Notes under the pieces: model-generated | Told to the model about the DNA's origin: nothing | Databases searched by the model: none | What the model saw: only the letters and a program-made list of their open reading frames with translations | Assembly: GCA_934085825.1 (NCBI GenBank) | Contig: CAKOHR010000002.1 | Coordinates: 113,682 to 177,681 of the forward strand | Source of the DNA: an uncultured Bacilli bacterium | GTDB taxonomy: Bacteria > Bacillota_I > Bacilli_A > RF39 > UBA660 | Length of the DNA: 64,000 bases | Direction: 5' to 3' | In this document: in pieces, positions 1 to 64,000 of the stretch | How the letters are laid out: each line of letters begins with the position of its first letter | Numbering within the stretch: position 1 is the first letter of the stretch | Translations under genes and position numbers: made by a program

Positions 1-364
1 TATCCTCTTTTATTTCATATAAATTTTTAATATTTGCTATTAGTTTATTGTATTTTATATTCTTAGGTATAATATCAGCTTTGGTAAGTACCATTACTTT
101 TTTATTTTTTATTTTTTTGTAATACTTGATTACTTCAGTATCTATGTTTATAAAATCAGTTAAAAAGAAAACAAATGCATCTAGCTTATTTATTTTTTTT
201 ATTAATTCTTCATTATTTACTTTGACACCTTCACTCGTTAAAACATTATAGTTTTTTAGTTTAAAACATCTTTCACATAGTTCATTTTTTATCTCTGGTG
301 TAAATCCAGGTTCATTTTTGTTTTCAATTTGAAGTGATATTCCACATCCTTTACATTTAGTCAT
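1..364 (-). CDS. yqeH: Ribosome-biogenesis GTPase YqeH, N-terminal part (the gene continues beyond the window start)
   Basis: The minus-strand reading frame is open from the ATG at 364 to position 1. It encodes MTKCKGCGISLQIENKNEPGFTPEIKNELCERCFKL, i.e. the N-terminal CxxC...CxxC zinc finger typical of YqeH. Synteny with yqeG-yqeH supports the call. Confidence 0.7.
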   Translation of the reverse strand, partial: MTKCKGCGISLQIENKNEPGFTPEIKNELCERCFKLKNYNVLTSEGVKVNNEELIKKINKLDAFVFFLTDFINIDTEVIKYYKKIKNKKVMVLTKADIIPKNIKYNKLIANIKNLYEIKED

Positions 365-878
365 AATACACCCCGCTTACAAGAATATTCTTTTTAGCAA
401 ATTTATTTAATATTCTCTTTTCTATAAATCTATTTATTCTAGTTGGAAACATCTCATATTTAGCTACTTTATTTACTAATATACTGGTAAATCCCATTCT
501 ATTAGCACCAAGTATATCAGTTAAAAGTTGATCACCAATACAAGCTACTTCATTTATTTTAAATTTGTATAATGTAAGAATTTTTTTATACTTTCCTTTT
601 AAAGGTTTTTTGCTACTAAATGCAACATCTATATTTAATTTCTCTTTAAATGGTCTAAGACGATTTTTTCCACTATTAGATATAATAATCACTTTAAAGT
701 CAGCTTCTAATCTGGCGATAAGTTCTTTTACCTTTTGATCTGGTTCTGTAACTTTGTATGGTGCTATGGTATTGTCTAAGTCAAATAATAAGCATTTAAT
801 ACCATTTTTTTTTAACTTTTTGTAATTTATAGTATATATACTTTGAGCATATACATCGGGTATAAACAAATCAAGCAT
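357..878 (-). CDS. yqeG: YqeG-family HAD superfamily (IIIA) phosphatase
   Basis: LLFDLDNTIA (DxD motif), SNSG and GDQLLTDI HAD motifs; 173 aa; sits upstream of yqeH as in Bacillus. Confidence 0.75.
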   Translation of the reverse strand: MLDLFIPDVYAQSIYTINYKKLKKNGIKCLLFDLDNTIAPYKVTEPDQKVKELIARLEADFKVIIISNSGKNRLRPFKEKLNIDVAFSSKKPLKGKYKKILTLYKFKINEVACIGDQLLTDILGANRMGFTSILVNKVAKYEMFPTRINRFIEKRILNKFAKKNILVSGVYYD

Positions 879-976
879 AGTATCACTCTCTTTTCTTTTA
901 AAATTATACCATATGAAAAGAAAAAAAACAAAGAAAAAAACCGATATGAATTAATAACTATTAATTTACTCTCTTT

Positions 977-1004
977 AAAAAAAGTACTCAACACGAGTAC
1001 TTTA
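977..1004 (-). terminator. Rho-independent terminator downstream of the serpin gene
   Basis: Perfect 7-bp stem AGTACTC/GAGTACT with a 5-nt loop, an A-run on the plus side and a T-run on the minus side. Confidence 0.6.
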
Positions 1005-1157
1005 AAATATTAACATAACGGAAATATAAATTACTAGTAAAACAATGCTAACAACGGATATTCCTTTTATATTAATTTTATTTTCATCTTTCATATTGCC
1101 TCAACTATATCAGTATAGCAATAATTTTGCTTAACTACAAGCATTAATATCAAAACT

Positions 1158-2744
1158 TTACATCGGATTGTCACTTATAAAACAAGTTTCACTTTCATCA
1201 CAACTAATTGGCTCATAAACTGTACCAGCAAACCATGTTTCTTGACTATTTTTATCGCGAATGATGAACATGTAAGGTTTATCAAAAGTAATATCTATTT
1301 CTTCGACAGGAACATCATATAAGTATTCAAAATAACAATTTGCATCACCTGCTCCACCAACTGTAGTTGCAGCCGCAGCTTTAATGCCTTCATTAGAAAA
1401 CTCAATATTAGCTTTATGTTTTATTTCACTTATATATAAATTTTTATCACTACTTAAATTAATTAAATTAGCATGATTTGGAATAAAGACATTTGTAACT
1501 CCAAGAGATTCTAAATCTTTTTGAAGTTCAAGTTCATATTCAAACTTAAATATCGGCATAAGTCCAGTAATTCTCGTAATTTTTCCTTTTGTAAAATTAT
1601 TTATCTCAATTGTTTTTAACTTGCTTATATAATTATTAAGCTTTTTTGCATTAAGATTTTCAATAAATTTATCAAGTGAACTATTCTTTGGCATAAAGCC
1701 AATATATTCAAGTGATAATCCGTTGTAACTTTTTAAATCCTTTTGAAATACTTTAATGTCATCATCAACGTAAAAAGTATAATCGGTAGATGAGCCTACA
1801 TCTTTATAACCTTTATCAAGTTCTTTAATATATCTATTTAAAAATACATTTGTATCTTCATAATCACTTGGGTCACAATTGCCTTCAGCTTTCCATTTAT
1901 CATAAGCACTACCTACAGTTTTGCGAATACTTGCCTCACCAATCTCACTTACAATGTCATAATTATTAATTGATGATGCTATTTCTAAACCATTAACTAA
2001 GGCTTGATTATTAAATTTAATATATCTATAATAGTTAGAATCTAGCCATGATACACCAGTATAATAATCTTCATGAGGGTAAGAAACTGAGAAAGCATTA
2101 TAATATGATGTATGTTCATTATCATAAAGCATTCCTTCTGGTACTGGTTGGATAACATATTTCCATTCCATATCAATACCTAATGCATTAACCAAGAAGA
2201 AAAAATTATTGCTTGTATCATCCAACATATTAGGGATTAAACCAAGAGTTTGATTACTTATCCACTTATTAATATTATCTGGGGTTTTAAATGCATCATA
2301 TATTATTTCTGCATTATATTTTTCTTTAAGTAAATTTTTATATTCATCTTTAACACTCTTTTTATAATCATTTCTAATAAACATTGCATTTGCAAGCGAT
2401 ATGTTACTACTATTTGTGTATTTTTTAGTTTTATAATCTCCGATTATATTTTCTATTTGAGTTTTACTATCTTTATTAGTACCATCCTTTAGCATACTTA
2501 AAGCATATTTAATCGAAAGTGGGCTATAAATCTTATTCTTACTATTATTTTCTTTTTGCATAAAATATAAATCAAAATTATTTAAAGTATTATCACTTAT
2601 TTTATATTCCGAATTACTATTTTTAATACTAGTATCAACAGTTGTAAAAATATTCTTTTTAAATATAAAAAACACTACAGTACCTATTACAAGTATACCT
2701 ATTAAAACCCCGATGATAATTATTGTTTTCTTATTCTTTTTCAT
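1158..2744 (-). CDS. Membrane-anchored serpin (serine protease inhibitor) with an N-terminal TM segment
   Basis: Serpin hinge and reactive-loop signature NEGIKAAAATTV (cf. EEGTEAAAAT). C-terminal signature FDKPYMFIIRDKNSQETWFAGTVYEP (cf. FNRPFLFLIR...G.V.NP). N-terminal hydrophobic anchor TIIIIGVLIGILVIGTVVFFIF. Start placed at the internal ATG (2744), which has a GAGGAAAG Shine-Dalgarno sequence. Confidence 0.8.
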   Translation of the reverse strand: MKKNKKTIIIIGVLIGILVIGTVVFFIFKKNIFTTVDTSIKNSNSEYKISDNTLNNFDLYFMQKENNSKNKIYSPLSIKYALSMLKDGTNKDSKTQIENIIGDYKTKKYTNSSNISLANAMFIRNDYKKSVKDEYKNLLKEKYNAEIIYDAFKTPDNINKWISNQTLGLIPNMLDDTSNNFFFLVNALGIDMEWKYVIQPVPEGMLYDNEHTSYYNAFSVSYPHEDYYTGVSWLDSNYYRYIKFNNQALVNGLEIASSINNYDIVSEIGEASIRKTVGSAYDKWKAEGNCDPSDYEDTNVFLNRYIKELDKGYKDVGSSTDYTFYVDDDIKVFQKDLKSYNGLSLEYIGFMPKNSSLDKFIENLNAKKLNNYISKLKTIEINNFTKGKITRITGLMPIFKFEYELELQKDLESLGVTNVFIPNHANLINLSSDKNLYISEIKHKANIEFSNEGIKAAAATTVGGAGDANCYFEYLYDVPVEEIDITFDKPYMFIIRDKNSQETWFAGTVYEPISCDESETCFISDNPM

Positions 2745-2755
2745 AATTTCTTTCC

Positions 2756-3574
2756 TCACTTTTGACATTTTGGACAAAAATATGTGCTTCTACCACCAAT
2801 TTTAATATTTTCTATGAGTGTCCCACACACTTTACATTCCTTTCCTTCTCTTTTATGAACCATCAGATGTTGTTGAAACCTTCCTGTAACACCTAAAGAT
2901 GAAGTATAACTTTTAATCGTAGTTCCGCCATCTTTTATTGCGGCATCAATTATTTTCTTGCTAGCTTTAACTATTAAATCACACTCTTTTAAACTAATAT
3001 CTTTACCAAGTTTATTTGGACTTATTCTAGCATCAAACATTACTTCATTAGCATAAATATTGCCAAGTCCACTTATAATTGTTTGGTCTAAAAGTAAACT
3101 TTTAATGGGTATATTTTTCTTATGTATTTTATCATACAAATATTCTTTAGTAAGTTTTTCACTATTAGCTTCAATACCTTGTTTTTTTATAGCTTCAACC
3201 TTATCAATATCACTTTTTTTAACTAAATTCATTCTACCAAATTTTCTAGTATCATGATATCTTAGATCAGTTCCATCTTCAAATGATATTATTATATGCT
3301 CATGTTTAATTATTTCATCAGTACTTTTCTTAACAAAATATTTACCTTCCATTCTTAAATGACTAAGCAAGTAATAATCATTTAAGTCAAACATAAGCCA
3401 TTTCCCGATTCTATCTATATCAATAAATTTTCTACCTAATAAAATATCTTTAAAATCATTAATATCACTTTCAATAATCTTTGGATATATTATTTTTACA
3501 TCCACTATTTGTTTATTTAAAATCATTCTTTTTAAAGTATTTCTAACTGTTTCTACTTCTGCTATCTCTGGCAT
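2756..3574 (-). CDS. mutM: Formamidopyrimidine-DNA glycosylase (Fpg/MutM)
   Basis: N-terminal MPEIAEVETV (catalytic Pro2/Glu3); C-terminal zinc finger CKVCGTLI...CPKCQ; 272 aa. Confidence 0.9.
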   Translation of the reverse strand: MPEIAEVETVRNTLKRMILNKQIVDVKIIYPKIIESDINDFKDILLGRKFIDIDRIGKWLMFDLNDYYLLSHLRMEGKYFVKKSTDEIIKHEHIIISFEDGTDLRYHDTRKFGRMNLVKKSDIDKVEAIKKQGIEANSEKLTKEYLYDKIHKKNIPIKSLLLDQTIISGLGNIYANEVMFDARISPNKLGKDISLKECDLIVKASKKIIDAAIKDGGTTIKSYTSSLGVTGRFQQHLMVHKREGKECKVCGTLIENIKIGGRSTYFCPKCQK

Positions 3575-3577
3575 AAG

Positions 3578-4747
3578 CTAATCTCTCCCTTCCACAGAAA
3601 AATCTTGTGATGCAACAATTATATCTTCTGGATAATTAAAATTAAATCCATGTAAGCGATTAATTGTTTCCGTAGTAACGTTTACATACGCATAATTTAT
3701 TGTATCACCAGAATCGGCCCAAGTAAGATCCAAATGATAAAATTTACCATCAATTTTTACTAAATTCCATTCATGATAAACACCTGCAAATGCCGAATAA
3801 GATTCTAGACCTACCAGATTTGCAATAAAATTAAATGCTTGAGCATAATTATGACATTGACCATACCCTAAAACTAAAGGATAATATAAATCATGTGTTC
3901 CATTATTAGTACCATCTGTACTTTTATAAATCATTTTTTTAACAATAAATTCCGATATTTTAATTTCCTTTTCAAAATCTGTCATATCACTAGTTAAGGT
4001 ACTTGCAAAATTTTCAGCAACTTCTTTGGCTTCTTTGTAAGTTTTTATATTATTTTTATTCCATTCATATCTTTGGAAACTTTCACACCTTACATATGTA
4101 TCACTGCATCCACTTAGGCGTGTATTATCAAAATCTCTTTCATAAATTATATCATTATCTTTAAACTCATACAGATAAAAATTATTTAGACTATTATTTA
4201 ATATTTTATCAAGAGATGATACCATTACTTCTAAATTAGTTATATTGTTATTATAAAGTGTTGGCATATCTGTTAGATTATTTAATGAAGTAAGAACTGA
4301 TACATCTTCGATTTCATTTGAAAATAAGCTAAGTTTTTCTAAAGATGTTAAGTTTTTTAATGGACTTATATCTTTGATTTTATTTAAGTTAAGAAGAAGT
4401 ATTTTAAGTTTAGTAAGATTTTTTAATTTACTTATATCCTTGATGTTATTTTGACTCATAGATAAAGCTTCAAGATTTTTAAAGTATTCTATTCCTGATA
4501 TATCTTTGATATTTAAATTGTCTAAATAGAGACTTTTTATATTTAGGGCATCATTTATTTTTACTTCTTCGGTATTCATTATATTTTTTATAGCTTTTTC
4601 TAAGTTTTTATCTTTAAAAACTATTACATCACTTTCGATTATTTCTTCAGGAGTTTGGTTATCTTTGGCATTAAAATACTCAATACCAAAGATAATGCCA
4701 AGTAAAGACGTTATAATTAATAATAATATTATTACTTTTTTCATCAT
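3578..4747 (-). CDS. Secreted leucine-rich-repeat protein with a C-terminal transglutaminase-like (Cys-His-Asp) domain
   Basis: Signal/TM segment at the N-terminus. Tandem ~22-aa LRR units (LxxLxLxxNxIxDIS). C-terminal GQCHNYAQAF...HEWNLVKIDGKFYHLDLTWAD matches the transglutaminase-like cysteine protease core. Confidence 0.6.
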   Translation of the reverse strand: MMKKVIILLLIITSLLGIIFGIEYFNAKDNQTPEEIIESDVIVFKDKNLEKAIKNIMNTEEVKINDALNIKSLYLDNLNIKDISGIEYFKNLEALSMSQNNIKDISKLKNLTKLKILLLNLNKIKDISPLKNLTSLEKLSLFSNEIEDVSVLTSLNNLTDMPTLYNNNITNLEVMVSSLDKILNNSLNNFYLYEFKDNDIIYERDFDNTRLSGCSDTYVRCESFQRYEWNKNNIKTYKEAKEVAENFASTLTSDMTDFEKEIKISEFIVKKMIYKSTDGTNNGTHDLYYPLVLGYGQCHNYAQAFNFIANLVGLESYSAFAGVYHEWNLVKIDGKFYHLDLTWADSGDTINYAYVNVTTETINRLHGFNFNYPEDIIVASQDFSVEGRD

Positions 4748-7299
4748 TTTGCCTCATACCAATTATTACCTGTATCTATTTCTACTTTTAAAGGTACATT
4801 TAGCTTATAAACGTTTTCCATTTCTTCTTTAACAATATTTTTTATTTTTTCAAGTTCTTCGTTTTTACAATCTATTATTATTTCATCATGTACTTGAAGA
4901 AGTATTTTACTAGTTATGCCTTCATTTTTAAATCTATTATAAACCCTAATCATGGCTAGCTTCATAATATCAGCACTAGTACCTTGAATCGGAGTATTCA
5001 TTGCCATTCTTTCTCCCATTTGCTTAATCAAATAATTAGGATTATTAATCTCTTCAATAACTCTTCTTCTGCCAAATAGTGTTGTAACTCCACCAGTTTC
5101 TTTTGCTTCTTCTACTTTTTTATCTGTATATTCTTTTACTTCTGGATAAAGTGCGTGGAACTTATCTATATATTCTTCTGCATCTTTTCTTGAAATATGT
5201 AAGTTTTCTCCTAGGCCAAAGCCACTTATACCATAGATTATACCAAATATTACAGCTTTGGCGCATCTTCTCATTTGTTTTGTTACAGCTTCTTCAGGTA
5301 CTCCGAATACTTCACTTGCAACATGCGTATGAATATCTTCATTGTTATTAAATGCTTCGATTAAACTTGGACATTTAGATAAAGATGCCATAACTCTTAG
5401 CTCCACTTGACTATAATCACTACTTAAGAAACAATCATTCTCAGGAACAAATGCTTTTCTTATCTTTCTTCCTAGTTCTTCACGCACAGGTATATTTTGT
5501 AAATTTGGATCAGTTGATGAAAGCCTTCCAGTTCTAGTTAAAGTTTGCTTATATATCGTATGTATCTTACCATCTTCCAAAATATAGTTTGCTAAACCCT
5601 CAATATATGTGCTCTTAAGTTTGGCTAAATTTCTGTATTCTAGTATTTTTTCGATGATTGGGTGTTTGTCAACTAACTTTTCTAAAACTTTAACATCTGT
5701 TTTATAACCAGTTTTATTTTTCTTCCCCTTTGCTATTTGTAATTTTTCAAAAAGTATTTCTCCAAGTTGTTTAGGACTACCAATATTAAATTCTGTGCCT
5801 GCTAGTTCATATATTTCTCTAGTTAAAAGTTCAAGTTTTACTTCAAGTTCTAAAGACATATCTTTAAGCACATCTTCCCTACAAATTATACCAGTAGTTT
5901 CCATGTCTGCTAAAACTTTAACTAGAGGCATTTCTATATTTTCATATAAATCCATATATTTATTTTCATCTAAATTTTTCTTATATTCATCATTATTATC
6001 ATAAATAAATCTACTTCTTTTTATTACTTCCATTTCTATATTGCTAAATTTATCCTTTTTCATATTGTCATAATATAGAAAATTCTCTTCTGTTTGATTT
6101 GCTAAATATGCTAAATCATCTTTAATATTTAAATTTAAAAGATATGCTTCGATCATTAGATCATCTACAAAATTTATATCTGTTTTAAAGCTACATAACA
6201 CTTTCTTAGCATCATATGTTATTACATCAAAGGCTTTAATTTCTTCAAGAACACTTAATACATTTTCACCCGCAACATAGTAATTATTTAAACTATCACT
6301 TATACCCATTCCAAGTATATGTCCAATATGATAGTTTTCATTATCAAGTATTACTTCAATTGCTATCTTTTTATCTAATTCAATATTTTTTATACTACTT
6401 ATAGTTTTATATTCAAGTGTCTTTTCTTCTTTTTTAACTTCCATATTTTTTAAAAATGAGAAGAATTCTAAATCTTTAAAAAGTTCAACTAAATCATTAT
6501 TTACTTTTTGTTCATATTTTAAATCTTCAAGTACTATATTTAAAGGTACTTCCCTATATATAGTGGCTATTTTTTTACTTATAAAAGCCATTTCTTTATC
6601 ATTTTCTAGCTTTTCTTTAGTTTTACCAGTTATTTTATCTATATTATCATATAAGTTTTCTAAAGATTTATACTCTTGTAATAATTTTAAAGCTGTTTTT
6701 TCGCCGATACCTTTTACACCAGGGATGTTATCAGATGAATCCCCCATTAAGGCTTTTAAATCAATCATTCTAATTGGTTCAATGCCGTAGTCTTTCACAA
6801 ATGTTTCATGATTATATCTAATAAAACCACTTTGCTTTAGGAGTTTAACTTCTGTTTCATCACTTATAAGCTGTAGTAAATCTTTATCACTTGATACTAT
6901 GACTGATGCAAAATCTTTATCTTCTTCAGTCATTTTAACAATAGTTCCTACGATATCATCTGCTTCATATGGAGCAAGTTCAAAATGCTTAATTCCCATT
7001 TTATCAAGAATTTCTCTAGCAATTGGCATTTGAATTTTTAATTCTTCCGGTGTGTCTATTCTTCCTTCTTTATAAAAGTCATACTCTTCTTTTCTAAAGT
7101 TTTTACCTATATCAAAAGCAACAGCCATATAGGTTGGTTTTTCTTCCGCAATAATTTTATTCATCATTGAAACAAAACCAAATAAAGCGTTTGTTGGAAC
7201 ACCTTTAGAGTTTTTCATCATATTTCCTGTATAAGCAGTTGCGTAATAACTTCTAAACATTAAGTTATTTCCATCTATTAAAATAAGTTTTTTTACCAT
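4744..7299 (-). CDS. polA: DNA polymerase I
   Basis: 5'-3' exonuclease N-terminus (LILIDGNNLMFRSYYA); polymerase motifs A/B/C (DYSQVELR, RRCAKAVIFGIIYG, VHDE). Start placed at the ATG at 7299 with an AAGGGTGAT Shine-Dalgarno sequence; the tabled ORF starts at an upstream GTG. Confidence 0.9.
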   Translation of the reverse strand: MVKKLILIDGNNLMFRSYYATAYTGNMMKNSKGVPTNALFGFVSMMNKIIAEEKPTYMAVAFDIGKNFRKEEYDFYKEGRIDTPEELKIQMPIAREILDKMGIKHFELAPYEADDIVGTIVKMTEEDKDFASVIVSSDKDLLQLISDETEVKLLKQSGFIRYNHETFVKDYGIEPIRMIDLKALMGDSSDNIPGVKGIGEKTALKLLQEYKSLENLYDNIDKITGKTKEKLENDKEMAFISKKIATIYREVPLNIVLEDLKYEQKVNNDLVELFKDLEFFSFLKNMEVKKEEKTLEYKTISSIKNIELDKKIAIEVILDNENYHIGHILGMGISDSLNNYYVAGENVLSVLEEIKAFDVITYDAKKVLCSFKTDINFVDDLMIEAYLLNLNIKDDLAYLANQTEENFLYYDNMKKDKFSNIEMEVIKRSRFIYDNNDEYKKNLDENKYMDLYENIEMPLVKVLADMETTGIICREDVLKDMSLELEVKLELLTREIYELAGTEFNIGSPKQLGEILFEKLQIAKGKKNKTGYKTDVKVLEKLVDKHPIIEKILEYRNLAKLKSTYIEGLANYILEDGKIHTIYKQTLTRTGRLSSTDPNLQNIPVREELGRKIRKAFVPENDCFLSSDYSQVELRVMASLSKCPSLIEAFNNNEDIHTHVASEVFGVPEEAVTKQMRRCAKAVIFGIIYGISGFGLGENLHISRKDAEEYIDKFHALYPEVKEYTDKKVEEAKETGGVTTLFGRRRVIEEINNPNYLIKQMGERMAMNTPIQGTSADIMKLAMIRVYNRFKNEGITSKILLQVHDEIIIDCKNEELEKIKNIVKEEMENVYKLNVPLKVEIDTGNNWYEAK

Positions 7300-7520
7300 A
7301 CTTATCACCCTTAAATATATAATAACATTTTAATCAAAAAAAAGCTATATTTTTAAATATATTAAAATAAATGTTAAGATTATGTAATATTTTATTTTCC
7401 CATAAAACCTGCGCAATTAGCTTGAATATCCCGAATTTTGTCATCTTTTGTCGACCAATTTTTCTTGACTTATTTTAAGTATTAAGTCTAGAATATAGTC
7501 CTATATGAAGGAGGAAAATT

Positions 7521-8471
7521 ATGTTAACTACTCAAACAAAATTTTATGGCTTTAATTACGATAAAATGTTTAAAGCTATATTTATCGGGCCTAAAAAAGA
7601 AAGAACACATTTATTGTGTGAATTACTCAGCGAATGTTTAAAAATTAAAATCGATAAAATTCTTAAATTTATTCCTGTTGAACTTAGCATTAGACAAAAA
7701 AAAGAAAGATATAAAAGGTTGGATTTGCTTCTTGAAGCAGAGGGAAGAAAAATAAATTTGGAACTTAATTCATCTTATAGTGAAAGCACAAGAATTAGAA
7801 ATTTAAACTACTATTTTTCTTTTTGTAGTCAACAAGCAGTTGCTGGTGATGCTTATGATACTGAATCGGACTTTATTCACATCTCGCTTAATTATAACGT
7901 AGATGATAACACTCCTTTAATAAAGTGTTATACTCTTTATGATAAAAGCCACAACATTGAATTTGATTCGAGATTTAAATACTATGAAATTAATGTTGAA
8001 AAATTTGCAAAACTTTGGTATGATAATGACATAGAAAGCGCTAGAAAAAATCCACTTTTAACTATGATTGGCATAAAAGATGAAAAAGAATTAGAAAAAT
8101 ATTCAATTGAAATGGATAACTCTAGTATCAAGGAGAGTGTTGATAGTTTGAAAAGATTAAATAGTGATGCTGCTTTTGTTTATGACATTACACCTGAAGA
8201 AGATGAAATATTAATTAAAAACACCATTAAGAAATTGGCTAGAAAAGAAGGTTTGGCAGAAGGCCGTGCTGAAGGTCGTGCTGAAGGTCGTGCTGAAGGT
8301 CGTGTTGAAGGTCGTGCTGAAGGTCGTACTGAAGGCTTTGCTGAAGGAGCAGAAGATACAAAAAGAATAATAGCGATTAATATGATAAAGGCCAATATTT
8401 CAATAGAACAAATATCAAACTTGACAGGTTTAGCAGAAAATGAAATAAAAAAAATTGAAAAAGAAATTTAA
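7521..8471 (+). CDS. Rpn-family (YhgA-like) PD-(D/E)XK nuclease / putative transposase with an internal EGRA tandem repeat
   Basis: N-terminal FGFNYDKMFKAIF...RLDLLLEAEGRKINLELNS is the PD-(D/E)XK core typical of Rpn/TIGR01784 proteins. Family-typical C-terminal helix region (IAINMIKANISIEQISNLTGL). Six in-frame EGRA/EGRV/EGRT repeats. GGAGG Shine-Dalgarno sequence. Confidence 0.6.
   Translation: MLTTQTKFYGFNYDKMFKAIFIGPKKERTHLLCELLSECLKIKIDKILKFIPVELSIRQKKERYKRLDLLLEAEGRKINLELNSSYSESTRIRNLNYYFSFCSQQAVAGDAYDTESDFIHISLNYNVDDNTPLIKCYTLYDKSHNIEFDSRFKYYEINVEKFAKLWYDNDIESARKNPLLTMIGIKDEKELEKYSIEMDNSSIKESVDSLKRLNSDAAFVYDITPEEDEILIKNTIKKLARKEGLAEGRAEGRAEGRAEGRVEGRAEGRTEGFAEGAEDTKRIIAINMIKANISIEQISNLTGLAENEIKKIEKEI
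8230..8345 (+). repeat. In-frame 12-bp tandem repeat (gaaggtcgtgct, ~8 units) inside the Rpn-family gene
   Basis: Direct reading of the sequence; units are locally GC-richer than the genome and encode EGRA x6 with variants. Confidence 0.8.
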
Positions 8472-8487
8472 CTTTTTCATTTTTTTA

Positions 8488-10569
8488 TTACTTACTTAAT
8501 TCTATCGACAAAATCATATTTTCTTTATCAATTGTATTTCCAGCTTCAATACTTTGACCTGTAACATAGCCATATCCAGAATATTCTAACTTTATACCCA
8601 AAAGCTCTGCATATGTTTTGACATCACTTAAACTCCATCCAGTAAGATTTTCCATTATAAATTCATTACCATTTGTAAGTAAGAATAACTTTTCTCCTGC
8701 TAGTAAAACTTTGTTTTTCAGTGGATATTGATTAATAATATATTTACCATTTCCTAAGGTGATTACGTTTATTTTTTTGTTTTTTAAATCATCAATTGTG
8801 ACATCAACTAACTTACTCATATAATTATCCAAAGTAATTAGTTTACTTAAATCACTATCATTTTTGATTTCTGTAAGTTTGGCGTAACTTGCTATTTCTT
8901 CAATTGCCGTTGTTATAACATTTGCCCATGAACTTAGATTAGTTTCTGGCTTTTTACCTACGGCATAAATGATATATTTCGGATTATCTGCAGGGAAAAT
9001 ACCAGCAAATGATTTAACATAATCATATGTTCCATCTAAATAACCCCCTTTTGGAGATGCTATTTGGGCTGTTCCCGTTTTTCCCATGATACTAACATTA
9101 TCAACTTGCCAATATTTATTTATTTCAATCATTTTTTTCATAAGTTCATGCATTTTATTAACTGTTGATGTGCTGTACACCTTTTTTACTACTTCTCTTT
9201 TTCCTTCATAAGTTACATTGCCATTTTGATCAACAATTTTATCTACTAAATAAGGTTTTATAACATTTCCATCATTGGTTATACTTGTTAATGCTTGAAG
9301 CATTTGAATAGCGGTAACACTTACCCCTTGGCCAAAAGATGCTGTTGCTAGTTCTGATTCATAAACCATATCAATATCTCCGAGGGCTTCGTTTGAAAGT
9401 TCAATACCTGTTTTTTTTCCAAAACCTAAAGAATCATAATAACCACTAAGTTTATCAATGCCTAGTCTTAAAGCTAATGTTGTTGCTGCTACATTAGAAG
9501 AACGTGCAAAACCTTCATCAAAAGAAATTGTTCCCCATCCTTTTCTTTCTGAATCTCTTATAACAGTTCCATCTTTTAATGTATAAGAACCTGAAGCAAA
9601 CAATTCATCACCTTGATATTTTCCTTCTTCGATAGCTGAAGCAAAAGAAAATACTTTCATAACTGAGCCCGGTTCATATTGATAACTTATAAGGGGATTC
9701 ATATACTCTTTAATAGTATTAGTATCATTTGGATTAAAATTTGGACTTGTACTTGTAGCTACGATAGCACCAGTATTAGCATCCATAACAGTAAATACAG
9801 CCCAGTCTGTATTAAATTTTTCTTTCATTGTAGAAACCGCTTTTTCCGTAATAAGTTGAATACTGCTATCAATAGTTAAATATATATCTGAACCATTTTT
9901 GGCTTTTACAGTTTCTTCTGGACTATTTGGTATTTTATAATTACTTGATGTATATTTTAAATATTTTGTATAGCCATTTTCACCAGATAAAATATCATCG
10001 TAATAACCCTCAATGCCTAATTCACCTACGATTTTACCTTCATCATTATCTTTGGCATAACCTATTAAGTATGATGCAAATGTTGATTTGTTATAATATC
10101 TTTTTTTAGAATTTTTAATAAAATCAATGCCAGGAAGTTCTAGTTTTTCAATTTTAGCCTTGACTACTTCACTTATTCCATATCCGCCAGGTCTAAGTTC
10201 TACTTGATATAAATTTTTATTTAAAAGTTCTAGTATTTTGTCTTCCGTCATATTTAAAATTGGTGCTAGTGCTTTTGCAGTTCCTTCTTTGTCTTCAACA
10301 TTTGTTTTATTTGATTTTAAGTAAGCAATAACTGTATAAGAATTTATTGTACTTGCTAATTCTTCTCCATTAACATCGTAAATACTTCCACGGTCAGCAT
10401 ATAATGTTTTTTTTACCGTCGCAATACTTGCAGCTTTTTCTTTTAAATTAATACCATCAACTTTGTTACTTAGAACAATATAAGAAAGTTTGGCAATTAT
10501 TGCCATAAATAAAAAAACAACAGCTAAAATAATTAATTTTGAAATTTTAACTGTTGCTCTTTTTTTCAT
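8488..10569 (-). CDS. pbpB: Penicillin-binding protein 2B (transpeptidase; C-terminal PASTA domain)
   Basis: N-terminal TM segment; transpeptidase motifs (STMK-like SVMK, SSN, KTGT); position after ftsL in the dcw cluster. Confidence 0.85.
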   Translation of the reverse strand: MKKRATVKISKLIILAVVFLFMAIIAKLSYIVLSNKVDGINLKEKAASIATVKKTLYADRGSIYDVNGEELASTINSYTVIAYLKSNKTNVEDKEGTAKALAPILNMTEDKILELLNKNLYQVELRPGGYGISEVVKAKIEKLELPGIDFIKNSKKRYYNKSTFASYLIGYAKDNDEGKIVGELGIEGYYDDILSGENGYTKYLKYTSSNYKIPNSPEETVKAKNGSDIYLTIDSSIQLITEKAVSTMKEKFNTDWAVFTVMDANTGAIVATSTSPNFNPNDTNTIKEYMNPLISYQYEPGSVMKVFSFASAIEEGKYQGDELFASGSYTLKDGTVIRDSERKGWGTISFDEGFARSSNVAATTLALRLGIDKLSGYYDSLGFGKKTGIELSNEALGDIDMVYESELATASFGQGVSVTAIQMLQALTSITNDGNVIKPYLVDKIVDQNGNVTYEGKREVVKKVYSTSTVNKMHELMKKMIEINKYWQVDNVSIMGKTGTAQIASPKGGYLDGTYDYVKSFAGIFPADNPKYIIYAVGKKPETNLSSWANVITTAIEEIASYAKLTEIKNDSDLSKLITLDNYMSKLVDVTIDDLKNKKINVITLGNGKYIINQYPLKNKVLLAGEKLFLLTNGNEFIMENLTGWSLSDVKTYAELLGIKLEYSGYGYVTGQSIEAGNTIDKENMILSIELSK

Positions 10570-10580
10570 ATTATTATCTC

Positions 10581-10883
10581 CTATTCTCCAACTGATTTTA
10601 TATTACTATTATTATACGACAAACCATTTTCTTCGGCAATACTTTGAATGTTTTCTAAGCTTGCTAGTTCATCTATCTGCATAGAAAGGCCTTGATTTAC
10701 TAATTCTTGTTTTTCAATATTTTTGTTTAATTTTTCTACATCGTTGTTAGTTTCTGATAAAAGCGATGATGTATAAACATTAAACATTGGAATTGCTAAA
10801 AGTAAGAATAACAGTAATACATACATTGCTTTTTCTCCTTTTAGAAGTTTCAACTTTTTATTCTTTTTAGCCACTTTAATCAT
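10581..10883 (-). CDS. ftsL: Cell division protein FtsL
   Basis: 100 aa; single TM segment followed by a coiled coil; lies between rsmH and pbpB with a 4-nt overlap with rsmH. Confidence 0.7.
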   Translation of the reverse strand: MIKVAKKNKKLKLLKGEKAMYVLLLFLLLAIPMFNVYTSSLLSETNNDVEKLNKNIEKQELVNQGLSMQIDELASLENIQSIAEENGLSYNNSNIKSVGE

Positions 10884-11791
10884 ATCCTTTCTATTACTCT
10901 TAATTTAGCACTTCTACTTCTGGAATTTTCCTCTAGTTCTTTTTCTCCAGGAAGTATTGGCTTTTTGTTTATTAATTTAATTTTTGGTTTGTAAGCTTCT
11001 GGCACTTCAACTAAACCTTTGACTAGTTCATCAACTTCAGATGCTTCTCTAAATATATTTTTAACAATTCTGTCTTCCAAAGAATGAAATGTTATAACAC
11101 AGATTCTACCACCCTTTTTTAGTAAGTTTATGGCATTTGGCAAAACTTTTTCAAGTACTTTTAGTTCGTTATTAACCTCGATTCTAAGAGCTTGGAATAT
11201 TTTTCTTTCTGGATGATTTTTGTAGAAGTAATTAGCTCCGGTTGAAGCCTTTATAACTTCTACAAGTTCTAGCGTTGTATTTATTTCTTGATGTCTCTTT
11301 TTAATATTTCTAGCTATTACTTTGCTTAATTTTTCTTCACCATATTTGAAAAATATGTTAGTTAGTGCATCTTCACTATAACTATCAATAATGTCTTTGG
11401 CACTTATTCCCTCACTAGACATTCTCATATCCAGTGGACCATCATGCATAAAAGAAAAACCTCTGGTTTCATCATCAATTTGTGGTGATGAGAAACCTAA
11501 ATCAAAGATAATTCCATCTACAGGTCCAATATTTTCTTCGGCAAATACTTCTTTCATGTTAACAAAGTTTGTTTTAAAAATTTTAAAGTTATTACTTATT
11601 TTGCTTAAAACTTCATTTGAATAATTAACAGCTTTTTCATCTTGGTCAAAGCCATATAAATAACCATTAGGTATTTTTTTTAGTATTTCTTTGGAATCAC
11701 CTGCATAACCAATTGTAGCATCGATATAAATTCCGTCATCTTTGATATTTAGATTTTCAATCAATTCCTTTTTAAGTACGCTATAATGCAT
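10880..11791 (-). CDS. rsmH: 16S rRNA (cytosine1402-N4)-methyltransferase RsmH (MraW)
   Basis: 303 aa; SAM-methyltransferase fold motifs (IDATIGYAGDS, DLGFSS); follows mraZ. Confidence 0.9.
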   Translation of the reverse strand: MHYSVLKKELIENLNIKDDGIYIDATIGYAGDSKEILKKIPNGYLYGFDQDEKAVNYSNEVLSKISNNFKIFKTNFVNMKEVFAEENIGPVDGIIFDLGFSSPQIDDETRGFSFMHDGPLDMRMSSEGISAKDIIDSYSEDALTNIFFKYGEEKLSKVIARNIKKRHQEINTTLELVEVIKASTGANYFYKNHPERKIFQALRIEVNNELKVLEKVLPNAINLLKKGGRICVITFHSLEDRIVKNIFREASEVDELVKGLVEVPEAYKPKIKLINKKPILPGEKELEENSRSRSAKLRVIERI

Positions 11792-12225
11792 TATTCTTCC
11801 CCCTCAAATAAGCTTTCTGCAATATTTTCTATTACATCTTCATTGTTTTGCATAAAATTGTTAAATGCGTTGCTATCCCAAATTTCCAAATGATCATTCA
11901 CGCCGATTACGATACATTCTTTATCTAAACCGGCGTAACTAATCAATGGAGAGGTAATACTCATTCGACCTGAATTGTCGAACTTGCAGGCAGTAGCTCC
12001 TGAATAGAAAAATCGGGTAAATGTTCTGGTTACTTTTTTAGTGAAAGGTAGAGTATTAAGTTTGCCCACTAATTTTTCCCATTCTGGTAAAGAATAAACA
12101 TATAAACATTTTTCAATACCTCTGGTTAGAATAAATTCTTGACCAATTTCTTCTCTTAATTTTGTTGGAATAACTAGTCGGCCTTTATCATCAAGATTGT
12201 GATGAAATTCGCCCAGTAACATCAT
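11791..12225 (-). CDS. mraZ: Transcriptional regulator MraZ
   Basis: Duplicated DxxxR motifs (DDKGRLVIP...; SGRMSIT) and LLGEF N-terminus. The tabled ORF begins at a GTG inside the operator; the ATG at 12225 or 12222 is more likely. Confidence 0.85.
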   Translation of the reverse strand: MMLLGEFHHNLDDKGRLVIPTKLREEIGQEFILTRGIEKCLYVYSLPEWEKLVGKLNTLPFTKKVTRTFTRFFYSGATACKFDNSGRMSITSPLISYAGLDKECIVIGVNDHLEIWDSNAFNNFMQNNEDVIENIAESLFEGEE

Positions 12226-12227
12226 AT

Positions 12228-12254
12228 CCCCCACTTTCTCCCACAGACTACCAC
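12228..12254 (-). promoter_or_regulatory. MraZ operator: three direct GTGG(G) repeats with 10-bp phasing
   Basis: The minus strand reads GTGGTAGTCT GTGGGAGAAA GTGGGGGATATGATG. This is the canonical MraZ-binding repeat architecture, here abutting the mraZ start codon. Confidence 0.6.
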
Positions 12255-12368
12255 TGTCTTACTTATATACTATCAAAAACTAAAAAAAAAGTAAATACAG
12301 AATATCTACTTTTATAAAATAACTTTACAAGTTTACACAAATTTACAATATTTTTTTAATCGTTTATA

Positions 12369-12659
12369 TTAGCTTTCTATTTTTTCCCATTTAGCTTCAA
12401 GTTTAATATTTTTTGTAATTGGTTTACTAAAATCAAATTTTTCTTCATTCAAATACCAGCCAAGGAATTTATATTCATCACTATCTGGAGCAGCTGGCTC
12501 AATTATTGTTTCACCTACTTTTACAGTTATTGGTGCAACTCCCGCACCAATTTTGGCAGCAAATTCAACAGTCACAGTCCTAAAATTTAAATAATAAATT
12601 ATTCCTATTATTATAGCAACAATACCTAATATAAGTATTAGCCAACTTTTATTTTTCAT
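12369..12659 (-). CDS. Small membrane-anchored protein with a Listeria-Bacteroides repeat (Flg_new-type, YxFxGWY) domain
   Basis: N-terminal TM segment; YKFLGWY...KWEKI motif typical of the repeat family. Confidence 0.45.
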   Translation of the reverse strand: MKNKSWLILILGIVAIIIGIIYYLNFRTVTVEFAAKIGAGVAPITVKVGETIIEPAAPDSDEYKFLGWYLNEEKFDFSKPITKNIKLEAKWEKIES

Positions 12660-12661
12660 AA

Positions 12662-13078
12662 TTATCTTCCCTTTCCCAATTCTATTTCTTCTGTAAGTTC
12701 AATAACATGTACTTTTTTTAGTTCTAGTTCAAGTATATACAACTTTTTTAAATATTTTTCCATTATTTTTTCTTTTAAGCCTTTTTCTTTTAGTGAAAGT
12801 ACATATTTTTTTATTCTATCTATTTCTGTATAGGCTTCTAAAACATCTCCACTTGTAGTATCTTCTTCTGATACTAGACCATAAACAAGTTTTAGTAGTT
12901 TTTCATATTCTTTATCTATTTTATTTGTCCAAACTTTACTTAATATTTCTGCATCTAATATGGTAACTTTTTTTACCCATTTATATGTCTTCTTTGGAGT
13001 AAATGTATAAGCTTCTTTTTCTTCCAACAACAAAATGTCATGGTCTTCAGGATTATTTTTTAATATATAACTAGTCAT
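12662..13078 (-). CDS. Hypothetical protein (138 aa)
   Basis: ORF overlapping the trmD stop by 8 nt; no recognisable motif. Confidence 0.4.
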   Translation of the reverse strand: MTSYILKNNPEDHDILLLEEKEAYTFTPKKTYKWVKKVTILDAEILSKVWTNKIDKEYEKLLKLVYGLVSEEDTTSGDVLEAYTEIDRIKKYVLSLKEKGLKEKIMEKYLKKLYILELELKKVHVIELTEEIELGKGR

Positions 13079-13745
13079 CTTTCTCCTCCATTAAGTCTGG
13101 TCTCAAAGTTTTAGTTTTTTCTATCTTTTTTTCTTTTCGATATTCATTAATTAATTTATGATTACCAGAAATAAGTACGTCTGGAACTTTTAAGCCTCGG
13201 TATTCCGCAGGTTTTGTATATGTTGGATAATCAAGTAAATTATCATTAAATGATTCTTCCTCAAGTGATGCTTTAGTTATAACATCTGGTAAAAGTCTTG
13301 CAATAGAGTCAGTAATAGCCATTGCGGGAATTTCTCCACCAGTTAGGATATAATCACCAATTGATATAACCTCATCAACAAGGGTTTTAATTCTTTCGTC
13401 AAATCCTTCATAGTGCCCACATATAATAATTAAATGTTTATGGTCTTTTAATCTTTTAGCAACAACTTGCTTATATTTAGTTCCTTCTGGACTTAGAAGT
13501 ATTATGTATGCATCGCTTTTATCAATACTATCTAAACACGCAAATATTGGTTCACATCTAAGAATCATTCCTGCCCCACCACCATATGGAGTGTCGTCAA
13601 CTTGCTTATTATTTAATGGTGAATAATCTCTAAAATTGATTAAATTTACTTCAAGTTTACCTTTATTAATTGCTCTTTTGATTATAGATGTATTTATAAA
13701 TCCTTCAAACATCTCAGGAAAGAGTGTAAGTATATCTATCTTCAT
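13071..13745 (-). CDS. trmD: tRNA (guanine37-N1)-methyltransferase
   Basis: 224 aa; SPOUT-fold motifs (GGGAGM, GEIPAMAITDSI); follows rimM. Confidence 0.9.
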   Translation of the reverse strand: MKIDILTLFPEMFEGFINTSIIKRAINKGKLEVNLINFRDYSPLNNKQVDDTPYGGGAGMILRCEPIFACLDSIDKSDAYIILLSPEGTKYKQVVAKRLKDHKHLIIICGHYEGFDERIKTLVDEVISIGDYILTGGEIPAMAITDSIARLLPDVITKASLEEESFNDNLLDYPTYTKPAEYRGLKVPDVLISGNHKLINEYRKEKKIEKTKTLRPDLMEEKDD

Positions 13746-13755
13746 TAAAACCTCC

Positions 13756-14241
13756 CTATAGTATTAAATTCTTAGCATTTTTAGTATATATTTTTTTCTT
13801 TTTTAAATCAATTTTTATTATATACTCACTTACATAAGGAATATAAAACTCTTTTGTACCTTTTACTTTGATAAGTAAGTTAGCACCTCTTTCGACTGCA
13901 ATAATTTTGCCTAAATCATTTTTACCTTCAATCACATCACAATTGATTAAATCTTTATATAAAAATTCATCTTCTTCTAAATGTAAATCTATTCTTTTTA
14001 TATAGATATTAAAACCAACATATTTTAAAATATCATTAATATTTTTTAAATCATCTATTTCTACTAATATATAGTTTTTGTGATAACGAATACCACTTAT
14101 CTCATGTTCAATATTATTTATAAGTATTTTATTACCTACTTTATAAGCTTTATCACATTTTTCAAAATCACTTATTACTTTAAGTTCACCTTTAATACCA
14201 AAAGTACTAACTGTTTTACCAATATATATCATTTCATTCAT
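13756..14241 (-). CDS. rimM: 16S rRNA processing protein RimM
   Basis: 161 aa; GKTVSTFGIKGELKV N-terminal signature; lies upstream of trmD. Confidence 0.8.
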   Translation of the reverse strand: MNEMIYIGKTVSTFGIKGELKVISDFEKCDKAYKVGNKILINNIEHEISGIRYHKNYILVEIDDLKNINDILKYVGFNIYIKRIDLHLEEDEFLYKDLINCDVIEGKNDLGKIIAVERGANLLIKVKGTKEFYIPYVSEYIIKIDLKKKKIYTKNAKNLIL

Positions 14242-14944
14242 GATTTACCTCATACATTATTATACTTGCAGCAACTCCAGCATTAAGTGATTCGCAAGCA
14301 TCACTAATCTTTATGTTTATAAATTCATCACATAAATTTTTAATGTTATTTGACATGCCACTTCCTTCATTGCCTATTACAATTGCTACATTTTTCTTCG
14401 GGATATCCCTTACATCTACGCCCTTATTTACATCTGTTCCAACGATTTTATAGCCTAAATTTTTAAGAACTGGGATAGCTTCTTCTAAATTTCTTCGAAT
14501 AATATTTAAATTGAATATCATACCTTCCGTTGCTCTTACCACTTTTGGATTGTATAAGTCAACAGATGTATCACTTATTATAATAGTATCAATATTAAAT
14601 GCTACACTACTTCTAATTATGGTTCCTAGATTTCCCGGATCTTGCAGGTTATCTAAAATAATAACGTTGCCATTGACACTATCTTCAGGAATAAATTTAA
14701 CCACTGCAGCGTTATAACTAATTGACTTTTGATCACTTATTTTTTCCATTATTTCTTTAGTTACATAAAAGTCAGCATTTTCATCTACACAACTTATAAT
14801 GTATTCAATTAAATTATTTTTTCTAGCTTCCTCGATTAGATGATCGCCTTCTACAATAAATCTTCTTTCTTTATCTCTTGTCTTTTTATCTTTTAAACTA
14901 ACCCAATACTTAACATTGTTATTATGACTACTCGTAATTTTCAT
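14234..14944 (-). CDS. TrmH/SpoU-family RNA 2'-O-methyltransferase
   Basis: SPOUT motifs (VIGNEGSGMS, ...NVAASI). Confidence 0.75.
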   Translation of the reverse strand: MKITSSHNNNVKYWVSLKDKKTRDKERRFIVEGDHLIEEARKNNLIEYIISCVDENADFYVTKEIMEKISDQKSISYNAAVVKFIPEDSVNGNVIILDNLQDPGNLGTIIRSSVAFNIDTIIISDTSVDLYNPKVVRATEGMIFNLNIIRRNLEEAIPVLKNLGYKIVGTDVNKGVDVRDIPKKNVAIVIGNEGSGMSNNIKNLCDEFINIKISDACESLNAGVAASIIMYEVNHE

Positions 14945-15576
14945 GATTTCAACCTCTTTCTAGCTTCTTTATAATTTGGACATGCAAGGCTCACTAAATG
15001 CCAAAAATTTTTACTATGATTTGCTTCAAAAAAATGACATAGTTCATGAATTATAACATAGTCAAGTAAATCAATGTCTTTTTTTAAAAGTTCAGTATTA
15101 AGTGTTACTGTTTTCCTACTGGGATTACACACTCCCCATCTAGTTATCATACTTCTAAACTTAAGAGTAAAATCTGGTAAATTAGAAAAACATTTCTTAG
15201 CTATTTCAACCTCACTTCTAAAAATTCTTTCAACTTCTGCCTTATAAAAAAGCTCTAATGCTTTCATGGATGGTGCATATACTTTATCGCCCTCAAACTT
15301 TATTCCTTCAACTTCTTCTTTTATTTCAATAAAATATTTTTTACCAAGATATAAAAACAATTCGTTATCATGAGCTTTTTCATAAGCTTTATCATACATT
15401 TTTAAGATACTTTCTTCATTTTCACCTATCATTTTAAGAATATTATCTTTTCCTAAATATATTGGGCATGTTACATATATTTTTAAATCCTCTTTAACTC
15501 TAAAATAAATATTTTTATTGTTTTTTCTAACTATTACTACTTCAATTTCTTTACCATTACTTGCTTTGTATGTCAT
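14941..15576 (-). CDS. YgjP-like (DUF45) zinc-dependent metallohydrolase
   Basis: HELCHFFEANH zinc-binding motif near the C-terminus. Confidence 0.6.
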   Translation of the reverse strand: MTYKASNGKEIEVVIVRKNNKNIYFRVKEDLKIYVTCPIYLGKDNILKMIGENEESILKMYDKAYEKAHDNELFLYLGKKYFIEIKEEVEGIKFEGDKVYAPSMKALELFYKAEVERIFRSEVEIAKKCFSNLPDFTLKFRSMITRWGVCNPSRKTVTLNTELLKKDIDLLDYVIIHELCHFFEANHSKNFWHLVSLACPNYKEARKRLKS

Positions 15577-15937
15577 TTTTTAGTAAGTCCCTTATTTCTT
15601 CTAAAGTCTTAAGTTCAACACTTTTAGATGGTGTTTTAGTTTTTTCTTCTTTGTGAGTTATCTTGTTTAATGCTTTAACAATTAAGAATAAACAAAAAGC
15701 TACTATTAAAAAATCAATTACACTTTGAAGAAATGCCCCATACATAATCTTAGTATCTTTAAATGTAATAGAAAGGCTAGAAAAATCAACGCCTCCAATA
15801 ATAAGACCAATAACTGGTGTAAAAATATTGTTAACTAAACTAGTTACAATCGAAGAAAAAGCACCTCCAACAATAACCCCAACTGCTAAATCTAATACAT
15901 TGCCTCTGTCAATAAATTTTTTAAATTCTTTAAACAT
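15557..15937 (-). CDS. mscL: Large-conductance mechanosensitive channel
   Basis: FKEFKKFIDRGNVLDLAVGVIVGGAF is the MscL signature. Confidence 0.85.
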   Translation of the reverse strand: MFKEFKKFIDRGNVLDLAVGVIVGGAFSSIVTSLVNNIFTPVIGLIIGGVDFSSLSITFKDTKIMYGAFLQSVIDFLIVAFCLFLIVKALNKITHKEEKTKTPSKSVELKTLEEIRDLLKNDIQSK

Positions 15938-16128
15938 CAAAATCAACTTCTTTCTTTAAATATTTTAACATAAAAAACTTAATATGTATATTCTAAATTT
16001 GTTTATTTCTAATGCGTTGGATATAAGTTGGAGAGGTATTTGCTCTTATGACTAAGTAAATTTTAATTTGTTTTTAAGTAAGATAATATTATTTTATATA
16101 GAAAAGTTAAAAAAATTTATAACTTGTA

Positions 16129-16157
16129 TTGAATATTAGCTTAAAATATTGTATAAT
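16129..16157 (+). promoter_or_regulatory. Sigma-A-type promoter TTGAAT-17-TATAAT driving the SAM riboswitch
   Basis: Read directly: TTGAAT at 16129-16134, 17-nt spacer, TG-TATAAT at 16150-16157. Confidence 0.55.
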
Positions 16158-16164
16158 TATATCA

Positions 16165-16290
16165 TATCTTATAAAGAGTGATGGAGGGACTAGCCCTTTG
16201 AAATCACACCAACTTATTAAATTAGGTGGTAATGCTAGAACTATAAGATACTTTCCTATCATCCAAGGTTATTCTTGGATGCTTTTTTAT
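16165..16290 (+). ncRNA. SAM-I (S-box) riboswitch with an intrinsic terminator; orphan (no downstream plus-strand gene)
   Basis: CUUAUAAAGAG...GGAGGGACUAGCCCUUUGAA...GGUGGUAAUGCUAGAACUAUAAG matches the S-box core (cf. B. subtilis yitJ leader CUUAUCAAGAG..GGAGGGACUGGCCCGAUGAA..GGUGCCAAUUCC..AGAUGAG). P1 forms from CUUAUAA with UUAUAAG. The terminator is UCCAAG-GUUAUU-CUUGGA followed by a U-run. Confidence 0.7.
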
Positions 16291-16352
16291 TTCTATGTTT
16301 ACAATTTTTACATAATAAATCCCCGCTTTTAAGCGAGGTTATTTTTTATTTA

Positions 16353-16429
16353 TGGCGTCCTTGGCAGGAATCGAACCTGTGACCTAATGCGTCGGAGGCA
16401 TTCGCTCTATCCTACTGAGCTACAAGGAC
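16353..16429 (-). tRNA. tRNA-Arg (anticodon CCG), CCA encoded
   Basis: Manual cloverleaf: acceptor GUCCUUG/CAAGGAC, D-stem GCUC/GAGC, anticodon stem AAUGC/GCAUU with loop CUCCGAC, T-loop UUCGAUU, discriminator G, CCA. A hairpin with a U-run follows. Confidence 0.85.
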
Positions 16430-16446
16430 CCACAAATATTTTATCA

Positions 16447-19400
16447 TTAATTTTTAGAAATAGCAATTAGCACTCTATTTTCATCTACAAAAAATTCTTC
16501 ATTTGCATTTTCATTATATTCTAACTTAGTTGCAAGAGTTTCTTTCTTAATATAATCACTAAAGTCTTCAATTGCATTTTTGACAGTATCACCTGCATTA
16601 TAACTAATACTTATTCTATCAGTAAGTTCATAGTTATTATTTTTTCTCATTTGTTGTACTTTTGATACTATTTCACGAGCGATACCTTCATTTACGAGTT
16701 CTGGTGTAAGAGTGGCATTTAAAATAACAAAGTTATTATTTTCCATTCCTACATCAAAACCTACTTTGGCATCTATTCTTATATCAACCATATCACTATA
16801 AATATCAGTATCATTACCAGCGATATTCATCTTTATACTTTCATTATTTTGAAGTTTCTTAATATCAGTTAAACTTAAATCTAGTAATTTTTCTTGGAAT
16901 TCTTTAAGATTTTTGCCAAATACTTTACCTACCACTCTAAAGTTTGGTTTAACAGTGAAGTTCATATAAAGTGATGTATCTTGAATATATGTAACTTTCT
17001 TAACATTTAATTCTTCTTTGATTAGTTCAGTAAGTTCTCCTATTATCATACTATTCTTACCATCAATTAGAATTTCACTTAAAGGTTGACGTACTCTTAG
17101 TTTTTGTTCTTCACGAATATTTCTACCAATACTTATAAGTTCACGAACTAAATCCATTTTTTCTTCAAGTAAATCTTCTAACTTACTTTCATCATATTTT
17201 GGAAAATCAGCTAAATGAACAGATTTTTCTCCAGTTAAATTAGTATACATTTCTTCAGAAAGATATGGAACTATCGGAGCCATCATCTTAGATAAGCCAA
17301 CTAAAACTTCATAAGTTGTAATGTAAACAGACTTTTTACTATTATCTAAGTTACTTGCCCAGAATCTATTTCGGTTTCTTCTTATGTACCAGTTAGATAA
17401 ATCATCAGATACAAAGTCAGTTAACGATCTTACAACTTTATTTAAATCATATTCATCATAAGATTCAGTAACATATTTTAATAATCTATTGTATTTACTT
17501 ATTAACCATCTATCAATATCTTCTCTTTCTTCTAAAGGTATATTACACGCATTTATATCAATATCATCAATATTAGCATACATTGAGAAGAAGTTATAAG
17601 TATTTTTAAGGGGATTAAAGAATTTAGAATGAACTTCTTTTAAACCATTTATATCAAATTTAAGTGGTACCCAGACAGGTGAAACATATGGAAGATAAAA
17701 TCTAACAGTATCTGCACCATATTCCTTCATCGTAGTAAATGGTTCAACAATATTACCCATTGTTTTACTCATTTTTTTACCATTTGCATCTAAAAGTAAA
17801 TCATTAACTAAAACATTTTTATATGGACTTACACCTTTTACAAATGTAGAAATAACTAAAAGTGTATAGAACCATCCACGTGTTTGGTCAATTCCTTCAC
17901 AAATGAAATCTGCTGGAAATTGTGTTTCAAATAAATCATTATTTTCAAATGGATAATGATATTGAGCAAATGGCATAGATCCTGAGTCAAACCAACAATC
18001 TATTACATCTTTACATCTAGTCATAGCTTTACCACATTCAGGGCATTTAAGATGAACTTCGTCAATATATGGTCTATGTAGTTCAATTGATTCATCAATA
18101 TTTTCAATTGCTTTTTCAACAAGTTCCTTGCGTGAACCAATCATTTCTGTGTGTCCACATGAACAAATCCAATAAGGAAGTGGTGTTCCCCAGTATCTAG
18201 AACGAGATATTGCCCAGTCATTTAAATTTTCTAACCAGTTACCAAATCTTTTTTCACCAACATATGATGGATACCAATTAACAGTTTTGTTATTAGCAAT
18301 TATTTTATCTTTAATCTTAGTTATTTCAAGATAATAGCTTGGTTTAGAATAATAAATAAGTGGTGTATGGCATCTCCAGCAATGAGGATAGTTGTGAACT
18401 ATTCTTTGTTTTTTAAATAATTTATCATTTTCTTTTAAATATTTGATTACTTCGCTATCAGCATCAAATACAAGCATGCCTTTCCATGGTCCTTCAGTAT
18501 ATTTACCATCTTCACCAACTGGATTTAAGTATGGTAAATTATATTTACGACCAACACTAGCATCATCCGCTCCGAATGCTGGTGCTAAGTGTACTACCCC
18601 AGTACCATCTTCAGCAGTTACATACTTATCACAACAAACAAAGAATCCTTTTTTGTTAACAGAAAGTTCTGGTATTAATTGTTCATATTCAGTATACTCT
18701 AAAGTACTTCCTTTAAAAGTATCAAGTATTTGTGCATCTTCACCTAAAACTTTAGAAATAAGTGATGTTGCTAAAATAAATTTAGTACCTTTACTTAAAA
18801 CTAAAGAATAGTCATAATCGGGGTTTACACATAAACCAACATTGGAAATTAATGTCCATGGTGTCGTTGTCCAAACTAAGAAGTAAACATCTTCACCCTT
18901 TTTTTTCATTGGTACAATTACAGTATCAACACTCATTTCTTCATATCCTTGAGCAACCTCATGCGATGCAAGACCAGTTCCACATCTTGGACAATAAGGA
19001 AGAATTTTTACTCCTTCATAAAATAATCCTTCTTCAAAAAACTTCTTTAATATCCACCATTCTGTTTCAATATAATTATTATCATATGTAACATATGGAT
19101 GTTTAATATCTATAAATTGTCCCATTTTTTCTGTTAAATCGGTAAATGTATCTTCGTTTTTCCAAACACTTTCACGACATTTTTGATTAAATTCTTTGAT
19201 ACCATATTTTTCAATATCTTTTTTACCAGTAAAGCCTAGTTCCTTTTCTACTTGTAGTTCAACTGGCAGCCCATGAGTATCCCAACCAACTTTACGAAGG
19301 ACTTTATACCCTTGCATAGTTTTATACTTGCAAATAGTATCTTTTAGAAATTTTGCTACCATATGATGAAGTCCCGGATGACCATTAGCTGTGGCAGGTC

Positions 19401-19539
19401 CATCATAGAAAACAAAATATGGGGCATCTTTCCTGTTTTCAATTGTTTCATTTAGGATATCTTCGCTTTTCCATTTTCCAAGTATTTTGCCTTCAACTTC
19501 AGAAACACTTTCTTTACTTAAACTTTTAAATCTTTCCAT
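16447..19539 (-). CDS. ileS: Isoleucyl-tRNA synthetase
   Basis: HMVAKF (HIGH-class motif) and KMSKT (KMSKS) motifs; editing domain; C-terminal zinc-binding region. True start is the internal ATG (MERFKSL) with a GGAGG Shine-Dalgarno sequence; the upstream 20 codons of the tabled ORF are T-box leader. Confidence 0.9.
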   Translation of the reverse strand: MERFKSLSKESVSEVEGKILGKWKSEDILNETIENRKDAPYFVFYDGPATANGHPGLHHMVAKFLKDTICKYKTMQGYKVLRKVGWDTHGLPVELQVEKELGFTGKKDIEKYGIKEFNQKCRESVWKNEDTFTDLTEKMGQFIDIKHPYVTYDNNYIETEWWILKKFFEEGLFYEGVKILPYCPRCGTGLASHEVAQGYEEMSVDTVIVPMKKKGEDVYFLVWTTTPWTLISNVGLCVNPDYDYSLVLSKGTKFILATSLISKVLGEDAQILDTFKGSTLEYTEYEQLIPELSVNKKGFFVCCDKYVTAEDGTGVVHLAPAFGADDASVGRKYNLPYLNPVGEDGKYTEGPWKGMLVFDADSEVIKYLKENDKLFKKQRIVHNYPHCWRCHTPLIYYSKPSYYLEITKIKDKIIANNKTVNWYPSYVGEKRFGNWLENLNDWAISRSRYWGTPLPYWICSCGHTEMIGSRKELVEKAIENIDESIELHRPYIDEVHLKCPECGKAMTRCKDVIDCWFDSGSMPFAQYHYPFENNDLFETQFPADFICEGIDQTRGWFYTLLVISTFVKGVSPYKNVLVNDLLLDANGKKMSKTMGNIVEPFTTMKEYGADTVRFYLPYVSPVWVPLKFDINGLKEVHSKFFNPLKNTYNFFSMYANIDDIDINACNIPLEEREDIDRWLISKYNRLLKYVTESYDEYDLNKVVRSLTDFVSDDLSNWYIRRNRNRFWASNLDNSKKSVYITTYEVLVGLSKMMAPIVPYLSEEMYTNLTGEKSVHLADFPKYDESKLEDLLEEKMDLVRELISIGRNIREEQKLRVRQPLSEILIDGKNSMIIGELTELIKEELNVKKVTYIQDTSLYMNFTVKPNFRVVGKVFGKNLKEFQEKLLDLSLTDIKKLQNNESIKMNIAGNDTDIYSDMVDIRIDAKVGFDVGMENNNFVILNATLTPELVNEGIAREIVSKVQQMRKNNNYELTDRISISYNAGDTVKNAIEDFSDYIKKETLATKLEYNENANEEFFVDENRVLIAISKN

Positions 19540-19885
19540 TTTCTTACCTCCAAAATAAAAAGGATAGCACCAAAAGGAGTCAATATATGACGGTACCATC
19601 CTTTAATTAACTTAATTATGATAACGGAATAACCCGATTAATCTCCGTAAGTGATCCATATTTAATTCTTTTATTAGCTTACACCAAATGCTAACTCTCT
19701 TTAAAAAGACTTTTAAATAACGTCTTACATCACTGATTACTTAATATAGTATACAATAATTTGTTTTTATATTCAAGTAAAATTAAAATAATGTTATTAA
19801 AAATGTATTTAGCAACAAGCATACCATTTTTTTGCGGAATAAATGTGTTTACTTGTTGCTTAATCATATATTATCATACTTGATT
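19540..19885 (-). promoter_or_regulatory. T-box leader (tRNA-sensing riboswitch) of ileS
   Basis: On the minus strand, the T-box sequence AAUUAAAGGAUGGUACCGUC (cf. AAUUAGGGUGGUACCGCG) lies immediately 5' of a terminator helix (AAAGGAUGGUACC / GGUGCUAUCCUUU) and a U-run. Promoter TTGCAA-17-TAATAT at ~19885-19911. Confidence 0.75.
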
Positions 19886-19907
19886 ATCAATTGCAAGTAT
19901 TTGTTGC

Positions 19908-21095
19908 TTATTTTTTGAAATATCTATAAGTTTTATGATTTTCTAGATTTACACCAGATGACTCAGCTAACTTTGAAACTGTTACAACACGGTAGCCATT
20001 AACATATAATAGTGGCAATAATTTGTCAATTGCTTCAACACTAGTTTGATGAATATCATGAAATAAAATAATGTTACCATCATTTACTTTTTCTAAAACA
20101 TAATTAGTTAAATATTCACTATTTCTATGACGCCAATCCATAGTATCAATATTCCAAAGAATGAACGAAGCATCTAATGAATCTTTTATTTTATTATTAA
20201 TTTCACCATATGGAGGACGAATTAAATGGAATGTATCACCAGTTATACTTTTTAACATTTCATTACTTTGGGCAAATTCTTCTTTGATGGTTTCTAACTT
20301 TTGTCTTTTAAAATTTTTATGGCTATATGAATGATAACCTATTTCCATCCCACTTTCATGAACTTTTAAAACAGTATCTTTATATATATCTATATTTTTT
20401 CCTAACATAAAAAATGTGGCAGTTGCTTTATTATTTTTTAAAATATCTACTAAAGCGCTTGTATATGGTCCGGGTCCATCATCAAATGTTATAGCAATTA
20501 TTTTTTTACTTCCATCTATTTTACTTCCATCTTCATTTTCATATGTTTTATCAAGTTTCACAGTGATATCTAGACAATCTTTTATTTCATTAAAGTTTAT
20601 ATGAAGTGATAATTCTTCATTAACCACAGGTTCTATTGCATAATCATAATAGTATATTATAAGTTCATTTTCTTTAATATAATAACTATTTGTTTTGTCA
20701 TGTAATTTTAATTTACTTGCTATAAAATTTGGATATTTTAAATATAAAAGATCTTTTACTTTCTCCCAAAAAGTGTCAACCATATCTGGTTTTAAAATAT
20801 TTTCTATGGAAACTTCCTCACCAGTTTTAAAATTAAATATTTTTGATATATATCTATCATCTTCCATGCTAACTACATTTGTAATTTTATTATCAAAATC
20901 TATTTCATCTACTAAATTATTTAAAGTACTTATGTATTTGCTTATTTTGGCATTTTTTATTTCTTTTGAATTACTTAATACCGGTAGGGAAAAAGAAAAA
21001 ATTTTAAATGAAGATGCTGTTACAAGCATAAAAATACTTATAACTATAGAAAATACTACACTTTTTTTGAGCTTTAATTTTCTTTGTTTCTTCAT
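19908..21095 (-). CDS. Membrane-anchored polysaccharide (peptidoglycan GlcNAc) deacetylase, NodB family
   Basis: N-terminal TM segment; NodB motifs ITFDDGPGP, HSYSH and LFHD. Confidence 0.8.
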   Translation of the reverse strand: MKKQRKLKLKKSVVFSIVISIFMLVTASSFKIFSFSLPVLSNSKEIKNAKISKYISTLNNLVDEIDFDNKITNVVSMEDDRYISKIFNFKTGEEVSIENILKPDMVDTFWEKVKDLLYLKYPNFIASKLKLHDKTNSYYIKENELIIYYYDYAIEPVVNEELSLHINFNEIKDCLDITVKLDKTYENEDGSKIDGSKKIIAITFDDGPGPYTSALVDILKNNKATATFFMLGKNIDIYKDTVLKVHESGMEIGYHSYSHKNFKRQKLETIKEEFAQSNEMLKSITGDTFHLIRPPYGEINNKIKDSLDASFILWNIDTMDWRHRNSEYLTNYVLEKVNDGNIILFHDIHQTSVEAIDKLLPLLYVNGYRVVTVSKLAESSGVNLENHKTYRYFKK

Positions 21096-21109
21096 TTAAA
21101 ACATCCTTT

Positions 21110-22492
21110 TTATATATTTTTAATATTCTTTTTATTAAATACTACAAATGATGTTATAACCATTATTAAGAAATATACTATACATACAATAATTGCATGA
21201 GTTAAACTTGTGCCATAAGGACTTGTTCCTCCAAATAAATAAACGTTAAAATCCCAGTTAGTTGTTACAAAATATTTAAGTATTTCTATTTTGTACATTG
21301 TTGCAAACATGTTTATAATTGAAGAGCCAATTACACCAGCAAAAGTTATTACTATTGCAAGAGCAGTATTACCAATAATTGTTGATGCAGCAAATGCTAA
21401 TGTTATAAGTAATAATATTTGTGGTAAATTAGCAATTGAATATATAAGTACATATTTAAATAAACTCATTTCTTCTAAACTTTTGGCTTTTAAATTATAC
21501 TCAACAACATGATTGCTTAAAGAATCAAAACCTAGGAATAAACCACCTATTACAATTTGCATTAAATACGCAATTATAATAAATAATATTGTAAGTAATA
21601 TAACCGTTATAAATTTAGAAAGTAAAATTGTACTTCTTTTATATGGAGTTGTAAGAAGTGATTTAATTGTCCCTTTATTATATTCTTCACTTACTATAGC
21701 ACCAGATATCATAACACCAAATACAAGGATTAGAAAAATATATTCTCCATAAAAATTAGTCAATATAAATCTTAAATCTCCTGCATTATTAATATCCTCT
21801 TTATTTTCTAAAATATACCTAGATTTATAATAATTTTTAACCGTTTCTTCTAGATCTGTTTTAGTTTCTTTGTTTGTGGTAGTTTCATAATTTTTAACAG
21901 ATGATGCACTATGGGTGATATCCTTGATTGCATTATTTAAATAGTCATTGCCATACTTTATATTTTCTTTTAGACGATATTCATCCATTTCAATTCCAAC
22001 ATTAGTTGCATAAATTTGAGTTTCTAATTCTCTTTTTTCTTTATCACTAGTGGCATTTTTTAAACTTTCTTCATAATTTTTTAATTCTTCTTTTAAATTA
22101 TCTAGATTGATATTTACAAAATATTTCCAATTGTCACTTTCTAATGCTTCTTTAACAGTTTTGTATTCTTTTTCAATATTTGAATCCAAATAGTCATTAT
22201 CTTTAGCAGAATAATAATTACTTACTACTCCATACGCATCATCCATGACATAGTATTGCCATGTTTTATTATTATATTTTTGACTTAATTCATTCATTTC
22301 TTTATTTATTTTATTTTCAGTAGCATTTCCCGTATCTAAGTCATAATATGTACTTGCTTCAGTATAATAAGTTTCTTCATGACTTATTAAATATGATACT
22401 AAGGTAATAAATAAAGCAGTTATAATCAATACAACATATGTACCTTTTTTATGTAATATTTTATATATTTCATTTTTTATTAAATTAATCAT
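21110..22492 (-). CDS. ABC-2 type transporter permease with a large extracytoplasmic loop
   Basis: 460 aa; TM1, then ~200-aa polar loop, then 5 TM segments; 8-nt overlap with the upstream ATPase. Confidence 0.6.
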   Translation of the reverse strand: MINLIKNEIYKILHKKGTYVVLIITALFITLVSYLISHEETYYTEASTYYDLDTGNATENKINKEMNELSQKYNNKTWQYYVMDDAYGVVSNYYSAKDNDYLDSNIEKEYKTVKEALESDNWKYFVNINLDNLKEELKNYEESLKNATSDKEKRELETQIYATNVGIEMDEYRLKENIKYGNDYLNNAIKDITHSASSVKNYETTTNKETKTDLEETVKNYYKSRYILENKEDINNAGDLRFILTNFYGEYIFLILVFGVMISGAIVSEEYNKGTIKSLLTTPYKRSTILLSKFITVILLTILFIIIAYLMQIVIGGLFLGFDSLSNHVVEYNLKAKSLEEMSLFKYVLIYSIANLPQILLLITLAFAASTIIGNTALAIVITFAGVIGSSIINMFATMYKIEILKYFVTTNWDFNVYLFGGTSPYGTSLTHAIIVCIVYFLIMVITSFVVFNKKNIKNI

Positions 22493-23378
22493 TATTTTTT
22501 TTACCTCCAGTCTTTTTTAAGAATGCTTCTTCTAAAGTTAATTCTTCCATCTTAACTTCATATATATCAATATTCTTCTTAACTAAAGTCTTTATTAATT
22601 TAGCTATTTCTTCTTTACTTCCATTATAAGCAAACTTTCTTTTCTTTACTTCATATATGCCTTCTATTTCAAGATTATCAGTATTACTTACTTTAAATAC
22701 ATATTTATTACCATTACTTTTAAATTCACTTACATTGCTAGTTTCTATAATTTTCCCATTATCAATTATTAAAACTTTATTACAGAAACTTTCTAGTTCT
22801 GCTAAGTTATGACTAGATATTAAAATTCCCATTCCATCACTTGCTAACTTCTTAAGTAGGTTTCTTAAATCTTTGATTCCTTCAGGATCAAGTCCGTTCG
22901 TTGGTTCATCAAGTATTAATATATTTGGCTTGTTGATTAAGGCTCTAGCTATGCCTAATCTTTGGCGCATACCTAAAGAATATTTACTTACTTTATCATT
23001 TATTCTTTTATCTAAGTCTACCAGTTTTACAATTTTTTTAATTTCTTCGTCTGTTACTTTCTTATATAGACTAGCCATCATTTTTAGATTTTGCCACCCA
23101 GTTAAGTACATATAGGTATCTGGATTTTCAACTATTGCCCCTACTTTTTCAATAGCTTTAACAAAATCTTTTTCAATATCATAGCCATTAATCATTACCT
23201 TTCCTTGATTCATTTTTTGAAGGCCTAAAATAAGCTTAATCGTGGTTGTTTTACCACTACCATTTGGCCCAATAAATGCTAAAATATCTCCCTCATCTAT
23301 TTCGAAGGAAACGTCTTTTAAAATTTGTTTTTTACCAAAACTCTTACACAAATTTTGACATTCTAATAATTTTTTCAT
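22485..23378 (-). CDS. ABC transporter ATP-binding protein
   Basis: Walker A GPNGSGKTT, signature LSLGMRQRL, Walker B ILILDEP. Start placed at MKKLLECQN (Shine-Dalgarno sequence present); the tabled ORF has an N-terminal extension. Confidence 0.85.
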   Translation of the reverse strand: MKKLLECQNLCKSFGKKQILKDVSFEIDEGDILAFIGPNGSGKTTTIKLILGLQKMNQGKVMINGYDIEKDFVKAIEKVGAIVENPDTYMYLTGWQNLKMMASLYKKVTDEEIKKIVKLVDLDKRINDKVSKYSLGMRQRLGIARALINKPNILILDEPTNGLDPEGIKDLRNLLKKLASDGMGILISSHNLAELESFCNKVLIIDNGKIIETSNVSEFKSNGNKYVFKVSNTDNLEIEGIYEVKKRKFAYNGSKEEIAKLIKTLVKKNIDIYEVKMEELTLEEAFLKKTGGKKNND

Positions 23379-23503
23379 AATATATTTTCCTTTCTCCCAT
23401 ATTATAGCACATAGAAAAATAGATGCATTATACTTTACATCTATTTTACATATATTTTTATTTATTCCGAGAAAATCATTTTTTTTCATTTTTTCGGAAT
23501 TGA

Positions 23504-24361
23504 TTATCTTTTAAAAGTTTTAAAATATACATCTTTTAGTCTATCACTTGAAACATGAGTATAAATACCCGTTGTACTTAGATTAGCATGACCTAAAAGC
23601 TCTTGAACAGTTCTAATATCGGCACCATTATTAAGTAGATGAGTAGCAAATGTATGTCTAAGTGTATGCGGAGTCACATGAGTTTTAATTGATATATGTT
23701 TCATAATATCTTTAATAATGTATTCAACTTCTTCAATAGTTAGCTTTTCTCCTTTTTTATTTGTAAATAGATATCCTTTTCTATCTTTGCCATGTAAATA
23801 CATTTCTAGATACTTACTTGCATAGTCACCAAAATATACAATTCTTTCTTTACTTCCTTTACCCATTACTTTAATAGTTTTATTTCTTAAATCTATATCA
23901 TTTATTTTTACATTTACCATTTCTCCTACTCTACAACCAGTTGAATAAAACATTTCAATTAACAATCTTTTTTCCAGACCATCTTCTGTAGATATATCAA
24001 TAGATTCAAGTATTTCTTCTATTTCATTATAGTTTAAATAATTAGGTAACTTTTTTTCTAATTTAGGATTTTTAACATTTAAAAATATATTACTTTTAAT
24101 AAGTCCATTTTCAAGTAAATAGTTATAAAAGGTTCGCAAAGCACTTATTCTTCTAGATATAGTAGTATTCTTTAAATTACATGTATCTAAATATTTCAAG
24201 TATCCTCTTACATGTATATTCTCTATATTTAAAAAGTCTATCTTACGTGAATTTACATACTTAAAAAAATCAGTTAAATCTAACTGATAATTTTTAATTG
24301 TATAATCTGAGTAATTAACTTCATCTTTTAAATAATGTAAGAATTTATCTATTTCTTTCAT
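23504..24361 (-). CDS. Tyrosine site-specific recombinase (XerC/XerD-like)
   Basis: C-terminal catalytic HTLRHTFATHLL...GHANLSTTGIYTHV (R..H..R..Y pattern); 285 aa; N-terminal SAM-like domain. Confidence 0.8.
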   Translation of the reverse strand: MKEIDKFLHYLKDEVNYSDYTIKNYQLDLTDFFKYVNSRKIDFLNIENIHVRGYLKYLDTCNLKNTTISRRISALRTFYNYLLENGLIKSNIFLNVKNPKLEKKLPNYLNYNEIEEILESIDISTEDGLEKRLLIEMFYSTGCRVGEMVNVKINDIDLRNKTIKVMGKGSKERIVYFGDYASKYLEMYLHGKDRKGYLFTNKKGEKLTIEEVEYIIKDIMKHISIKTHVTPHTLRHTFATHLLNNGADIRTVQELLGHANLSTTGIYTHVSSDRLKDVYFKTFKR

Positions 24362-24716
24362 CTTCGTTATCTCTTTCTAATAAAACGTTTTTCAAATTAT
24401 CAAATTTTTCTCTTAACTCTTGGAGTTTTCGTTGATCATATACCATATCACTACGACATTCAGTTATTTCTTGATAATGTACTCCTGGAGTTTTGATTCG
24501 TTCTTCACAGGCTTTGATATCTTGCATTAAATCTACTATTTCCTCATTTATATGCTTTAGTTCATTACCTAGAAGTATTGTAAATTCATGGTTTGTAATA
24601 GGATTCATAAGGGCTACTTCTTCATCGGTTAAATTTTCTGTTTCTTCCATGTGTTCTTTACGATATTCATCAATAAGTATTTTTTGATATTCTTTTGTTT
24701 TTTCATTTAAAGTCAT
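24345..24716 (-). CDS. Hypothetical coiled-coil protein (123 aa), translationally coupled to the recombinase
   Basis: 17-nt overlap with the xer-like start; highly charged; no recognised motif. Confidence 0.4.
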   Translation of the reverse strand: MTLNEKTKEYQKILIDEYRKEHMEETENLTDEEVALMNPITNHEFTILLGNELKHINEEIVDLMQDIKACEERIKTPGVHYQEITECRSDMVYDQRKLQELREKFDNLKNVLLERDNEDERNR

Positions 24717-24718
24717 AT

Positions 24719-25357
24719 TTATTCCGCCTTTTCTACACGTATATAACCCTTTAATTCTTTTTCTAAATTATTGTTTTGATTTTCACTTAAATTAACATAT
24801 GTAACTTTGGCATTCCATTTTTCAAGTTTTTCGCTTTCGGTTGTAAGAAGCCTATTTCTTGTTATATAAAATTTTCCAATAGAGGTTGTAATATCAAATC
24901 CTTTGATAGTGTTTCCTTGACCATCAACAACACTTACATAATTTAATCCTTCAACACTAGTTACTTCATTTCCATCATAATCTTTAACTTCTAATATTAG
25001 TTCTGGTTTTTTTTCACTAGTAGAATAAGTTAGTGTATTACTTTCAATATTTAAATATATGTTGTATTTGATACTGGAAATTTCACTACCTTCTTCACGT
25101 CTTAGATAAGCACTAGCAAATGTTTCAGAGGATAGATTTCCCATTTTATCTTTAAAATTGTTTACATCTGGATATATACCAATTGGATTTCCAGCATCGA
25201 ATAAAATATAATTAAGTGTTGCTGTACTAGTTTCTATTTTAGGTGAAAAACGAGCCACCCGAACCATAGTAAAGTATGCATATGTTGCACCAGTTACAAG
25301 CATTAAGAGTGAAAACACATATAATGCTGTAATAATATTTCTAAATTTTTTACTCAT
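24719..25357 (-). CDS. Secreted protein with a SipW-cognate (TasA/camelysin-class) signal peptide; short paralog
   Basis: N-terminal KK-TM-GATYAYF matches the G(G/A)T(F/Y/W)A(Y/A)F motif of TasA/CalY-class signal peptides. Paralogous to residues 1-210 of the adjacent 524-aa protein. Confidence 0.5.
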   Translation of the reverse strand: MSKKFRNIITALYVFSLLMLVTGATYAYFTMVRVARFSPKIETSTATLNYILFDAGNPIGIYPDVNNFKDKMGNLSSETFASAYLRREEGSEISSIKYNIYLNIESNTLTYSTSEKKPELILEVKDYDGNEVTSVEGLNYVSVVDGQGNTIKGFDITTSIGKFYITRNRLLTTESEKLEKWNAKVTYVNLSENQNNNLEKELKGYIRVEKAE

Positions 25358-25394
25358 TTAATCACCTTTTCTATTTTTTTATAGTAAAAATTGT

Positions 25395-25795
25395 TTCTTT
25401 AACGTAGCATCTACGCATAATGTTCAAAACTTTGTCACTAACTTTTGCTATCGCCACTGCCTCGCCTGCCAACAGTGCAGACGCGGCAGCCTTTTGTTTC
25501 TCTCAAAGCCTACCTCTTCCTTCTCACTCCAGCTGAACTTTGCGCGGCCTGCCCAGCACGCGGACGCGCTGGACAGGCATGACCTAAAGCACTAGTTTAT
25601 TACCATCGGGTCGTCGGCGCTGCCACTCCCCGATACATAAGTTATGGAAGACTCAAGATTGAAGGACGGCCTCACGCCACCACTGCCGTTATCCACATAG
25701 CTGCGGTCCACGAAACCATCGCTGTTCAAAAGGAACGCACTGCGCGGAATGTCCGCATAACGGGAAATAGTCCATTCCCATAAGCCCATAAACAT
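25395..25795. other. ~400-bp GC-rich island (~55% GC vs ~28% background) spanning the last ~65 codons of the 524-aa gene and 210 bp downstream
   Basis: Direct base composition (e.g. 25441-25500 is 34/60 G+C). Codons switch to GGC/GTG/CCG/GCC. An 11-bp GC hairpin (gcctgcccagc / gctggacaggc) sits 3' of the stop with no U-tract. Confidence 0.8.
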
Positions 25796-27166
25796 CCAAT
25801 TTGATGTTGTAGCTGCTCTATAATCTTTTGTTGCATCACTATTATATCCAGGATATGTCCAATATGTTGGATCTGCTGCGTAGCCATAATCACTTACATA
25901 CATTAAACCCATTTTTGCTGTGTATTCTGTAGCATTATCTGTACTATTTGTCGTTACTGGATTTACTATTTCATTTTGATATGCTACATTCATTGCTGCT
26001 TCACCTATTTTTGTCCAAGTGTTTCCCCCAACTTTCCATGTTGTTGTCGCTATTTTATTTGCCCATTCTGTTCCTATATTTGTTATGAAATTTGTGTTTA
26101 AATTTGTTTTATTTAACATGCTTTCACTCCATGTGTTTTTACTTGTTGAGTTATTCCAATAATAGATATTTATTGTTGTCAAACTTCCTTTGTATGTGGA
26201 ATAGCTACTTTTCGAAAATATACTTGGTTTATAATCTCCATCTGTTCCAAGTAAATTACTATTTGCATAATCATATTTGATTACTTTTACTTTATCTCCA
26301 AATACTCCGATTATTCTATACAAATTATCTGTTGGACATGGCGTTGTATTGGTTCCAAAACATACATAGTTATTTGGATTTGCTCCAGCATATCTATATG
26401 AGTTATCTTCTGCTCCATTTGCTAAGCTTGCATCATGATAATACATTCCATTATCTCCTTGTGTTCCTGTGTAAAGTTTTGCTACATGACATGATAATGT
26501 ATTATCATTACAATTTGTGTGTAAAGCATATTTTTCCTTTTGTACCATAACTTTGGCACTCATACTTTTGCCAGCATTGTTATTTTGGCTTGCATCATAG
26601 TTTACAAATGTTACTGCTATATTCCACTGTTCTTCTTTACTTGGTGTTGCTGTTATTTCTCTGTTATTAAATAGTGTTATTACTCCCTTTTTATTTGTTA
26701 TGTCATATCCAGAGATACTTGTACCACTTGCATCTTTTACAGAGGTATGTGTTAAACCAGCAATATCTGTTATTTCGGTTCCTGTGCTATCAGTTACTGT
26801 CATTATTATTTCTGGGGTACTATCATCTATTGAATATGTAAATGTATTATTTTCAATATTTAAATAAACATAATAATGTTCTGTTGCGGTATTAGTCTTG
26901 TTATTGGCTGTTAGATTTACTTTAGCAAAAGTGTTTCCAACTCGATTTCCTTTTCCACTTGCAAAATTATCTTGATCTAGTGTAAAGGAAATAGGATTAC
27001 CTACCGAAAATGTAAATGTATCTACGGTGTAAGATGAAACCTTGATATCTGCAGATTTTGGGTCTCCACCTTGAGCTTTAAAATAGGCATATGTTGCCCC
27101 TACCACTAGTAATACTAGGGTTATTATTGTTATTACACTTAGAATAATTGATTTCTTTTTTGACAT
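25592..27166 (-). CDS. Secreted protein with a SipW-cognate signal peptide and a DUF6273-like C-terminal domain (GVRP motif)
   Basis: N-terminal LVVGATYAYF. C-terminal ...GLWEWTISRY...SAFLLNSDGFVDRSYVDNGSGGVRPSFNLESS resembles the W-W-x-R-S-P...GVRPAL C-terminal module. Promoter TTGAAT-17-TATAAT and an AAAGGAG Shine-Dalgarno sequence. Confidence 0.5.
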   Translation of the reverse strand: MSKKKSIILSVITIITLVLLVVGATYAYFKAQGGDPKSADIKVSSYTVDTFTFSVGNPISFTLDQDNFASGKGNRVGNTFAKVNLTANNKTNTATEHYYVYLNIENNTFTYSIDDSTPEIIMTVTDSTGTEITDIAGLTHTSVKDASGTSISGYDITNKKGVITLFNNREITATPSKEEQWNIAVTFVNYDASQNNNAGKSMSAKVMVQKEKYALHTNCNDNTLSCHVAKLYTGTQGDNGMYYHDASLANGAEDNSYRYAGANPNNYVCFGTNTTPCPTDNLYRIIGVFGDKVKVIKYDYANSNLLGTDGDYKPSIFSKSSYSTYKGSLTTINIYYWNNSTSKNTWSESMLNKTNLNTNFITNIGTEWANKIATTTWKVGGNTWTKIGEAAMNVAYQNEIVNPVTTNSTDNATEYTAKMGLMYVSDYGYAADPTYWTYPGYNSDATKDYRAATTSNWMFMGLWEWTISRYADIPRSAFLLNSDGFVDRSYVDNGSGGVRPSFNLESSITYVSGSGSADDPMVIN

Positions 27167-27293
27167 ATAACTTGCTCCTTTTTATCATAAGTCAATTATA
27201 TAATAAATTGATATTTTATTCAATGATTTTTTAAAATAATATTGCCAAAAATATATTTTTAAGGTAAAATTAATATAGAGAGAAGGTATACAA

Positions 27294-28055
27294 ATGAAAA
27301 ATAATGTTAATGACTTAGATTATTCTGTTGAAACTTTTTTTAATCACGACGGGTCAAAAAAAGATACAAAAATAGATGAATCAATAAAAACTTTTTTTAA
27401 TAATGATGGTACTAAAAAAAGTTCAAGAATGGATGAAGTTGTTAGAAAAAGTACTAAATGTACTCCCACTAAAAATGTAAGACGTGTTAAACAAAAACCA
27501 AAAGGAACGAAAAAATTTGCTATAAAAATTATTGTTCTAGTTGCCGTCGGTACTGGTCTTGTAACTACAACTAGTCAATTAAAGACTGCTATAGATACTA
27601 CTAATGAGGCTTTTGCTGTTAGAAGTACCATTGGAAGTTCAGTAAGTGATAATATAAATTATGGTTCATATAATCCAAATGAACAAAAACCATATTGGGA
27701 TTATGATGTTGATTCTATGGCGCAGGATGTTTTAACTAAAAATAAAGAATATGATATTGATACAAGAATATATGGATGTTATTCTAGATTAAATGATTAT
27801 AGAAAAGAATTCTATATGAATAAAATTTTTGAAAAAATGTCTAAAATAGTTTCTAGTTCTCCAGATTCATATACTGATGAAGAAATAAAAGCTTGTTTAC
27901 ATGGTTCATTTGATAGTTATTTAGAAAGTAAAGGTGTTTCACGGGCAGAATATTGCAAAATAATGGATGAAGTTGTTCGAGCATATGCAAAAGAAAATAT
28001 ATCTCATGAAGAAATAAATGATTTATTAGAATCTATGAATGGAGGTTCAAGATGA
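27294..28055 (+). CDS. Hypothetical single-pass membrane protein (253 aa) with a duplicated N-terminal TFFN(H/N)DG(S/T)KK motif
   Basis: TM segment FAIKIIVLVAVGTGLVTTT; tandem ETFFNHDGSKKDT / KTFFNNDGTKKSS repeats; 4-nt overlap with the next gene. Confidence 0.5.
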   Translation: MKNNVNDLDYSVETFFNHDGSKKDTKIDESIKTFFNNDGTKKSSRMDEVVRKSTKCTPTKNVRRVKQKPKGTKKFAIKIIVLVAVGTGLVTTTSQLKTAIDTTNEAFAVRSTIGSSVSDNINYGSYNPNEQKPYWDYDVDSMAQDVLTKNKEYDIDTRIYGCYSRLNDYRKEFYMNKIFEKMSKIVSSSPDSYTDEEIKACLHGSFDSYLESKGVSRAEYCKIMDEVVRAYAKENISHEEINDLLESMNGGSR

Positions 28056-28288
28056 ATGAAAATGTAGAATTAGTAACATTAGATGATGGTAAAAATTATT
28101 TAGTTACTGCTGAACTTGTTATTAATAATATTAAATATATTTATTTAACTAATGAAGATGATGTTGCAGATTTTTGTATTAGAAAAATAAATAATATTAA
28201 TGGCGAAGAATATTTAGTTGGTTTGGAATCAAAAGATGAAGTTATGATGGTTCTTAAAGAATTTTCTACTAAATTTAAAAATGAATAA
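28052..28288 (+). CDS. DUF1292 (YrzB/UPF0473)-family small protein
   Basis: 78 aa; VTLDDGKNYLVTAELVINNIKYIYL...EEYLVGLESKDE matches the DUF1292 pattern (vtl.DedG.e.ef.v.......y..L....). Confidence 0.45.
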   Translation: MNENVELVTLDDGKNYLVTAELVINNIKYIYLTNEDDVADFCIRKINNINGEEYLVGLESKDEVMMVLKEFSTKFKNE

Positions 28289-28318
28289 AGCGTTTTGCTT
28301 TATTCATTTTTTAATATT
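28286..28318. terminator. Bidirectional terminator between the DUF1292 gene and proS
   Basis: AATAAAGC-gttt-GCTTTATT hairpin flanked by A and T runs. Confidence 0.55.
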
Positions 28319-29723
28319 GTCTTCCGATATATAATCTGGTTTTTGCTTCTTTGCCACATACTGAGCATGGACCAGTTATTTTTTCATTTTCAATTAAACA
28401 TCTTGATTTTATACCAAAATCATCTTTAACTTTATTTTCACATTCGACATTTCCACACCAATTAATTTTAATAAATCCGCCATCTTTTGTAGTAGCTATA
28501 TTTGTAATTTCATCATAATTGCTTGCTTCATATATCATACTATCACGTCTTGCCTTAGCTTTTTCAAACATATCTTTTTGAATTATCTTTAATAATTCAT
28601 TTATTTTTGGTACAATTTCTTCAAAAGTAACCTCTATTTTTTCTAAAGTGTCCCTTCTTACTAAAGTTACTTGATTCTTTTCTAAATCTCTCTTACCTAG
28701 TTCTATTCTAACTGGATATCCTTTTACTTCAGCTTCGGCAAATTTAAATCCTGGAGTTTTATCTCTTTCATCAACTTTAAATGTAATATTATTATTTTTT
28801 AAACTTTCTTTTAATTCTTCAAGTTTTTCTTTGACATCTCCGATTGGAATAATAATTGCCTTATATGGAGCAATTTTAGGTGGAAGTACAAGTCCATGAT
28901 CATCTCCATGGGTCATTATAATTGCTCCGATCATTCTAGTTGTAACTCCCCAGCTAGTTTGATATGGAGTTTTTTGTGTATTATCTTTATCAGTAAATTT
29001 AATACCAAATGCTTTAGCAAAATGATTACCAAAATAGTGACTTGTCCCATTTTGAAGAGCATAGCCATTATACATCATTGCTTCTAAAGTATATGTTTCT
29101 TCAGCACCTGCAAATTTTTCTTTTTCAGTCTTTTTACCTGTTATAACTGGTAAAGCTAAATAGTCTTCTTGAAAAGTTTTATAAACATTAAACATTCTAA
29201 GTGTTTCTTCTCTAGCCTCTTTGCTAGTAGCATGCATTGTATGCCCTTCTTGCCATAATATTTCTCTACTTCTTAGAAATGGTCTAGTTGTTTTTTCCCA
29301 TCTTACTATTGTACACCACTGATTATAAAGAATTGGTAAATCTCTATAGGTATTAATTATTTTTTTATAATGGTCACAAAATAATACTTCACTAGTTGGT
29401 CTTACACACATTCTTTCTTCAAGTTTTTCTTTACCGCCATGTGTAACCCAAGCAACTTCTGGAGCAAATCCTTCAACATGTTCTTTTTCAATATTTAAAA
29501 GTGACTCAGGAATAAACATAGGCATTTGTACATTTTCATGCCCTGTTTCTTTAAACATTCTATCAAGTACTTTTTGCATTTCTTCCCAGATAGCATAACC
29601 AAGTGGTCTTATAATCATACTTCCTTTAACACTTGAGTAATCTACTAAATCAGCTTTTTTACATACATCTGTATACCATTTAGCAAAATCTACATCTCTA
29701 TTTGTTATATCTTTTACTTCCAT
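28311..29723 (-). CDS. proS: Prolyl-tRNA synthetase, archaeal/eukaryotic-type class II (C-terminal zinc-binding domain)
   Basis: 470 aa; class II motifs; C-terminal CGNVECENKV...CSVCGKEA; no bacterial-type insertion domain. Confidence 0.85.
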   Translation of the reverse strand: MEVKDITNRDVDFAKWYTDVCKKADLVDYSSVKGSMIIRPLGYAIWEEMQKVLDRMFKETGHENVQMPMFIPESLLNIEKEHVEGFAPEVAWVTHGGKEKLEERMCVRPTSEVLFCDHYKKIINTYRDLPILYNQWCTIVRWEKTTRPFLRSREILWQEGHTMHATSKEAREETLRMFNVYKTFQEDYLALPVITGKKTEKEKFAGAEETYTLEAMMYNGYALQNGTSHYFGNHFAKAFGIKFTDKDNTQKTPYQTSWGVTTRMIGAIIMTHGDDHGLVLPPKIAPYKAIIIPIGDVKEKLEELKESLKNNNITFKVDERDKTPGFKFAEAEVKGYPVRIELGKRDLEKNQVTLVRRDTLEKIEVTFEEIVPKINELLKIIQKDMFEKAKARRDSMIYEASNYDEITNIATTKDGGFIKINWCGNVECENKVKDDFGIKSRCLIENEKITGPCSVCGKEAKTRLYIGRQY

Positions 29724-29731
29724 AAACTCAC

Positions 29732-29950
29732 CTATTCTGCTTTAAATTCTTTTAATTCATTATCTTCAGTTAAAATTTTATTTACTTTTTGCGTAGCATC
29801 ATTTAATTTTTCACCACAATACTTAGCTAATTTCATAGCTTCAGTATATTTATTAATTGCATCATCTAAATTTACATTACCACTTTCTAACTCTTTAACT
29901 ATAGTTTCTAGCTCCTCAAGTGAACTTTCAAAATTTTTATTTTCTTCCAT
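29732..29950 (-). CDS. xseB: Exodeoxyribonuclease VII small subunit
   Basis: 72 aa; LEELETIVKELESGNVNLDDAINKYTEAMKL is the XseB signature. Confidence 0.85.
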   Translation of the reverse strand: MEENKNFESSLEELETIVKELESGNVNLDDAINKYTEAMKLAKYCGEKLNDATQKVNKILTEDNELKEFKAE

Positions 29951-29982
29951 ATTTGTTCTTCCTTTCTTTTTTATTATAACAT

Positions 29983-30822
29983 TTATTTTAATAATTTACT
30001 ATTGCTAGTTATTTTATCTTTATTTTCTTTTTCTAATACTTTTAAACTTTTTTCTGGAGTTGGATAATCTTCTGGCATTGTTCCTCCCAGTTCTTTTATA
30101 GTATTTCTTATTTTTTTACCTACTTCGTAGTGCACATCATTTGCATTTACTTCTCCCTTAACATTATCTCTTTTTAATTTTTGTTCTGTTTGAGAAATTC
30201 TAAAAAGATTTGCTATTAGTTCATCACTGCCCATATTATCTAAAATATCTTCTCTATATCTTAATCCTTTTCTTTTGGCAATGTCATTAGCAGCCTCACC
30301 ATTATATAATCCTTTATAACCAGCATTATGAAACTTATCAAAATTCTTTACTCCAGCATCTTTAGCTGCTTGGTTCAAAGAATAATTACCTTTTTTAGTT
30401 AAATTTCTTTGATAAAATCTTTTTTCATCTTCTGTTAAACTAGAATATTCTCTTTCTGAAATTTCTTGTTTTCTAGTTTGAACAGCAAAATATGTTTGTG
30501 CAAGAGCTATCGTCTTCTTTCTTGAATCACCATTTTGAGCAATTAAGTAACATGCATAGCGGGATAATTTATAATCTTCGATTTTTCTTTTTGTTTTAGA
30601 CCCTATTTCGACCATTTTTCCCAAGTGGGAAAAATGGTCATCAATAGCATAATTGCTATTTTTACAAGAAATTGTCGCATTATTAATTACATTATTGAAT
30701 TTATCCCACCTTTTATATTCTAAAACAACCATGAGTTCCCTTGCAAGCCAATAATCATTACCATTTTCATCAACATGTTTTACATTTTCAAAAATACTAT
30801 TATTTAGCATTAATTCATTCAT
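29983..30822 (-). CDS. dinD: DNA-damage-inducible protein D (DinD)-family protein, inserted between xseA and xseB
   Basis: Motifs LSRYACYLIAQNGD, QTYFAVQTRKQE, GYKGLYNGEA, RKGL, ILDNMGSDELIANLFRISQTEQKLKRD and ELGGTMPEDYPTP match the DinD family along its whole length. Confidence 0.7.
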   Translation of the reverse strand: MNELMLNNSIFENVKHVDENGNDYWLARELMVVLEYKRWDKFNNVINNATISCKNSNYAIDDHFSHLGKMVEIGSKTKRKIEDYKLSRYACYLIAQNGDSRKKTIALAQTYFAVQTRKQEISEREYSSLTEDEKRFYQRNLTKKGNYSLNQAAKDAGVKNFDKFHNAGYKGLYNGEAANDIAKRKGLRYREDILDNMGSDELIANLFRISQTEQKLKRDNVKGEVNANDVHYEVGKKIRNTIKELGGTMPEDYPTPEKSLKVLEKENKDKITSNSKLLK

Positions 30823-30927
30823 TTTTCATTCCCCCTTAAATTGTATTTACAAATTATTTATTTAACTTCACATTTTTTCCAATAAATCCTACCATTTTAT
30901 CGGCACCGACAAAATGGTAAATATTAC

Positions 30928-32187
30928 TTATTTTTCTACAACTTTAGCTTTAATAGCCCCTTCATGTAACTTAACATTAATAATATCATCAATATTTACG
31001 TCATTACTAGATTTAATTACTTTATTATTAATTGTTGCTAGTGAATAACCTTTTTCTAAAATGCCTAGGGGATTAACAAGTTTCAATGTATTAATCAGTA
31101 GATTATATTCATTTTTCTTTTTATCAATTAAACTCATTGGATTTTGAAGAGCAACAGACATTTTAACTTTATTAAGCTTTATTTCATTATTTTGAATTAT
31201 TACTTTAATATCTTTATTTAATTTATCTATTAAAGTATCCAATTTTTGTTCTTTCATTTCATACATAGTCATTGGATTTTTTAAAATAAAACTATTTTTT
31301 AAACTTCTCCATTTAATAAATTTAGTATTAACCATATTCTTAATATTCTTATTAAGTCTAATCTTATAATTATTAAGTAAAGTATTTATATCTAATACCG
31401 TTGGCACTGCCATTTCTGCAGCTCCGGTCGGAGTAGGAGCCCGCAGGTCTGCTACAAAATCTGCTATTGTCCAATCAATTTCATGACCAACAGCACTTAT
31501 AATCGGGGTCCTACATTCGTAAATTGCATGAGCTACTATTTCTTCGTTAAATGCCCACAAATCTTCAATTGAACCTCCTCCACGGCCAACAATAATAGTA
31601 TCTACACCAAACTCATCAGCTCTTTTAATTTGTCTTACAATATCTGGAGCAGCGTCTTTACCTTGAACTAAACAAGGAAAAAGTATTGCTTCACAAACTG
31701 GGTATCTTCTTCTTATTGTACTCATGATATCCCTTACAGCTGCTCCCGTTGATGCCGTAATAACTCCGATTTTTTCAGGAAATTTTGGTATTGCTTTTTT
31801 ATGCATTGCATCAAATAAACCAACTGATGCTAATTTTTTCTTTAATTTTTCATATTCAACATATAAAGCTCCTAGACCATCTGGTTCCATTTTTTCTATA
31901 TATACCTGATAACTACCTTGTGCTGGATATGCACTAATTCTACCTTCTACTAAAACATTCATTCCATCTTCTGGTGTAAATGTAAGTTTGGCAGCACTAC
32001 TTTGAAACATAACAGCACTAAGTCTTGATGTATCATCTTTTAATGTTAAGTAAAGATGACCTCTTGTATGACTTTTAAAATTACTAATTTCTCCTTTTAA
32101 ATATACTTTATTTAAAAATGTATTATCGTCTAACAAGTTTTTGATGTAATTGTTTAAATCACTTATTTTAATGTATTCTTTGTCCAT
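30928..32187 (-). CDS. xseA: Exodeoxyribonuclease VII large subunit
   Basis: 419 aa; N-terminal OB-fold (VYLKGEISNFKSHTRGHLYLTLKD); catalytic core; C-terminal coiled coil. Confidence 0.9.
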   Translation of the reverse strand: MDKEYIKISDLNNYIKNLLDDNTFLNKVYLKGEISNFKSHTRGHLYLTLKDDTSRLSAVMFQSSAAKLTFTPEDGMNVLVEGRISAYPAQGSYQVYIEKMEPDGLGALYVEYEKLKKKLASVGLFDAMHKKAIPKFPEKIGVITASTGAAVRDIMSTIRRRYPVCEAILFPCLVQGKDAAPDIVRQIKRADEFGVDTIIVGRGGGSIEDLWAFNEEIVAHAIYECRTPIISAVGHEIDWTIADFVADLRAPTPTGAAEMAVPTVLDINTLLNNYKIRLNKNIKNMVNTKFIKWRSLKNSFILKNPMTMYEMKEQKLDTLIDKLNKDIKVIIQNNEIKLNKVKMSVALQNPMSLIDKKKNEYNLLINTLKLVNPLGILEKGYSLATINNKVIKSSNDVNIDDIINVKLHEGAIKAKVVEK

Positions 32188-32974
32188 CTATAAGTCCCCT
32201 TTCTATAAGTATTTTTGTTATGCAATCATAATTAATTTTATATAAATACATATTTTCTTTTATAGTTGCAAAATTTAGTATTTCATAATATTTGTCGCGT
32301 ACATCAAATAAAGCTTTTTCAACTGTTTTGGGTGATAGTTTATAGTATATATCTAAGACAATGTCATAAAATTCACTACCTAATGTTGCAATAAAATATT
32401 CAAATTGTTCTAAATTTTTTTCTAGATTACTTGGTAATATTTTGTTTTGTAAATCAAATTCAGTATATTTTTTTAAAGTTTCATTTTCACTTAACTTGGG
32501 TCTAAGTTTTACTTTATCAAATCCACTAAAAAGCATTTCATTATCTAGAATATAAAAGTCTATGTTATCATTCTTTTTTAGTAATCCAAAATTAAATAAG
32601 TGCCTATCATCATATAATAAAATTGTATCAAATATAAATATTTTGATAATTTGCTTCATTAGTTTTGGTGTATCTTTTGGATACTTCTCTTCTAGAATAC
32701 TCCATATTTCATATAAGCTTAGATTTACTATTCCAGCATCAGCAGCATCTTTATATTCTCCATCATTATTTAAATCATAACTTAAATAATAATATTCTCC
32801 ATCAATGGAAATTATTTTATCATTTGCTGTATTAATACCACATAAGTTTGCTAAATAATTTCCTATAAGTTCATTCCCACCATCTTCAACTAATTTAAGA
32901 TAATATTTTTTCCCTTTGAGAGATACAAAACATGGCGCTAGATCCACTTTAGATTTTAAATTTTCTTCATTCAT
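32168..32974 (-). CDS. HipA-like (CtkA/HipA C-terminal domain) putative Ser/Thr kinase, standalone
   Basis: FIFDTILLYDDRHLFNFGLL vs the HipA catalytic loop vfNvliGNtDDHlKNfSLL. NELIGNYLANLCGI vs HipA EhLtMrLAraaGI. Overlaps the xseA start by 20 nt. Confidence 0.45.
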   Translation of the reverse strand: MNEENLKSKVDLAPCFVSLKGKKYYLKLVEDGGNELIGNYLANLCGINTANDKIISIDGEYYYLSYDLNNDGEYKDAADAGIVNLSLYEIWSILEEKYPKDTPKLMKQIIKIFIFDTILLYDDRHLFNFGLLKKNDNIDFYILDNEMLFSGFDKVKLRPKLSENETLKKYTEFDLQNKILPSNLEKNLEQFEYFIATLGSEFYDIVLDIYYKLSPKTVEKALFDVRDKYYEILNFATIKENMYLYKINYDCITKILIERGLIDGQRIH

Positions 32975-32976
32975 GT

Positions 32977-33372
32977 TTACTCTTTAATGTACTTATCTAA
33001 AACAGCATTAACTATTTTTCTAACCGCATCATCACAATATTTTTTAGCAAGTTCAATAGCTTCATTAATTACTACTATTTCAGGAGTATCAGTAAATTTC
33101 AATTCATATAAACCCATTCTTAAAATAGCTGCGCCAGTTTTATCAATTCTATCTATAGTCCATCCATCAATATATTTATTTGCAATTTCATCTAAAGAAT
33201 CTTTATAAGTTGTAACTCCATATACAATATCTTTAACAAATTCGTTATCAATTTGTAAATTTTCTTTTATTACTTCATCAATTTCAAACGGGACTTTTCT
33301 ATCTTCATAAATGTCAATTTGATATAAAATAATCATTGCTATATTTCTTAATTCACTTCTAGTTTTTGTCAT
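32977..33372 (-). CDS. nusB: Transcription antitermination factor NusB
   Basis: 131 aa; RSELRNIAMIILYQ N-terminus and conserved NusB helices. Confidence 0.85.
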   Translation of the reverse strand: MTKTRSELRNIAMIILYQIDIYEDRKVPFEIDEVIKENLQIDNEFVKDIVYGVTTYKDSLDEIANKYIDGWTIDRIDKTGAAILRMGLYELKFTDTPEIVVINEAIELAKKYCDDAVRKIVNAVLDKYIKE

Positions 33373-33486
33373 AACCGCACCTCGCGTATAAATTATAACA
33401 AATTTTCAGATAAATTCATAGATATTTTTGAAAAGAATGTAACATTTTTTGTCACATTCTTTCTTTATTTTACTTGTAGTTATTAT

Positions 33487-33948
33487 CTATTTTAGATTTG
33501 CTTCAATTATTAACTGATTACCTTTTCTTACCTGGTCACAAGTTGTTAAAATTAATTGATTTTCTTTATTTTTTATCTTTATCTTACCATTTTTCTTCTC
33601 ACTTCTAATATTTGCAATTTCATATTTTAAAATTTTATCTTTAAACTTGAGATATATTTCATCATCCTTTTCCAAATATTTTAAATCATTAAAATATGCA
33701 AGATTACCTGTGCCAGAATGAGCTGCTAAAATATAAGTATTTTCAATATTAGAATTTATCAAAGTGACATTTTTATCAACATCATTTAATTTGTTATTAA
33801 TATCATAAAAACCATGAGTCATATTTAATGTAGGTATTATAAGATAACCATAATAATTACTTTTATCTAAAGAAATATCATTTTTTATGATTTCTTTTTT
33901 ACATCCCATCAACAAAAGTAATAAAAATACTAACCATATTTTTTTCAT
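33487..33948 (-). CDS. Minimal sortase-family transpeptidase with a lipoprotein-type signal (LLLMGC)
   Basis: His motif ILAAHSG; Cys motif LILTTCDQ followed by Arg (VRKGNQ); 153 aa. Confidence 0.5.
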   Translation of the reverse strand: MKKIWLVFLLLLLMGCKKEIIKNDISLDKSNYYGYLIIPTLNMTHGFYDINNKLNDVDKNVTLINSNIENTYILAAHSGTGNLAYFNDLKYLEKDDEIYLKFKDKILKYEIANIRSEKKNGKIKIKNKENQLILTTCDQVRKGNQLIIEANLK

Positions 33949-34931
33949 TCAAAATAGCACTTTTTCTTATAATAGATAATACTATACTCACTTACTTCAG
34001 TATTAGGTACATCTATTAATATTTCTTCATTATCTAAAACATCTTGATTATCTTTTTTATTATCTGAATCTATTTCTTCTTTTATTGTTTTTTCATTTAG
34101 AACTTTATCTTCTTCAGCATTCTTTATAACATCTTCATTATTTTCTTCATCTTTTGAATTATTAATAACCTCATCTTTCTTAACATACTTATAAAATATG
34201 CCTTCCCCGAATATATATAAATAATTACTACTGTCAGAAAAATCACATATTTTTCCATTTATTTCTATTTTTTCTGGATATGCTGGTTTATCAAAATAAT
34301 ATAATTTTCCTTTTCTAGTTGCATTATCAATCTCCAAGTCTTCTTCACTATATATTCCATCTATAAAATATCTTGATACATTTGCTGTTCTATCCATTTT
34401 AACAAGTTCACTAGTAACCCTAGCAGTCTTATTATCTTTTATAAAGTATTTTCCAGCTGGCAAAATTACTTCACAACTACTTTTACTTTTGCAAATACTC
34501 ACTTCATTAAAATTTTCATCATAGATAGTTATGTCAGTATCACTATCTACACTTTCAATATATTTTCCATAACCACGATATATTGTTTTAAAAGTAACAT
34601 TCATATTTTTTACTTTTCTGTCAAACTTAATTATTTTACTTTCATCATGTAAAATAATATCATCCATTTTTTCATAAGCACTATTACTAGTAGTTTCCAC
34701 AATTTTAATATTTAAACCTTTATTATAATAATATATTTTATTATTTGAATTCAAAAATACTCTTTCTATAAAAGCATTTGTATCATTATTATAAATTTCA
34801 ATAGTTAAATTGGAATATGTCATATCAATTTCAAATTTTACATAATTTTTATTATTTACCTCCGTTTCTGCACCATAGCAATTTGTTACTCCGATTAGCA
34901 TTAAAGCTAAAAATACTGCAATTTTTTTCAT
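33945..34931 (-). CDS. Secreted hypothetical protein (328 aa), co-transcribed upstream of the sortase-like gene
   Basis: Signal peptide; acidic C-terminal region; no LPXTG motif; 4-nt overlap with the sortase start. Confidence 0.45.
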   Translation of the reverse strand: MKKIAVFLALMLIGVTNCYGAETEVNNKNYVKFEIDMTYSNLTIEIYNNDTNAFIERVFLNSNNKIYYYNKGLNIKIVETTSNSAYEKMDDIILHDESKIIKFDRKVKNMNVTFKTIYRGYGKYIESVDSDTDITIYDENFNEVSICKSKSSCEVILPAGKYFIKDNKTARVTSELVKMDRTANVSRYFIDGIYSEEDLEIDNATRKGKLYYFDKPAYPEKIEINGKICDFSDSSNYLYIFGEGIFYKYVKKDEVINNSKDEENNEDVIKNAEEDKVLNEKTIKEEIDSDNKKDNQDVLDNEEILIDVPNTEVSEYSIIYYKKKCYFE

Positions 34932-35047
34932 ATAATTTCATCTCCTCGAGAAATAATCTAACACTAAAATATCTAAAAGTACATAGGAGATTTTGACAAA
35001 AAAAGAAGGATTTTCATCCTTCATGTCGATTTTTGTTAAATTATATA

Positions 35048-35158
35048 CTATTTACTTTTCTTTTTAGCATTTTTACTTATTAATCTTACCTTAACACCTT
35101 TATATAAAGCAAATTGTTTTTTAACGCCTTCAGGTAAATTTTTCTTAAATGTTTTCAT
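35048..35158 (-). CDS. Small basic protein (36 aa, MKTFKKNLPEGVKKQFALYKGVKVRLISKNAKKKSK)
   Basis: GAGGTG Shine-Dalgarno sequence 5 nt upstream of the ATG. Followed by the GAAGGAT/ATCCTTC terminator hairpin (35003-35020) and a U-run. Not in the ORF table (<60 aa). Confidence 0.35.
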   Translation of the reverse strand: MKTFKKNLPEGVKKQFALYKGVKVRLISKNAKKKSK

Positions 35159-35231
35159 TACTGCACCTCACTTCTTTTCTTATAGATTATACCATACTAT
35201 CTATTAAAATATCAATAAATTCTGCTTAAGT

Positions 35232-36791
35232 CTATTTATTTTTATATTTTTTATATATACTTTCAAACACTTTTATGCCATCCATGGCACTTGTTGTAAT
35301 ACCCCCGGCATATCCAGCTCCTTCACCACAGGGATAAATACCTTTAACATTTGAATTAAAATCTTCATCACGAACAATACGAACTGGACTACTAGTTCTA
35401 GCTTCTGGTGCTGCAATAACTGAAGCATCACCATTAAAACCATTTATTTTATTATTAAAATAATCAATTCCTTCTTTTAAACTTTCATTTATAAAATTTG
35501 GAAAAATATCATTTATATTTGCTAAATGTGTTTTGCCTTTAAAAGCATCAATATTTATATTTTCTGAAATCGTATTATTTTTATAATCAACATATCTTTG
35601 AATAGGAATAACACCATTTCCAATATTATATGCTTTTTGTTCTAAATCTTCTTGAAACCTTATTCCATCTAAAGGATTACTTCCAAAGTCTTCCGGTGAT
35701 ACAGTTACTACAATAGCACTATTAGCAAAGCCAGAATCTCTTTTATAATTACTCATGCCATTTACACAAATACCATCCGGGGTACTTCTACTATTTACGA
35801 CATAACCACCTGGACACATACAAAAACTATAAACCCCACGACCACTTTTACTTTTAAAGGTCAGTTTGTATGATGCTGATGGCAAAAATGAATAATTTAT
35901 TGGATATTGATTTTCATTAATCATTTCTTGAGGATGAATTATTCTAACGCCAACTGCAAAAGGTTTAGCTTCCATATAGATATTTTTATGATTTAACATT
36001 TTAAAGGTATCACGAGCTGAGTGACCAATAGCTAAGACTAATACATCAGTTTCAAAGTATTTATCACCTACTTTGATAGATTTTATTTTATCATTTTCTA
36101 TTACAATATCTTCCATACAAGAATTATAATGAATTTCCGCGCCCATAGCTATTATTTTTTCTCTTAAATTTATAACTACTTTTCTTAAAATATCGGTACC
36201 AATATGTGGTTTACTATCGTACATTATTTCTTCCGGAGCTCCGCACTCTACAAAAATCTTAAATACTTCCCTCATTCTACCAGCTTTATCTTTAACTAAA
36301 GTATTAAGCTTTCCATCACTAAATGTACCTGCTCCACCTTCACCAAATTGAACATTACTATAATCAGCAAAATTATTATTTTGCCATAAGTCTTCAACTG
36401 TTTTAACTCTTTGTTCTATTTTTTCACCACGTTCAAAAAGTATCGGCTTATATCCATTTTTGGCAAGGCAAAAGGTACAAAACAAACCTGCTGGTCCTGC
36501 CCCAATAACTATTGGTCTTTTATTTAATGTTTCTTTTCCCATCTCAGGAAGTACATACTCTTCATTTTCCACTTTAACTATGTTTTCTTTCAAAAAATTA
36601 TTTTCATTATCTATTTCAACATCTAAATCAAATACATAAGAAAACATGTGTTTACTTCGAGCATCAATCGCCTTTTTATGAATATTTACTTTTTTAAGTT
36701 TTTCTTTATTTACTTTTAGCTTTTTACTTGCAAGTTCATAAATATCAATATTTTCTTTAATTTCAGTTTTAATACTTTTAATTCTAATCAT
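35232..36791 (-). CDS. FAD-dependent protein (COG2509-like NAD(FAD)-utilizing dehydrogenase)
   Basis: Dinucleotide-binding motif IVIGAGPAGLFC. Start taken at the internal Met 6 (36791) of the tabled ORF because the first 5 codons overlap the upstream gene; not verified. Confidence 0.7.
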   Translation of the reverse strand: MIRIKSIKTEIKENIDIYELASKKLKVNKEKLKKVNIHKKAIDARSKHMFSYVFDLDVEIDNENNFLKENIVKVENEEYVLPEMGKETLNKRPIVIGAGPAGLFCTFCLAKNGYKPILFERGEKIEQRVKTVEDLWQNNNFADYSNVQFGEGGAGTFSDGKLNTLVKDKAGRMREVFKIFVECGAPEEIMYDSKPHIGTDILRKVVINLREKIIAMGAEIHYNSCMEDIVIENDKIKSIKVGDKYFETDVLVLAIGHSARDTFKMLNHKNIYMEAKPFAVGVRIIHPQEMINENQYPINYSFLPSASYKLTFKSKSGRGVYSFCMCPGGYVVNSRSTPDGICVNGMSNYKRDSGFANSAIVVTVSPEDFGSNPLDGIRFQEDLEQKAYNIGNGVIPIQRYVDYKNNTISENINIDAFKGKTHLANINDIFPNFINESLKEGIDYFNNKINGFNGDASVIAAPEARTSSPVRIVRDEDFNSNVKGIYPCGEGAGYAGGITTSAMDGIKVFESIYKKYKNK

Positions 36792-37950
36792 GATTATCAC
36801 CTGCAACTAGTCCTGTTATAAAACTTATAGTTAAGTTATATCCTCCACAATCACCATCTAAATCAAGAACTTCTCCAGCAAAATAAAGATTTTTAACAAG
36901 TTTAGACTCCATTGTTTCTAAATTTATTTCTTCTAAAGATACTCCACCACTAGTTACCTGCGCATCTAAATATCCTTTAGTGTCTTTAATAGAAACTCTA
37001 AAGTTAGTTAAAGTTTCAATAAATTTACTTTTTTCATCTATTTTTAATTCACACCATTTTTTATCTTTAACTTTTAAGTATTTAAGTATTAAATTATTTA
37101 ATTTATAATCTAAAAATCCATCACATACATTTATTAGATATTTATCTTTATTTTCTTCCATGTATTTATTTAAATCATCTGTCCATGGGCAAAAATTAAT
37201 TCTTACTTCACATGTTTTTTCTTCATTTAAAGCAAACCTTATATCACGACTTAAATTAAAAATACAAATACCACTTAAACCAAAGCTAGTAAGTTGAAGT
37301 TCACCATGTTCTTTTTTTATTTTGTTTCCATCAATATAACTTGATGCATCTACTTCGCATCTAATACCAGACCATTCTTTTTCTAAACCAGTTTTTGTTT
37401 CTAGTGCCATCAAAGATGGATTTAAATTAGTTACTTTATGGCCAAAAGCTTTAGCTAAGTAAAAGCCTTCACCAGTACTTCCCGTCTTTGGATAGCTAAG
37501 ACCACCGGTGGTAATAATTACTTTATCAAAAACTTCCTTATTTATAATAAATTTATTATCTTTTCTTTTTATATTCTCTATATAAGTATTAAATCTAAAA
37601 TCTACATCTAAAGAACTTTTCAAACAAGATAAAACACTAGATGATTTTTCACTATATGGATAAAGATAACCATTTTTATCTTTTAAAACTAAACCTATTT
37701 CTTTGAAAAAGTTATTTACTTTATCTATATTTTTATCATTTATTATCTTTTTTATAAGTTCGTTGTTACTTGAATGATATTTACTTAAATCATTATTAGT
37801 ATTTCCAATATTACATCTTCCACTTCCAGTTAAAAGAAGTTTTTTACCAGCATCGTTATTTCCATCAAATACCACAACCTTGTTTTCTTTTGATATGAAT
37901 TTGGCTGCTGCTAAACCTGCTGGTCCTGCTCCAATAATTGCTACTTTCAT
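36784..37950 (-). CDS. HI0933/BaiN-like flavoprotein (aminoacetone oxidase family)
   Basis: MKVAIIGAGPAGLAAA Rossmann motif at the N-terminus; 388 aa, the family-typical length. Confidence 0.7.
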   Translation of the reverse strand: MKVAIIGAGPAGLAAAKFISKENKVVVFDGNNDAGKKLLLTGSGRCNIGNTNNDLSKYHSSNNELIKKIINDKNIDKVNNFFKEIGLVLKDKNGYLYPYSEKSSSVLSCLKSSLDVDFRFNTYIENIKRKDNKFIINKEVFDKVIITTGGLSYPKTGSTGEGFYLAKAFGHKVTNLNPSLMALETKTGLEKEWSGIRCEVDASSYIDGNKIKKEHGELQLTSFGLSGICIFNLSRDIRFALNEEKTCEVRINFCPWTDDLNKYMEENKDKYLINVCDGFLDYKLNNLILKYLKVKDKKWCELKIDEKSKFIETLTNFRVSIKDTKGYLDAQVTSGGVSLEEINLETMESKLVKNLYFAGEVLDLDGDCGGYNLTISFITGLVAGDNHD

Positions 37951-40900
37951 GCTTTCACCTCTATTTCTTTTACTTTGTTATCTAAAATTGAATATAAATA
38001 TAAATAAACTTCTTTATCACTGATACTTTTTACATAATCATAATATACACCTAATTGCTTAATATAATTTTCATCATCTATATTTTTAAGTTTGTAATCC
38101 ACAATAAATATTTTGTCACTATACTCAAGCATTAAATCTATAATACCATGATATTTAATATCATCCTTTTCAAACATAAACTCTAGTTCTTGATAAATTT
38201 CTGCATTTTTAAAATCAAAATTTTCTAATAATTTATTTATATACTTATTATCAGTTTTAGTATTTTTAAAATCAGTTAATTCAAATATTTCATGCATCTT
38301 GGTACCAAATTCTAAAGTCTTAGCTTCTTCTTTTGTTAAAATATTCTTTATTGTTTTAGATGCATGTTTCTTTTCTACTTCTTCATATAAAACTTCATCA
38401 TCATATATTATCATCTCTTCTTTAGATTTTTCTAAATTTTTACTTATTGCTTTACTAAATTCATATTCTTTAGATAGACCAATATTATTTAAATTAACAC
38501 TTGTTACATATTTTGCTATATTACCATATATACTTTCTAAAAAATTATAAAACGACCTAAAACTTAAACCTTCCAGAAAATCTACTTCCTCGCAATGTCT
38601 AGTTTTATCCTTTACTTCAGGCATTACCATGATAATCTTTTCTTTAGCTCTGGTTAAAGCTACATAAAATAGTCTTATTTTTTCTGCTACTTCATTTAAG
38701 TAATATTCATTTTTAACAAGCTGTTTAATAAATACTTCGCCGATACCATCTTTATAATATGGCGTTATAATTCCATACTTGTTATCAAACATAAATTTAT
38801 TTTTTAAATCACTTAAATTAAATGTTTTGGGAAACCCTGTAAAATAACATATTGGAAATTCAAGTCCTTTTGATTTATGAATATTCATCATTTTAACAGA
38901 TACACTACTTGATTTAGCTTCTTTATATTTTATTTCACTTCCGGAAGCTGCTAAGTCTTCAAGATACTTACTAAAGTCTAGACTTGTAAAACCTAAGCTT
39001 TCAACATTTTCTGCTAGCCCTAGCAAATAGTTCATTCTCTTTATGCCAGCATCAACATTACCCACTAAAATAAATTTTTCATAAAAATTAAAATCATTAA
39101 TAATTCTTTTTAAAAGCATACTTGGGGTTAGTTCATCTAATTCTTTACTTATATCTTTACATACTCTAAATACTTCACTTCTAAATATACCATTATTTTC
39201 TAAAGCATTAAATATTTCAGCATCATTTAAACCACCAACATAACTTCTGGCAACACTAGTAAAATAATATCTAAACTTTTTATCATACACTTCATTTTTA
39301 ATAGAAAAACATAAATTAATAATATTTTTAATAATGTAAATATCATTTTCTTCCATTAAATTACTATCTTTATATATTTCCATTGGTATATTAAAGTACT
39401 CAAATACCTTTTTAAATAAATTCATTTTACTACCACGATCAAGTATAATACAAAAATCATTATAAGTAGCTTTTCTCATTTTTTCTAAGTCAAAATCATA
39501 TACTTCATAAGCTTCATTAATTTTCTTCTTAATATCATTTGCTATTATAAAAGCTTCTATTTCATCATTTGAATACTTCTTATCTTCATTATTATAAGTA
39601 TAAATATCCATATAATTATTGTTATTATTAGCACCAAGAGTAACATAAGCCTTGTTACCAAAAATCATGGCATGACTTTCTTTATAGTTTATACCCCCGA
39701 GTTCTTTTGTCATAAGGCGAGCAAATATTTCATTAATATTAAAAAGCACTTCTTCTCTAGATCTGAAGTTTTTAAGTAAATCTATCTTTACACCGCCATC
39801 TTCCATAGTATATCTATCATACTTATTTTTAAATATTAAGGGATTAGCATTTCTAAATCTATATATAGATTGTTTTATATCTCCGACCATATAAACATTA
39901 TCATTTTCTAAATATTTAATAAATGTTTCTTGTAAATCACTTGTATCTTGATATTCATCAATCATTATTTCATTGAATTTATTTTTAAGTTCTTCTCTGA
40001 TACTTTCATTTTCTTCCACTAGTTTAATAGCCATTTTAGCTATATCTGTAAATTCATAAGCATCATATTCTTTCTTAAAAGTATTTATTTTATCATCAAG
40101 TTCATGAATAATTTCTATAATTATTTCAGCATAATCTTTAGTGCTTAAATATGCACTTTTTAATTCTTCTTCACTATAAAATATTAAATCACTTAGTGTT
40201 TTAAATGTATCTTGAATATTCTCTTTTAAAGCCTTACCTTCTTCATCTAATTTAGTAAACCTACCTAAAGTACAATCTTTATACTTATATAAATCATTAA
40301 AGTCGTGCGGAGAAAAAAGATTAGAAACACTATCATATAACTTTTGATAAGATGCACTATCCATGTAGCTTTCTATTTCAAGTACCATATTTTCTAGGGA
40401 CTCCGATAAAGATTTAACATATTTAAAATATTCATCAAAACATTTATTTACATATTCAGCACTATAAAAATTATTTACATAATTATTTAAATAAGCATCT
40501 TTATCATATTTTAAATCAAGTAATCTATTAATGCTTAAAACTGACGTTTTTATTAATGCATCATCTCTATTAGTAAAATCTTCGATTAATTTTAAAAATC
40601 TATCATCTTTTTCTTCATAAAATTTTTCTAATATCTCTTCTAAAATTTCCTTTCTTTTTAAATTAATAATTGATGCATCAATAATACTAATATCCTTGCT
40701 CATGTTAAGAACATAATGATACTTTTTAACTAAATTTAAAGCGAAAGCATCGAACGTTGTTATATATGCTTGATCTAAATATTCAAGTTGATCTTTTAAT
40801 CCTGCTTTTTTTATTTTTTTCCTAATTCTGGCAGCCATTTCACCTGCAGCTTCATTAGTGAATGTTAGCATTAAAATATTTCTAATATCTATGCCATCTT

Positions 40901-41021
40901 TAAGTTTTCTTATTACTCTTTCTGATAATACTGCAGTTTTACCAGAACCTGCACCTGCAGATACTATAATATTATTACCTTCTAAATTAACTGCTTTAGC
41001 TTGTTCAGGAGTCAAATTCAT
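37947..41021 (-). CDS. addA: ATP-dependent helicase/nuclease subunit A (AddA/RexA)
   Basis: UvrD-type helicase motifs (AGAGSGKT, DEYQDT, ...). Start placed at MNLTPEQ with an AAGAGGTGA Shine-Dalgarno sequence; followed by addB. Confidence 0.85.
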   Translation of the reverse strand: MNLTPEQAKAVNLEGNNIIVSAGAGSGKTAVLSERVIRKLKDGIDIRNILMLTFTNEAAGEMAARIRKKIKKAGLKDQLEYLDQAYITTFDAFALNLVKKYHYVLNMSKDISIIDASIINLKRKEILEEILEKFYEEKDDRFLKLIEDFTNRDDALIKTSVLSINRLLDLKYDKDAYLNNYVNNFYSAEYVNKCFDEYFKYVKSLSESLENMVLEIESYMDSASYQKLYDSVSNLFSPHDFNDLYKYKDCTLGRFTKLDEEGKALKENIQDTFKTLSDLIFYSEEELKSAYLSTKDYAEIIIEIIHELDDKINTFKKEYDAYEFTDIAKMAIKLVEENESIREELKNKFNEIMIDEYQDTSDLQETFIKYLENDNVYMVGDIKQSIYRFRNANPLIFKNKYDRYTMEDGGVKIDLLKNFRSREEVLFNINEIFARLMTKELGGINYKESHAMIFGNKAYVTLGANNNNNYMDIYTYNNEDKKYSNDEIEAFIIANDIKKKINEAYEVYDFDLEKMRKATYNDFCIILDRGSKMNLFKKVFEYFNIPMEIYKDSNLMEENDIYIIKNIINLCFSIKNEVYDKKFRYYFTSVARSYVGGLNDAEIFNALENNGIFRSEVFRVCKDISKELDELTPSMLLKRIINDFNFYEKFILVGNVDAGIKRMNYLLGLAENVESLGFTSLDFSKYLEDLAASGSEIKYKEAKSSSVSVKMMNIHKSKGLEFPICYFTGFPKTFNLSDLKNKFMFDNKYGIITPYYKDGIGEVFIKQLVKNEYYLNEVAEKIRLFYVALTRAKEKIIMVMPEVKDKTRHCEEVDFLEGLSFRSFYNFLESIYGNIAKYVTSVNLNNIGLSKEYEFSKAISKNLEKSKEEMIIYDDEVLYEEVEKKHASKTIKNILTKEEAKTLEFGTKMHEIFELTDFKNTKTDNKYINKLLENFDFKNAEIYQELEFMFEKDDIKYHGIIDLMLEYSDKIFIVDYKLKNIDDENYIKQLGVYYDYVKSISDKEVYLYLYSILDNKVKEIEVKA

Positions 41022-41130
41022 CTTCTTCACCTCTTTTAGTGTAACACACATTATATTTTTTTGTTCATTCATACGGACATTTTATTATTTATCCGTATCA
41101 TTGTCAATAAAATTAAATTTCAAAACACAA

Positions 41131-43458
41131 TCAAACAACTTCATTTGTGTCATCTTCAAGTAAAACTTCATCATCTTTTGTTTTAAAGCATATATCCTTA
41201 AATTTACAATAAGTACATGCTATATTTTTACCTCCAAGTACCTTGGGATTTATTTTGAAATTACCTTTCACAATATACTTTATTACATCATCTATAATTT
41301 CATTTACTTTAATTATTAAATTATCCATCTCTTCATTAGATAGAACTTTACTAGTGCTATAAAAAGAGCCATCTTTTTTGAATCTTAAACCTTTTATCAT
41401 TTTACTATCTTTATAGTTACTATCAAGAAGACTCATAATAGTTTCATTACTATTGGTATAACCAGATAATCTTAGGTTATCTTTCTTTAAAGTTTCTAAA
41501 GACTTATGCTTATCCCTATTTAAAACATTATTAAGTACTCTTTCTATGTAGAAACCCGCAATAATAGAGTTTTTAAATCTATCACTTGTTTTAAGTAAAT
41601 ATAAATATATCGGAAGTTGCATATTAAGACCATATTCTAAAGTATCTAACTTTACATTCTTATCCCCAGTTTTATAATCCACTACTGCTATTATTTCTTT
41701 ATCATTATATTTAGTAGTCATAACTTTATCTATAAAGCCTTTAAAGTTTACCTTTACTCCATCATAGTCTTTTTCCACATTAAGTTCTGTTTCAAATAAA
41801 TAATCATTTAAACTGCTTGCCTTTTTTTGTTCTTTTAAATATTTAAGTAAAAAGTCTATTTCTTTTGCAAGAACATGAATATAAAATAATTCTCTTTCTT
41901 TAAATTTAAAATCTAATTCTTTAATAAATAAACTTATTTCTTTTTCAATATCTATATCATCATTTATACCAATTTCTAATATATGATGCACAATCTGTCC
42001 AATTACAGTTTTAAAAGTTTCTTCAAAAACATCTAAATTTAATATTTTAGCTAAATAATATCTAAAACTACATTCATTAAAAGTTTCTAAACTTGTATAC
42101 GAAAGAGTTACCCCTTCTTCAAGTCTTTCTTTAAGTAATGAGTTATTTATACTAGTAAATTTATTATTATATTCTCTATATGGAATATTTAAATTATTTT
42201 GATATACTTTTAAATACTTACTTTCATCATTATACTTATATAAATTATCTAAATCCATAGCATACTCAAGTTCACTATATTTTTTGCTGTAAGATACTTT
42301 TTTATCTATATCAATTTTTTTTACTTCTAATCCTAAATCTTCAATTAAACTTGAAGGATATAAAACACCATTATCACCATGCATAGAATAACTTATACTT
42401 AAATTAGGAATATTATATATTAAATTTATAACATTATCTTTATTTATTTTATTTATTTCTAAAGATGTATCCAGTCCAAGTTTAGTTTTTATATTATCAC
42501 TTAAAAAGTCATCATCCTTCTTTACTTTAGGATAACTGCCTATATTAAAACCAAGCAAAAACACATAATCGTTTTTGCTATAAACTTCTTCAAGAGAATG
42601 TAACTCTATAGCATTTTTATATACAGTATTACTAACTTTAGCTTGTTTTAAATCTCTTTTAATAAACTCTTTTCTAACTATTTTATCTTTTACTTGTACA
42701 GACTTATTTATAATAGTAATAAGTTCATTTACATTACTATACTTACTACTTAAATAATCTATTACTTCATCTATTTCTTTATTATCATAAAGATTTAAAA
42801 ATTCTTTAGATATACTTAAACTTAAAAATGAAGAATTATTATCTATATTAATAGGTGTTTTAAATAATTTAAAATAATATTCTAAATGTTTATAATATTC
42901 TTTACTTGCAATTAACTTTATATTATTAATGTCTATACCTTTTTTTAGTAATTTCTTTATTTCTATAACAATATACTCTACTTCTTCACGTATATTACTT
43001 GCTTCATACACACACAGCTTATAGTTATTTTTTTCTACACTTTCTAATTTATAATCCATACCATCTAAAATTAATCTTTCTTCCTTAGTTAATACATCTT
43101 TGCCATATATAGTAACTTTTTGATTATACATATATTTTCTAAAATTATCATCATATATAAGTAAATTTTGTTCATCTAATTCTTTTCTTAAATTATTTAA
43201 AAACATTACTTTTTCATCGTCAATCTCTTTTAAAAAATATAAATTATCTAAATAAATTTTAGCTATATTAATATTTACATTATATTTTTTTATAACGTAT
43301 TCTAAAGCTCTATCATCATAGTCAAAGAACAACTTTTTTTTAAGTTCTTTAAACCCTAGAAATTTATTATTATTAAATTTCTTTTCTATGTTTATTTTCT
43401 TTAATAACTCTATTTTATTAAATTCACTAGTTATTACTACATTCATAATATACCTCAT
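41131..43458 (-). CDS. addB: Helicase/nuclease subunit B (AddB/RexB), shortened (775 aa, no N-terminal Walker A)
   Basis: PD-(D/E)XK nuclease region with a C-terminal Fe-S cysteine cluster (CSFRYY...CTYCKFKDIC); pairs with addA. Confidence 0.7.
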   Translation of the reverse strand: MRYIMNVVITSEFNKIELLKKINIEKKFNNNKFLGFKELKKKLFFDYDDRALEYVIKKYNVNINIAKIYLDNLYFLKEIDDEKVMFLNNLRKELDEQNLLIYDDNFRKYMYNQKVTIYGKDVLTKEERLILDGMDYKLESVEKNNYKLCVYEASNIREEVEYIVIEIKKLLKKGIDINNIKLIASKEYYKHLEYYFKLFKTPINIDNNSSFLSLSISKEFLNLYDNKEIDEVIDYLSSKYSNVNELITIINKSVQVKDKIVRKEFIKRDLKQAKVSNTVYKNAIELHSLEEVYSKNDYVFLLGFNIGSYPKVKKDDDFLSDNIKTKLGLDTSLEINKINKDNVINLIYNIPNLSISYSMHGDNGVLYPSSLIEDLGLEVKKIDIDKKVSYSKKYSELEYAMDLDNLYKYNDESKYLKVYQNNLNIPYREYNNKFTSINNSLLKERLEEGVTLSYTSLETFNECSFRYYLAKILNLDVFEETFKTVIGQIVHHILEIGINDDIDIEKEISLFIKELDFKFKERELFYIHVLAKEIDFLLKYLKEQKKASSLNDYLFETELNVEKDYDGVKVNFKGFIDKVMTTKYNDKEIIAVVDYKTGDKNVKLDTLEYGLNMQLPIYLYLLKTSDRFKNSIIAGFYIERVLNNVLNRDKHKSLETLKKDNLRLSGYTNSNETIMSLLDSNYKDSKMIKGLRFKKDGSFYSTSKVLSNEEMDNLIIKVNEIIDDVIKYIVKGNFKINPKVLGGKNIACTYCKFKDICFKTKDDEVLLEDDTNEVV

Positions 43459-43776
43459 TTATTAATATATAAATATTATATCATTAAGCCAAGAACATAA
43501 CTTAAATTTCTAACGAAATTCAAGTAGCAGTGTTACCTCATGGTAACACTTTTCTGTTTCACTGAAAACCAAGGCTTCTTAAGCTGACCACCTTCGGATG
43601 GTCGCCACCCTAATATTTTTATATATTTCGTTCCTATTTATATTATACATTCTTTCATATATATTTTCAAACCCTCAAACATTATATTTTCACTTGCATA
43701 TGATTAATCTATGATAATGTCTTAAGTGTTAGTATTTGATTATGTCTCAAAAAATGTAATATATATCACTCGAGGT

Positions 43777-44115
43777 GATATGATGAGAAATGTAGAATTA
43801 AGAATGAACGAACAAGAAAAATATGAAGTTATCAAAGAATTAGTAGATCACAATGGTAACAAAAACAGAGCTGCAAAAAAGCTCGGTATATCAAAAAGAC
43901 AAATTGATCGTCTTATAATCAAATATAAAGAGAAAGGCAAATCTGGCTTTGTTCACGGTAATCGTGGACATGTCTCAGCAAAGACACTAGATAAGTCAAT
44001 CTCTGAAAACATTATACTACTTTATAAGAATAAATACTATGATTTTAATTTTAATCATTTCAAAAATACACACACACATATATATACATTTTTAAAATTT
44101 TTTTACGTACAATAA
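43777..44115 (+). pseudogene. Truncated ISNCY/IS1202-group transposase N-terminal fragment
   Basis: NRAAKKLGISKRQIDRLIIKYKEKGKSGFVHGNRGHVSAKTLD matches the HTH and GLxHGNRGR N-terminus of ISNCY-family transposases. The frame ends after ~113 codons in a (CA)n/(TA)n run, and no integrase core follows. Confidence 0.55.
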
Positions 44116-44232
44116 TTAATATAGTTTTTATACTTATCTACGGACAGTTTTAAAAGCAAAAAAAGTAACACATTAACATTTGTTACTAAGTTTTATAATT
44201 TTGGCATTTTTGTGTCTTATTTATATATTTAT

Positions 44233-45545
44233 TTACAAATATTTAATTAAAAATACAGCATATAATGGAATTAATTTTATTTTACTGTTAGGATTATATC
44301 CAAAATCCTTAGAACTAATTCTTATCATATATTTTGGTGAATATAATTTATCATAAATACCCAAACTCTTTGATTTAGTGTTATTATCAGTTTTAACTTC
44401 TATTGGTATAACGCCATTATTTTCTGTTGAAATTAAAAAGTCTACCTTTGCATCTCTACTTCCTTGCCAATAAAGAAATCTAACCCATTTGATTTAAACT
44501 GATTAGCAACATAATTTTCAGTAATAATTTCTTTATATATTTTCATATCATCTAATAAAATCGTCTTAGCATCATTATTTACTAATCTATTAAAAATACC
44601 AACATCTGAATAATAAACTTTAAAAGTATTTTCATTTACAAATCCAAGTAATGGTTTCTCTGGTAATTTAACACATTTACATAACTCTACCATATTACTT
44701 TCAATTAACCAATCTAATGGCAAAGAAAACTCTCTTGATTTTGCATTAGGTTCAACTACTGAATATTGAAATTTTTTTGATGCATTTTGAAGTTGTGAAG
44801 ATAATGAATTATATATTTTTCTAATTTTTAAAGTTTCCAAAGAATTATTAACATGATTATTCATATCATTTTTATAGTCTTCAATTATGTCATTTAAAAT
44901 ACTTAAGTCATAATTATAATAATCATTTTTACATTTCAATAATTCAGAAACACTATCTGGCATACCGCCAGAAAGTAAATATTCTTTATAATATGATAAA
45001 GCTTTATCATGTATAAGCCCCATAGCTTCATTTTTATTAAAACATTTCTTAATTCTTTCAAGTAATGCATCTTGATTAAAAGCCATTAAGAATTCTTCAA
45101 AATCCATTGGGTACATATAAAGTCTAGTAACTTTACCAACTGGAAATGGTTTATTTAATCTTGATAATTTAACCCCTAATAAAGAACCCGCACAAATAAT
45201 TCTTATATTACTATGTTTTTCATTAGAAAATTTAAGTTCAGAAATTAATTCTTCGCTTTCTTGTATTTCATCAATAAATAAAACACTATTTTCTTTATCA
45301 AAATCAAAATCCAATAATAATTTTAAATTATCATACTTTTTTTCTGAAGAGTCAGTACTTTCATATAATTTTATTACATCAGTATCTTCCAGTAAATTTA
45401 TTCTCTTATAATATTTGAATTCATTTTTACAAAATTTATCTATTATATAAGTTTTTCCACATTGCCTTACTCCAAGAACAACCAGTGGTTTAAAATTATT
45501 ATTTTCTTTCCATTCAAGTAAATCATTGTATATTTTTCTTCTCAT
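44233..45545 (-). pseudogene. DUF4143 AAA-family ATPase, frameshifted near the 3' end
   Basis: Walker A GVRQCGKT. The tabled ORF stops at 44442, but the +1 frame continues WQGSRDAKVDFLISTENNGVIPIEVKTDNN..., which is the conserved DUF4143 C-terminus. The frameshift is near 44470. Confidence 0.65.
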
Positions 45546-45576
45546 CAGATATCATCTCCAAACTTATAGCACAATT

Positions 45577-45667
45577 ACACCTTTTTGTAGCCACTTTTTG
45601 CTCATATTCACACCTTTTTGCGGGGACTTTTTGTTAAAATTTACACCTTTTTGCAGGCACTTTTTGG
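45577..45667. repeat. Three ~24-bp direct repeats (ACACCTTTTTGnnGnCACTTTTTG) with 33-bp period upstream of the DUF4143 gene
   Basis: Read directly at 45577-45600, 45609-45633 and 45643-45667. Each unit holds two CAC(C)TTTTTG half-sites. Confidence 0.8.
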
Positions 45668-45698
45668 ATTTTAGCAAAAAAAATAACATCAATTGATG

Positions 45699-47723
45699 CT
45701 ATTCTTTATTACAATTAACACAAGTTACTTCACCATTTTTATCCACTAGAAGCTCACCACAATCTGGGCATATATCTCCAGTTGGTTTATACCAAAGTGC
45801 ATATTTACATTTTGGATAATTATTACATCCATAGAATATTTTACCTTTTTTAGTTTTTCTTTCTACGATCATACCTTTGTCGCATTTTGGACACTTGCAA
45901 ACTTCCACAACTTCTTTTTTTTCTTTCTTTATATATTTACATGTAGGATAATTACTACATGCCACAAAGTCTCCATATTTTCCTTTTCTTATAACTAATG
46001 GACTTCCACATTCTGGACAAATTTCTCCTGTTTCTTCTGGACCTTTCTTTTCCATTTCATGAAAAGCTTTTTCTACTAGTGGTTCAAATTCATCATAAAA
46101 TTCATGTAAAACTTTTAAATAATCTATTTTATTTTCTGCAATTTTATCTAAATCTTCTTCCATATTAGCAGTATATTCAACATTTACAATACCACTAAAG
46201 AATTCTTGTAATTTATCAGTTGTTTCAATACCAATTTCTGTTGGTTCAAACTTTTTATCTTTTAAAACTACATATCCTCTATCTTTGATGGTACCTACAA
46301 TAGTTGCATATGTTGAAGGTCTACCTATACCTAAGCTTTCCATTTCTTTAATTAAGCTACTTTCCGTAAATCTTGGTGCTGGCTTAGTAAAATGTTGTGT
46401 TTTAGTTATATCATCGGCTGTTATACAACCTGATTTATAATTTTTTAAGTCTGGAAGTATTACATCTTCACTATCTTCATACTCACCATATACTTTTAAA
46501 TAACCATCAAATGTAAGAACACTACCTGTTGCTTTAAATGTATATCCATTATTTTCAAGTATTACTGTGGTTGCAAGTGTTTTGGCATCAGCCATTAATG
46601 AAGCTAGTGCCCTTGTATAAATAAGTTTATATAACTTAAATTCATCATTTGTTAAATATGCCTTAACTTCTTCAGGTGTTCTATTAATGCTAGTTGGTCT
46701 TATACCTTCATGGGCATCTTGCATATTTTCATTCTTTTTACCTTTTTTAACATAACCAATGTAATTTTCTCCAAACTTACCTTTAATAAAACCAAATGTT
46801 TCTTTAACAAATGTATCACTTACTCTAACACTATCGGTTCTCATGTAAGTAATTAAACCTACAGTTTCATTTTGTAAAGTTTTTCCTTCATATAAATCTT
46901 GAGCTATTTTCATTGTTTTACTTGGAGCAAAGCCTAATTTATTAGATGCTGCTTGCTCTAAAGTACTAGTTTTAAATACTTCTCTTGCTACTTTATTCTT
47001 TTCTTTTTCAGTTACACTTTCTATTTTAAATGATTTAGAAAGATTACTTAATATTTCATCTGCTACTACTTCATTCGGAATTTCAATATCTTTGCCATGA
47101 TATTTGTCTAAACTAGCTTTAAAGTCTTTAAAATCTGCTTCAATTGTCCAATATTCTCTTGGTATAAAACTTTGAATTTCTCTTTCTCTATCTACAATTA
47201 ATTTTAAAGCTACACTTTGTACTCTACCTGCTGATTTACCCCCAGTTTTCCTTTGCATTAACTTACTTAATCTAAAACCTATTATTCTATCTAAGAATCT
47301 TCTAGTTTCACCAGACTTAACTAAGTTCATATCTATTTTACCAGGATTATTAATAGCATTTATTACAACATCTTTAGTTATTTCATTAAATACTACTCTT
47401 TTATATTTTTCATCAGGTATTTTTACTTCATCATAAATATGCCAAGAAATTGTTTCTCCTTCACGATCTGGGTCGGTTGCAAGATATACAGTTTCGGCAT
47501 CTTTAACATCTTTTTTTAAAGCCGTCACTTCTTTATTCTTACCTTTAATTATTTGATAATTTGGTTTAAAATCATTTTCAATATCTAGTCCTAAACCATA
47601 TTTTCCAGTGGTTGCTAAATCTCTAATATGCCCTTTACTAGAAACAACTTTGTAGTCATTTCCTAAATATTTCTCTATGGTTTTACATTTAGCTGGAGAT
47701 TCCACTATTACTAAGTTTTTCAA
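45699..47723 (-). CDS. topA: DNA topoisomerase I
   Basis: TOPRIM N-terminus (LVIVESPAK); catalytic Tyr region; three C-terminal C4 zinc ribbons. Confidence 0.9.
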   Translation of the reverse strand: MKNLVIVESPAKCKTIEKYLGNDYKVVSSKGHIRDLATTGKYGLGLDIENDFKPNYQIIKGKNKEVTALKKDVKDAETVYLATDPDREGETISWHIYDEVKIPDEKYKRVVFNEITKDVVINAINNPGKIDMNLVKSGETRRFLDRIIGFRLSKLMQRKTGGKSAGRVQSVALKLIVDREREIQSFIPREYWTIEADFKDFKASLDKYHGKDIEIPNEVVADEILSNLSKSFKIESVTEKEKNKVAREVFKTSTLEQAASNKLGFAPSKTMKIAQDLYEGKTLQNETVGLITYMRTDSVRVSDTFVKETFGFIKGKFGENYIGYVKKGKKNENMQDAHEGIRPTSINRTPEEVKAYLTNDEFKLYKLIYTRALASLMADAKTLATTVILENNGYTFKATGSVLTFDGYLKVYGEYEDSEDVILPDLKNYKSGCITADDITKTQHFTKPAPRFTESSLIKEMESLGIGRPSTYATIVGTIKDRGYVVLKDKKFEPTEIGIETTDKLQEFFSGIVNVEYTANMEEDLDKIAENKIDYLKVLHEFYDEFEPLVEKAFHEMEKKGPEETGEICPECGSPLVIRKGKYGDFVACSNYPTCKYIKKEKKEVVEVCKCPKCDKGMIVERKTKKGKIFYGCNNYPKCKYALWYKPTGDICPDCGELLVDKNGEVTCVNCNKE

Positions 47724-47725
47724 AT

Positions 47726-49768
47726 TTATTCCTCCTTATTATCATTTGCAGCTTTATAGGAATTTATTTTATTTTCTAAATAATTAAAATAATCATTACG
47801 GATAATAGCTTCACTAATTTGCATTCTATTAGTTATTATATTGTTTATTTTAATTAACTCATCAGTGTTATATAATTTATCAGTATAGTATTTGACAGTA
47901 CCACTACTTGCATCATAATATACATCACCATTTTTCCATGAACCATCTGCAAAAGCTACAACATTTAGATAATCATCACTAAAGACATCAGTTCCCATAT
48001 AATATCTTGGATCATAGTCTAAATTAAATAAATTAGCTAGAGTTGGAGTTAAATTAATATAAGAACTGTATTTTTCTACTACTTCACTTTTAATTTTAGA
48101 ATTATAGATAACCATTGGTGTTCTTTCTACTTCATAATCTTCTAAATCATATGTTAAAACGTCTGATATATCTTTATTCTTTAATCCATATGGATAATGA
48201 TCTCCATACATCACTATGACTGTATCATCCAATTTTCCAGCTTCTTTTAATTTATTTATTAAAATTCCTAAACTATTATCAAAAGTCTTTAGTTTTGACA
48301 TATATCTTCTTAATTCTATTGAATAATTCGTTCCTTCAGTAATACTTAAATATTTATCTCCTTCAACACTTGATTGAGTATACGGTTGATGAGCAGAAAC
48401 AGTTGTAAGCCATAACATAAAAGGCTTATCACTTGAATCATTATTTAATGTTATGTCCATGGCAACATTCATAAAATCTTCATCGCTAGCCCAGTTTCGA
48501 TATTCATTATAATATTTTATTCCCAAATCATCAACTCCATAGTATGCTTCACCACCTAAATTTTTATGAATTATGCTTCTTGCATAATAGTGTTCTGTGT
48601 AATCATGCATACTTGTTGCTTTATATCCAGCATTTTTAAAAATATTAAAAATTGACGTAAAATATTTATTATCTTTGAAAACATTTGCAGTACAATTATT
48701 TTGAATTGTGTAAAGACTAGTCATACCACTAAACTCATTATTACCTGTTGCACAACTATTTCTAGGACTATAATTATTTTTAAAACTTATTCCTTCTGTA
48801 TATAATTTGTAGAAGTTTGGATATAAGTCTTTATTTATAATTATTTCACTTGTACTTTCCATCATTATTACAATAACATTTTTTCCTTCAAACATGCCTG
48901 TGTGATCATTGTAATCTGTTATGGATTTATTTTTAATATATTTATTTATATTATTTAGTGTAGTATCAGTTTCATTTTTTATAATATCATCTAATACGGT
49001 GTCATCAATTTTTCTCTTTTGTTCTGTTTTACTATCACTATTAGTATTTTCATACGCAGCATATGTTGTTTTACTTGGAGCTTCAACCATGCTAGATTTT
49101 ATATCTAAAAAGCCAAAGCCTAAAATTCCAAATTGATTTATTGTTGTACTTGGAACACTTGGGTAAGCAAATAATTCTTTATTACTTACGGTTTGTAGCT
49201 TATTTTGCATAAATGGTATGTCTAATGTTTCATAGTATAAAAAACCACTGAAAACTAAAAGTAAAATACTAGTTATTGTTCTGATACCAGGTTCAAAAAC
49301 TATATTAGTTTTTAAAGGGAATTTTTTATCAATTCTTTTTTCTGTTAATTTGTCTAAAAATATATAATATAAAATTAATAATATAAACGGTATAAAAGCT
49401 AAATAATATGTTAACTTAAATGATGAAAAAAAGTCTAAAATATAGTCTTTAACAGCTCCTAGTTGACTTTTAGTATTAATTGATGCATAAACACCAATAA
49501 AGTTATTAAAGCCTATTTGGAAAAATGTATATGTACTTATAACAAATGTTGCAACTAGTAATAATACTTTGCTTATAATTTTATTAAACCAAGATAAAAT
49601 AAAGCTTAGTAAGATACTTACAAAGTTTACCCCGATAAATATTCTTAAAATAGCTATGTTATTTAATGATATTCCACTTATTAATCTAAATGCTACTTCT
49701 AATAATGAAAAAAATATTAGTAGTATAACATAATTTTTTATTAAATTATTCTTTAACAAATTCTTCAT
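47726..49768 (-). CDS. LtaS-family lipoteichoic acid synthase / sulfatase-like membrane protein
   Basis: Five N-terminal TM helices plus an extracellular alkaline-phosphatase-superfamily domain (IVIMMESTSE, HQPY). Confidence 0.7.
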   Translation of the reverse strand: MKNLLKNNLIKNYVILLIFFSLLEVAFRLISGISLNNIAILRIFIGVNFVSILLSFILSWFNKIISKVLLLVATFVISTYTFFQIGFNNFIGVYASINTKSQLGAVKDYILDFFSSFKLTYYLAFIPFILLILYYIFLDKLTEKRIDKKFPLKTNIVFEPGIRTITSILLLVFSGFLYYETLDIPFMQNKLQTVSNKELFAYPSVPSTTINQFGILGFGFLDIKSSMVEAPSKTTYAAYENTNSDSKTEQKRKIDDTVLDDIIKNETDTTLNNINKYIKNKSITDYNDHTGMFEGKNVIVIMMESTSEIIINKDLYPNFYKLYTEGISFKNNYSPRNSCATGNNEFSGMTSLYTIQNNCTANVFKDNKYFTSIFNIFKNAGYKATSMHDYTEHYYARSIIHKNLGGEAYYGVDDLGIKYYNEYRNWASDEDFMNVAMDITLNNDSSDKPFMLWLTTVSAHQPYTQSSVEGDKYLSITEGTNYSIELRRYMSKLKTFDNSLGILINKLKEAGKLDDTVIVMYGDHYPYGLKNKDISDVLTYDLEDYEVERTPMVIYNSKIKSEVVEKYSSYINLTPTLANLFNLDYDPRYYMGTDVFSDDYLNVVAFADGSWKNGDVYYDASSGTVKYYTDKLYNTDELIKINNIITNRMQISEAIIRNDYFNYLENKINSYKAANDNKEE

Positions 49769-50381
49769 TCTTTACCTCCAATAATGCTTTTACAGGCTTA
49801 TATGTAAGTCTATAATTATCTAATATTCCATATTTTTTGATATTTTCAAGATGTTTCTTAGTTGGATATCCCTTATGATCCTTAAAACCGTATTCAGGGT
49901 ATTTTTTATCTAATTCATACATCATTTTATCACGCGTTACTTTAGCTATTACACTTGCTGCGGCGATGTTTAACGATAAAGCATCACCATGAATGATAGC
50001 TTTTGAATTTTCCATAGGAAGTGGCATTGCATCTGTTAAAACATATTCAGGTTTAACATTTAAACCATTAATTGCTTCTAACATGGCTTTTCTACTTGCC
50101 TCATAGATATTTATTTCATCTATAGTTTTAGCATCCACTATGCCAACCGCATAACTTATGGCATCCTTTTTTATTATTTCATAAAATTTATCTCTCTTTT
50201 TTTCACTTAATTGTTTAGAATCTATTAAACCTTCTAAAGTATAATTCTTAGGAAGAATAACTGCAGCAGCAACAACAGGGCCACACAAAGGACCTCTGCC
50301 TGCTTCATCTGTTCCAGCTATTAAAGTTATTCCTTCTTTATATAATTCTTTTTCATATTTTAATAAATCTACTTCTTCCAT
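49746..50381 (-). CDS. rnhB: Ribonuclease HII
   Basis: GTDEAGRGPLCGPVVAAAV catalytic motif. Confidence 0.9.
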   Translation of the reverse strand: MEEVDLLKYEKELYKEGITLIAGTDEAGRGPLCGPVVAAAVILPKNYTLEGLIDSKQLSEKKRDKFYEIIKKDAISYAVGIVDAKTIDEINIYEASRKAMLEAINGLNVKPEYVLTDAMPLPMENSKAIIHGDALSLNIAAASVIAKVTRDKMMYELDKKYPEYGFKDHKGYPTKKHLENIKKYGILDNYRLTYKPVKALLEVKNEEFVKE

Positions 50382-51229
50382 CTATCAAATGTTACTCCTT
50401 TAAGTGAACCGCTCACTAAATCATTATACACCTTGTTTGATACTTTTTCATAGTCTATTTCCCCATCTTTTTCAAAAAAATTAAATTTTTTGGCTATAGC
50501 CGTAAAAATTTCACTTGGATCATTGCTTATTTCAATCTTATATTTATTTTCTAATATATCTTTATAATAATTTTTAAAGAATGTGATAAGATAACCTCCA
50601 ATATCTGTCATGTTTAACACTTCCATTTTAATAGTGGCAGTTGATGCTAAACTTAATGCTTCAGTGTTATCTTCAATTTTAGGCCAAAGTATCCCCGGTG
50701 TGTCTAAAAGTAGAAAACCATTGCTTGTTTTTAACCAATTTACTTGCTTGGTAACTCCCGGTTTATTACCAGTGCTAGTGACTTTTCTACCTGCTAATTT
50801 ATTTATCAAAGTACTTTTGCCTACATTAGGTATCCCTACTACACCAATTTTTATTTCTTTATTTTTTAAACCTTTTTCTTTTCTTTTTTCTTGAATTGGT
50901 TTAGCAAGTTCATTAGTAAGCTTAATTAATTTTTTATAATCGTCATTGTTAGTTAAATCTACAAGCATTACTTTATACCCCTTATTTTCATAAAATTTTG
51001 CCCATTTGTTTGTTTCATCTAAATCACACAAATCCTTTTTAGTCATAACTAAAATACGTGGTTTATCTTTTATTATCTCTTCCATGCCTTTCATCTTTGA
51101 AGATAATGGCATCCTTGCATCTATGCACTCATATATTATATCTATTAAATTTATTCTTTCTTTTATTTCCCTTTTGGCCTTTACCATATGACCTGGATAA
51201 TATTGTATTACTTTTCCTAGTTCGTCCAT
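50369..51229 (-). CDS. rbgA: Ribosome biogenesis GTPase A (RbgA/YlqF)
   Basis: Circularly permuted GTPase: G4 motif TKKD lies before G1 motif GIPNVGKST; rplS-ylqF-rnhB synteny. Confidence 0.85.
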   Translation of the reverse strand: MDELGKVIQYYPGHMVKAKREIKERINLIDIIYECIDARMPLSSKMKGMEEIIKDKPRILVMTKKDLCDLDETNKWAKFYENKGYKVMLVDLTNNDDYKKLIKLTNELAKPIQEKRKEKGLKNKEIKIGVVGIPNVGKSTLINKLAGRKVTSTGNKPGVTKQVNWLKTSNGFLLLDTPGILWPKIEDNTEALSLASTATIKMEVLNMTDIGGYLITFFKNYYKDILENKYKIEISNDPSEIFTAIAKKFNFFEKDGEIDYEKVSNKVYNDLVSGSLKGVTFDRWKK

Positions 51230-51713
51230 ATGCTTTCCTCCTTTTTACAAGTGTTTATTATAACATTTTTTTATTTCATATGATAGTTTTTTTGTTCAAT
51301 TTTTTATTTGTTTTACATTATCTTTTTTGTATTTTACTTATTGGTTTAATTTCCAATTAATTTTTCTCTTTTATCATTCTTAACTTTAGCATTCTCCAAT
51401 AATGAGTCAATCTGCACTATCTGTTAGTGTAAATATTAAAATAAAATGTAGGAATATGACAAAATAAAATGTCGTTTTTCCTACATTTTTAAAATGATAT
51501 AATTACATCTAAAAATGGAGAGTTATTTGTTATAAATATATTTTTAATGAGATTTCATTATAGTAAAAAGTTTTTTGCTAAATTAACAATAACTTGGCAA
51601 CCATTATGGTTAGAGAAGGAAAATACCAAAAAAGCCCATAATGAAATAAACAATTAAGAACGGATATAGGATTTAATATATTTTATGTTAAATTTGCTAA
51701 AGTTAAAATGCAG

Positions 51714-52205
51714 TTAAATTTTTCCAAATTTACTAAACGGAAATAATCTAAATACAACTTTGCCTTTTATTTCTTTCTCTTTGATTGGGCCAAAATATCT
51801 TGAATCTTTACTAATAAGTCTATTATCCCCTAAAATAAAATACTCATTACTTTTTAAAGTTATTCTATCATAATCACTTGTCATGCCGTAAGCATACTTA
51901 TCCTCTATTTTTTTATCATTAATATATATTTCTCCATCTTTAATAGCTACGGTATCTCCAGGCATACCAATAACTCTTTTAATTATTTTTTCATCATCAT
52001 CAGTTTCGTGAAGAACAATGACATCAAATCTTTTAATCTTACTTAACTTATAAAGTATTAGAATATCTCCATTCTTAAATGTCTTATTCATACTGTCACC
52101 ATCAACCCTAACTGGCGTTGCAATAAATGAACGGATAAGTACAACTACAATTACAATAACAATGTATGGTATTAATTCTTTAATTACTTTTTTTATAAAA
52201 ATCAA
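51714..52205 (-). CDS. lepB: Signal peptidase I (bacterial P-type)
   Basis: Catalytic Ser (VDGDSM) and Lys (KRVIG) boxes; GDNRLISKDSR box E. Confidence 0.85.
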   Translation of the reverse strand: MIFIKKVIKELIPYIVIVIVVVLIRSFIATPVRVDGDSMNKTFKNGDILILYKLSKIKRFDVIVLHETDDDEKIIKRVIGMPGDTVAIKDGEIYINDKKIEDKYAYGMTSDYDRITLKSNEYFILGDNRLISKDSRYFGPIKEKEIKGKVVFRLFPFSKFGKI

Positions 52206-52230
52206 CTCCTAAACGAAAGAAAGGAAAGAA

Positions 52231-52572
52231 TTAACTTCTTTCCTTAACTTTATATTCTTTACGCATTCCTTTGATAAAGTTAAGCTTAGCTCTACGAACT
52301 TTACCTTTTTTGATTACCACAATTTTATCAATTGTTGGGGCATTAACTGGGAATATTCTTTGAACACCAACAGTTCCACTTTTTTTACGAACTGTAAATG
52401 TTTCAGAAACTCCTCCACCTCTTTTAGCTATTACAAGGCCTTCAAAAGATTGGATTCTTTCTTTTTTTCCTTCTTTTACCCAAACATCAACTCTAACTGT
52501 GTCCCCAACTCTAAATTCTGGAACATCTTTACGAATATGTTTTTCAGCAATTTTGTCAACTAAATTTGCCAT
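52231..52572 (-). CDS. rplS: 50S ribosomal protein L19
   Basis: 113 aa; FRVGDTVRV...GVQRIFPVNAP is the L19 signature. Confidence 0.9.
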   Translation of the reverse strand: MANLVDKIAEKHIRKDVPEFRVGDTVRVDVWVKEGKKERIQSFEGLVIAKRGGGVSETFTVRKKSGTVGVQRIFPVNAPTIDKIVVIKKGKVRRAKLNFIKGMRKEYKVKERS

Positions 52573-52680
52573 CTTCTATACCTCCTTATTTTATTACCTA
52601 TAATCTTATAAAATTTATAGCGGATTATATACCTTTTTTGGGTCACCAATATATTACCATATTTTTTTAATATATGCAAG

Positions 52681-53733
52681 CTAAAATAATCTAATTATAT
52701 CTTGAATTGTAATATAAATCATTAAAAGCATTAGAAGTGCAAAACCTACTAAGTGACAAGCATTTTCAAATTTAGCATTAACTGGTTTTCTTCTTAAAGC
52801 TTCAACGATAAGGAAGAATACTCTACCACCATCAAATGCTGGGAATGGCAAAATATTAATAAATCCTACATTAATTGATAAAAATGCAGTCAAATATATC
52901 ATATAATTAAGACCTAAAGCTACTCCATCATCTACAATTTTATACATGCCAACTGGACCAGATAAAGCACTTGCACTAATCTTACCAGTAATTAGACCAG
53001 TTATAGTAAGCCACATTGAATGAACAACACTGCCAAATTTCATGAAAGCATATTTTATAGAACCAAAGAAACCTGTTAATGTATTTCCTTCAACTTCAAT
53101 ACCAAATACTTGCCTTTCATTACCATCAGCATCTTTTTCTACTTTTGGGATAACTTTATATGTTTCTTTTTTACCATCTTCATGCTTTACTTCAAATGTG
53201 TAATATTCATTTTTATTCTTCATAACTAGAATTATTTGAGCTACATCCCAGCTAGAAACTTTATAACCATTTATCGCTGTTATTGTATCGCCACTAGTAA
53301 TACCTGCTTCAGCCATTGGATAATTTTCTACTGCATTTTTTACTACTGGTTTAAGTGTACTTCCACCCCATATTAAACTACTTATAAAAAGTAATACTAT
53401 AGCTAAAATAAAATTATTTACAACACCAGCTATTAAAATAATTACTCTTTGCCACCAAGGCTTGTTACACATGTAATCTTCTTTTTTTATTTTTTCATCT
53501 GCATCTTCATAAACTTCTCCAGCCATTGAAACATATCCGCCAATTGGAAAAGCTCTGATGTTATAATCTATTTTATCTTTACCCTTGTGAGTATGGATAA
53601 CTGGACCCATGCCAATTGAAAATTCATAAATATGAACGCCAAACTTTTTAGCCCAAATAAAGTGTCCAAACTCATGAATTAAAATAATAATTCCAAGTAT
53701 AAATATAAGTATTAATAATGATATAATCCACAT
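52681..53733 (-). CDS. rseP: Site-2 protease RseP (RIP metalloprotease)
   Basis: HEFGH zinc motif in TM1; PDZ domain; LDG motif region; follows cdsA. Confidence 0.85.
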   Translation of the reverse strand: MWIISLLILIFILGIIILIHEFGHFIWAKKFGVHIYEFSIGMGPVIHTHKGKDKIDYNIRAFPIGGYVSMAGEVYEDADEKIKKEDYMCNKPWWQRVIILIAGVVNNFILAIVLLFISSLIWGGSTLKPVVKNAVENYPMAEAGITSGDTITAINGYKVSSWDVAQIILVMKNKNEYYTFEVKHEDGKKETYKVIPKVEKDADGNERQVFGIEVEGNTLTGFFGSIKYAFMKFGSVVHSMWLTITGLITGKISASALSGPVGMYKIVDDGVALGLNYMIYLTAFLSINVGFINILPFPAFDGGRVFFLIVEALRRKPVNAKFENACHLVGFALLMLLMIYITIQDIIRLF

Positions 53734-53746
53734 AATCCATTCCTCC

Positions 53747-54535
53747 TTAAAATATTATCATAAACATATATGCTAAAAATACAAATATACTGCTATCAAT
53801 ACGATCTAAAATACCACCGTGACCAGGCATTAAATTAGAAAAGTCTTTAATACCATTTTCACGTTTAATACGACTTAATACTAAATCTCCCATTTGGCCA
53901 ATAATTGATAGAACTATGGTAATTAATATAATTTTAAATGAAATACTTCCTAATAATAGCTTATATAAAACAACTCCACCGATGGTGCCAAAAATTAAAC
54001 CTCCAATTGAACCTTCCCAAGTCTTATTTGGACTTATGTTAACACACATTTTATTTTTACCAAATTTAGAGCCAATTAAATAAGCGAATATGTCGTTAAA
54101 GGTTGGAATAATAAGTAAGAATAGTAGTGTTTTAAAGCTTCTCATTCTAACTATAACAAAAGAATTTAATGCAAGGCCTAAAAATAAAATTGTTCCTAAT
54201 AAATATATAGCATCTTTAGATGAGTACTCACCTTCTTTATAAAATATAACGGGAGTAATAATGCCTATGGTTATTAATGCTAGTGTTTGGTAAGAAAATC
54301 CATAATAAATGGATAAATTACTATTATTTGATAAAATTAAACTAAGTAGTGAGATTAGCCCTAGAAAAATCATAAAATTAGGTATTTTACCATGAGATTT
54401 TTTTAAATCCACCATTTCTTTGAAAGCAAGGGCTCCCACTAAACAAATTAAAAGTTCAAAATATATTCCTCCAAGTAATACCAAAGGAACTACTACTATT
54501 AATGCCACAATTGCAGTAATTATTCTTGTTTTCAT
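53747..54535 (-). CDS. cdsA: Phosphatidate cytidylyltransferase
   Basis: 262 aa polytopic protein; C-terminal signature SRIKRENGIKDFSNLMPGHGGILDRIDS. Confidence 0.85.
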   Translation of the reverse strand: MKTRIITAIVALIVVVPLVLLGGIYFELLICLVGALAFKEMVDLKKSHGKIPNFMIFLGLISLLSLILSNNSNLSIYYGFSYQTLALITIGIITPVIFYKEGEYSSKDAIYLLGTILFLGLALNSFVIVRMRSFKTLLFLLIIPTFNDIFAYLIGSKFGKNKMCVNISPNKTWEGSIGGLIFGTIGGVVLYKLLLGSISFKIILITIVLSIIGQMGDLVLSRIKRENGIKDFSNLMPGHGGILDRIDSSIFVFLAYMFMIIF

Positions 54536-54644
54536 TTTTTACCTCCTAAGTATCATATACTTTATTGCAATCTTACCTATAAATTATATCTAATTATACT
54601 CACTTTGTAAATAATTTTATCATTTATCTTGCATATTATTTAAC

Positions 54645-55022
54645 ATGAATGATATAAATAAAAAATTAAAAAGACTTAAAAATGAAGATTTTATATGGAT
54701 TGTCTATTTTTTTATTGTTGTATTTGCTTTATATTCTAACAAACTTGATAGAAATTATTTATTAAAGAAAGATAATGAAGCTTATAAAAGAGAAAAATAT
54801 ATTAATATTACAATTTTTTTTGTTGCCTTTTTTATCTATTTATATTTTCTTCTCCTTTTAACTGAAGATATTGGCTCAATGGAAAAAAATTTTGATGATC
54901 CGGCATACAGATCAACTTTTATCCAACTTATTGCTGCCATCTTATTTTTAATCGGTGGTGCTATATACTTAATAAATGAAATAACTAGAAAAGATGATGC
55001 TTTGGATGTAGGATTAATATAA
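54645..55022 (+). CDS. Hypothetical membrane protein (125 aa, 3 TM)
   Basis: Plus-strand ORF with hydrophobic segments; no recognised motif. Confidence 0.4.
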   Translation: MNDINKKLKRLKNEDFIWIVYFFIVVFALYSNKLDRNYLLKKDNEAYKREKYINITIFFVAFFIYLYFLLLLTEDIGSMEKNFDDPAYRSTFIQLIAAILFLIGGAIYLINEITRKDDALDVGLI

Positions 55023-55036
55023 AAAAATAGACTTAA

Positions 55037-55246
55037 TTACTTAAATCTATTCATTTGTTGCATTACTTGTTTAACTTGTTTTTGACTTGGTTTTCTTCCC
55101 ATCGAAGACATCATAGCTTCAATCATTTTTTCATTAATCGGAGGATTTTTTTCTAAAGTCTTTTTCATTAAAGCTCTAGCTACAAAAAATCCAATTACAA
55201 GTCCAATTAAAATGCCTATTACTAAATATAATATTAATTTACCCAT
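55037..55246 (-). CDS. yneF: UPF0154 family membrane protein YneF
   Basis: 69 aa; VIGFFVARALMKKTLEKNPPINEKMIEAMMSSMGRKPSQKQVKQVMQQM matches YneF along its whole length. Confidence 0.8.
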   Translation of the reverse strand: MGKLILYLVIGILIGLVIGFFVARALMKKTLEKNPPINEKMIEAMMSSMGRKPSQKQVKQVMQQMNRFK

Positions 55247-55276
55247 AAAATTATCTCCTTTATGTATTCTATTTTA

Positions 55277-55693
55277 CTATAAATAAATAAGTTCTTCAAG
55301 CCAGAAATAATCTTTGTTTTGAAAATCACAAGCAAAGGCCTGCGTAATTGGTAAAAACTTTTTAATATCTCTATTAATAATGTTTGTTTTAAGAAGAATA
55401 TGACTATTTTTTACCGTAATTATAGTTTCTTCTTTACGATATTTATTTATTACTTTATGTGTGTCTCCACTTTTCATATAAAAATCATTATCTTTATTAA
55501 GTTCATATATTAATTTATTATATTTAAGCTTATCTATTGGTACAATTATTTGATCTAATAAATCCTTCCCAACTCCTACACTTGTTTTGTCTAAATAGTA
55601 TATATCTTCTAAAGATTTAAATAAATTATAGGGATTATCCTTAAGTAAAACTTGCATTTCTTTGTTAATTCTAAAAATATAAAAAGTCCTCAT
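55277..55693 (-). CDS. SirA/YneE-like (DUF2522) protein, called by position
   Basis: 138 aa. It sits between tkt and yneF exactly as sirA does in B. subtilis. N-terminus MRTFYIFRINKEMQ vs the SirA sequence MERHYYTYLIKEEF (recalled from memory). Confidence 0.35.
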   Translation of the reverse strand: MRTFYIFRINKEMQVLLKDNPYNLFKSLEDIYYLDKTSVGVGKDLLDQIIVPIDKLKYNKLIYELNKDNDFYMKSGDTHKVINKYRKEETIITVKNSHILLKTNIINRDIKKFLPITQAFACDFQNKDYFWLEELIYL

Positions 55694-55741
55694 ATTATCA
55701 CCTTCCGAATATATGATAACATAAAGACTGTAAGATATTTG

Positions 55742-57742
55742 TCAGATTATGTCGATGATATCATCTTTTTTTAAATAATTAGCAATTTTCTCTAAAATTG
55801 TGGTTTTATCTATCTTTAAATATTTAACAACATCTTCGGTTTTACCACTCATACCAAATTTATTTACTCCGAAAATATAATCTGGTTTTGATGCAAATCT
55901 ATTCCAAATAAGGCTATTTCCTGCTTCAATTACAAAGGTTGGAACATCTTTTGGTAATAGTTGTTCTTCATACTTAGGATTTTGTTTTAAGAAAAGTTCC
56001 ATGCTTGGCATTGAAACTACTCTAGTATCTATTCCTAAAGTAAATAGTTCTTTTGATATATCCATTGCCATTTCAAGTTCTTGACCAGTGGCAATAATAA
56101 TTCCGTCTAAATGATACTTTTCTTTACGAACCATGTAAGCTCCATATTTTACAAATCTAGCATTAGTATTTTTTTGTTTACTTCTCTCTTCTTTACTTAT
56201 AATCATTGCTGTTGCACAATTATTTTTAAGAATATATTCCCAAGCTCCCATTATTTCATTGATATCAGCTGGTCTAAATGTTGTAAAGTTTGGAATAGTT
56301 CTAAGGCTTGCCAGTTGCTCAACAGGTTCATGAGTTGGTCCATCTTGTCCAACATATACAGAATCATGTGTAAAAATATATGTAACTGGTAAATTCATTA
56401 GTGCTGACATTCTAATCGCTGGTTTTAAATAATCACTAAACGCTAAAAATGTTGAGCCAAAAACTTTTAAGTTTGATAAAGCCATCCCATTTAAAATTGC
56501 ACCCATGGCATGTTCTCTTACACCAAAATATATGTTTTTACCAACTGGATTTTTTTCACTTTGAATAGTTGATTTATCTAAATTTGTTTTGCAAGATGAT
56601 GAAAGATCGGCAGAACCTCCAAGAAAGAATGGACTTTTTGGTGATATAAAATTCATTATCTTATGATTTGACTCCCTTAAAGTTTCTCTATATTCATCAC
56701 TTATTTTAAATTTTGTGTCATCAAAATCAATTACAAAAGCGTTTCTTTCAAGTAAATTAACCATAGCATGTAAATTACTATTTTCTTCTTTTATATTAGT
56801 GTACTCTTCTTGCCATTCTAAATATTTTTTAGATATTCTTTTATTTACATAATTTTGTAAGTAGTCTAAAATATCTTTTCTAATTTCAAATGGCTCTTCA
56901 GTAATTTTATATTCAGCTTTAATTGCTGCTAAATCATCTTTTGCAAGTGGCTTACCATGTACTTTATTTGTACCTTCTAGTTTTGAGTCTTCACCAATTA
57001 TTGTATTACATATAATTACTGATGGTCTATCTGATTTCTTTGCTTGTTTAATTGCTTTAGATATTTCTTTATAGTCATCTCCATATTTAACATTAATTAT
57101 ATTAAAATCTAAGGCTTCAAAACGTATTTCAATATCTTCTGTAAAAGTATTTTTAGTATCACTATCTAAAGACACATTATTTTTATCATATAAAAGAATT
57201 AATTTATTTAAATTTTGAGTGCTGGCAAAACTTAAAGCTTCATAGCTAATTCCTTCCATTAAATCGCCATCACCACATAAACAATATGTATAATAGTCAA
57301 GTAATTTAGAATTTTTATTTTCAATTTTAACTATTGCATTTAAATATCTTTCTGCAAGAGCCATACCAACAGCCATACCAACGCCTTGACCTAGTGGACC
57401 AGTTGATGCATCTACTCCTGGCGTTACTTTAACTTCCGGATGGCCTGGTGTAAGACTGCTTAAATCTCTGAAGTGTTTTAACTCTTCCATCTCAATTCCA
57501 TAACCCATGTGGTATAAAACGGAATATAAAAGAGCAGAACCATGACCTGCTGACATAACAAATCTATCTCTATTTATCCAATTTGGATTACTTGGTATAA
57601 CATCCATTTGTTCTTTATATAAAGCATATAAAATCGGAGCAGCTCCTAAAACTATTCCCGGATGCCCACTTCCAGCTTTATCTATCATATCAAGTGCAAG
57701 CACCTTTATACTATTAAGTGCTGCATCATCCATTTTACTCAT
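55742..57742 (-). CDS. tkt: Transketolase
   Basis: TPP-binding GHPG...GDG motifs, Pyr and C-terminal domains. Start placed at MSKMDD with an AAGGAGTGA Shine-Dalgarno sequence. Confidence 0.9.
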   Translation of the reverse strand: MSKMDDAALNSIKVLALDMIDKAGSGHPGIVLGAAPILYALYKEQMDVIPSNPNWINRDRFVMSAGHGSALLYSVLYHMGYGIEMEELKHFRDLSSLTPGHPEVKVTPGVDASTGPLGQGVGMAVGMALAERYLNAIVKIENKNSKLLDYYTYCLCGDGDLMEGISYEALSFASTQNLNKLILLYDKNNVSLDSDTKNTFTEDIEIRFEALDFNIINVKYGDDYKEISKAIKQAKKSDRPSVIICNTIIGEDSKLEGTNKVHGKPLAKDDLAAIKAEYKITEEPFEIRKDILDYLQNYVNKRISKKYLEWQEEYTNIKEENSNLHAMVNLLERNAFVIDFDDTKFKISDEYRETLRESNHKIMNFISPKSPFFLGGSADLSSSCKTNLDKSTIQSEKNPVGKNIYFGVREHAMGAILNGMALSNLKVFGSTFLAFSDYLKPAIRMSALMNLPVTYIFTHDSVYVGQDGPTHEPVEQLASLRTIPNFTTFRPADINEIMGAWEYILKNNCATAMIISKEERSKQKNTNARFVKYGAYMVRKEKYHLDGIIIATGQELEMAMDISKELFTLGIDTRVVSMPSMELFLKQNPKYEEQLLPKDVPTFVIEAGNSLIWNRFASKPDYIFGVNKFGMSGKTEDVVKYLKIDKTTILEKIANYLKKDDIIDII

Positions 57743-57800
57743 ATTAATCACTCCTTATGATAATAAAATTATATCACAACGAATACAAGTAGTCAAAATT

Positions 57801-58205
57801 TTAAACTATTTTTTTTAAATCACCATTTAAAATAATTGGATTAAAGCCAATAATTTCATCTTTTAATAAACCATCTGGTATATCATTTATCATATATATT
57901 GTTTTTCCTAACCTAAAAGCATCGTACATTTCTAGAAATGTTGCACCCCCGATATAATTTTGAATGCCATTTTTAGCATAGTTTAAAACAAGCACAGCAT
58001 CAACTCCAGAAATAACTTCTTCACTATGTTTAATCATTCCAGCTTTCCACTTAGCGTGTTCATCTGTGCCACGATATTTACTTTCTGTTTCAGGACAATC
58101 ATAACAATTAGGTAATGATATTATATGTCCCACTTTTTCTAGTGCACTCTTAATTGGTGGTATTTTATCATAAAACGCTTTACTGCATATAATAAATATT
58201 TTCAT
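57801..58205 (-). CDS. Nucleoside 2-deoxyribosyltransferase-like (NDT-fold) protein
   Basis: 134 aa; GGATFLEMYDAFRLGKTIYMI resembles the NDT catalytic-Glu region. Own extended -10 promoter (TGtTATAAT) at ~58225-58240. Confidence 0.4.
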   Translation of the reverse strand: MKIFIICSKAFYDKIPPIKSALEKVGHIISLPNCYDCPETESKYRGTDEHAKWKAGMIKHSEEVISGVDAVLVLNYAKNGIQNYIGGATFLEMYDAFRLGKTIYMINDIPDGLLKDEIIGFNPIILNGDLKKIV

Positions 58206-58267
58206 ATATTTTGCTCCTTATAGTTTTATTATAACATAAAAATAGAAAATTTTTTATATTTTTAAAT

Positions 58268-58296
58268 TTGACTTTTAGCCACATTTATGCTATTAT
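58268..58296 (+). promoter_or_regulatory. Near-consensus sigma-A promoter TTGACT-17-(TGc)TATTAT for the candidate sRNA
   Basis: TTGACT at 58268-58273, 17-nt spacer, TG at 58288-58289, TATTAT at 58291-58296. Confidence 0.6.
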
Positions 58297-58302
58297 GTAT
58301 TT

Positions 58303-58420
58303 AGCAAAGAAAATTTGCATATAATAAAAAAATGGAACATCCGTTTTTACCGAGATTGGATGCTACCAATAATGTGGATGGCATCTAAATCAACCTCGTT
58401 GATTTAGATGCTTTTTGTTA
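58303..58420 (+). ncRNA. Candidate ~118-nt sRNA (putative type I antitoxin), convergent with and 3'-overlapping the 27-aa ORF
   Basis: Strong promoter upstream. Intrinsic terminator with a 13-14-bp perfect stem (GCATCTAAATCAAC / GTTGATTTAGATGC, 58381-58411) and a UUUUUGUU tail. No ORF. Confidence 0.5.
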
Positions 58421-58576
58421 GATTGCTAATACAAATACAATTATTAGCAAACATACTATGATGAAGAACAATATAAGAATAAATAAATCCTTTATGCTCA
58501 TTAACATCACCTCTCTTTCAGTTCCAAAACTTTAAAAGAGGTAGCATCCAATCAAACAGGATGTTCCATAAATTAA
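58336..58576. repeat. Imperfect ~34-bp inverted repeats (GGAACATCC...GGATGCTACC / GGTAGCATCC...GGATGTTCC) flanking the peptide ORF and terminator
   Basis: Left arm 58336-58370, right arm 58541-58576. The two outer 9-10-bp blocks are perfectly complementary; the middles diverge. Confidence 0.8.
58418..58501 (-). CDS. 27-aa hydrophobic peptide (MSIKDLFILILFFIIVCLLIIVFVLAI), candidate type I toxin
   Basis: Near-ideal Shine-Dalgarno sequence AGAAAGAGAGGUGAU 8 nt upstream of the AUG. 5'-UTR hairpin ACCUCUUUU/AAAGAGAGGU able to sequester the SD. Promoter TTGCTT-18-TAATAT at ~58575-58608. The 3' end overlaps the sRNA terminator. Confidence 0.45.
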   Translation of the reverse strand: MSIKDLFILILFFIIVCLLIIVFVLAI

Positions 58577-58810
58577 TTATATTACTAAATAGTTTCAAAA
58601 GCAAGCAATTTAAGCCACTTTATAAAATTTATAATAACCAAATTTAAAATATGTATATATAAGTATATGCATGTTTATTTTTAGCAACTTTTTAACCATT
58701 ATTTTTAATTAAGATTGTCCTATTATGTATTTAGCAAAGAAGATTTGCTTGTAACGAAAAAGGAACACATCATTTTGAAACCACTCAGTGTTAACCTATT
58801 TATTTTAAAT

Positions 58811-58840
58811 AAAAAAAGTGCCGAAGCACTATTTACTTTT
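58811..58840 (-). terminator. Terminator of pgsA (UUCG-loop hairpin followed by U7); bidirectional in form
   Basis: Minus strand reads AGUGC-UUCG-GCACU UUUUUUU, overlapping the pgsA stop codon. Confidence 0.6.
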
Positions 58841-59449
58841 CTTTGGAAATAATATGTCTTTAACACCATAGAAATATTGGGCACCAGATATAACTGAAAG
58901 TATTACTGCAGCTATAAGCAAAATATCTGCAACTGGGAAACCAATAAGTTCAAATGGCAAATTATAAAACATTGTAAGGGTAAGTCCACTCATCATACAA
59001 ATTGTTTTAAGTTTTCCCATAATTGATGCTGCCACAACTTTTCCATTTTGTCCTGAAATCATCTTACATGAGTCAACAACAATATCACGAGATATAATAA
59101 CAACTGGAATTACAATAGAAATAATTCTATCATAAGCAAGAATTATTAAAAGCCCATTTACAAGTAATTTATCTGCAATGGCATCCATAACTTTTCCAAA
59201 ATCAGTTACCATATTATTTTTACGAGCTAGATAACCATCTAAAAAATCTGATGTTGAAGCTATTAAAAATATTATACCTGCAATTATATATTTTAAATTA
59301 ACAGTTATTGTTGCTACTTGATAAACAGGAAATTCTACTCCTAAATTGTACCAAGGCATTAAAAGCATTATAAGTAATAATACTGATAAAACTATTCTAG
59401 TCAATGTTATTTTGTTTGGTAAATTCATATATACTTCCCTACTTTCCAT
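58829..59449 (-). CDS. pgsA: CDP-diacylglycerol--glycerol-3-phosphate 3-phosphatidyltransferase
   Basis: CDP-alcohol phosphatidyltransferase motif DFLDGYLAR...G...DAIADK; rodZ-pgsA synteny. Confidence 0.85.
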   Translation of the reverse strand: MESREVYMNLPNKITLTRIVLSVLLLIMLLMPWYNLGVEFPVYQVATITVNLKYIIAGIIFLIASTSDFLDGYLARKNNMVTDFGKVMDAIADKLLVNGLLIILAYDRIISIVIPVVIISRDIVVDSCKMISGQNGKVVAASIMGKLKTICMMSGLTLTMFYNLPFELIGFPVADILLIAAVILSVISGAQYFYGVKDILFPKKSK

Positions 59450-59912
59450 AACTTATTGTGTCAGTTGTACTTCGGTTAATTGTAACTTGTTTTACTGACC
59501 AAATAATTGCAAACATAACAAGTAAAAATATAAATACATAAATCGTAACATATACCCATCTATTATATTTTTTAGCTTGTTTTGTATATGGAGATGCTAC
59601 AGCATCTTCTTTTTTTTCTTCTTTAATTTTAAGTTCTATTGTCTTTTCAATTTCCTTAATAGGTATCTTAGAGGTATATTCAAACATATACTCATTAAAT
59701 TCATCTATTAATTCTTGTTCATCTAAACCTAAATATTTAGCATAACTTGATATATATTCTTTAAGTTCAAATATATCTTTAAATGCTCCGGTTCTTCCGT
59801 CCTCAATATTTTCTAGTATTTCTACTTTTATATTAAGATCTTTGCTTGCTTCATTTAAACTTACACCTGATGACTCCCTTGCATACTGAAGCTCCTCACC
59901 AATTTCGTTCAA
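59439..59912 (-). CDS. rodZ: RodZ-like HTH (XRE) membrane protein
   Basis: N-terminal HTH (LQYARESSGVSLNEASKDLNIKVEILENIE), a single TM segment, and the position upstream of pgsA as for B. subtilis ymfM. Confidence 0.6.
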   Translation of the reverse strand: MNEIGEELQYARESSGVSLNEASKDLNIKVEILENIEDGRTGAFKDIFELKEYISSYAKYLGLDEQELIDEFNEYMFEYTSKIPIKEIEKTIELKIKEEKKEDAVASPYTKQAKKYNRWVYVTIYVFIFLLVMFAIIWSVKQVTINRSTTDTISYGK

Positions 59913-59944
59913 AACTTTTTCACTCCTTTTTTAATCCAAAAATA

Positions 59945-60294
59945 AAAATAATCTGAATAAGCCATGTTTTGTTCTTCATAAAGAAGAGGCAAATATTTAT
60001 CTTACATCTCTGCATCTAAAGTAAATTCAGTTTTTTACTTTAAACTCCCCTACCATAATTTGGGTTTCTCGCTTGCGGGGTTTACCACGTTCCACCTACA
60101 AAGTTTCCCTTGTAGCTCGTCTCTTTGGCACTTTTATATCTAATAAAACCATTTAAGGTCCCCTCGAAGCCGTTAACTTGCGTTACCTTAGGTTATTTTT
60201 TCCCTAAGCACAAACACTACAGACATCGCAGTCTGTGCGAGCATGGACTTTCCTCTACATAACTATCTTATGCAGCATTTGCCACTAGATTATT
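59945..60294 (-). ncRNA. rnpB: RNase P RNA, type B (Firmicutes-type)
   Basis: The minus strand contains GUAGAGGAAAGUCCAUGCUCGCAC..., GUGGAACGUGGUAAACCCCGCAAGCGAGAAACCCAAAUUAUGGUA and AACAAAACAUGGCUUAUUCAG. These closely match B. subtilis rnpB conserved regions. P1 forms from AAUAAUCU with AGAUUAUU. The 5' end abuts or overlaps the gpsB stop. Confidence 0.9.
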
Positions 60295-60625
60295 CATTAT
60301 TTCCATAAACTACTTTTTCAAGTTGACTAATTCTTTTTAGTAAATCAACATTATTTAGTCCCCGTGAAGGCACTTCATTATTAGAACTTGCTACTTCTTG
60401 GAGTCTTCTTATTTCTTGTTTTAATTTAATATTATCATCGGTTAAATCTTTTACGTCTTTTTCTAACTTTCTAATAATATTTGCATACTCCGTATAATCA
60501 CGGATAACCATATCCAAAAACTTATCAACTTCTTGAGGTCGATATCCCCTGGCATCAATTTTAAACTCTTTCTCAAGTATTTCTTGAGGAGTTAAATATA
60601 ATCGATCGTTATACAAAAATATCAC
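60290..60625 (-). CDS. gpsB: Cell-cycle protein GpsB (DivIVA-domain)
   Basis: LTPQEILEKEFKIDARGYRPQEVDKFLDMV is the DivIVA/GpsB N-terminal signature; 111 aa; gpsB-rnpB and recU-ponA synteny. Confidence 0.85.
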   Translation of the reverse strand: MIFLYNDRLYLTPQEILEKEFKIDARGYRPQEVDKFLDMVIRDYTEYANIIRKLEKDVKDLTDDNIKLKQEIRRLQEVASSNNEVPSRGLNNVDLLKRISQLEKVVYGNNE

Positions 60626-60921
60626 CTACTAACAAAAAAATTATATCTTAAATTTTCATTTTAGTCAATATTATCATCACTACTAATTTCTTCCACTTCT
60701 AAAATTGGAACGTTAAGAGTTACAAAATCAAGCTTTTCCATCATTATATTAATATAGTATTCTAAACGCATTTTTATCACCATCTCTATCATATAGCATA
60801 TTTACTTTTTTTTCATTACTTTCGACAAAACATGTCAAAACTTTTAAATGTCTACTTTTGACAAACTTACATTGATGTCTATTAAATTTTTTTATAATAT
60901 GTTATAATACTTAAAGGTGAT

Positions 60922-61470
60922 TTGATGTTATATCCTGGAGGCACTAAAAAAGTATATAAAAAGGAAATTTCATATAAAAATCGTGGAATGGATCTTGAAT
61001 ATTTGATAGAACAAGCTAATATTTACTATAGAGAAAATGATATTGCATACATTTATAAAAAGCCTACACCTATTAGGGTAGTTAAAACTAATTATTCTAA
61101 TCAAGGTAAAAGAATTACTGATGCTTTTTATGAAATGCCATCAACACTCGATTTTAATGGAATTTATAAGGGAAAATATATTGAGTTTGATGCTAAAGAT
61201 ACAAATAATAAGACAGCGTTTCCACTAAGTAATGTTCATGAACACCAAATAAAACATATTAGAAATATATATAATCATGGAGGCATAGTTTTTCTAATAA
61301 TACGTATGAATGATAAATATTATATATTAATGGGAAAAGAATTTATTGAATTCATTGATGCAAATACGAGAAAAAGTATTCCATATGAATATATAAAAAG
61401 TCATGGCATAGAAATAACCATGAAACTTAAAGGTTTAGATTATTTAAGTAAGATAGGAGACATAATATGA
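60922..61470 (+). CDS. recU: Holliday junction resolvase RecU
   Basis: 182 aa; N-terminal GMDLEYLIEQANIYYRENDIAYIYKKPTPI; catalytic FDAKDT and E..K motifs; 4-nt overlap with ponA. Confidence 0.85.
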   Translation: MMLYPGGTKKVYKKEISYKNRGMDLEYLIEQANIYYRENDIAYIYKKPTPIRVVKTNYSNQGKRITDAFYEMPSTLDFNGIYKGKYIEFDAKDTNNKTAFPLSNVHEHQIKHIRNIYNHGGIVFLIIRMNDKYYILMGKEFIEFIDANTRKSIPYEYIKSHGIEITMKLKGLDYLSKIGDII

Positions 61471-64000
61471 AAAAGTTAAAATTTAAAAAAATTAATTTAA
61501 AAAAGAAAGATAGTAATGGTAAAGTAAACGTTAAAGAAACAGTTTTGTCTATTTTATTAATCGGGGGTATAGCAATTATATCAATAATGCTCATATTTGC
61601 TTTATTTATTATAATTACTTCACCAGATTTTGATAAAGAAAAGTTATATTCTAAAGAATCAAGTGTTCTTTATTATAAAGATGGAACAACAGAACTAGCT
61701 AGACTTGGACAATATGATAGAGTTTTAGTAAATTATGATCAAATACCTGAAGTATTAGTTGATGCTATAGTGGCTACAGAAGATTCAAGATTTTTTCAAC
61801 ATAGTGGTTTAGATGTTGCACGTTTTGCTAAGGCATCTGTTGGTCAACTTCTAGGTAATGACTGGGCTGGTGGGGCTTCAACACTTACAATGCAAGTTGT
61901 TAAACAAACATATTCAAATAAAGCTACTCATGGTATAAAAGGTATTATTAGAAAATTTCAAGATATTTATATGGCGGTATTTAAACTAGAAAGTAGTTAT
62001 ACTAAGGAAGAAATTATTGAATTTTATGTTAATAGTCAATGGTTTGGATCAACAGGATCTTTAAATAATTCAGGATTTGCAGGTGTTGAACAAGCTTGTC
62101 AAAATTTCTTTGGTAAGTCTGTTTCAGATATATCACTCGCTGAAGCTTCAATTATTGCAGGAATGTTTCAAAATCCAAATTACTATAATCCTTATACAAA
62201 AACAAATAATTTAAGAAAACGTCAAAATACGGTTTTAACCCTTATGGTAAACCATGGTTATATCACTGAAGAAGAAAAGGAAGCAGTTCTTGCTATTCCA
62301 ATTGAATCACTTTTAATAAAAAAAGAAAATCAAGCAAGTAGTGAAAACAGAGCTTCAATAGATTACATTATTAATGAAGTAGAAAGTGATACTGGATATG
62401 ATTTACGTGAAGTACCTATGAAAATTGTCACTACAATAGATAAAAATGTTCAAGATGTTTTAAATCAACTTGAAAAAGGAGAAATTTATGAGTTTCCAAA
62501 TGAATACATGCAAGAAGGTATTGCAATTACTGATATGGAAACAGGAGGATTAACAGCAATATCTGGTGGTAGAAATTATGGTGCTAGAGGTACAAATAGA
62601 GCTACTACTAAAAGACAACCAGGATCAACTGCTAAAATACTTTTTGATTACGGTCCTTACATTGAATATCTTAATGGTTCCCCTGCTACTTTATTCCTAG
62701 ATGAAGAAACAACTTATTCAAATGGAACACCAATAAAAAATGCCGATGGTAAATATAACGGACTAATGACAATGCGTGATGCTCTAGCAGCTTCAAGAAA
62801 CATTCCAGCATTAAGAGCTTTTCAGGCTGTATATAAAGAAAATCCTGACTATATTAAAAACTTTGTTAAAAATTTAGGAATTGATTATGGCGATGAATTA
62901 TATGAATCTGCTGCAATTGGTGGTTTTGATGGTGTTAGTCCAGTACAAATGTCAGCTGCTTATGCCGCTTTTGGTCGTGGTGGGTATTATATTAAACCTT
63001 ATTCTTATTCCGAAGTAACAATTTTAGATACTGGTAAAGTAATAACTAAGAAAAATGAAAAAGTTAAAGTTATGAGTGAAGAAACGGCATATATGATAAC
63101 TGATATACTTATTACAGCTGCCCAAAGAGGTGTTGGCGGAGTTACAGTTAGTGGTACTCAAATAGCAGCTAAGTCTGGGACAACAAACTTAGATAAAGCA
63201 ACTACAGAAAAACTTGGTATTCCAGCATCTGCAACTAGAGATGCATGGAATATTACCTACTCTCCAGAATATGCAATTGCTTTATGGGTTGGTTATGATG
63301 TTAATAATTCTGATCACTATTTAAACGCTACAATTGGTGGTAGAGTAAGAAATGCTGTTATGAAGGCAGTTGGTTCTAAAGTTTATAATAAAAATAAAAC
63401 GTTTTCCAAACCCAGTGGGATCATACAAGTAGAAGTTGAAAGAGAAACTATTCCTACTGCTCTACCTTCTGATTATACTCCATCAAACTTAAGAATGATA
63501 GAAATATTTAAGGAAGGTACAGAACCTACTGAAAATTCATCAAGATTTGAAAAATTAAGTGCTCCTACTAATGGTTCAGGAACAAATGATGGTGCACAAA
63601 TTAAATTAAAATGGAATGGTATAGCTACTCCTGATGCTGTAAATACAAGTTACTTACAAGAATATTTCAATAAATATTTTGATAGATCTGCAAGTAGATA
63701 TTATGAGATAAGGGTTGCTTATAATAATAATTATGTTGGATCACTTGGATATAATATTTATGAACAAAATTCTGATGGAAGTCTTACTTATTTAGGACGT
63801 ACTGGTGATACAAGTTATAGTGTACCTAATCCATCTAAAGGAAATGTTACTTATGTAATCAAATCTGCTTATTCATTATTTTCAGCTAATATGAGTGATG
63901 GATTGCAAATAAAAGTAAATACAGGTATGGATTCAAATGTTGAAAATATTATAAAACCTGGTCAAGATGATAGTAATAATAGTAGTAACAATACTAATAA
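61467..64000 (+). CDS. ponA: Penicillin-binding protein 1A (bifunctional transglycosylase/transpeptidase); 3' end beyond the window
   Basis: N-terminal TM segment; GT51 motifs (EDSRFFQHSGLD, ...); transpeptidase motifs SGAK-like / KTG; the ORF is open to the window end. Confidence 0.85.
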   Translation, partial: MKKLKFKKINLKKKDSNGKVNVKETVLSILLIGGIAIISIMLIFALFIIITSPDFDKEKLYSKESSVLYYKDGTTELARLGQYDRVLVNYDQIPEVLVDAIVATEDSRFFQHSGLDVARFAKASVGQLLGNDWAGGASTLTMQVVKQTYSNKATHGIKGIIRKFQDIYMAVFKLESSYTKEEIIEFYVNSQWFGSTGSLNNSGFAGVEQACQNFFGKSVSDISLAEASIIAGMFQNPNYYNPYTKTNNLRKRQNTVLTLMVNHGYITEEEKEAVLAIPIESLLIKKENQASSENRASIDYIINEVESDTGYDLREVPMKIVTTIDKNVQDVLNQLEKGEIYEFPNEYMQEGIAITDMETGGLTAISGGRNYGARGTNRATTKRQPGSTAKILFDYGPYIEYLNGSPATLFLDEETTYSNGTPIKNADGKYNGLMTMRDALAASRNIPALRAFQAVYKENPDYIKNFVKNLGIDYGDELYESAAIGGFDGVSPVQMSAAYAAFGRGGYYIKPYSYSEVTILDTGKVITKKNEKVKVMSEETAYMITDILITAAQRGVGGVTVSGTQIAAKSGTTNLDKATTEKLGIPASATRDAWNITYSPEYAIALWVGYDVNNSDHYLNATIGGRVRNAVMKAVGSKVYNKNKTFSKPSGIIQVEVERETIPTALPSDYTPSNLRMIEIFKEGTEPTENSSRFEKLSAPTNGSGTNDGAQIKLKWNGIATPDAVNTSYLQEYFNKYFDRSASRYYEIRVAYNNNYVGSLGYNIYEQNSDGSLTYLGRTGDTSYSVPNPSKGNVTYVIKSAYSLFSANMSDGLQIKVNTGMDSNVENIIKPGQDDSNNSSNNTN

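What the first reader, a model, noticed from the sequence alone, without database searches (positions are those of the whole stretch)
58262..58610. Candidate type I toxin-antitoxin module: convergent terminated sRNA and a 27-aa hydrophobic peptide with a sequestered strong SD
The two flanking genes are both on the minus strand, yet the spacer carries an independent plus-strand transcription unit. It has a near-consensus extended -10 promoter (TTGACT-17-TGcTATTAT) and, ~118 nt later, a perfect 13-14-bp terminator hairpin with a U-tail. No ORF lies in between. Converging on it from the other strand is a 27-codon ORF encoding an almost purely hydrophobic single-helix peptide (MSIKDLFILILFFIIVCLLIIVFVLAI). 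The peptide has an unusually strong Shine-Dalgarno sequence (AGAAAGAGAGGUGAU, spacing 8) and its own promoter-like element (TTGCTT-18-TAATAT). Its 5' UTR can fold ACCUCUUUU against AAAGAGAGGU, occluding the SD. The last codons and stop of the ORF lie inside the shared terminator stem, so the two RNAs are complementary at their 3' ends. This is the fst/RNAII, txpA/RatA and bsrG/SR4 arrangement. Any one of these elements alone could arise by chance in AT-rich DNA, but the combination is hard to explain that way. The peptide does not obviously match a named toxin family.
Basis: partly seen in the sequence, partly recalled or inferred. Interest (0 to 1): 0.8.

Follow-up and report, generated by a model that had tools for sequence, protein, structure and literature searches.

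The report
Candidate type I toxin-antitoxin module
Between two housekeeping genes of an uncultured human-gut Bacilli bacterium lies a conserved gene for a 27-residue membrane peptide, with its ribosome-binding site locked in a hairpin and a small antisense RNA gene converging on its 3' end. It looks like a previously unclassified but conventionally built type I toxin-antitoxin pair.

Summary
A plus-strand unit runs from a near-consensus extended -10 promoter to a 14-15 bp terminator with a U-tail. It converges on a minus-strand 27-codon ORF whose strong SD sits inside a 10-bp hairpin. This is the only 18-50-aa ORF in the 64-kb window with a hydrophobic run of at least 18 residues; shuffles gave none.

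The module lies at the same site in 38 loci from one narrow clade of gut Bacilli MAGs, and the ORF is intact in all of them. It evolves as a coding sequence (dN 0.03-0.05 against dS 0.13-0.21). One species carries a replaced allele with saturated dS between almost unchanged flanks. Most RNA substitutions fall in loops or give G·U pairs. The G·U pairs in the sRNA hairpin fit only the plus strand.

Corrections: the stop codon lies outside the terminator stem, and that hairpin has no U-tract on the minus strand. A second hairpin followed by U7 probably ends the mRNA, giving about 97 nt of overlap. There are no par-type direct repeats. Instead, an inverted repeat gives both RNAs the same 5' hairpin.

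The peptide and RNAs match no Pfam, NCBIfam or Rfam family. Toxicity and transcription are untested. Verdict: new member of a known kind, of moderate interest.

The parts
58268..58296 (+). sRNA promoter P1: TTGACT, 17-nt spacer, TGnTATTAT (extended -10)
   Evidence: scores it 10/12 with TG. Across 24 unique variants, changes near the hexamers are limited to the 'n' of TGn and one C>T in the -35 of a single locus. One search counts 3-4 variable columns over 58268-58302.
58303..58419 (+). Predicted ~115-nt antisense sRNA (putative antitoxin). It has a 5' hairpin (58304-58318), an invariant A-rich linker (58319-58332), a long hairpin SL2 (58333-58368) and a terminator.
   Evidence: MFE is -36.5 kcal/mol, z -5.3. 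The RNAalifold consensus over 9 variants has 32 pairs; two cells fail, one C·U in L015 and one gap from the L149 deletion. The 5' hairpin stems are invariant while the loops vary: GAAAA, GGAAA, and GAAGA in copy 3.
58380..58419 (+). Intrinsic terminator of the sRNA: 14 bp plus one G·U, loop CUC, tail UUUUUGUU
   Evidence: -20 kcal/mol, z -5.8. Terminator-like sites in the 1.3-kb region: 3 found against 0.2 expected.
58576..58604 (-). Toxin mRNA promoter: TTGCTT, 17-nt spacer, TATAAT. The predicted TSS is about 58569.
   Evidence: Read directly from the sequence. The -10 is invariant. The -35 varies (TTGCTT, TTGCCT, TTGTTT, CTGTTT, TTTCTT).
58605..58632 (-). Invariant A/T-rich block just upstream of the toxin -35 (TATAAATTTTATAAAGTGGCTTAAATT). 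Possibly an UP element or a regulator site.
   Evidence: It is identical in all 24 unique variants, while the spacer beyond it is variable. Its function is inferred only.
58502..58569 (-). Toxin 5'UTR. It holds the 5' hairpin SL1 (CAUCC/GGAUG, 58545-58563) and the SD-sequestering hairpin (58508-58543). The SD core GAGGUGAU is at 58506-58513.
   Evidence: Among the first 5 variants there are 19 consensus pairs, none broken, and 2 one-sided changes to G·U. A later variant has U·G changed to U·U in the SD helix.
58418..58501 (-). 27-codon ORF plus stop: MSIKDLFILILFFIIVCLLIIVFVLAI, a single predicted TM helix (putative toxin)
   Evidence: The ORF is intact in 38 of 38 loci, with 8 peptide variants. 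dN is 0.03-0.05 against dS 0.13-0.21. Against the L013 allele there are 10 synonymous codon differences, 11 non-synonymous and 6 identical codons.
58326..58368 (-). Second minus-strand hairpin (the antisense of sRNA SL2) followed by U7. It is the likely intrinsic terminator of the toxin mRNA, giving a ~244-nt mRNA and ~97 nt of overlap with the sRNA.
   Evidence: -10.9 kcal/mol, 10 bp, then UUUUUUU. The U7-8 run is conserved. The hairpin is weaker (-6.2) in the L015 group. Its role as a terminator is inferred, not shown.
58319..58367 (.). Left arm of the inverted repeat. It pairs with 58540-58582 and gives both RNAs the same TATAAT-N6/7-AUGGAACAUCC-loop-GAUUGGAUGCUACC module.
   Evidence: I1: 29 nt, 79%; I7: 14 nt, 100%. 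One search finds the 14-mer only at these two places in the window.
58540..58582 (.). Right arm of the inverted repeat (toxin -10 and the first ~30 nt of the mRNA)
58689..58776 (+). Degenerate third copy of the sRNA promoter and 5' region, abutting the pgsA terminator. Probably a relic of a second module.
   Evidence: D1: 88 nt, 72%. (28 of 29 identical over CTATTATGTATTTAGCAAAGAARATTTGC). (nhmmer E = 1.4e-5). It is missing in strains L002-L004.

Best explanation
This is a chromosomal type I toxin-antitoxin-like module.

**The mRNA.** The minus strand makes an mRNA from a moderate sigma-A-type promoter. The mRNA encodes a 27-aa single-helix membrane peptide. Its 68-nt 5'UTR folds into a small 5' hairpin and a 10-bp hairpin that buries a very strong SD (GAGGUGAU), so the mRNA is poorly translated on its own.

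**The sRNA.** The plus strand makes a ~115-nt non-coding RNA from a near-consensus extended -10 promoter. It stops at a strong intrinsic terminator. It is perfectly complementary to the 3'UTR of the peptide mRNA. The overlap is at least 39 nt, and about 97 nt if the mRNA ends at the second hairpin plus U7.

**Proposed mechanism.** The more strongly expressed sRNA pairs with the 3' region of the mRNA. The duplex is then cleaved by a double-strand RNase or degraded from the 3' end, as in RatA/txpA and SR4/bsrG. The SD hairpin limits translation of any mRNA that escapes. If the sRNA falls, the peptide is made and inserts into the membrane.

**Shown here:** the sequence elements, their conservation, protein-level selection on the ORF, and plus-strand-specific structure of the sRNA.

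**Inferred:** that both RNAs are transcribed, where their ends lie, that they form a duplex which is degraded, and that the peptide is toxic.
For: - **Anatomy.** Promoter, terminator, ORF, SD and SD hairpin are all present.
- **Chance is excluded for the ORF**.
- **Conserved at the same site** in 38 loci spanning at least 5 GTDB species-level genomes. The RNA elements are 93-100% identical, against 82-86% for the adjacent spacer.
- **Coding signature.** dN is well below dS. No frameshift or stop occurs in 38 loci, and all replacements are conservative.
- **L013 allele.** The ORF is 59% identical in DNA with saturated dS, yet it stays open, hydrophobic and in frame between flanks that are about 93-100% identical.
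- **UTR and sRNA substitutions** are mostly in loops or are A>G changes giving G·U. Four G·U pairs in sRNA SL2 would be A·C mismatches on the other strand.
- **Promoters.** The antitoxin promoter is stronger and less variable than the toxin promoter.
- **Precedent.** The arrangement matches Gram-positive type I families in which the asRNA lies 3' of the mRNA and partly overlaps it (PMC8594479). It also matches the RatA and SR4 mechanisms (PMC8167048).
Against: - There are no expression data and no toxicity data.
- The peptide matches no toxin family: Pfam and NCBIfam gave nothing at E<=10. It also lacks the charged C-terminal tail typical of Gram-positive type I toxins.
- Only one copy is known, at one core-genome site, in one narrow clade. 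None was found in phages, plasmids or viral contigs.
- The sRNA has no significant complementarity to the translation initiation region, so it cannot block translation directly.
- The shared hairpin is not a terminator on the mRNA strand, so the 3' end of the mRNA is uncertain.
- Two polymorphisms mildly weaken predicted helices: U·G to U·U in the SD helix, and C-G to A·G in the terminator.
- No fully compensatory double substitution was seen.
Confidence: 0.6

Rival explanations
1. This is a small membrane protein gene that is not toxic, for example an accessory subunit or regulator of a membrane complex. Its expression is tuned by a cis-antisense sRNA and an SD-sequestering leader. The architecture is the same, but the peptide has a physiological role rather than a toxic one.
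For: - Purifying selection acts on the peptide.
- The module sits at a single, fixed, core-genome location next to pgsA and not on a mobile element.
- No multi-copy family was found.
- The peptide lacks the features of named toxin families.
Against: - Tight double repression (a buried strong SD plus a strong convergent antisense promoter) is the hallmark of toxic peptides (PMC8167048, PMC7472228).
- The ORF was replaced like a cassette in L013, keeping only hydrophobicity and length. That pattern fits a generic membrane-damaging helix better than a specific protein partner.
- A decayed second copy lies nearby, which is typical of TA loci.
Confidence: 0.22
2. The plus-strand RNA is an independent trans-acting sRNA, or a relic, that merely abuts the small ORF. 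The overlap has no regulatory function.
For: - There is no complementarity outside the overlap.
- The sRNA has conserved single-stranded and hairpin elements (invariant A-rich linker, SL2) that could serve other targets or proteins.
- A partial paralogue exists away from any toxin ORF.
Against: - The sRNA gene and the ORF are always found together, in 38 of 38 loci.
- They share an inverted-repeat module.
- The sRNA terminator hairpin is copied into the mRNA 3'UTR only if transcription runs through it. That is likely because the hairpin has no U-tract on that strand. In that case pairing cannot be avoided.
Confidence: 0.1
3. The small ORF is a leader peptide, and the hairpin an attenuator, for the downstream 134-aa gene and the tkt operon on the same strand.
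For: - The strand is the same as the downstream genes.
- The stop codon lies 5 nt before a strong hairpin.
- That hairpin has no U-tract on this strand, so read-through towards the 134-aa gene is possible.
Against: - The 134-aa gene has its own extended -10 promoter (TGTTATAAT) about 35 nt upstream of its start codon, conserved in all variants.
- A hairpin plus U7 lies between the ORF and that gene.
- A strong head-on promoter sits in between.
- Homologues of the 134-aa gene in other genera lack the module.
- The peptide composition shows no regulatory codon bias.
Confidence: 0.05
4. It is a chance co-occurrence of AT-rich promoter-like, hairpin and ORF patterns.
For: Promoter-like hexamers are no more frequent here than in shuffles: 9 found against 10.4 expected.
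Against: - The ORF is unique in 64 kb and absent from shuffles.
- Terminator-like sites: 3 found against 0.2 expected.
- Fold z-scores range from -4 to -8.
- The block is conserved above the level of the neighbouring spacer, and the ORF is under coding selection.
Confidence: 0.01

Closest known systems
txpA/RatA, bsrG/SR4 and bsrE/SR5 of Bacillus subtilis (and sprG/SprF of S. aureus)
   Same: - The toxin mRNA and the sRNA are convergent, and the sRNA lies 3' of the mRNA and overlaps it.
- Interaction is through the cis-overlap itself.
- The expected outcome is duplex-dependent mRNA decay.
- The antitoxin promoter is stronger than the toxin promoter (SR4).
- The SD is very strong (txpA) or partly sequestered (bsrG). 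Sources: PMC8167048, PMC8594479.
- If the mRNA ends at the hairpin plus U7, each RNA has its own terminator and they overlap by ~97 nt. That is of the same order as the roughly 75-nt (RatA) and 120-nt (SR4) overlaps I recall for those systems.
   Different: - The sRNA does not overlap the ORF, reaching at most the stop codon.
- The peptide is much shorter (27 aa against 38-59 aa), has no charged C-terminal tail, and shows no detectable sequence similarity.
- An inverted repeat makes the sRNA carry a copy of the mRNA's 5' hairpin.
- The module is not on a prophage or skin-like element.
par (fst RNA I / RNA II) of Enterococcus faecalis pAD1 and par-like loci
   Same: - Convergent promoters.
- The RNAs meet at a terminator stem-loop.
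- The asRNA does not overlap the ORF.
- An intramolecular 5' stem-loop sequesters the SD.
- The N-terminus has Lys-Asp before the hydrophobic helix (MSIKDL... against MKDL...). Source: PMC7472228.
   Different: - There are no DRa/DRb direct repeats, and no sRNA complementarity to the initiation region.
- The terminator has a U-tract on one strand only.
- The peptide lacks the PxxxG motif, the conserved Trp and the charged C-terminus.
- No Pfam hit.
hok/Sok and aapA1/IsoA1 (5'-3' long-distance interaction in the toxin mRNA)
   Same: If the mRNA runs to the U7 tract, its first ~30 nt are predicted to pair with its last ~45 nt. The pairing probability is 0.76-0.91 in 12 variants and the gain is 11-27 kcal/mol, mostly about 25. 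This resembles the end-to-end clamps that keep the full-length hok and aapA1 mRNAs inert (PMC8167048).
   Different: - Those systems are Gram-negative, and their antitoxin overlaps the 5' region.
- Here the antisense RNA would cover the 3' arm of the clamp.
- The clamp itself is unproven.
- One common variant introduces an A·C mismatch into it.
Ibs/Sib and ShoB toxins of E. coli (peptide composition only)
   Same: They are very short, almost purely hydrophobic peptides that end without a charged tail. This comparison rests on my own knowledge of those sequences.
   Different: - The gene arrangement differs: Sib fully overlaps ibs, and OhsC is divergent.
- The phylum is different.
- No sequence similarity was tested or found.

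Membership tests
Type I toxin-antitoxin systems (class) | Small (<60 aa) hydrophobic, membrane-targeted peptide ORF that is really coding | tested here: met
   The ORF is 27 aa with a 22-residue hydrophobic run and is unique in the window. dN is well below dS, and the ORF is intact in 38 of 38 loci.
Type I toxin-antitoxin systems (class) | An antisense RNA gene whose product is complementary to the toxin mRNA | tested here: met
   A convergent near-consensus promoter and a terminator are present. The cis-overlap is at least 39 nt, and about 97 nt if the mRNA ends at the U7 tract. The conserved structure is specific to the plus strand. This holds at the sequence level only; transcripts have not been observed.
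Type I toxin-antitoxin systems (class) | The peptide is toxic when expressed, and the RNA neutralises it | not testable with these tools
   This needs inducible expression with and without the sRNA.
Type I toxin-antitoxin systems (class) | A toxin mRNA structure that restrains translation | tested here: met
   A 10-bp anti-SD/SD hairpin, -13.6 kcal/mol, z -4.4. It is kept in all variants, with one U·U polymorphism.
Fst/RNAII (par) family | [quoted passage not shown] | tested here: not met
   None of the 8 peptide variants has Pro, Gly or Trp. The C-terminus is hydrophobic, or a single Lys in L013. Pfam gave no hit at E<=10.
Fst/RNAII (par) family | Direct repeats DRa/DRb that give sRNA complementarity to the translation initiation region | tested here: not met
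   No direct repeats link the two units; an inverted repeat is present instead. The best inter-RNA helix outside the overlap is -11.1 kcal/mol, and 25 of 200 shuffles reached it. The duplex energy equals the shuffle mean.
Fst/RNAII (par) family | A bidirectional intrinsic terminator shared by both RNAs | tested here: not met
   The U-tract is on the plus strand only. The minus strand reads CAUCCACAUUAUU after the stem.
Fst/RNAII (par) family | Convergent promoters and a 5' stem-loop that sequesters the SD | tested here: met
TxpA/RatA, BsrG/SR4 and BsrE/SR5 families | The asRNA lies 3' of the mRNA and overlaps it, including part of the ORF (PMC8594479) | tested here: not met
   The 3' position and overlap are present. 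However, the sRNA ends at about 58417-58420 and touches at most the stop codon (58418-58420).
TxpA/RatA, BsrG/SR4 and BsrE/SR5 families | Toxin sequence homology | tested here: not met
   No Pfam or NCBIfam family matched. phmmer found nothing in 1.84 billion protein representatives. Statistical power is low for a 27-30-aa peptide.
Rfam antitoxin or sRNA families | A covariance-model match at the gathering score | tested here: not met
   The best hit was OrzO-P at 19 bits against a threshold of 60 (E = 3.8), and it falls in the degenerate copy region. Nothing matched in 58262-58610 apart from palindrome noise.
hok/aapA-type long-distance 5'-3' clamp | The 5' end of the mRNA pairs with its 3' end in the full-length transcript | tested here: inconclusive
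   It is predicted thermodynamically in all 12 variants. However, it depends on an unverified 3' end. The one informative substitution fits the sRNA strand (G·U) and not the clamp (A·C).

The most novel reading that the evidence does not exclude
The inverted repeat may be functional rather than a duplication scar.

**The clamp.** The toxin mRNA would read through the first hairpin and end at the second hairpin plus U7. Its first ~30 nt would then pair with its last ~45 nt, forming an end-to-end clamp around the whole ORF.

**The mimic.** The antitoxin sRNA is encoded opposite the 3' arm, so it is necessarily a sequence mimic of the mRNA's own 5' end. It would compete with that 5' end for the 3' arm.

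**The outcome.** Binding of the antitoxin would open the clamp and create a ~97-bp RNase III substrate at the same time. This would be a Gram-positive, 3'-antisense counterpart of the hok and aapA1 long-distance-interaction logic.

**A portable frame.** It would sit in a conserved regulatory frame into which different hydrophobic ORF cassettes can be swapped, as the L013 allele suggests.
Probability: 0.2. Interest if true: 0.65.

Novelty: new member of a known kind. Interest (0 to 1): 0.45.

Why it matters
If confirmed, it would add a type I TA family whose toxin is not assignable to any named family. It comes from an uncultured, low-GC (27%) Bacilli lineage that is common in human gut metagenomes. 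One pgsA allele from this clade is recorded on 252 contigs, yet gene callers never annotate the peptide.

It is also a clean natural example of three things:
- regulatory RNA flanks that are more conserved than the toxin ORF they control;
- cassette-like replacement of that ORF;
- an antitoxin that shares a hairpin module with its target's 5' end.

These features could guide searches for unannotated type I systems in metagenomes, and the design of portable RNA-controlled kill switches. It does not change how type I systems are understood.

Tried and rejected
- **Rfam, permissive and gathering thresholds.** No family matched. The OrzO-P hit (E = 3.8) is noise.
- **Pfam and NCBIfam on two peptide alleles.** Nothing.
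- **The look-up of encoding contigs with the 30-aa form.** It has never been called as a gene.
- **phmmer against 1.84 billion protein representatives.** No hits; power is low.
- **Viral-contig scan for the shared hairpin pattern.** 37 hits, all in unrelated higher-GC coding DNA, at about the number expected by chance.
- **Viral-contig scan with the peptide alignment.** None.
- **blastn 'distant' against plasmids and phages.** None.
- **Metagenome scan with the SD-hairpin pattern.** Only 6 relevant loci, all from the same clade. It found no diverged relatives.
- **Syntenic loci of the 134-aa gene in 80 species.** The module is present only where that protein is 94-97% identical. It was not seen in the one such locus (L014) that has almost no upstream DNA.
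- **nhmmer with the module profile against all held loci.** Nothing outside the clade.
- **pgsA homologue search to reach more distant relatives.** The top 120 hits were all at least 93% identical, so it gave only more strains. These were still useful for the ORF-integrity count.
- **par-like complementarity.** No direct repeats and no 5' complementarity between the sRNA and the initiation region. A 9-bp helix between the terminator loop and the start codon is not above chance.
- **Leader-peptide/attenuator reading.** Rejected because the downstream gene has its own conserved extended -10 promoter, and an opposing promoter lies in between.
- **tRNA scan.** None.
Full report
**Context.** The finding lies in a 623-nt spacer between two minus-strand genes. 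One is a 134-aa gene of unknown function (57801-58205). The other is pgsA (58829-59449), which matches CDP-alcohol phosphatidyltransferase at E = 3.6e-32. Nearby genes are core housekeeping: tkt, a RodZ-like HTH gene, RNase P RNA class B at 59953-60291, a DivIVA-domain gene and recU. The window has 27% G+C. It matches contigs of uncultured human-gut 'Bacilli' MAGs, mostly from Hadza and other gut metagenomes; some are labelled Erysipelotrichaceae or Tenericutes.

**Checking the observation: what holds.**
- The plus-strand promoter is TTGACT, a 17-nt spacer, then TGcTATTAT (58268-58296). It is the best plus-strand promoter-like site in the spacer between the two genes.
- The hairpin at 58380-58412 has 14 perfect pairs plus one G·U, followed by UUUUUGUU. 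It is a textbook intrinsic terminator on the plus strand (-20 kcal/mol, z -5.8).
- The 27-codon ORF runs from ATG 58501 to stop 58420-58418.
- Its SD contains GAGGUGAU, eight contiguous matches to the usual Firmicute anti-SD (from general knowledge). This 8-mer occurs only twice in the 64 kb.
- The SD is buried in a 10-bp hairpin, UACCUCUUUU/AAAGAGAGGUG (-13.6 kcal/mol, z -4.4).
- No other ATG ORF of 18-50 aa in the window, on either strand, has a hydrophobic run of at least 18 residues. Thirty shuffles gave none.

**Checking the observation: corrections.**
- The stop codon lies outside the stem, so the ORF does not enter it.
- On the minus strand the hairpin is followed by CAUCCACAUUAUU, so it is not a bidirectional terminator.
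- The toxin promoter reads best as TTGCTT-17-TATAAT (58604-58576).

1. *An inverted repeat.* The arms are 58319-58367 and 58540-58582, and they include a perfect 14-mer. Because of it, both convergent RNAs start with the same module: TATAAT, 6-7 nt, AUGGAACAUCC, a loop, then GAUUGGAUGCUACC. In the mRNA this is the 5'-terminal hairpin. In the sRNA it is the central long hairpin, SL2.
2. *A second minus-strand hairpin.* On the minus strand, the complement of SL2 forms a 10-bp hairpin (-10.9 kcal/mol) followed by U7 (58326-58332). This is the first credible intrinsic terminator for the mRNA. It would give a ~244-nt mRNA that overlaps the sRNA by about 97 nt.
3. *A degenerate third copy.* A decayed copy of the sRNA promoter and 5' region lies at 58689-58776 and runs into the pgsA terminator. 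It is deleted in some strains, which suggests a decayed second module.
4. *A separate promoter for the downstream gene.* The 134-aa gene has its own conserved extended -10 promoter, TGTTATAAT.

**Conservation.** I collected 38 loci that carry the module, using three routes. These were exact-protein look-ups of the 134-aa protein and of pgsA alleles, a scan of species-representative genomes, and a metagenome pattern scan. All 38 have it at the same site. Where the 134-aa protein is 83% identical or less, it sits in other contexts and the module is absent.

Identity of each region to the window across species-level relatives:

| Region | Identity |
|---|---|
| Toxin 5'UTR | 93-100% |
| Terminator | 95-100% |
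| sRNA promoter | 95-98% |
| sRNA body | 86-99% |
| Flanking coding genes | 92-98% |
| Spacer between pgsA and the toxin promoter | 82-86%, with 67-88 gap positions |

In the sRNA promoter, changes near the hexamers are limited to the 'n' of TGn and one -35 change in a single locus. One search counts 3-4 variable columns across the whole 35 nt. The toxin -35 is more variable. This fits an antitoxin promoter that is stronger and more constrained than the toxin promoter.

**Evidence that the ORF is coding.**
- The ORF is intact in 38 of 38 loci, with 11 nucleotide alleles and 8 peptides.
- All replacements are conservative: S/N, I/T/A, D/N, I/M, V/I, A/V.
- Against the window allele, dN is 0.03-0.05 and dS is 0.13-0.21.
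- One species (L013) has a sharply different ORF. It is 59% identical in DNA and 2 codons longer: MNAKDIFILIEFCIIIYLLIIITLLLIIK. Its flanks are 93-100% identical to the window.
- Of the 27 aligned codons in L013, 6 are identical, 10 differ synonymously and 11 differ non-synonymously. dN is 0.31 and dS is saturated.
- That divergence is far above the genomic background. I infer that the ORF was swapped in by recombination from a diverged paralogue or allele, while the regulatory frame was kept.

**RNA structure evidence.**
- RNAalifold on 9 sRNA variants gives a 5' hairpin (stems invariant, loops variable), a long SL2 and the terminator.
- SL2 contains up to four G·U or U·G pairs. Its variable positions (AA, AG, GG opposite UU; A>G opposite U) all keep pairing on the plus strand. 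On the minus strand they would be A·C mismatches. This is modest but strand-specific evidence that the plus-strand RNA is the selected molecule.
- In the 5'UTR, the first five variants break none of 19 pairs. Their changes fall in loops, give G·U, or lie in the linker.
- Wider sampling added one U·G to U·U change in the SD helix and a common C-G to A·G change in the terminator stem.
- No double compensatory change was found. The clade is too shallow for a real covariation test.

**How the two RNAs could interact.** Outside the cis-overlap, their complementarity is at chance level. The duplex energy is -35.7 against a shuffle mean of -36.6. The best single helix is -11.1 kcal/mol, and 25 of 200 shuffles reached it. 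No direct repeats equivalent to DRa/DRb of par exist (PMC7472228). The only plausible contact is therefore the overlap. That points to a RatA/SR4-type mechanism of duplex formation at the mRNA 3' end followed by RNase cleavage (PMC8167048), not direct occlusion of the SD. The intramolecular SD hairpin would supply the translational brake.

**A more speculative layer.** If the mRNA ends at the U7 tract, thermodynamic folding predicts that its first ~30 nt pair with its last ~45 nt. This holds in all 12 variants tested, with pairing probability 0.76-0.91 and a gain of 11-27 kcal/mol (mostly about 25) over local folds. The sRNA would then mimic the mRNA's 5' end and compete for the 3' arm. Evidence against selection for this clamp is a common variant (the L015 group). 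It keeps G·U in the sRNA hairpin but puts an A·C mismatch into the clamp, and it weakens the minus-strand hairpin to -6.2 kcal/mol. I rate this reading at about 0.2.

**Comparison with known systems.**
- *Architecture.* It belongs with the Gram-positive type I systems in which the asRNA lies 3' of the mRNA (PMC8594479).
- *par/Fst.* It shares convergent promoters, a terminator hairpin, an SD-sequestering 5' stem-loop, no ORF overlap, and an N-terminal Lys-Asp. It fails the defining features: DRa/DRb, a truly bidirectional terminator, PxxxG, the conserved Trp and the charged tail (PMC7472228).
- *TxpA/RatA and BsrG/SR4.* It shares the overlap-only interaction and the strong or sequestered SD. 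It does not share the ORF overlap or any peptide homology.
- *Databases.* No Rfam, Pfam or NCBIfam family matches. Nothing similar occurs in the phage, plasmid or viral collections.

**Verdict.** This is a well-supported candidate type I toxin-antitoxin module with a conventional overall design, but it cannot be assigned to a named family. Confidence in the TA reading is about 0.6. The main rival, at about 0.22, is a non-toxic small membrane protein under the same antisense control. Novelty: new member of a known kind. Interest: moderate (0.45). The inverted-repeat and clamp idea and the ORF-cassette replacement are the parts most worth following up.

Noticed in passing
window 58689-58776 (+), up to the pgsA terminator at 58817-58830: A degenerate paralogue of the sRNA promoter and 5' region is present here. 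It is 28 of 29 identical over CTATTATGTATTTAGCAAAGAARATTTGC, keeps the TATTAT -10, and has lost the -35 and the SL2 sequence. If transcribed, it would run antisense into the pgsA terminator. It is present in the window, L001 and L005, leaves weaker traces in L143, L144 and L147, and is deleted in L002-L004.
   Followed up: partly
L013:2081-2179 (CAKOND010000014.1), equivalent to window 58418-58510: The toxin ORF is replaced by a strongly diverged allele (59% DNA identity, dS saturated, 2 codons longer), while the promoter, 5'UTR, terminator and sRNA gene stay almost unchanged. This looks like cassette exchange by recombination. The donor copy was not found.
   Followed up: partly
L143 (OGPS01006462.1) and L149 (OHSE01000400.1), equivalent to window 58369-58412: One metagenome contig (L143) replaces the AT-rich terminator hairpin with a different GGGG/CCCC hairpin and a U-rich tail. 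Another (L149) has an 18-nt deletion between CATCCA repeats that removes the 3' part of sRNA SL2. Both keep the ORF intact. They could be real variants or assembly artefacts.
   Followed up: partly
window 57801-58205 (-): The 134-aa protein downstream of the module matches no Pfam, NCBIfam or PDB sequence. Even so, it has homologues at 53-72% identity in many Patescibacteria (Saccharibacteria, Paceibacterota and others), and at 37-59% in DPANN and other archaeal MAGs. They sit in unrelated gene contexts. That is an unusually wide and patchy distribution for an uncharacterised small protein.
   Followed up: partly
window 58605-58632 (-) and 58274-58290 (+): A 27-28-nt A/T-rich block just upstream of the toxin -35 is invariant in all 24 unique variants. 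It contains AGCCAC-TTTAT, a motif that also sits in the spacer of the sRNA promoter (TTTAGCCACATTTAT). This may be a common regulator site or an UP element.
   Followed up: no
L129:775-818 and L138 (Ga0180215_1002855, Ga0182742_1002826): The SD-hairpin pattern scan also hit an unrelated locus of about 40% G+C. There, an anti-SD/SD hairpin precedes a 38-aa ORF, [38 protein letters not shown]: a Gly/Tyr-rich head followed by a TM helix. It is another small membrane peptide with a sequestered SD.
   Followed up: no
L002:3464-5872 and L004:2633-4534: In two strains the transketolase gene is called as two ORFs (409 aa plus 390 aa in L002; L004 runs off the contig end) instead of one of 666 aa. This could be a frameshift, a pseudogene or an assembly error.
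   Followed up: no
window 16166-16249 (+), 16356-16429 (-), 59953-60291 (-): Rfam gathering-score hits: a SAM (S-box) riboswitch, a tRNA, and a class B RNase P RNA. The RNase P RNA lies between the RodZ-like gene and the DivIVA-domain gene.
   Followed up: no

Follow-up and report, generated by a model that had tools for sequence, protein, structure and literature searches.

A small toxin-antitoxin-like gene pair of uncultured gut Bacilli with a predicted sRNA that resembles the leader of its partner mRNA

A 64,000-nucleotide stretch of DNA from an uncultured Bacilli bacterium (the window) harbors two convergent genes, one for a predicted small RNA (sRNA) and one for a hydrophobic peptide, that share an inverted repeat. 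Judged by sequence comparison, they appear to form a small, previously uncatalogued toxin-antitoxin (TA)-like pair of uncultured gut bacteria that is a member of no named family. The locus is tentatively read as a chromosomal type I TA-like module with 3′-overlapping genes, in which the sRNA would mimic the leader of the toxin mRNA and compete for the hairpin at its 3′ end; this model-based reading falls slightly short of even probability. The initial annotation had offered three explanations of the repeat: (i) a fold-back helix between the two ends of the mRNA, (ii) the terminal inverted repeats of a miniature insertion, and (iii) a recombinase-invertible segment. Only the first, with competition from the sRNA, is compatible with the data, and it is partly supported.

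Anatomy of the gene pair

The locus occupies a 624-bp spacer between a gene for a 134-aa protein (57801-58205, − strand) and pgsA (58829-59449, − strand), and its neighbours are RecU, a DivIVA-like gene, an HTH_25 gene, pgsA, and transketolase. The features of the spacer, in order of position, are the following.

58268-58296, + strand: sRNA promoter, with TTGACT, a 17-nt spacer, and an extended −10 box TGcTATTAT; predicted start at ~58303
58303-58417, + strand: predicted antitoxin-like sRNA of ~115 nt, from promoter and terminator prediction and the family HMM
58322-58367, − strand: left-arm antisense hairpin, GGUAGCAUCC/GGAUGUUCC, 9 bp, about −9 to −10 kcal/mol, followed by A and U7
58332-58367, + strand: left arm, ATGGAACATCC followed by GTTT, TTACCGA, and GATTGGATGCTACC; in sense, the core hairpin of the sRNA; near-invariant in 97 of 107 distinct copies
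58380-58417, no strand assigned: shared 15-bp hairpin shortly after the toxin stop codon; of its two sides, only the + side is followed by a T-tail
58418-58501, − strand: toxin-like open reading frame (ORF) of 27 aa, MSIKDLFILILFFIIVCLLIIVFVLAI, hydrophobic
58509-58542, − strand: SD-sequestering stem-loop, anti-SD ACCUCUUUU (58542-58534) against AAGAGAGGU (58517-58509), from folding and covariation
58540-58569, − strand: right arm, AUGGAACAUCCUGUUUGAUUGGAUGCUACC, the predicted first 30 nt of the toxin mRNA, with a 5′-terminal CAUCC/GGAUG hairpin
58576-58604, − strand: candidate promoter of the toxin mRNA, with TTGCTT (58604-58599), 17 nt, and TATAAT (58581-58576), read from the sequence
58651-58672, no strand assigned: AT-rich palindrome upstream of the toxin promoter, within the conserved unit and perfect in relatives
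58689-58845, + strand: degenerate second copy of the sRNA gene, with a −10 box, 5′ hairpin, and arm start; it reaches the pgsA terminator

The inverted repeat is real and not a product of chance. Its two exact motifs lie on the + strand at 58334-58342 (GGAACATCC) and 58354-58367 (GATTGGATGCTACC), with reverse complements at 58559-58567 and 58540-58553, respectively. The motifs and their 15-nt and 9-nt spacers agree exactly with the initial annotation, and the positions given there need correction, by 2-3 nt in the left arm and by 1 and 9 nt in the right arm, which ends at 58567/58569 rather than at 58576. The repeat is also longer than first reported. Its arms span 58332-58367 and 58540-58569, and in RNA sense both read AUGGAACAUCC-GUUU-GAUUGGAUGCUACC (in DNA form, ATGGAACATCC, GTTT, and GATTGGATGCTACC; 11 + 18 nt), differing by an extra TTACCGA (7 nt) in the left arm and one extra T in the right. 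The inner loops are unequal, with 9 versus 15-17 nt. The two motifs have chance expectations of 0.05 and 0.14 per 64 kb, and each is found nowhere else in the window. The arm-to-arm duplex has a predicted energy of −41.5 kcal/mol, against −11.6 ± 3.0 kcal/mol in 500 shuffles (best shuffle, −24.5), the HMM of the sRNA family matches the right arm on the − strand (E = 4e-5), and both arms are kept in dozens of diverged loci of other assemblies. Within the window, the repeat seems to extend to both −10 boxes. As described earlier, each arm can form a CAUCC/GGAUG mini-hairpin, and a T-tail adjoins the hairpin placed at 58380-58412 only on its + side. Inverted arms in convergent genes make the mRNA leader and the sRNA same-sense copies of each other.

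On the + strand, the sRNA promoter scores 10 of 12 matches plus the TG in the promoter scan, and TTGACA-17-TGnTAnnAT is kept across family copies with unrelated flanks. The predicted sRNA consists of a 5′ hairpin (GCAAAgaaaaTTTGC, 58304-58318), an A-run (58326-58332), the core hairpin formed by the left arm, a variable linker (58368-58379), the terminator, and a U-tail. The family HMM matches it at 58302-58415 (E = 3e-31), and the 66-73 distinct sRNA versions differ chiefly in their loop and in the linker that precedes the terminator. A search of Rfam returned no match to either the sRNA or the toxin mRNA. The degenerate second copy is a direct repeat of 72% identity that includes a 28-mer with one mismatch (HMM E = 0.003); it is absent from near-identical strains.

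On the − strand, the toxin mRNA is predicted to start at the A of AUGG, at ~58569. The promoter scan missed its candidate promoter, of which the −35 box fails the −35 rule of the scan. Every toxin-bearing family copy has a −10 box (often of the form TGnTAAAAT) whose end lies 5-8 nt upstream of ATGG, which makes the right arm the extreme 5′ end of the predicted mRNA. The ORF has its own ribosome-binding site (GAGAGG, 8 nt upstream) and ends with a stop codon 6 nt before the shared hairpin; two in-frame upstream starts, GTG at 58510 and ATG at 58507, would yield 30 and 29 aa, respectively. Across diverged members the ORF is kept as M-x-x-K-D, ~20 hydrophobic residues, and K, with a total of 24-30 aa, and the peptide sequences diverge widely while both arms stay conserved. 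Eight family peptides compared with Pfam and NCBIfam (E ≤ 10, Fst models included) gave no match, as did exact look-ups of the peptide and of PgsA. A leaderless small ORF beginning with the AUG at +1 was judged non-coding, as neither its frame nor its length is conserved. The AT-rich palindrome upstream is possibly an insulating terminator against read-through from pgsA.

The SD core GAGAGG (58515-58510) lies inside AAGAGAGGU, and the anti-SD helix that encloses it begins with ACC, the last three nucleotides of the right arm. Among 19 distinct leaders, 87% of the cells of this helix are paired, compared to 50-69% when the strands are slid against each other, and it has accumulated 19 double-sided changes versus 8.0 ± 2.2 in shuffles (0 of 500 reach this value). 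Covarying anti-SD/SD pairs include CCUCUUUU/AAGAGAGG, CCUCAUUU/AAGUGAGG, and ACCUUCUA/UAGGAGGU. The covariation was obtained from an anchor-based composite; RNAalifold on MAFFT-aligned leaders mis-registered the SD and missed the helix. SD sequestration of this kind would limit translation of the toxin, and it is predicted to supply the cis element that is expected of a type I TA system.

A family of copies in gut bacteria

Copies of the module were collected by two scans. The first, with the arm pattern over genomes, returned many chance matches plus real copies, the latter in assemblies of uncultured Bacilli, Erysipelotrichaceae, ‘Tenericutes’, and CAG:460. The second used a terminator-only pattern over metagenomes and is thus independent of the arms. 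Together, 107 distinct copies are found in gut Bacilli/Erysipelotrichaceae/‘Tenericutes’ assemblies, all counts being those of related and therefore non-independent family members. The left arm is near-invariant in 97 of the copies, and is conserved also in those retrieved with the arm-free pattern. The right arm is present in 58, with the consensus AUGGAAUAUCCAGUUGAUUGGAUGCUACC, and the anti-SD strand always comes next. A single genome of the family can carry up to 5 loci.

The conserved unit is ~420 bp long and comprises the sRNA promoter, the sRNA, the shared hairpin, the peptide ORF, and the SD lock. In near-identical strains from human-gut metagenomes, reached via the 134-aa protein, the module is unchanged and collinear. 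In copies with unrelated flanks, homology spans from the −35 box of the sRNA promoter to past the toxin promoter and the AT-rich palindrome. Copies that lack the right arm are still sRNA genes, located beside decayed toxin ORFs or converging on an SPFH-like or GtrA-like gene. These orphan sRNAs, without toxin or right arm, keep their arms intact, and there are a few toxins without an arm; the arm sequence must therefore also be constrained by something besides the cis partner. This suggests an extra, sequence-specific constraint; it may come from a protein, from cross-talk among paralogous loci, or from alternative pairing.

Plasmid and phage collections contained nothing similar, and the terminator pattern found no match in viral contigs. 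The 5′-hairpin pattern proved too unspecific, and its 26 viral matches were taken for chance. A literature search found no paper that joins type I TA systems and Erysipelotrichaceae.

Pairing among leader, tail, and sRNA

The predicted 3′ end of the toxin mRNA decides which partner is available to the sRNA. In the 8 nt after the shared hairpin, 5-7 are U on the + side across the family, compared to 0-2 on the − side in 98 of 105 copies. The hairpin is accordingly modelled as the terminator of the predicted sRNA and as a U-less hairpin within the toxin mRNA. Farther along the − strand lies the left-arm antisense, which folds into a hairpin with both ends closed in 43 of 48 distinct versions. 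Of the 8 nt that come directly after it, 5-7 are U (minimum 4), a U-run supplied by the conserved A-run of the sRNA. This element is probably the intrinsic terminator and the 3′ tail of the toxin mRNA. Its 12-16-nt loop, for which the terminator scan overlooked it, is long for an intrinsic terminator and counts against that role. Taken together, the U-less − side of the shared hairpin and the antisense hairpin with its U-run make it very probable that the mRNA contains the complement of the left arm.

The position of the sRNA target points the same way. Duplex energies between the 5′ part of the sRNA and the translation start region have z ~0 relative to dinucleotide shuffles. The start region is not significantly complementary to the sRNA, whose only sizeable target therefore lies 3′ of the stop codon, where the overlap between the two RNAs amounts to 40 nt if the mRNA reaches the shared hairpin and to 96 nt if it reaches the U-run. 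Only an mRNA that extends to the left arm would offer the sRNA a substantial target, and the extension is inferred on this ground too.

In an mRNA that ends at the U-run, the 5′ end and the 3′ hairpin are predicted to form a 29-bp helix starting at nt +1. In silico folding predicts the 5′-3′ helix in all 44 distinct family members. For the locus in the window, fold-back is predicted to bring −31 kcal/mol. Of the 44 distinct loci, 42 gain between −23 and −36 kcal/mol, and none gains less than −17 kcal/mol. Across 33 distinct leader/tail pairs, 93.5% of 891 cells are pairable versus 26-44% when slid. Leader and sRNA are identical even at nucleotides that neither local hairpin pairs (AUGGAA, GAUU, and CU), and the identity stops at the predicted transcription start (ATGG). 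Covariation is absent from the helix (27 pairs, 33 distinct loci), where a single double-sided cell equals the level of shuffles, and rare variants of the left arm have no matching change in the right arm. As compensatory changes are lacking, the helix owes its maintenance to conservation, and the outcome for covariation counts neither for nor against it. Where the arms differ, the substitutions are asymmetric, with 43 C>U and 23 A>G versus 5 G>A and 4 U>C; such strand-asymmetric, G·U-tolerant changes are of RNA type and point to selection on RNA. Pairing within the local hairpin and within the anti-SD helix can also account for the asymmetry, and no clear signal comes from the few locally unpaired positions.

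The consequence of fold-back for translation is predicted to be small. Fold-back takes ACC out of the SD lock and shortens the anti-SD helix from 9 to 6 bp. The mean opening energy of the start region falls from 12.4 to 10.5 kcal/mol, being lower in 33 of the 44 loci and higher in 9; in one subfamily (9 loci) opening is harder with fold-back. The probability that the SD is unpaired is 0.06 versus 0.09 in the two mRNA forms, that is, the SD is mostly paired in both. Fold-back as a clear opener of the SD was rejected, given that the SD is paired in both forms, the mean drop is ~2 kcal/mol, and the sign is reversed in one subfamily; a lower opening energy upon fold-back is best described as a weak tendency. 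A shortened form of the mRNA has a stronger SD lock in silico than the full-length form. Of the fold-back originally envisaged between the 5′ UTR and a read-through 3′ end, the predicted helix thus stands, while compensatory changes are absent and the SD is locked with and without it. In the sRNA-bound state (96-bp duplex, ΔΔG −85 kcal/mol), the leader returns to its 9-bp lock in silico.

These predictions can be combined into a mechanism. The strong + strand promoter would yield the ~115-nt sRNA that ends at the 58380-58417 terminator, and the − strand promoter would yield an mRNA for the 27-aa hydrophobic peptide with its SD locked in the conserved stem-loop. The toxin mRNA would pass the U-less side of the shared hairpin and end at the left-arm antisense hairpin and U-run. 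This 3′ hairpin could pair with the 5′ end of its own mRNA and would be a perfect complement of the sRNA. If the mRNA closes on itself in vivo through the 29 bp, ACC would leave the anti-SD helix, and the start region may become slightly easier to open. The sRNA would compete for the 3′ element and should win, the 96-bp duplex being a likely substrate of RNase III, and its capture of the tail would return the leader to the full 9-bp SD lock. A fuller version appears rather doubtful. It holds that the antitoxin sRNA is a same-sense leader mimic acting through competition for the mRNA's own terminator hairpin, that the cyclised mRNA is stable and slightly more open, and that sRNAs, orphans across paralogous loci included, capture the hairpin by loop-loop pairing, re-lock the ribosome-binding site 200 nt away, and mark the mRNA for RNase III.

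The best-surviving alternative, which is unlikely yet sizeable in probability, dispenses with 5′-3′ pairing altogether. The arms would be two copies of one RNA module (the hairpin and its flanks, then an ACC/GGU-closed helix) that acts locally in each RNA as a 5′ stabiliser, a scaffold, or a site for a common protein or RNase. The sRNA would act only by ordinary antisense pairing to the hairpin or 3′ UTR, and the similarity of the arms would reflect an inverted duplication held by the same sequence-specific constraint. Such a module accounts for arms that are almost invariant rather than covarying and for orphan sRNAs that retain them without a cis partner. It also fits the way in which the sRNA mimics the leader architecture, with ACC(AA) pairing, as read from the sequences of most sRNA versions, to a variable downstream (UU)GGU. 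The hexamer GAUGCU is common to the terminator stem and both arms, which a pure fold-back model leaves unexplained and which suits a sequence-specific reader better than a single helix. However, no candidate protein or motif was identified, and the loop lengths of the two arms differ (9 versus 15-17 nt). A shared module leaves unexplained why identity starts exactly at the predicted +1 and why a U-run directly follows the complement. Furthermore, an mRNA that reaches the left arm could hardly escape forming the 29-bp helix, which is more stable than the two local hairpins by over 20 kcal/mol. Arms that scarcely vary, orphans that retain them, and the shared GAUGCU are the reasons why fold-back with sRNA competition is placed just under the halfway mark and why local action of a shared module, though doubtful, keeps a substantial weight.

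Attenuator-like switching is improbable. Here, the arm half UUGGAUGC (leader GUUGAUUGGAUGCU) would have the 5′ strand of the shared hairpin, GCAUCUAAAUCAAC, as an alternative partner and thereby modulate termination of the sRNA or formation of the 3′ hairpin in the mRNA. The direct repeat TTGGATGCT/TTAGATGCT permits duplexes of 8-13 bp and −11 to −15 kcal/mol, and the RNAalifold consensus of the sRNAs chose the arm/terminator pairing, probably as a result of alignment indels. In every single-sequence fold, however, the 15-bp hairpin (−17.5 kcal/mol, short loop) wins, and the alternative pairing displays no compensatory changes.

A DNA-level element, whether a miniature transposon with its terminal repeats, an invertible cassette with its recombination sites, or a pair of repressor operators, is very improbable. 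Like MITEs and invertible switches, the locus has short inverted repeats ~200 bp apart that flank a segment of ~170 bp, is multi-copy, and in the window seems to have its repeat reach both −10 boxes. Unlike them, its arms are internal, predicted to be transcribed, and RNA-constrained, with no signature of transposition or inversion. The MITE identity fails since the inverted repeats are not the termini of the unit: the arms lie 70-110 nt inside it, within homology shared by copies in unrelated flanks. An sRNA gene is present in every copy, whether or not the toxin accompanies it, and neither naked copies nor target-site duplications occur; orphans, likewise, are sRNA genes and not arm pairs. 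An invertible switch is contradicted by a single orientation in all copies and strains. The 5 nt past the left arm always belong to an A-rich linker and those past the right arm to the anti-SD strand (97 left-arm and 58 right-arm contexts), and these invariable contexts mean that there are no inversion products; chimeric junctions are absent from them and from near-identical strains, and the neighbouring genes include no recombinase or transposase. Three further observations argue against a DNA-level element: the RNA-type substitutions described above, the unequal inner spacing of the arms, and the end of family identity at ATGG.

Relation to known systems and significance

The closest known systems include bsrG/SR4 of Bacillus subtilis (also txpA/RatA and bsrE/SR5), likewise a Firmicute system with convergent genes, an sRNA that is 3′-complementary (here, as predicted), and the SD in a helix. 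When SR4 binds the 3′ end of bsrG mRNA, the SD helix grows from 4 to 8 bp, and decay by RNase III is triggered (PMC3834814, PMC8309996). The in silico counterpart here would be 6 bp in the fold-back form versus 9 bp in the sRNA-bound or free leader. The two systems differ in that there is no relation in peptide or RNA sequence, the peptides here have 24-30 aa versus 38, and a 29-bp helix of leader and tail would connect the 3′ end with the ribosome-binding site, the sRNA being a same-sense leader copy. To our knowledge, an explicit leader/tail helix with a leader-copy sRNA is not described for bsrG.

In hok (plasmid R1, tac-fbi) and Helicobacter pylori aapA1, the full-length mRNA is closed by a 5′-3′ helix and an anti-SD, the 3′ end decides the conformation, and the antisense RNA (Sok or IsoA1) pairs with the 5′ region of the 3′-processed, open mRNA (PMC9841398, PMC5416894). 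Comparison with these systems in the initial annotation was apt for the predicted long-distance closure and for the anti-SD that sequesters the SD; here too, the state of the 3′ end would determine which conformation forms. It was not apt for the antisense target: here the 3′ tail is the complement of the sRNA and the leader its same-sense copy, unlike the 5′ region bound by Sok and IsoA1. In addition, fold-back here would slightly weaken an SD lock rather than create one, the shortened form has the stronger lock in silico (the opposite of hok), there is no mok-like overlapping frame, and the lineage is Gram-positive.

The likeness to par (Fst RNA I/RNA II of Enterococcus faecalis pAD1) consists of a convergent mRNA and sRNA at one terminator hairpin, an SD in a 5′ stem-loop, and K-D near the N terminus of the peptide (PMC8309996). 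In par, the direct repeats DRa and DRb make the 5′ ends of the RNAs complementary (PMC8309996), so that an fst-style interaction does not carry over to this locus, where the repeats are inverted, the 5′ modules are identical in sense, and the start region has no significant complement in the sRNA. A par-like contact between the start region and the 5′ part of the sRNA was rejected, its energies being no better than those of dinucleotide shuffles. The shared hairpin is a terminator in one direction only, as opposed to the bidirectional terminator of par, and the peptide has no APxxxG motif and matches no Fst model.

The pair would add an uncatalogued multi-copy type I TA family in uncultured Bacilli of the human gut and rumen, a group with almost no RNA biology. 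The conserved unit is also a repeat that breaks assemblies. If fold-back and competition hold true, an antitoxin RNA would control a distant ribosome-binding site by mimicking the leader and not by pairing with it, and the locus would be a Gram-positive counterpart of the cyclised hok and aapA mRNAs that is wired differently. If the leader-mimic reading is true, one DNA segment would encode, on its two strands, the core of the antitoxin and the terminator/activator of the toxin. In practical terms, the unit would also be a compact RNA switch (~250 nt) that is easily testable.

Edges and repeats of the unit

The type I toxin-antitoxin-like unit pairs a predicted plus-strand sRNA with a minus-strand toxin-like ORF. 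Further features lie in and around it in the window.

57801-58205, minus strand: gene for a 134-aa protein, downstream of the module
58273-58285, 58609-58621 and 58679-58691: three direct copies of a TTTTAGCCACATT-like sequence (family D4)
58651-58672: AT-rich palindrome followed by a T-run on the minus strand, with relatives in loci L018, L089 and L048 of other assemblies
58689-58845, plus strand: degenerate second copy of the sRNA gene, with a -10 box, the 5′ hairpin and the start of the arm of the inverted repeat

The degenerate copy is 72% identical to 58259-58346 and extends into the terminator of pgsA (58817-58830). An indel of ~77 nt accounts for its absence from the near-identical strains L002-L004. 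One D4 copy constitutes the spacer of the sRNA promoter, while the others lie near the toxin promoter and ahead of the degenerate sRNA copy; the three may be remnants of a tandem duplication of the unit. Contigs of three independent assemblies (L006, L009 and L010) end at a single point corresponding to window position ~58294, the edge of the repeated unit; this common break is consistent with short-read assemblies being fragmented by a repeat present in many copies. The 134-aa protein has no Pfam match, although it is conserved and its gene is syntenic with transketolase.

The AT-rich palindrome is perfect in its relatives (ATATGTATATAC-AAG-TATATACATAT). It is located within the conserved unit, between pgsA and the toxin promoter, and may act as an insulating terminator.

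The toxin mRNA leader

The arm half UUGGAUGCU (58354-58364) resembles the 3′ strand of the terminator hairpin, UUUAGAUGCU (58398-58412), and the family leader GUUGAUUGGAUGCU (58543-58557, minus strand) is a near copy of GUUGAUUUAGAUGCU. The leader could form 13 bp with the 5′ strand of the hairpin (-15 kcal/mol), a pairing for which no covariation was found and which would be either an attenuator-like alternative or a vestige of common origin.

The predicted toxin mRNA, running from 58569 on the minus strand, would begin with an AUG at +1. The resulting short leaderless frames (MEHPV* in the window, MEYPVDWMLPHLSKKRK* in other family leaders) stop within the Shine-Dalgarno site in some subfamilies; they are judged non-coding because neither their length nor their frame is conserved among family leaders.

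Orphan sRNA copies

Copies of the sRNA that lack a toxin retain intact arms and occur in three settings, for which the SPFH-like and GtrA-like labels derive from reading translated ORFs rather than from a domain search.

L218, L231, L211: convergent to a ~298-aa SPFH-like gene
L026, L183, L201 and others: convergent to a 135-141-aa membrane protein gene (GtrA-like)
L170, L232, L234: adjoining a decayed ORF with truncated toxin remnants (MIIILILLIK)

The sRNA outlasts the toxin.
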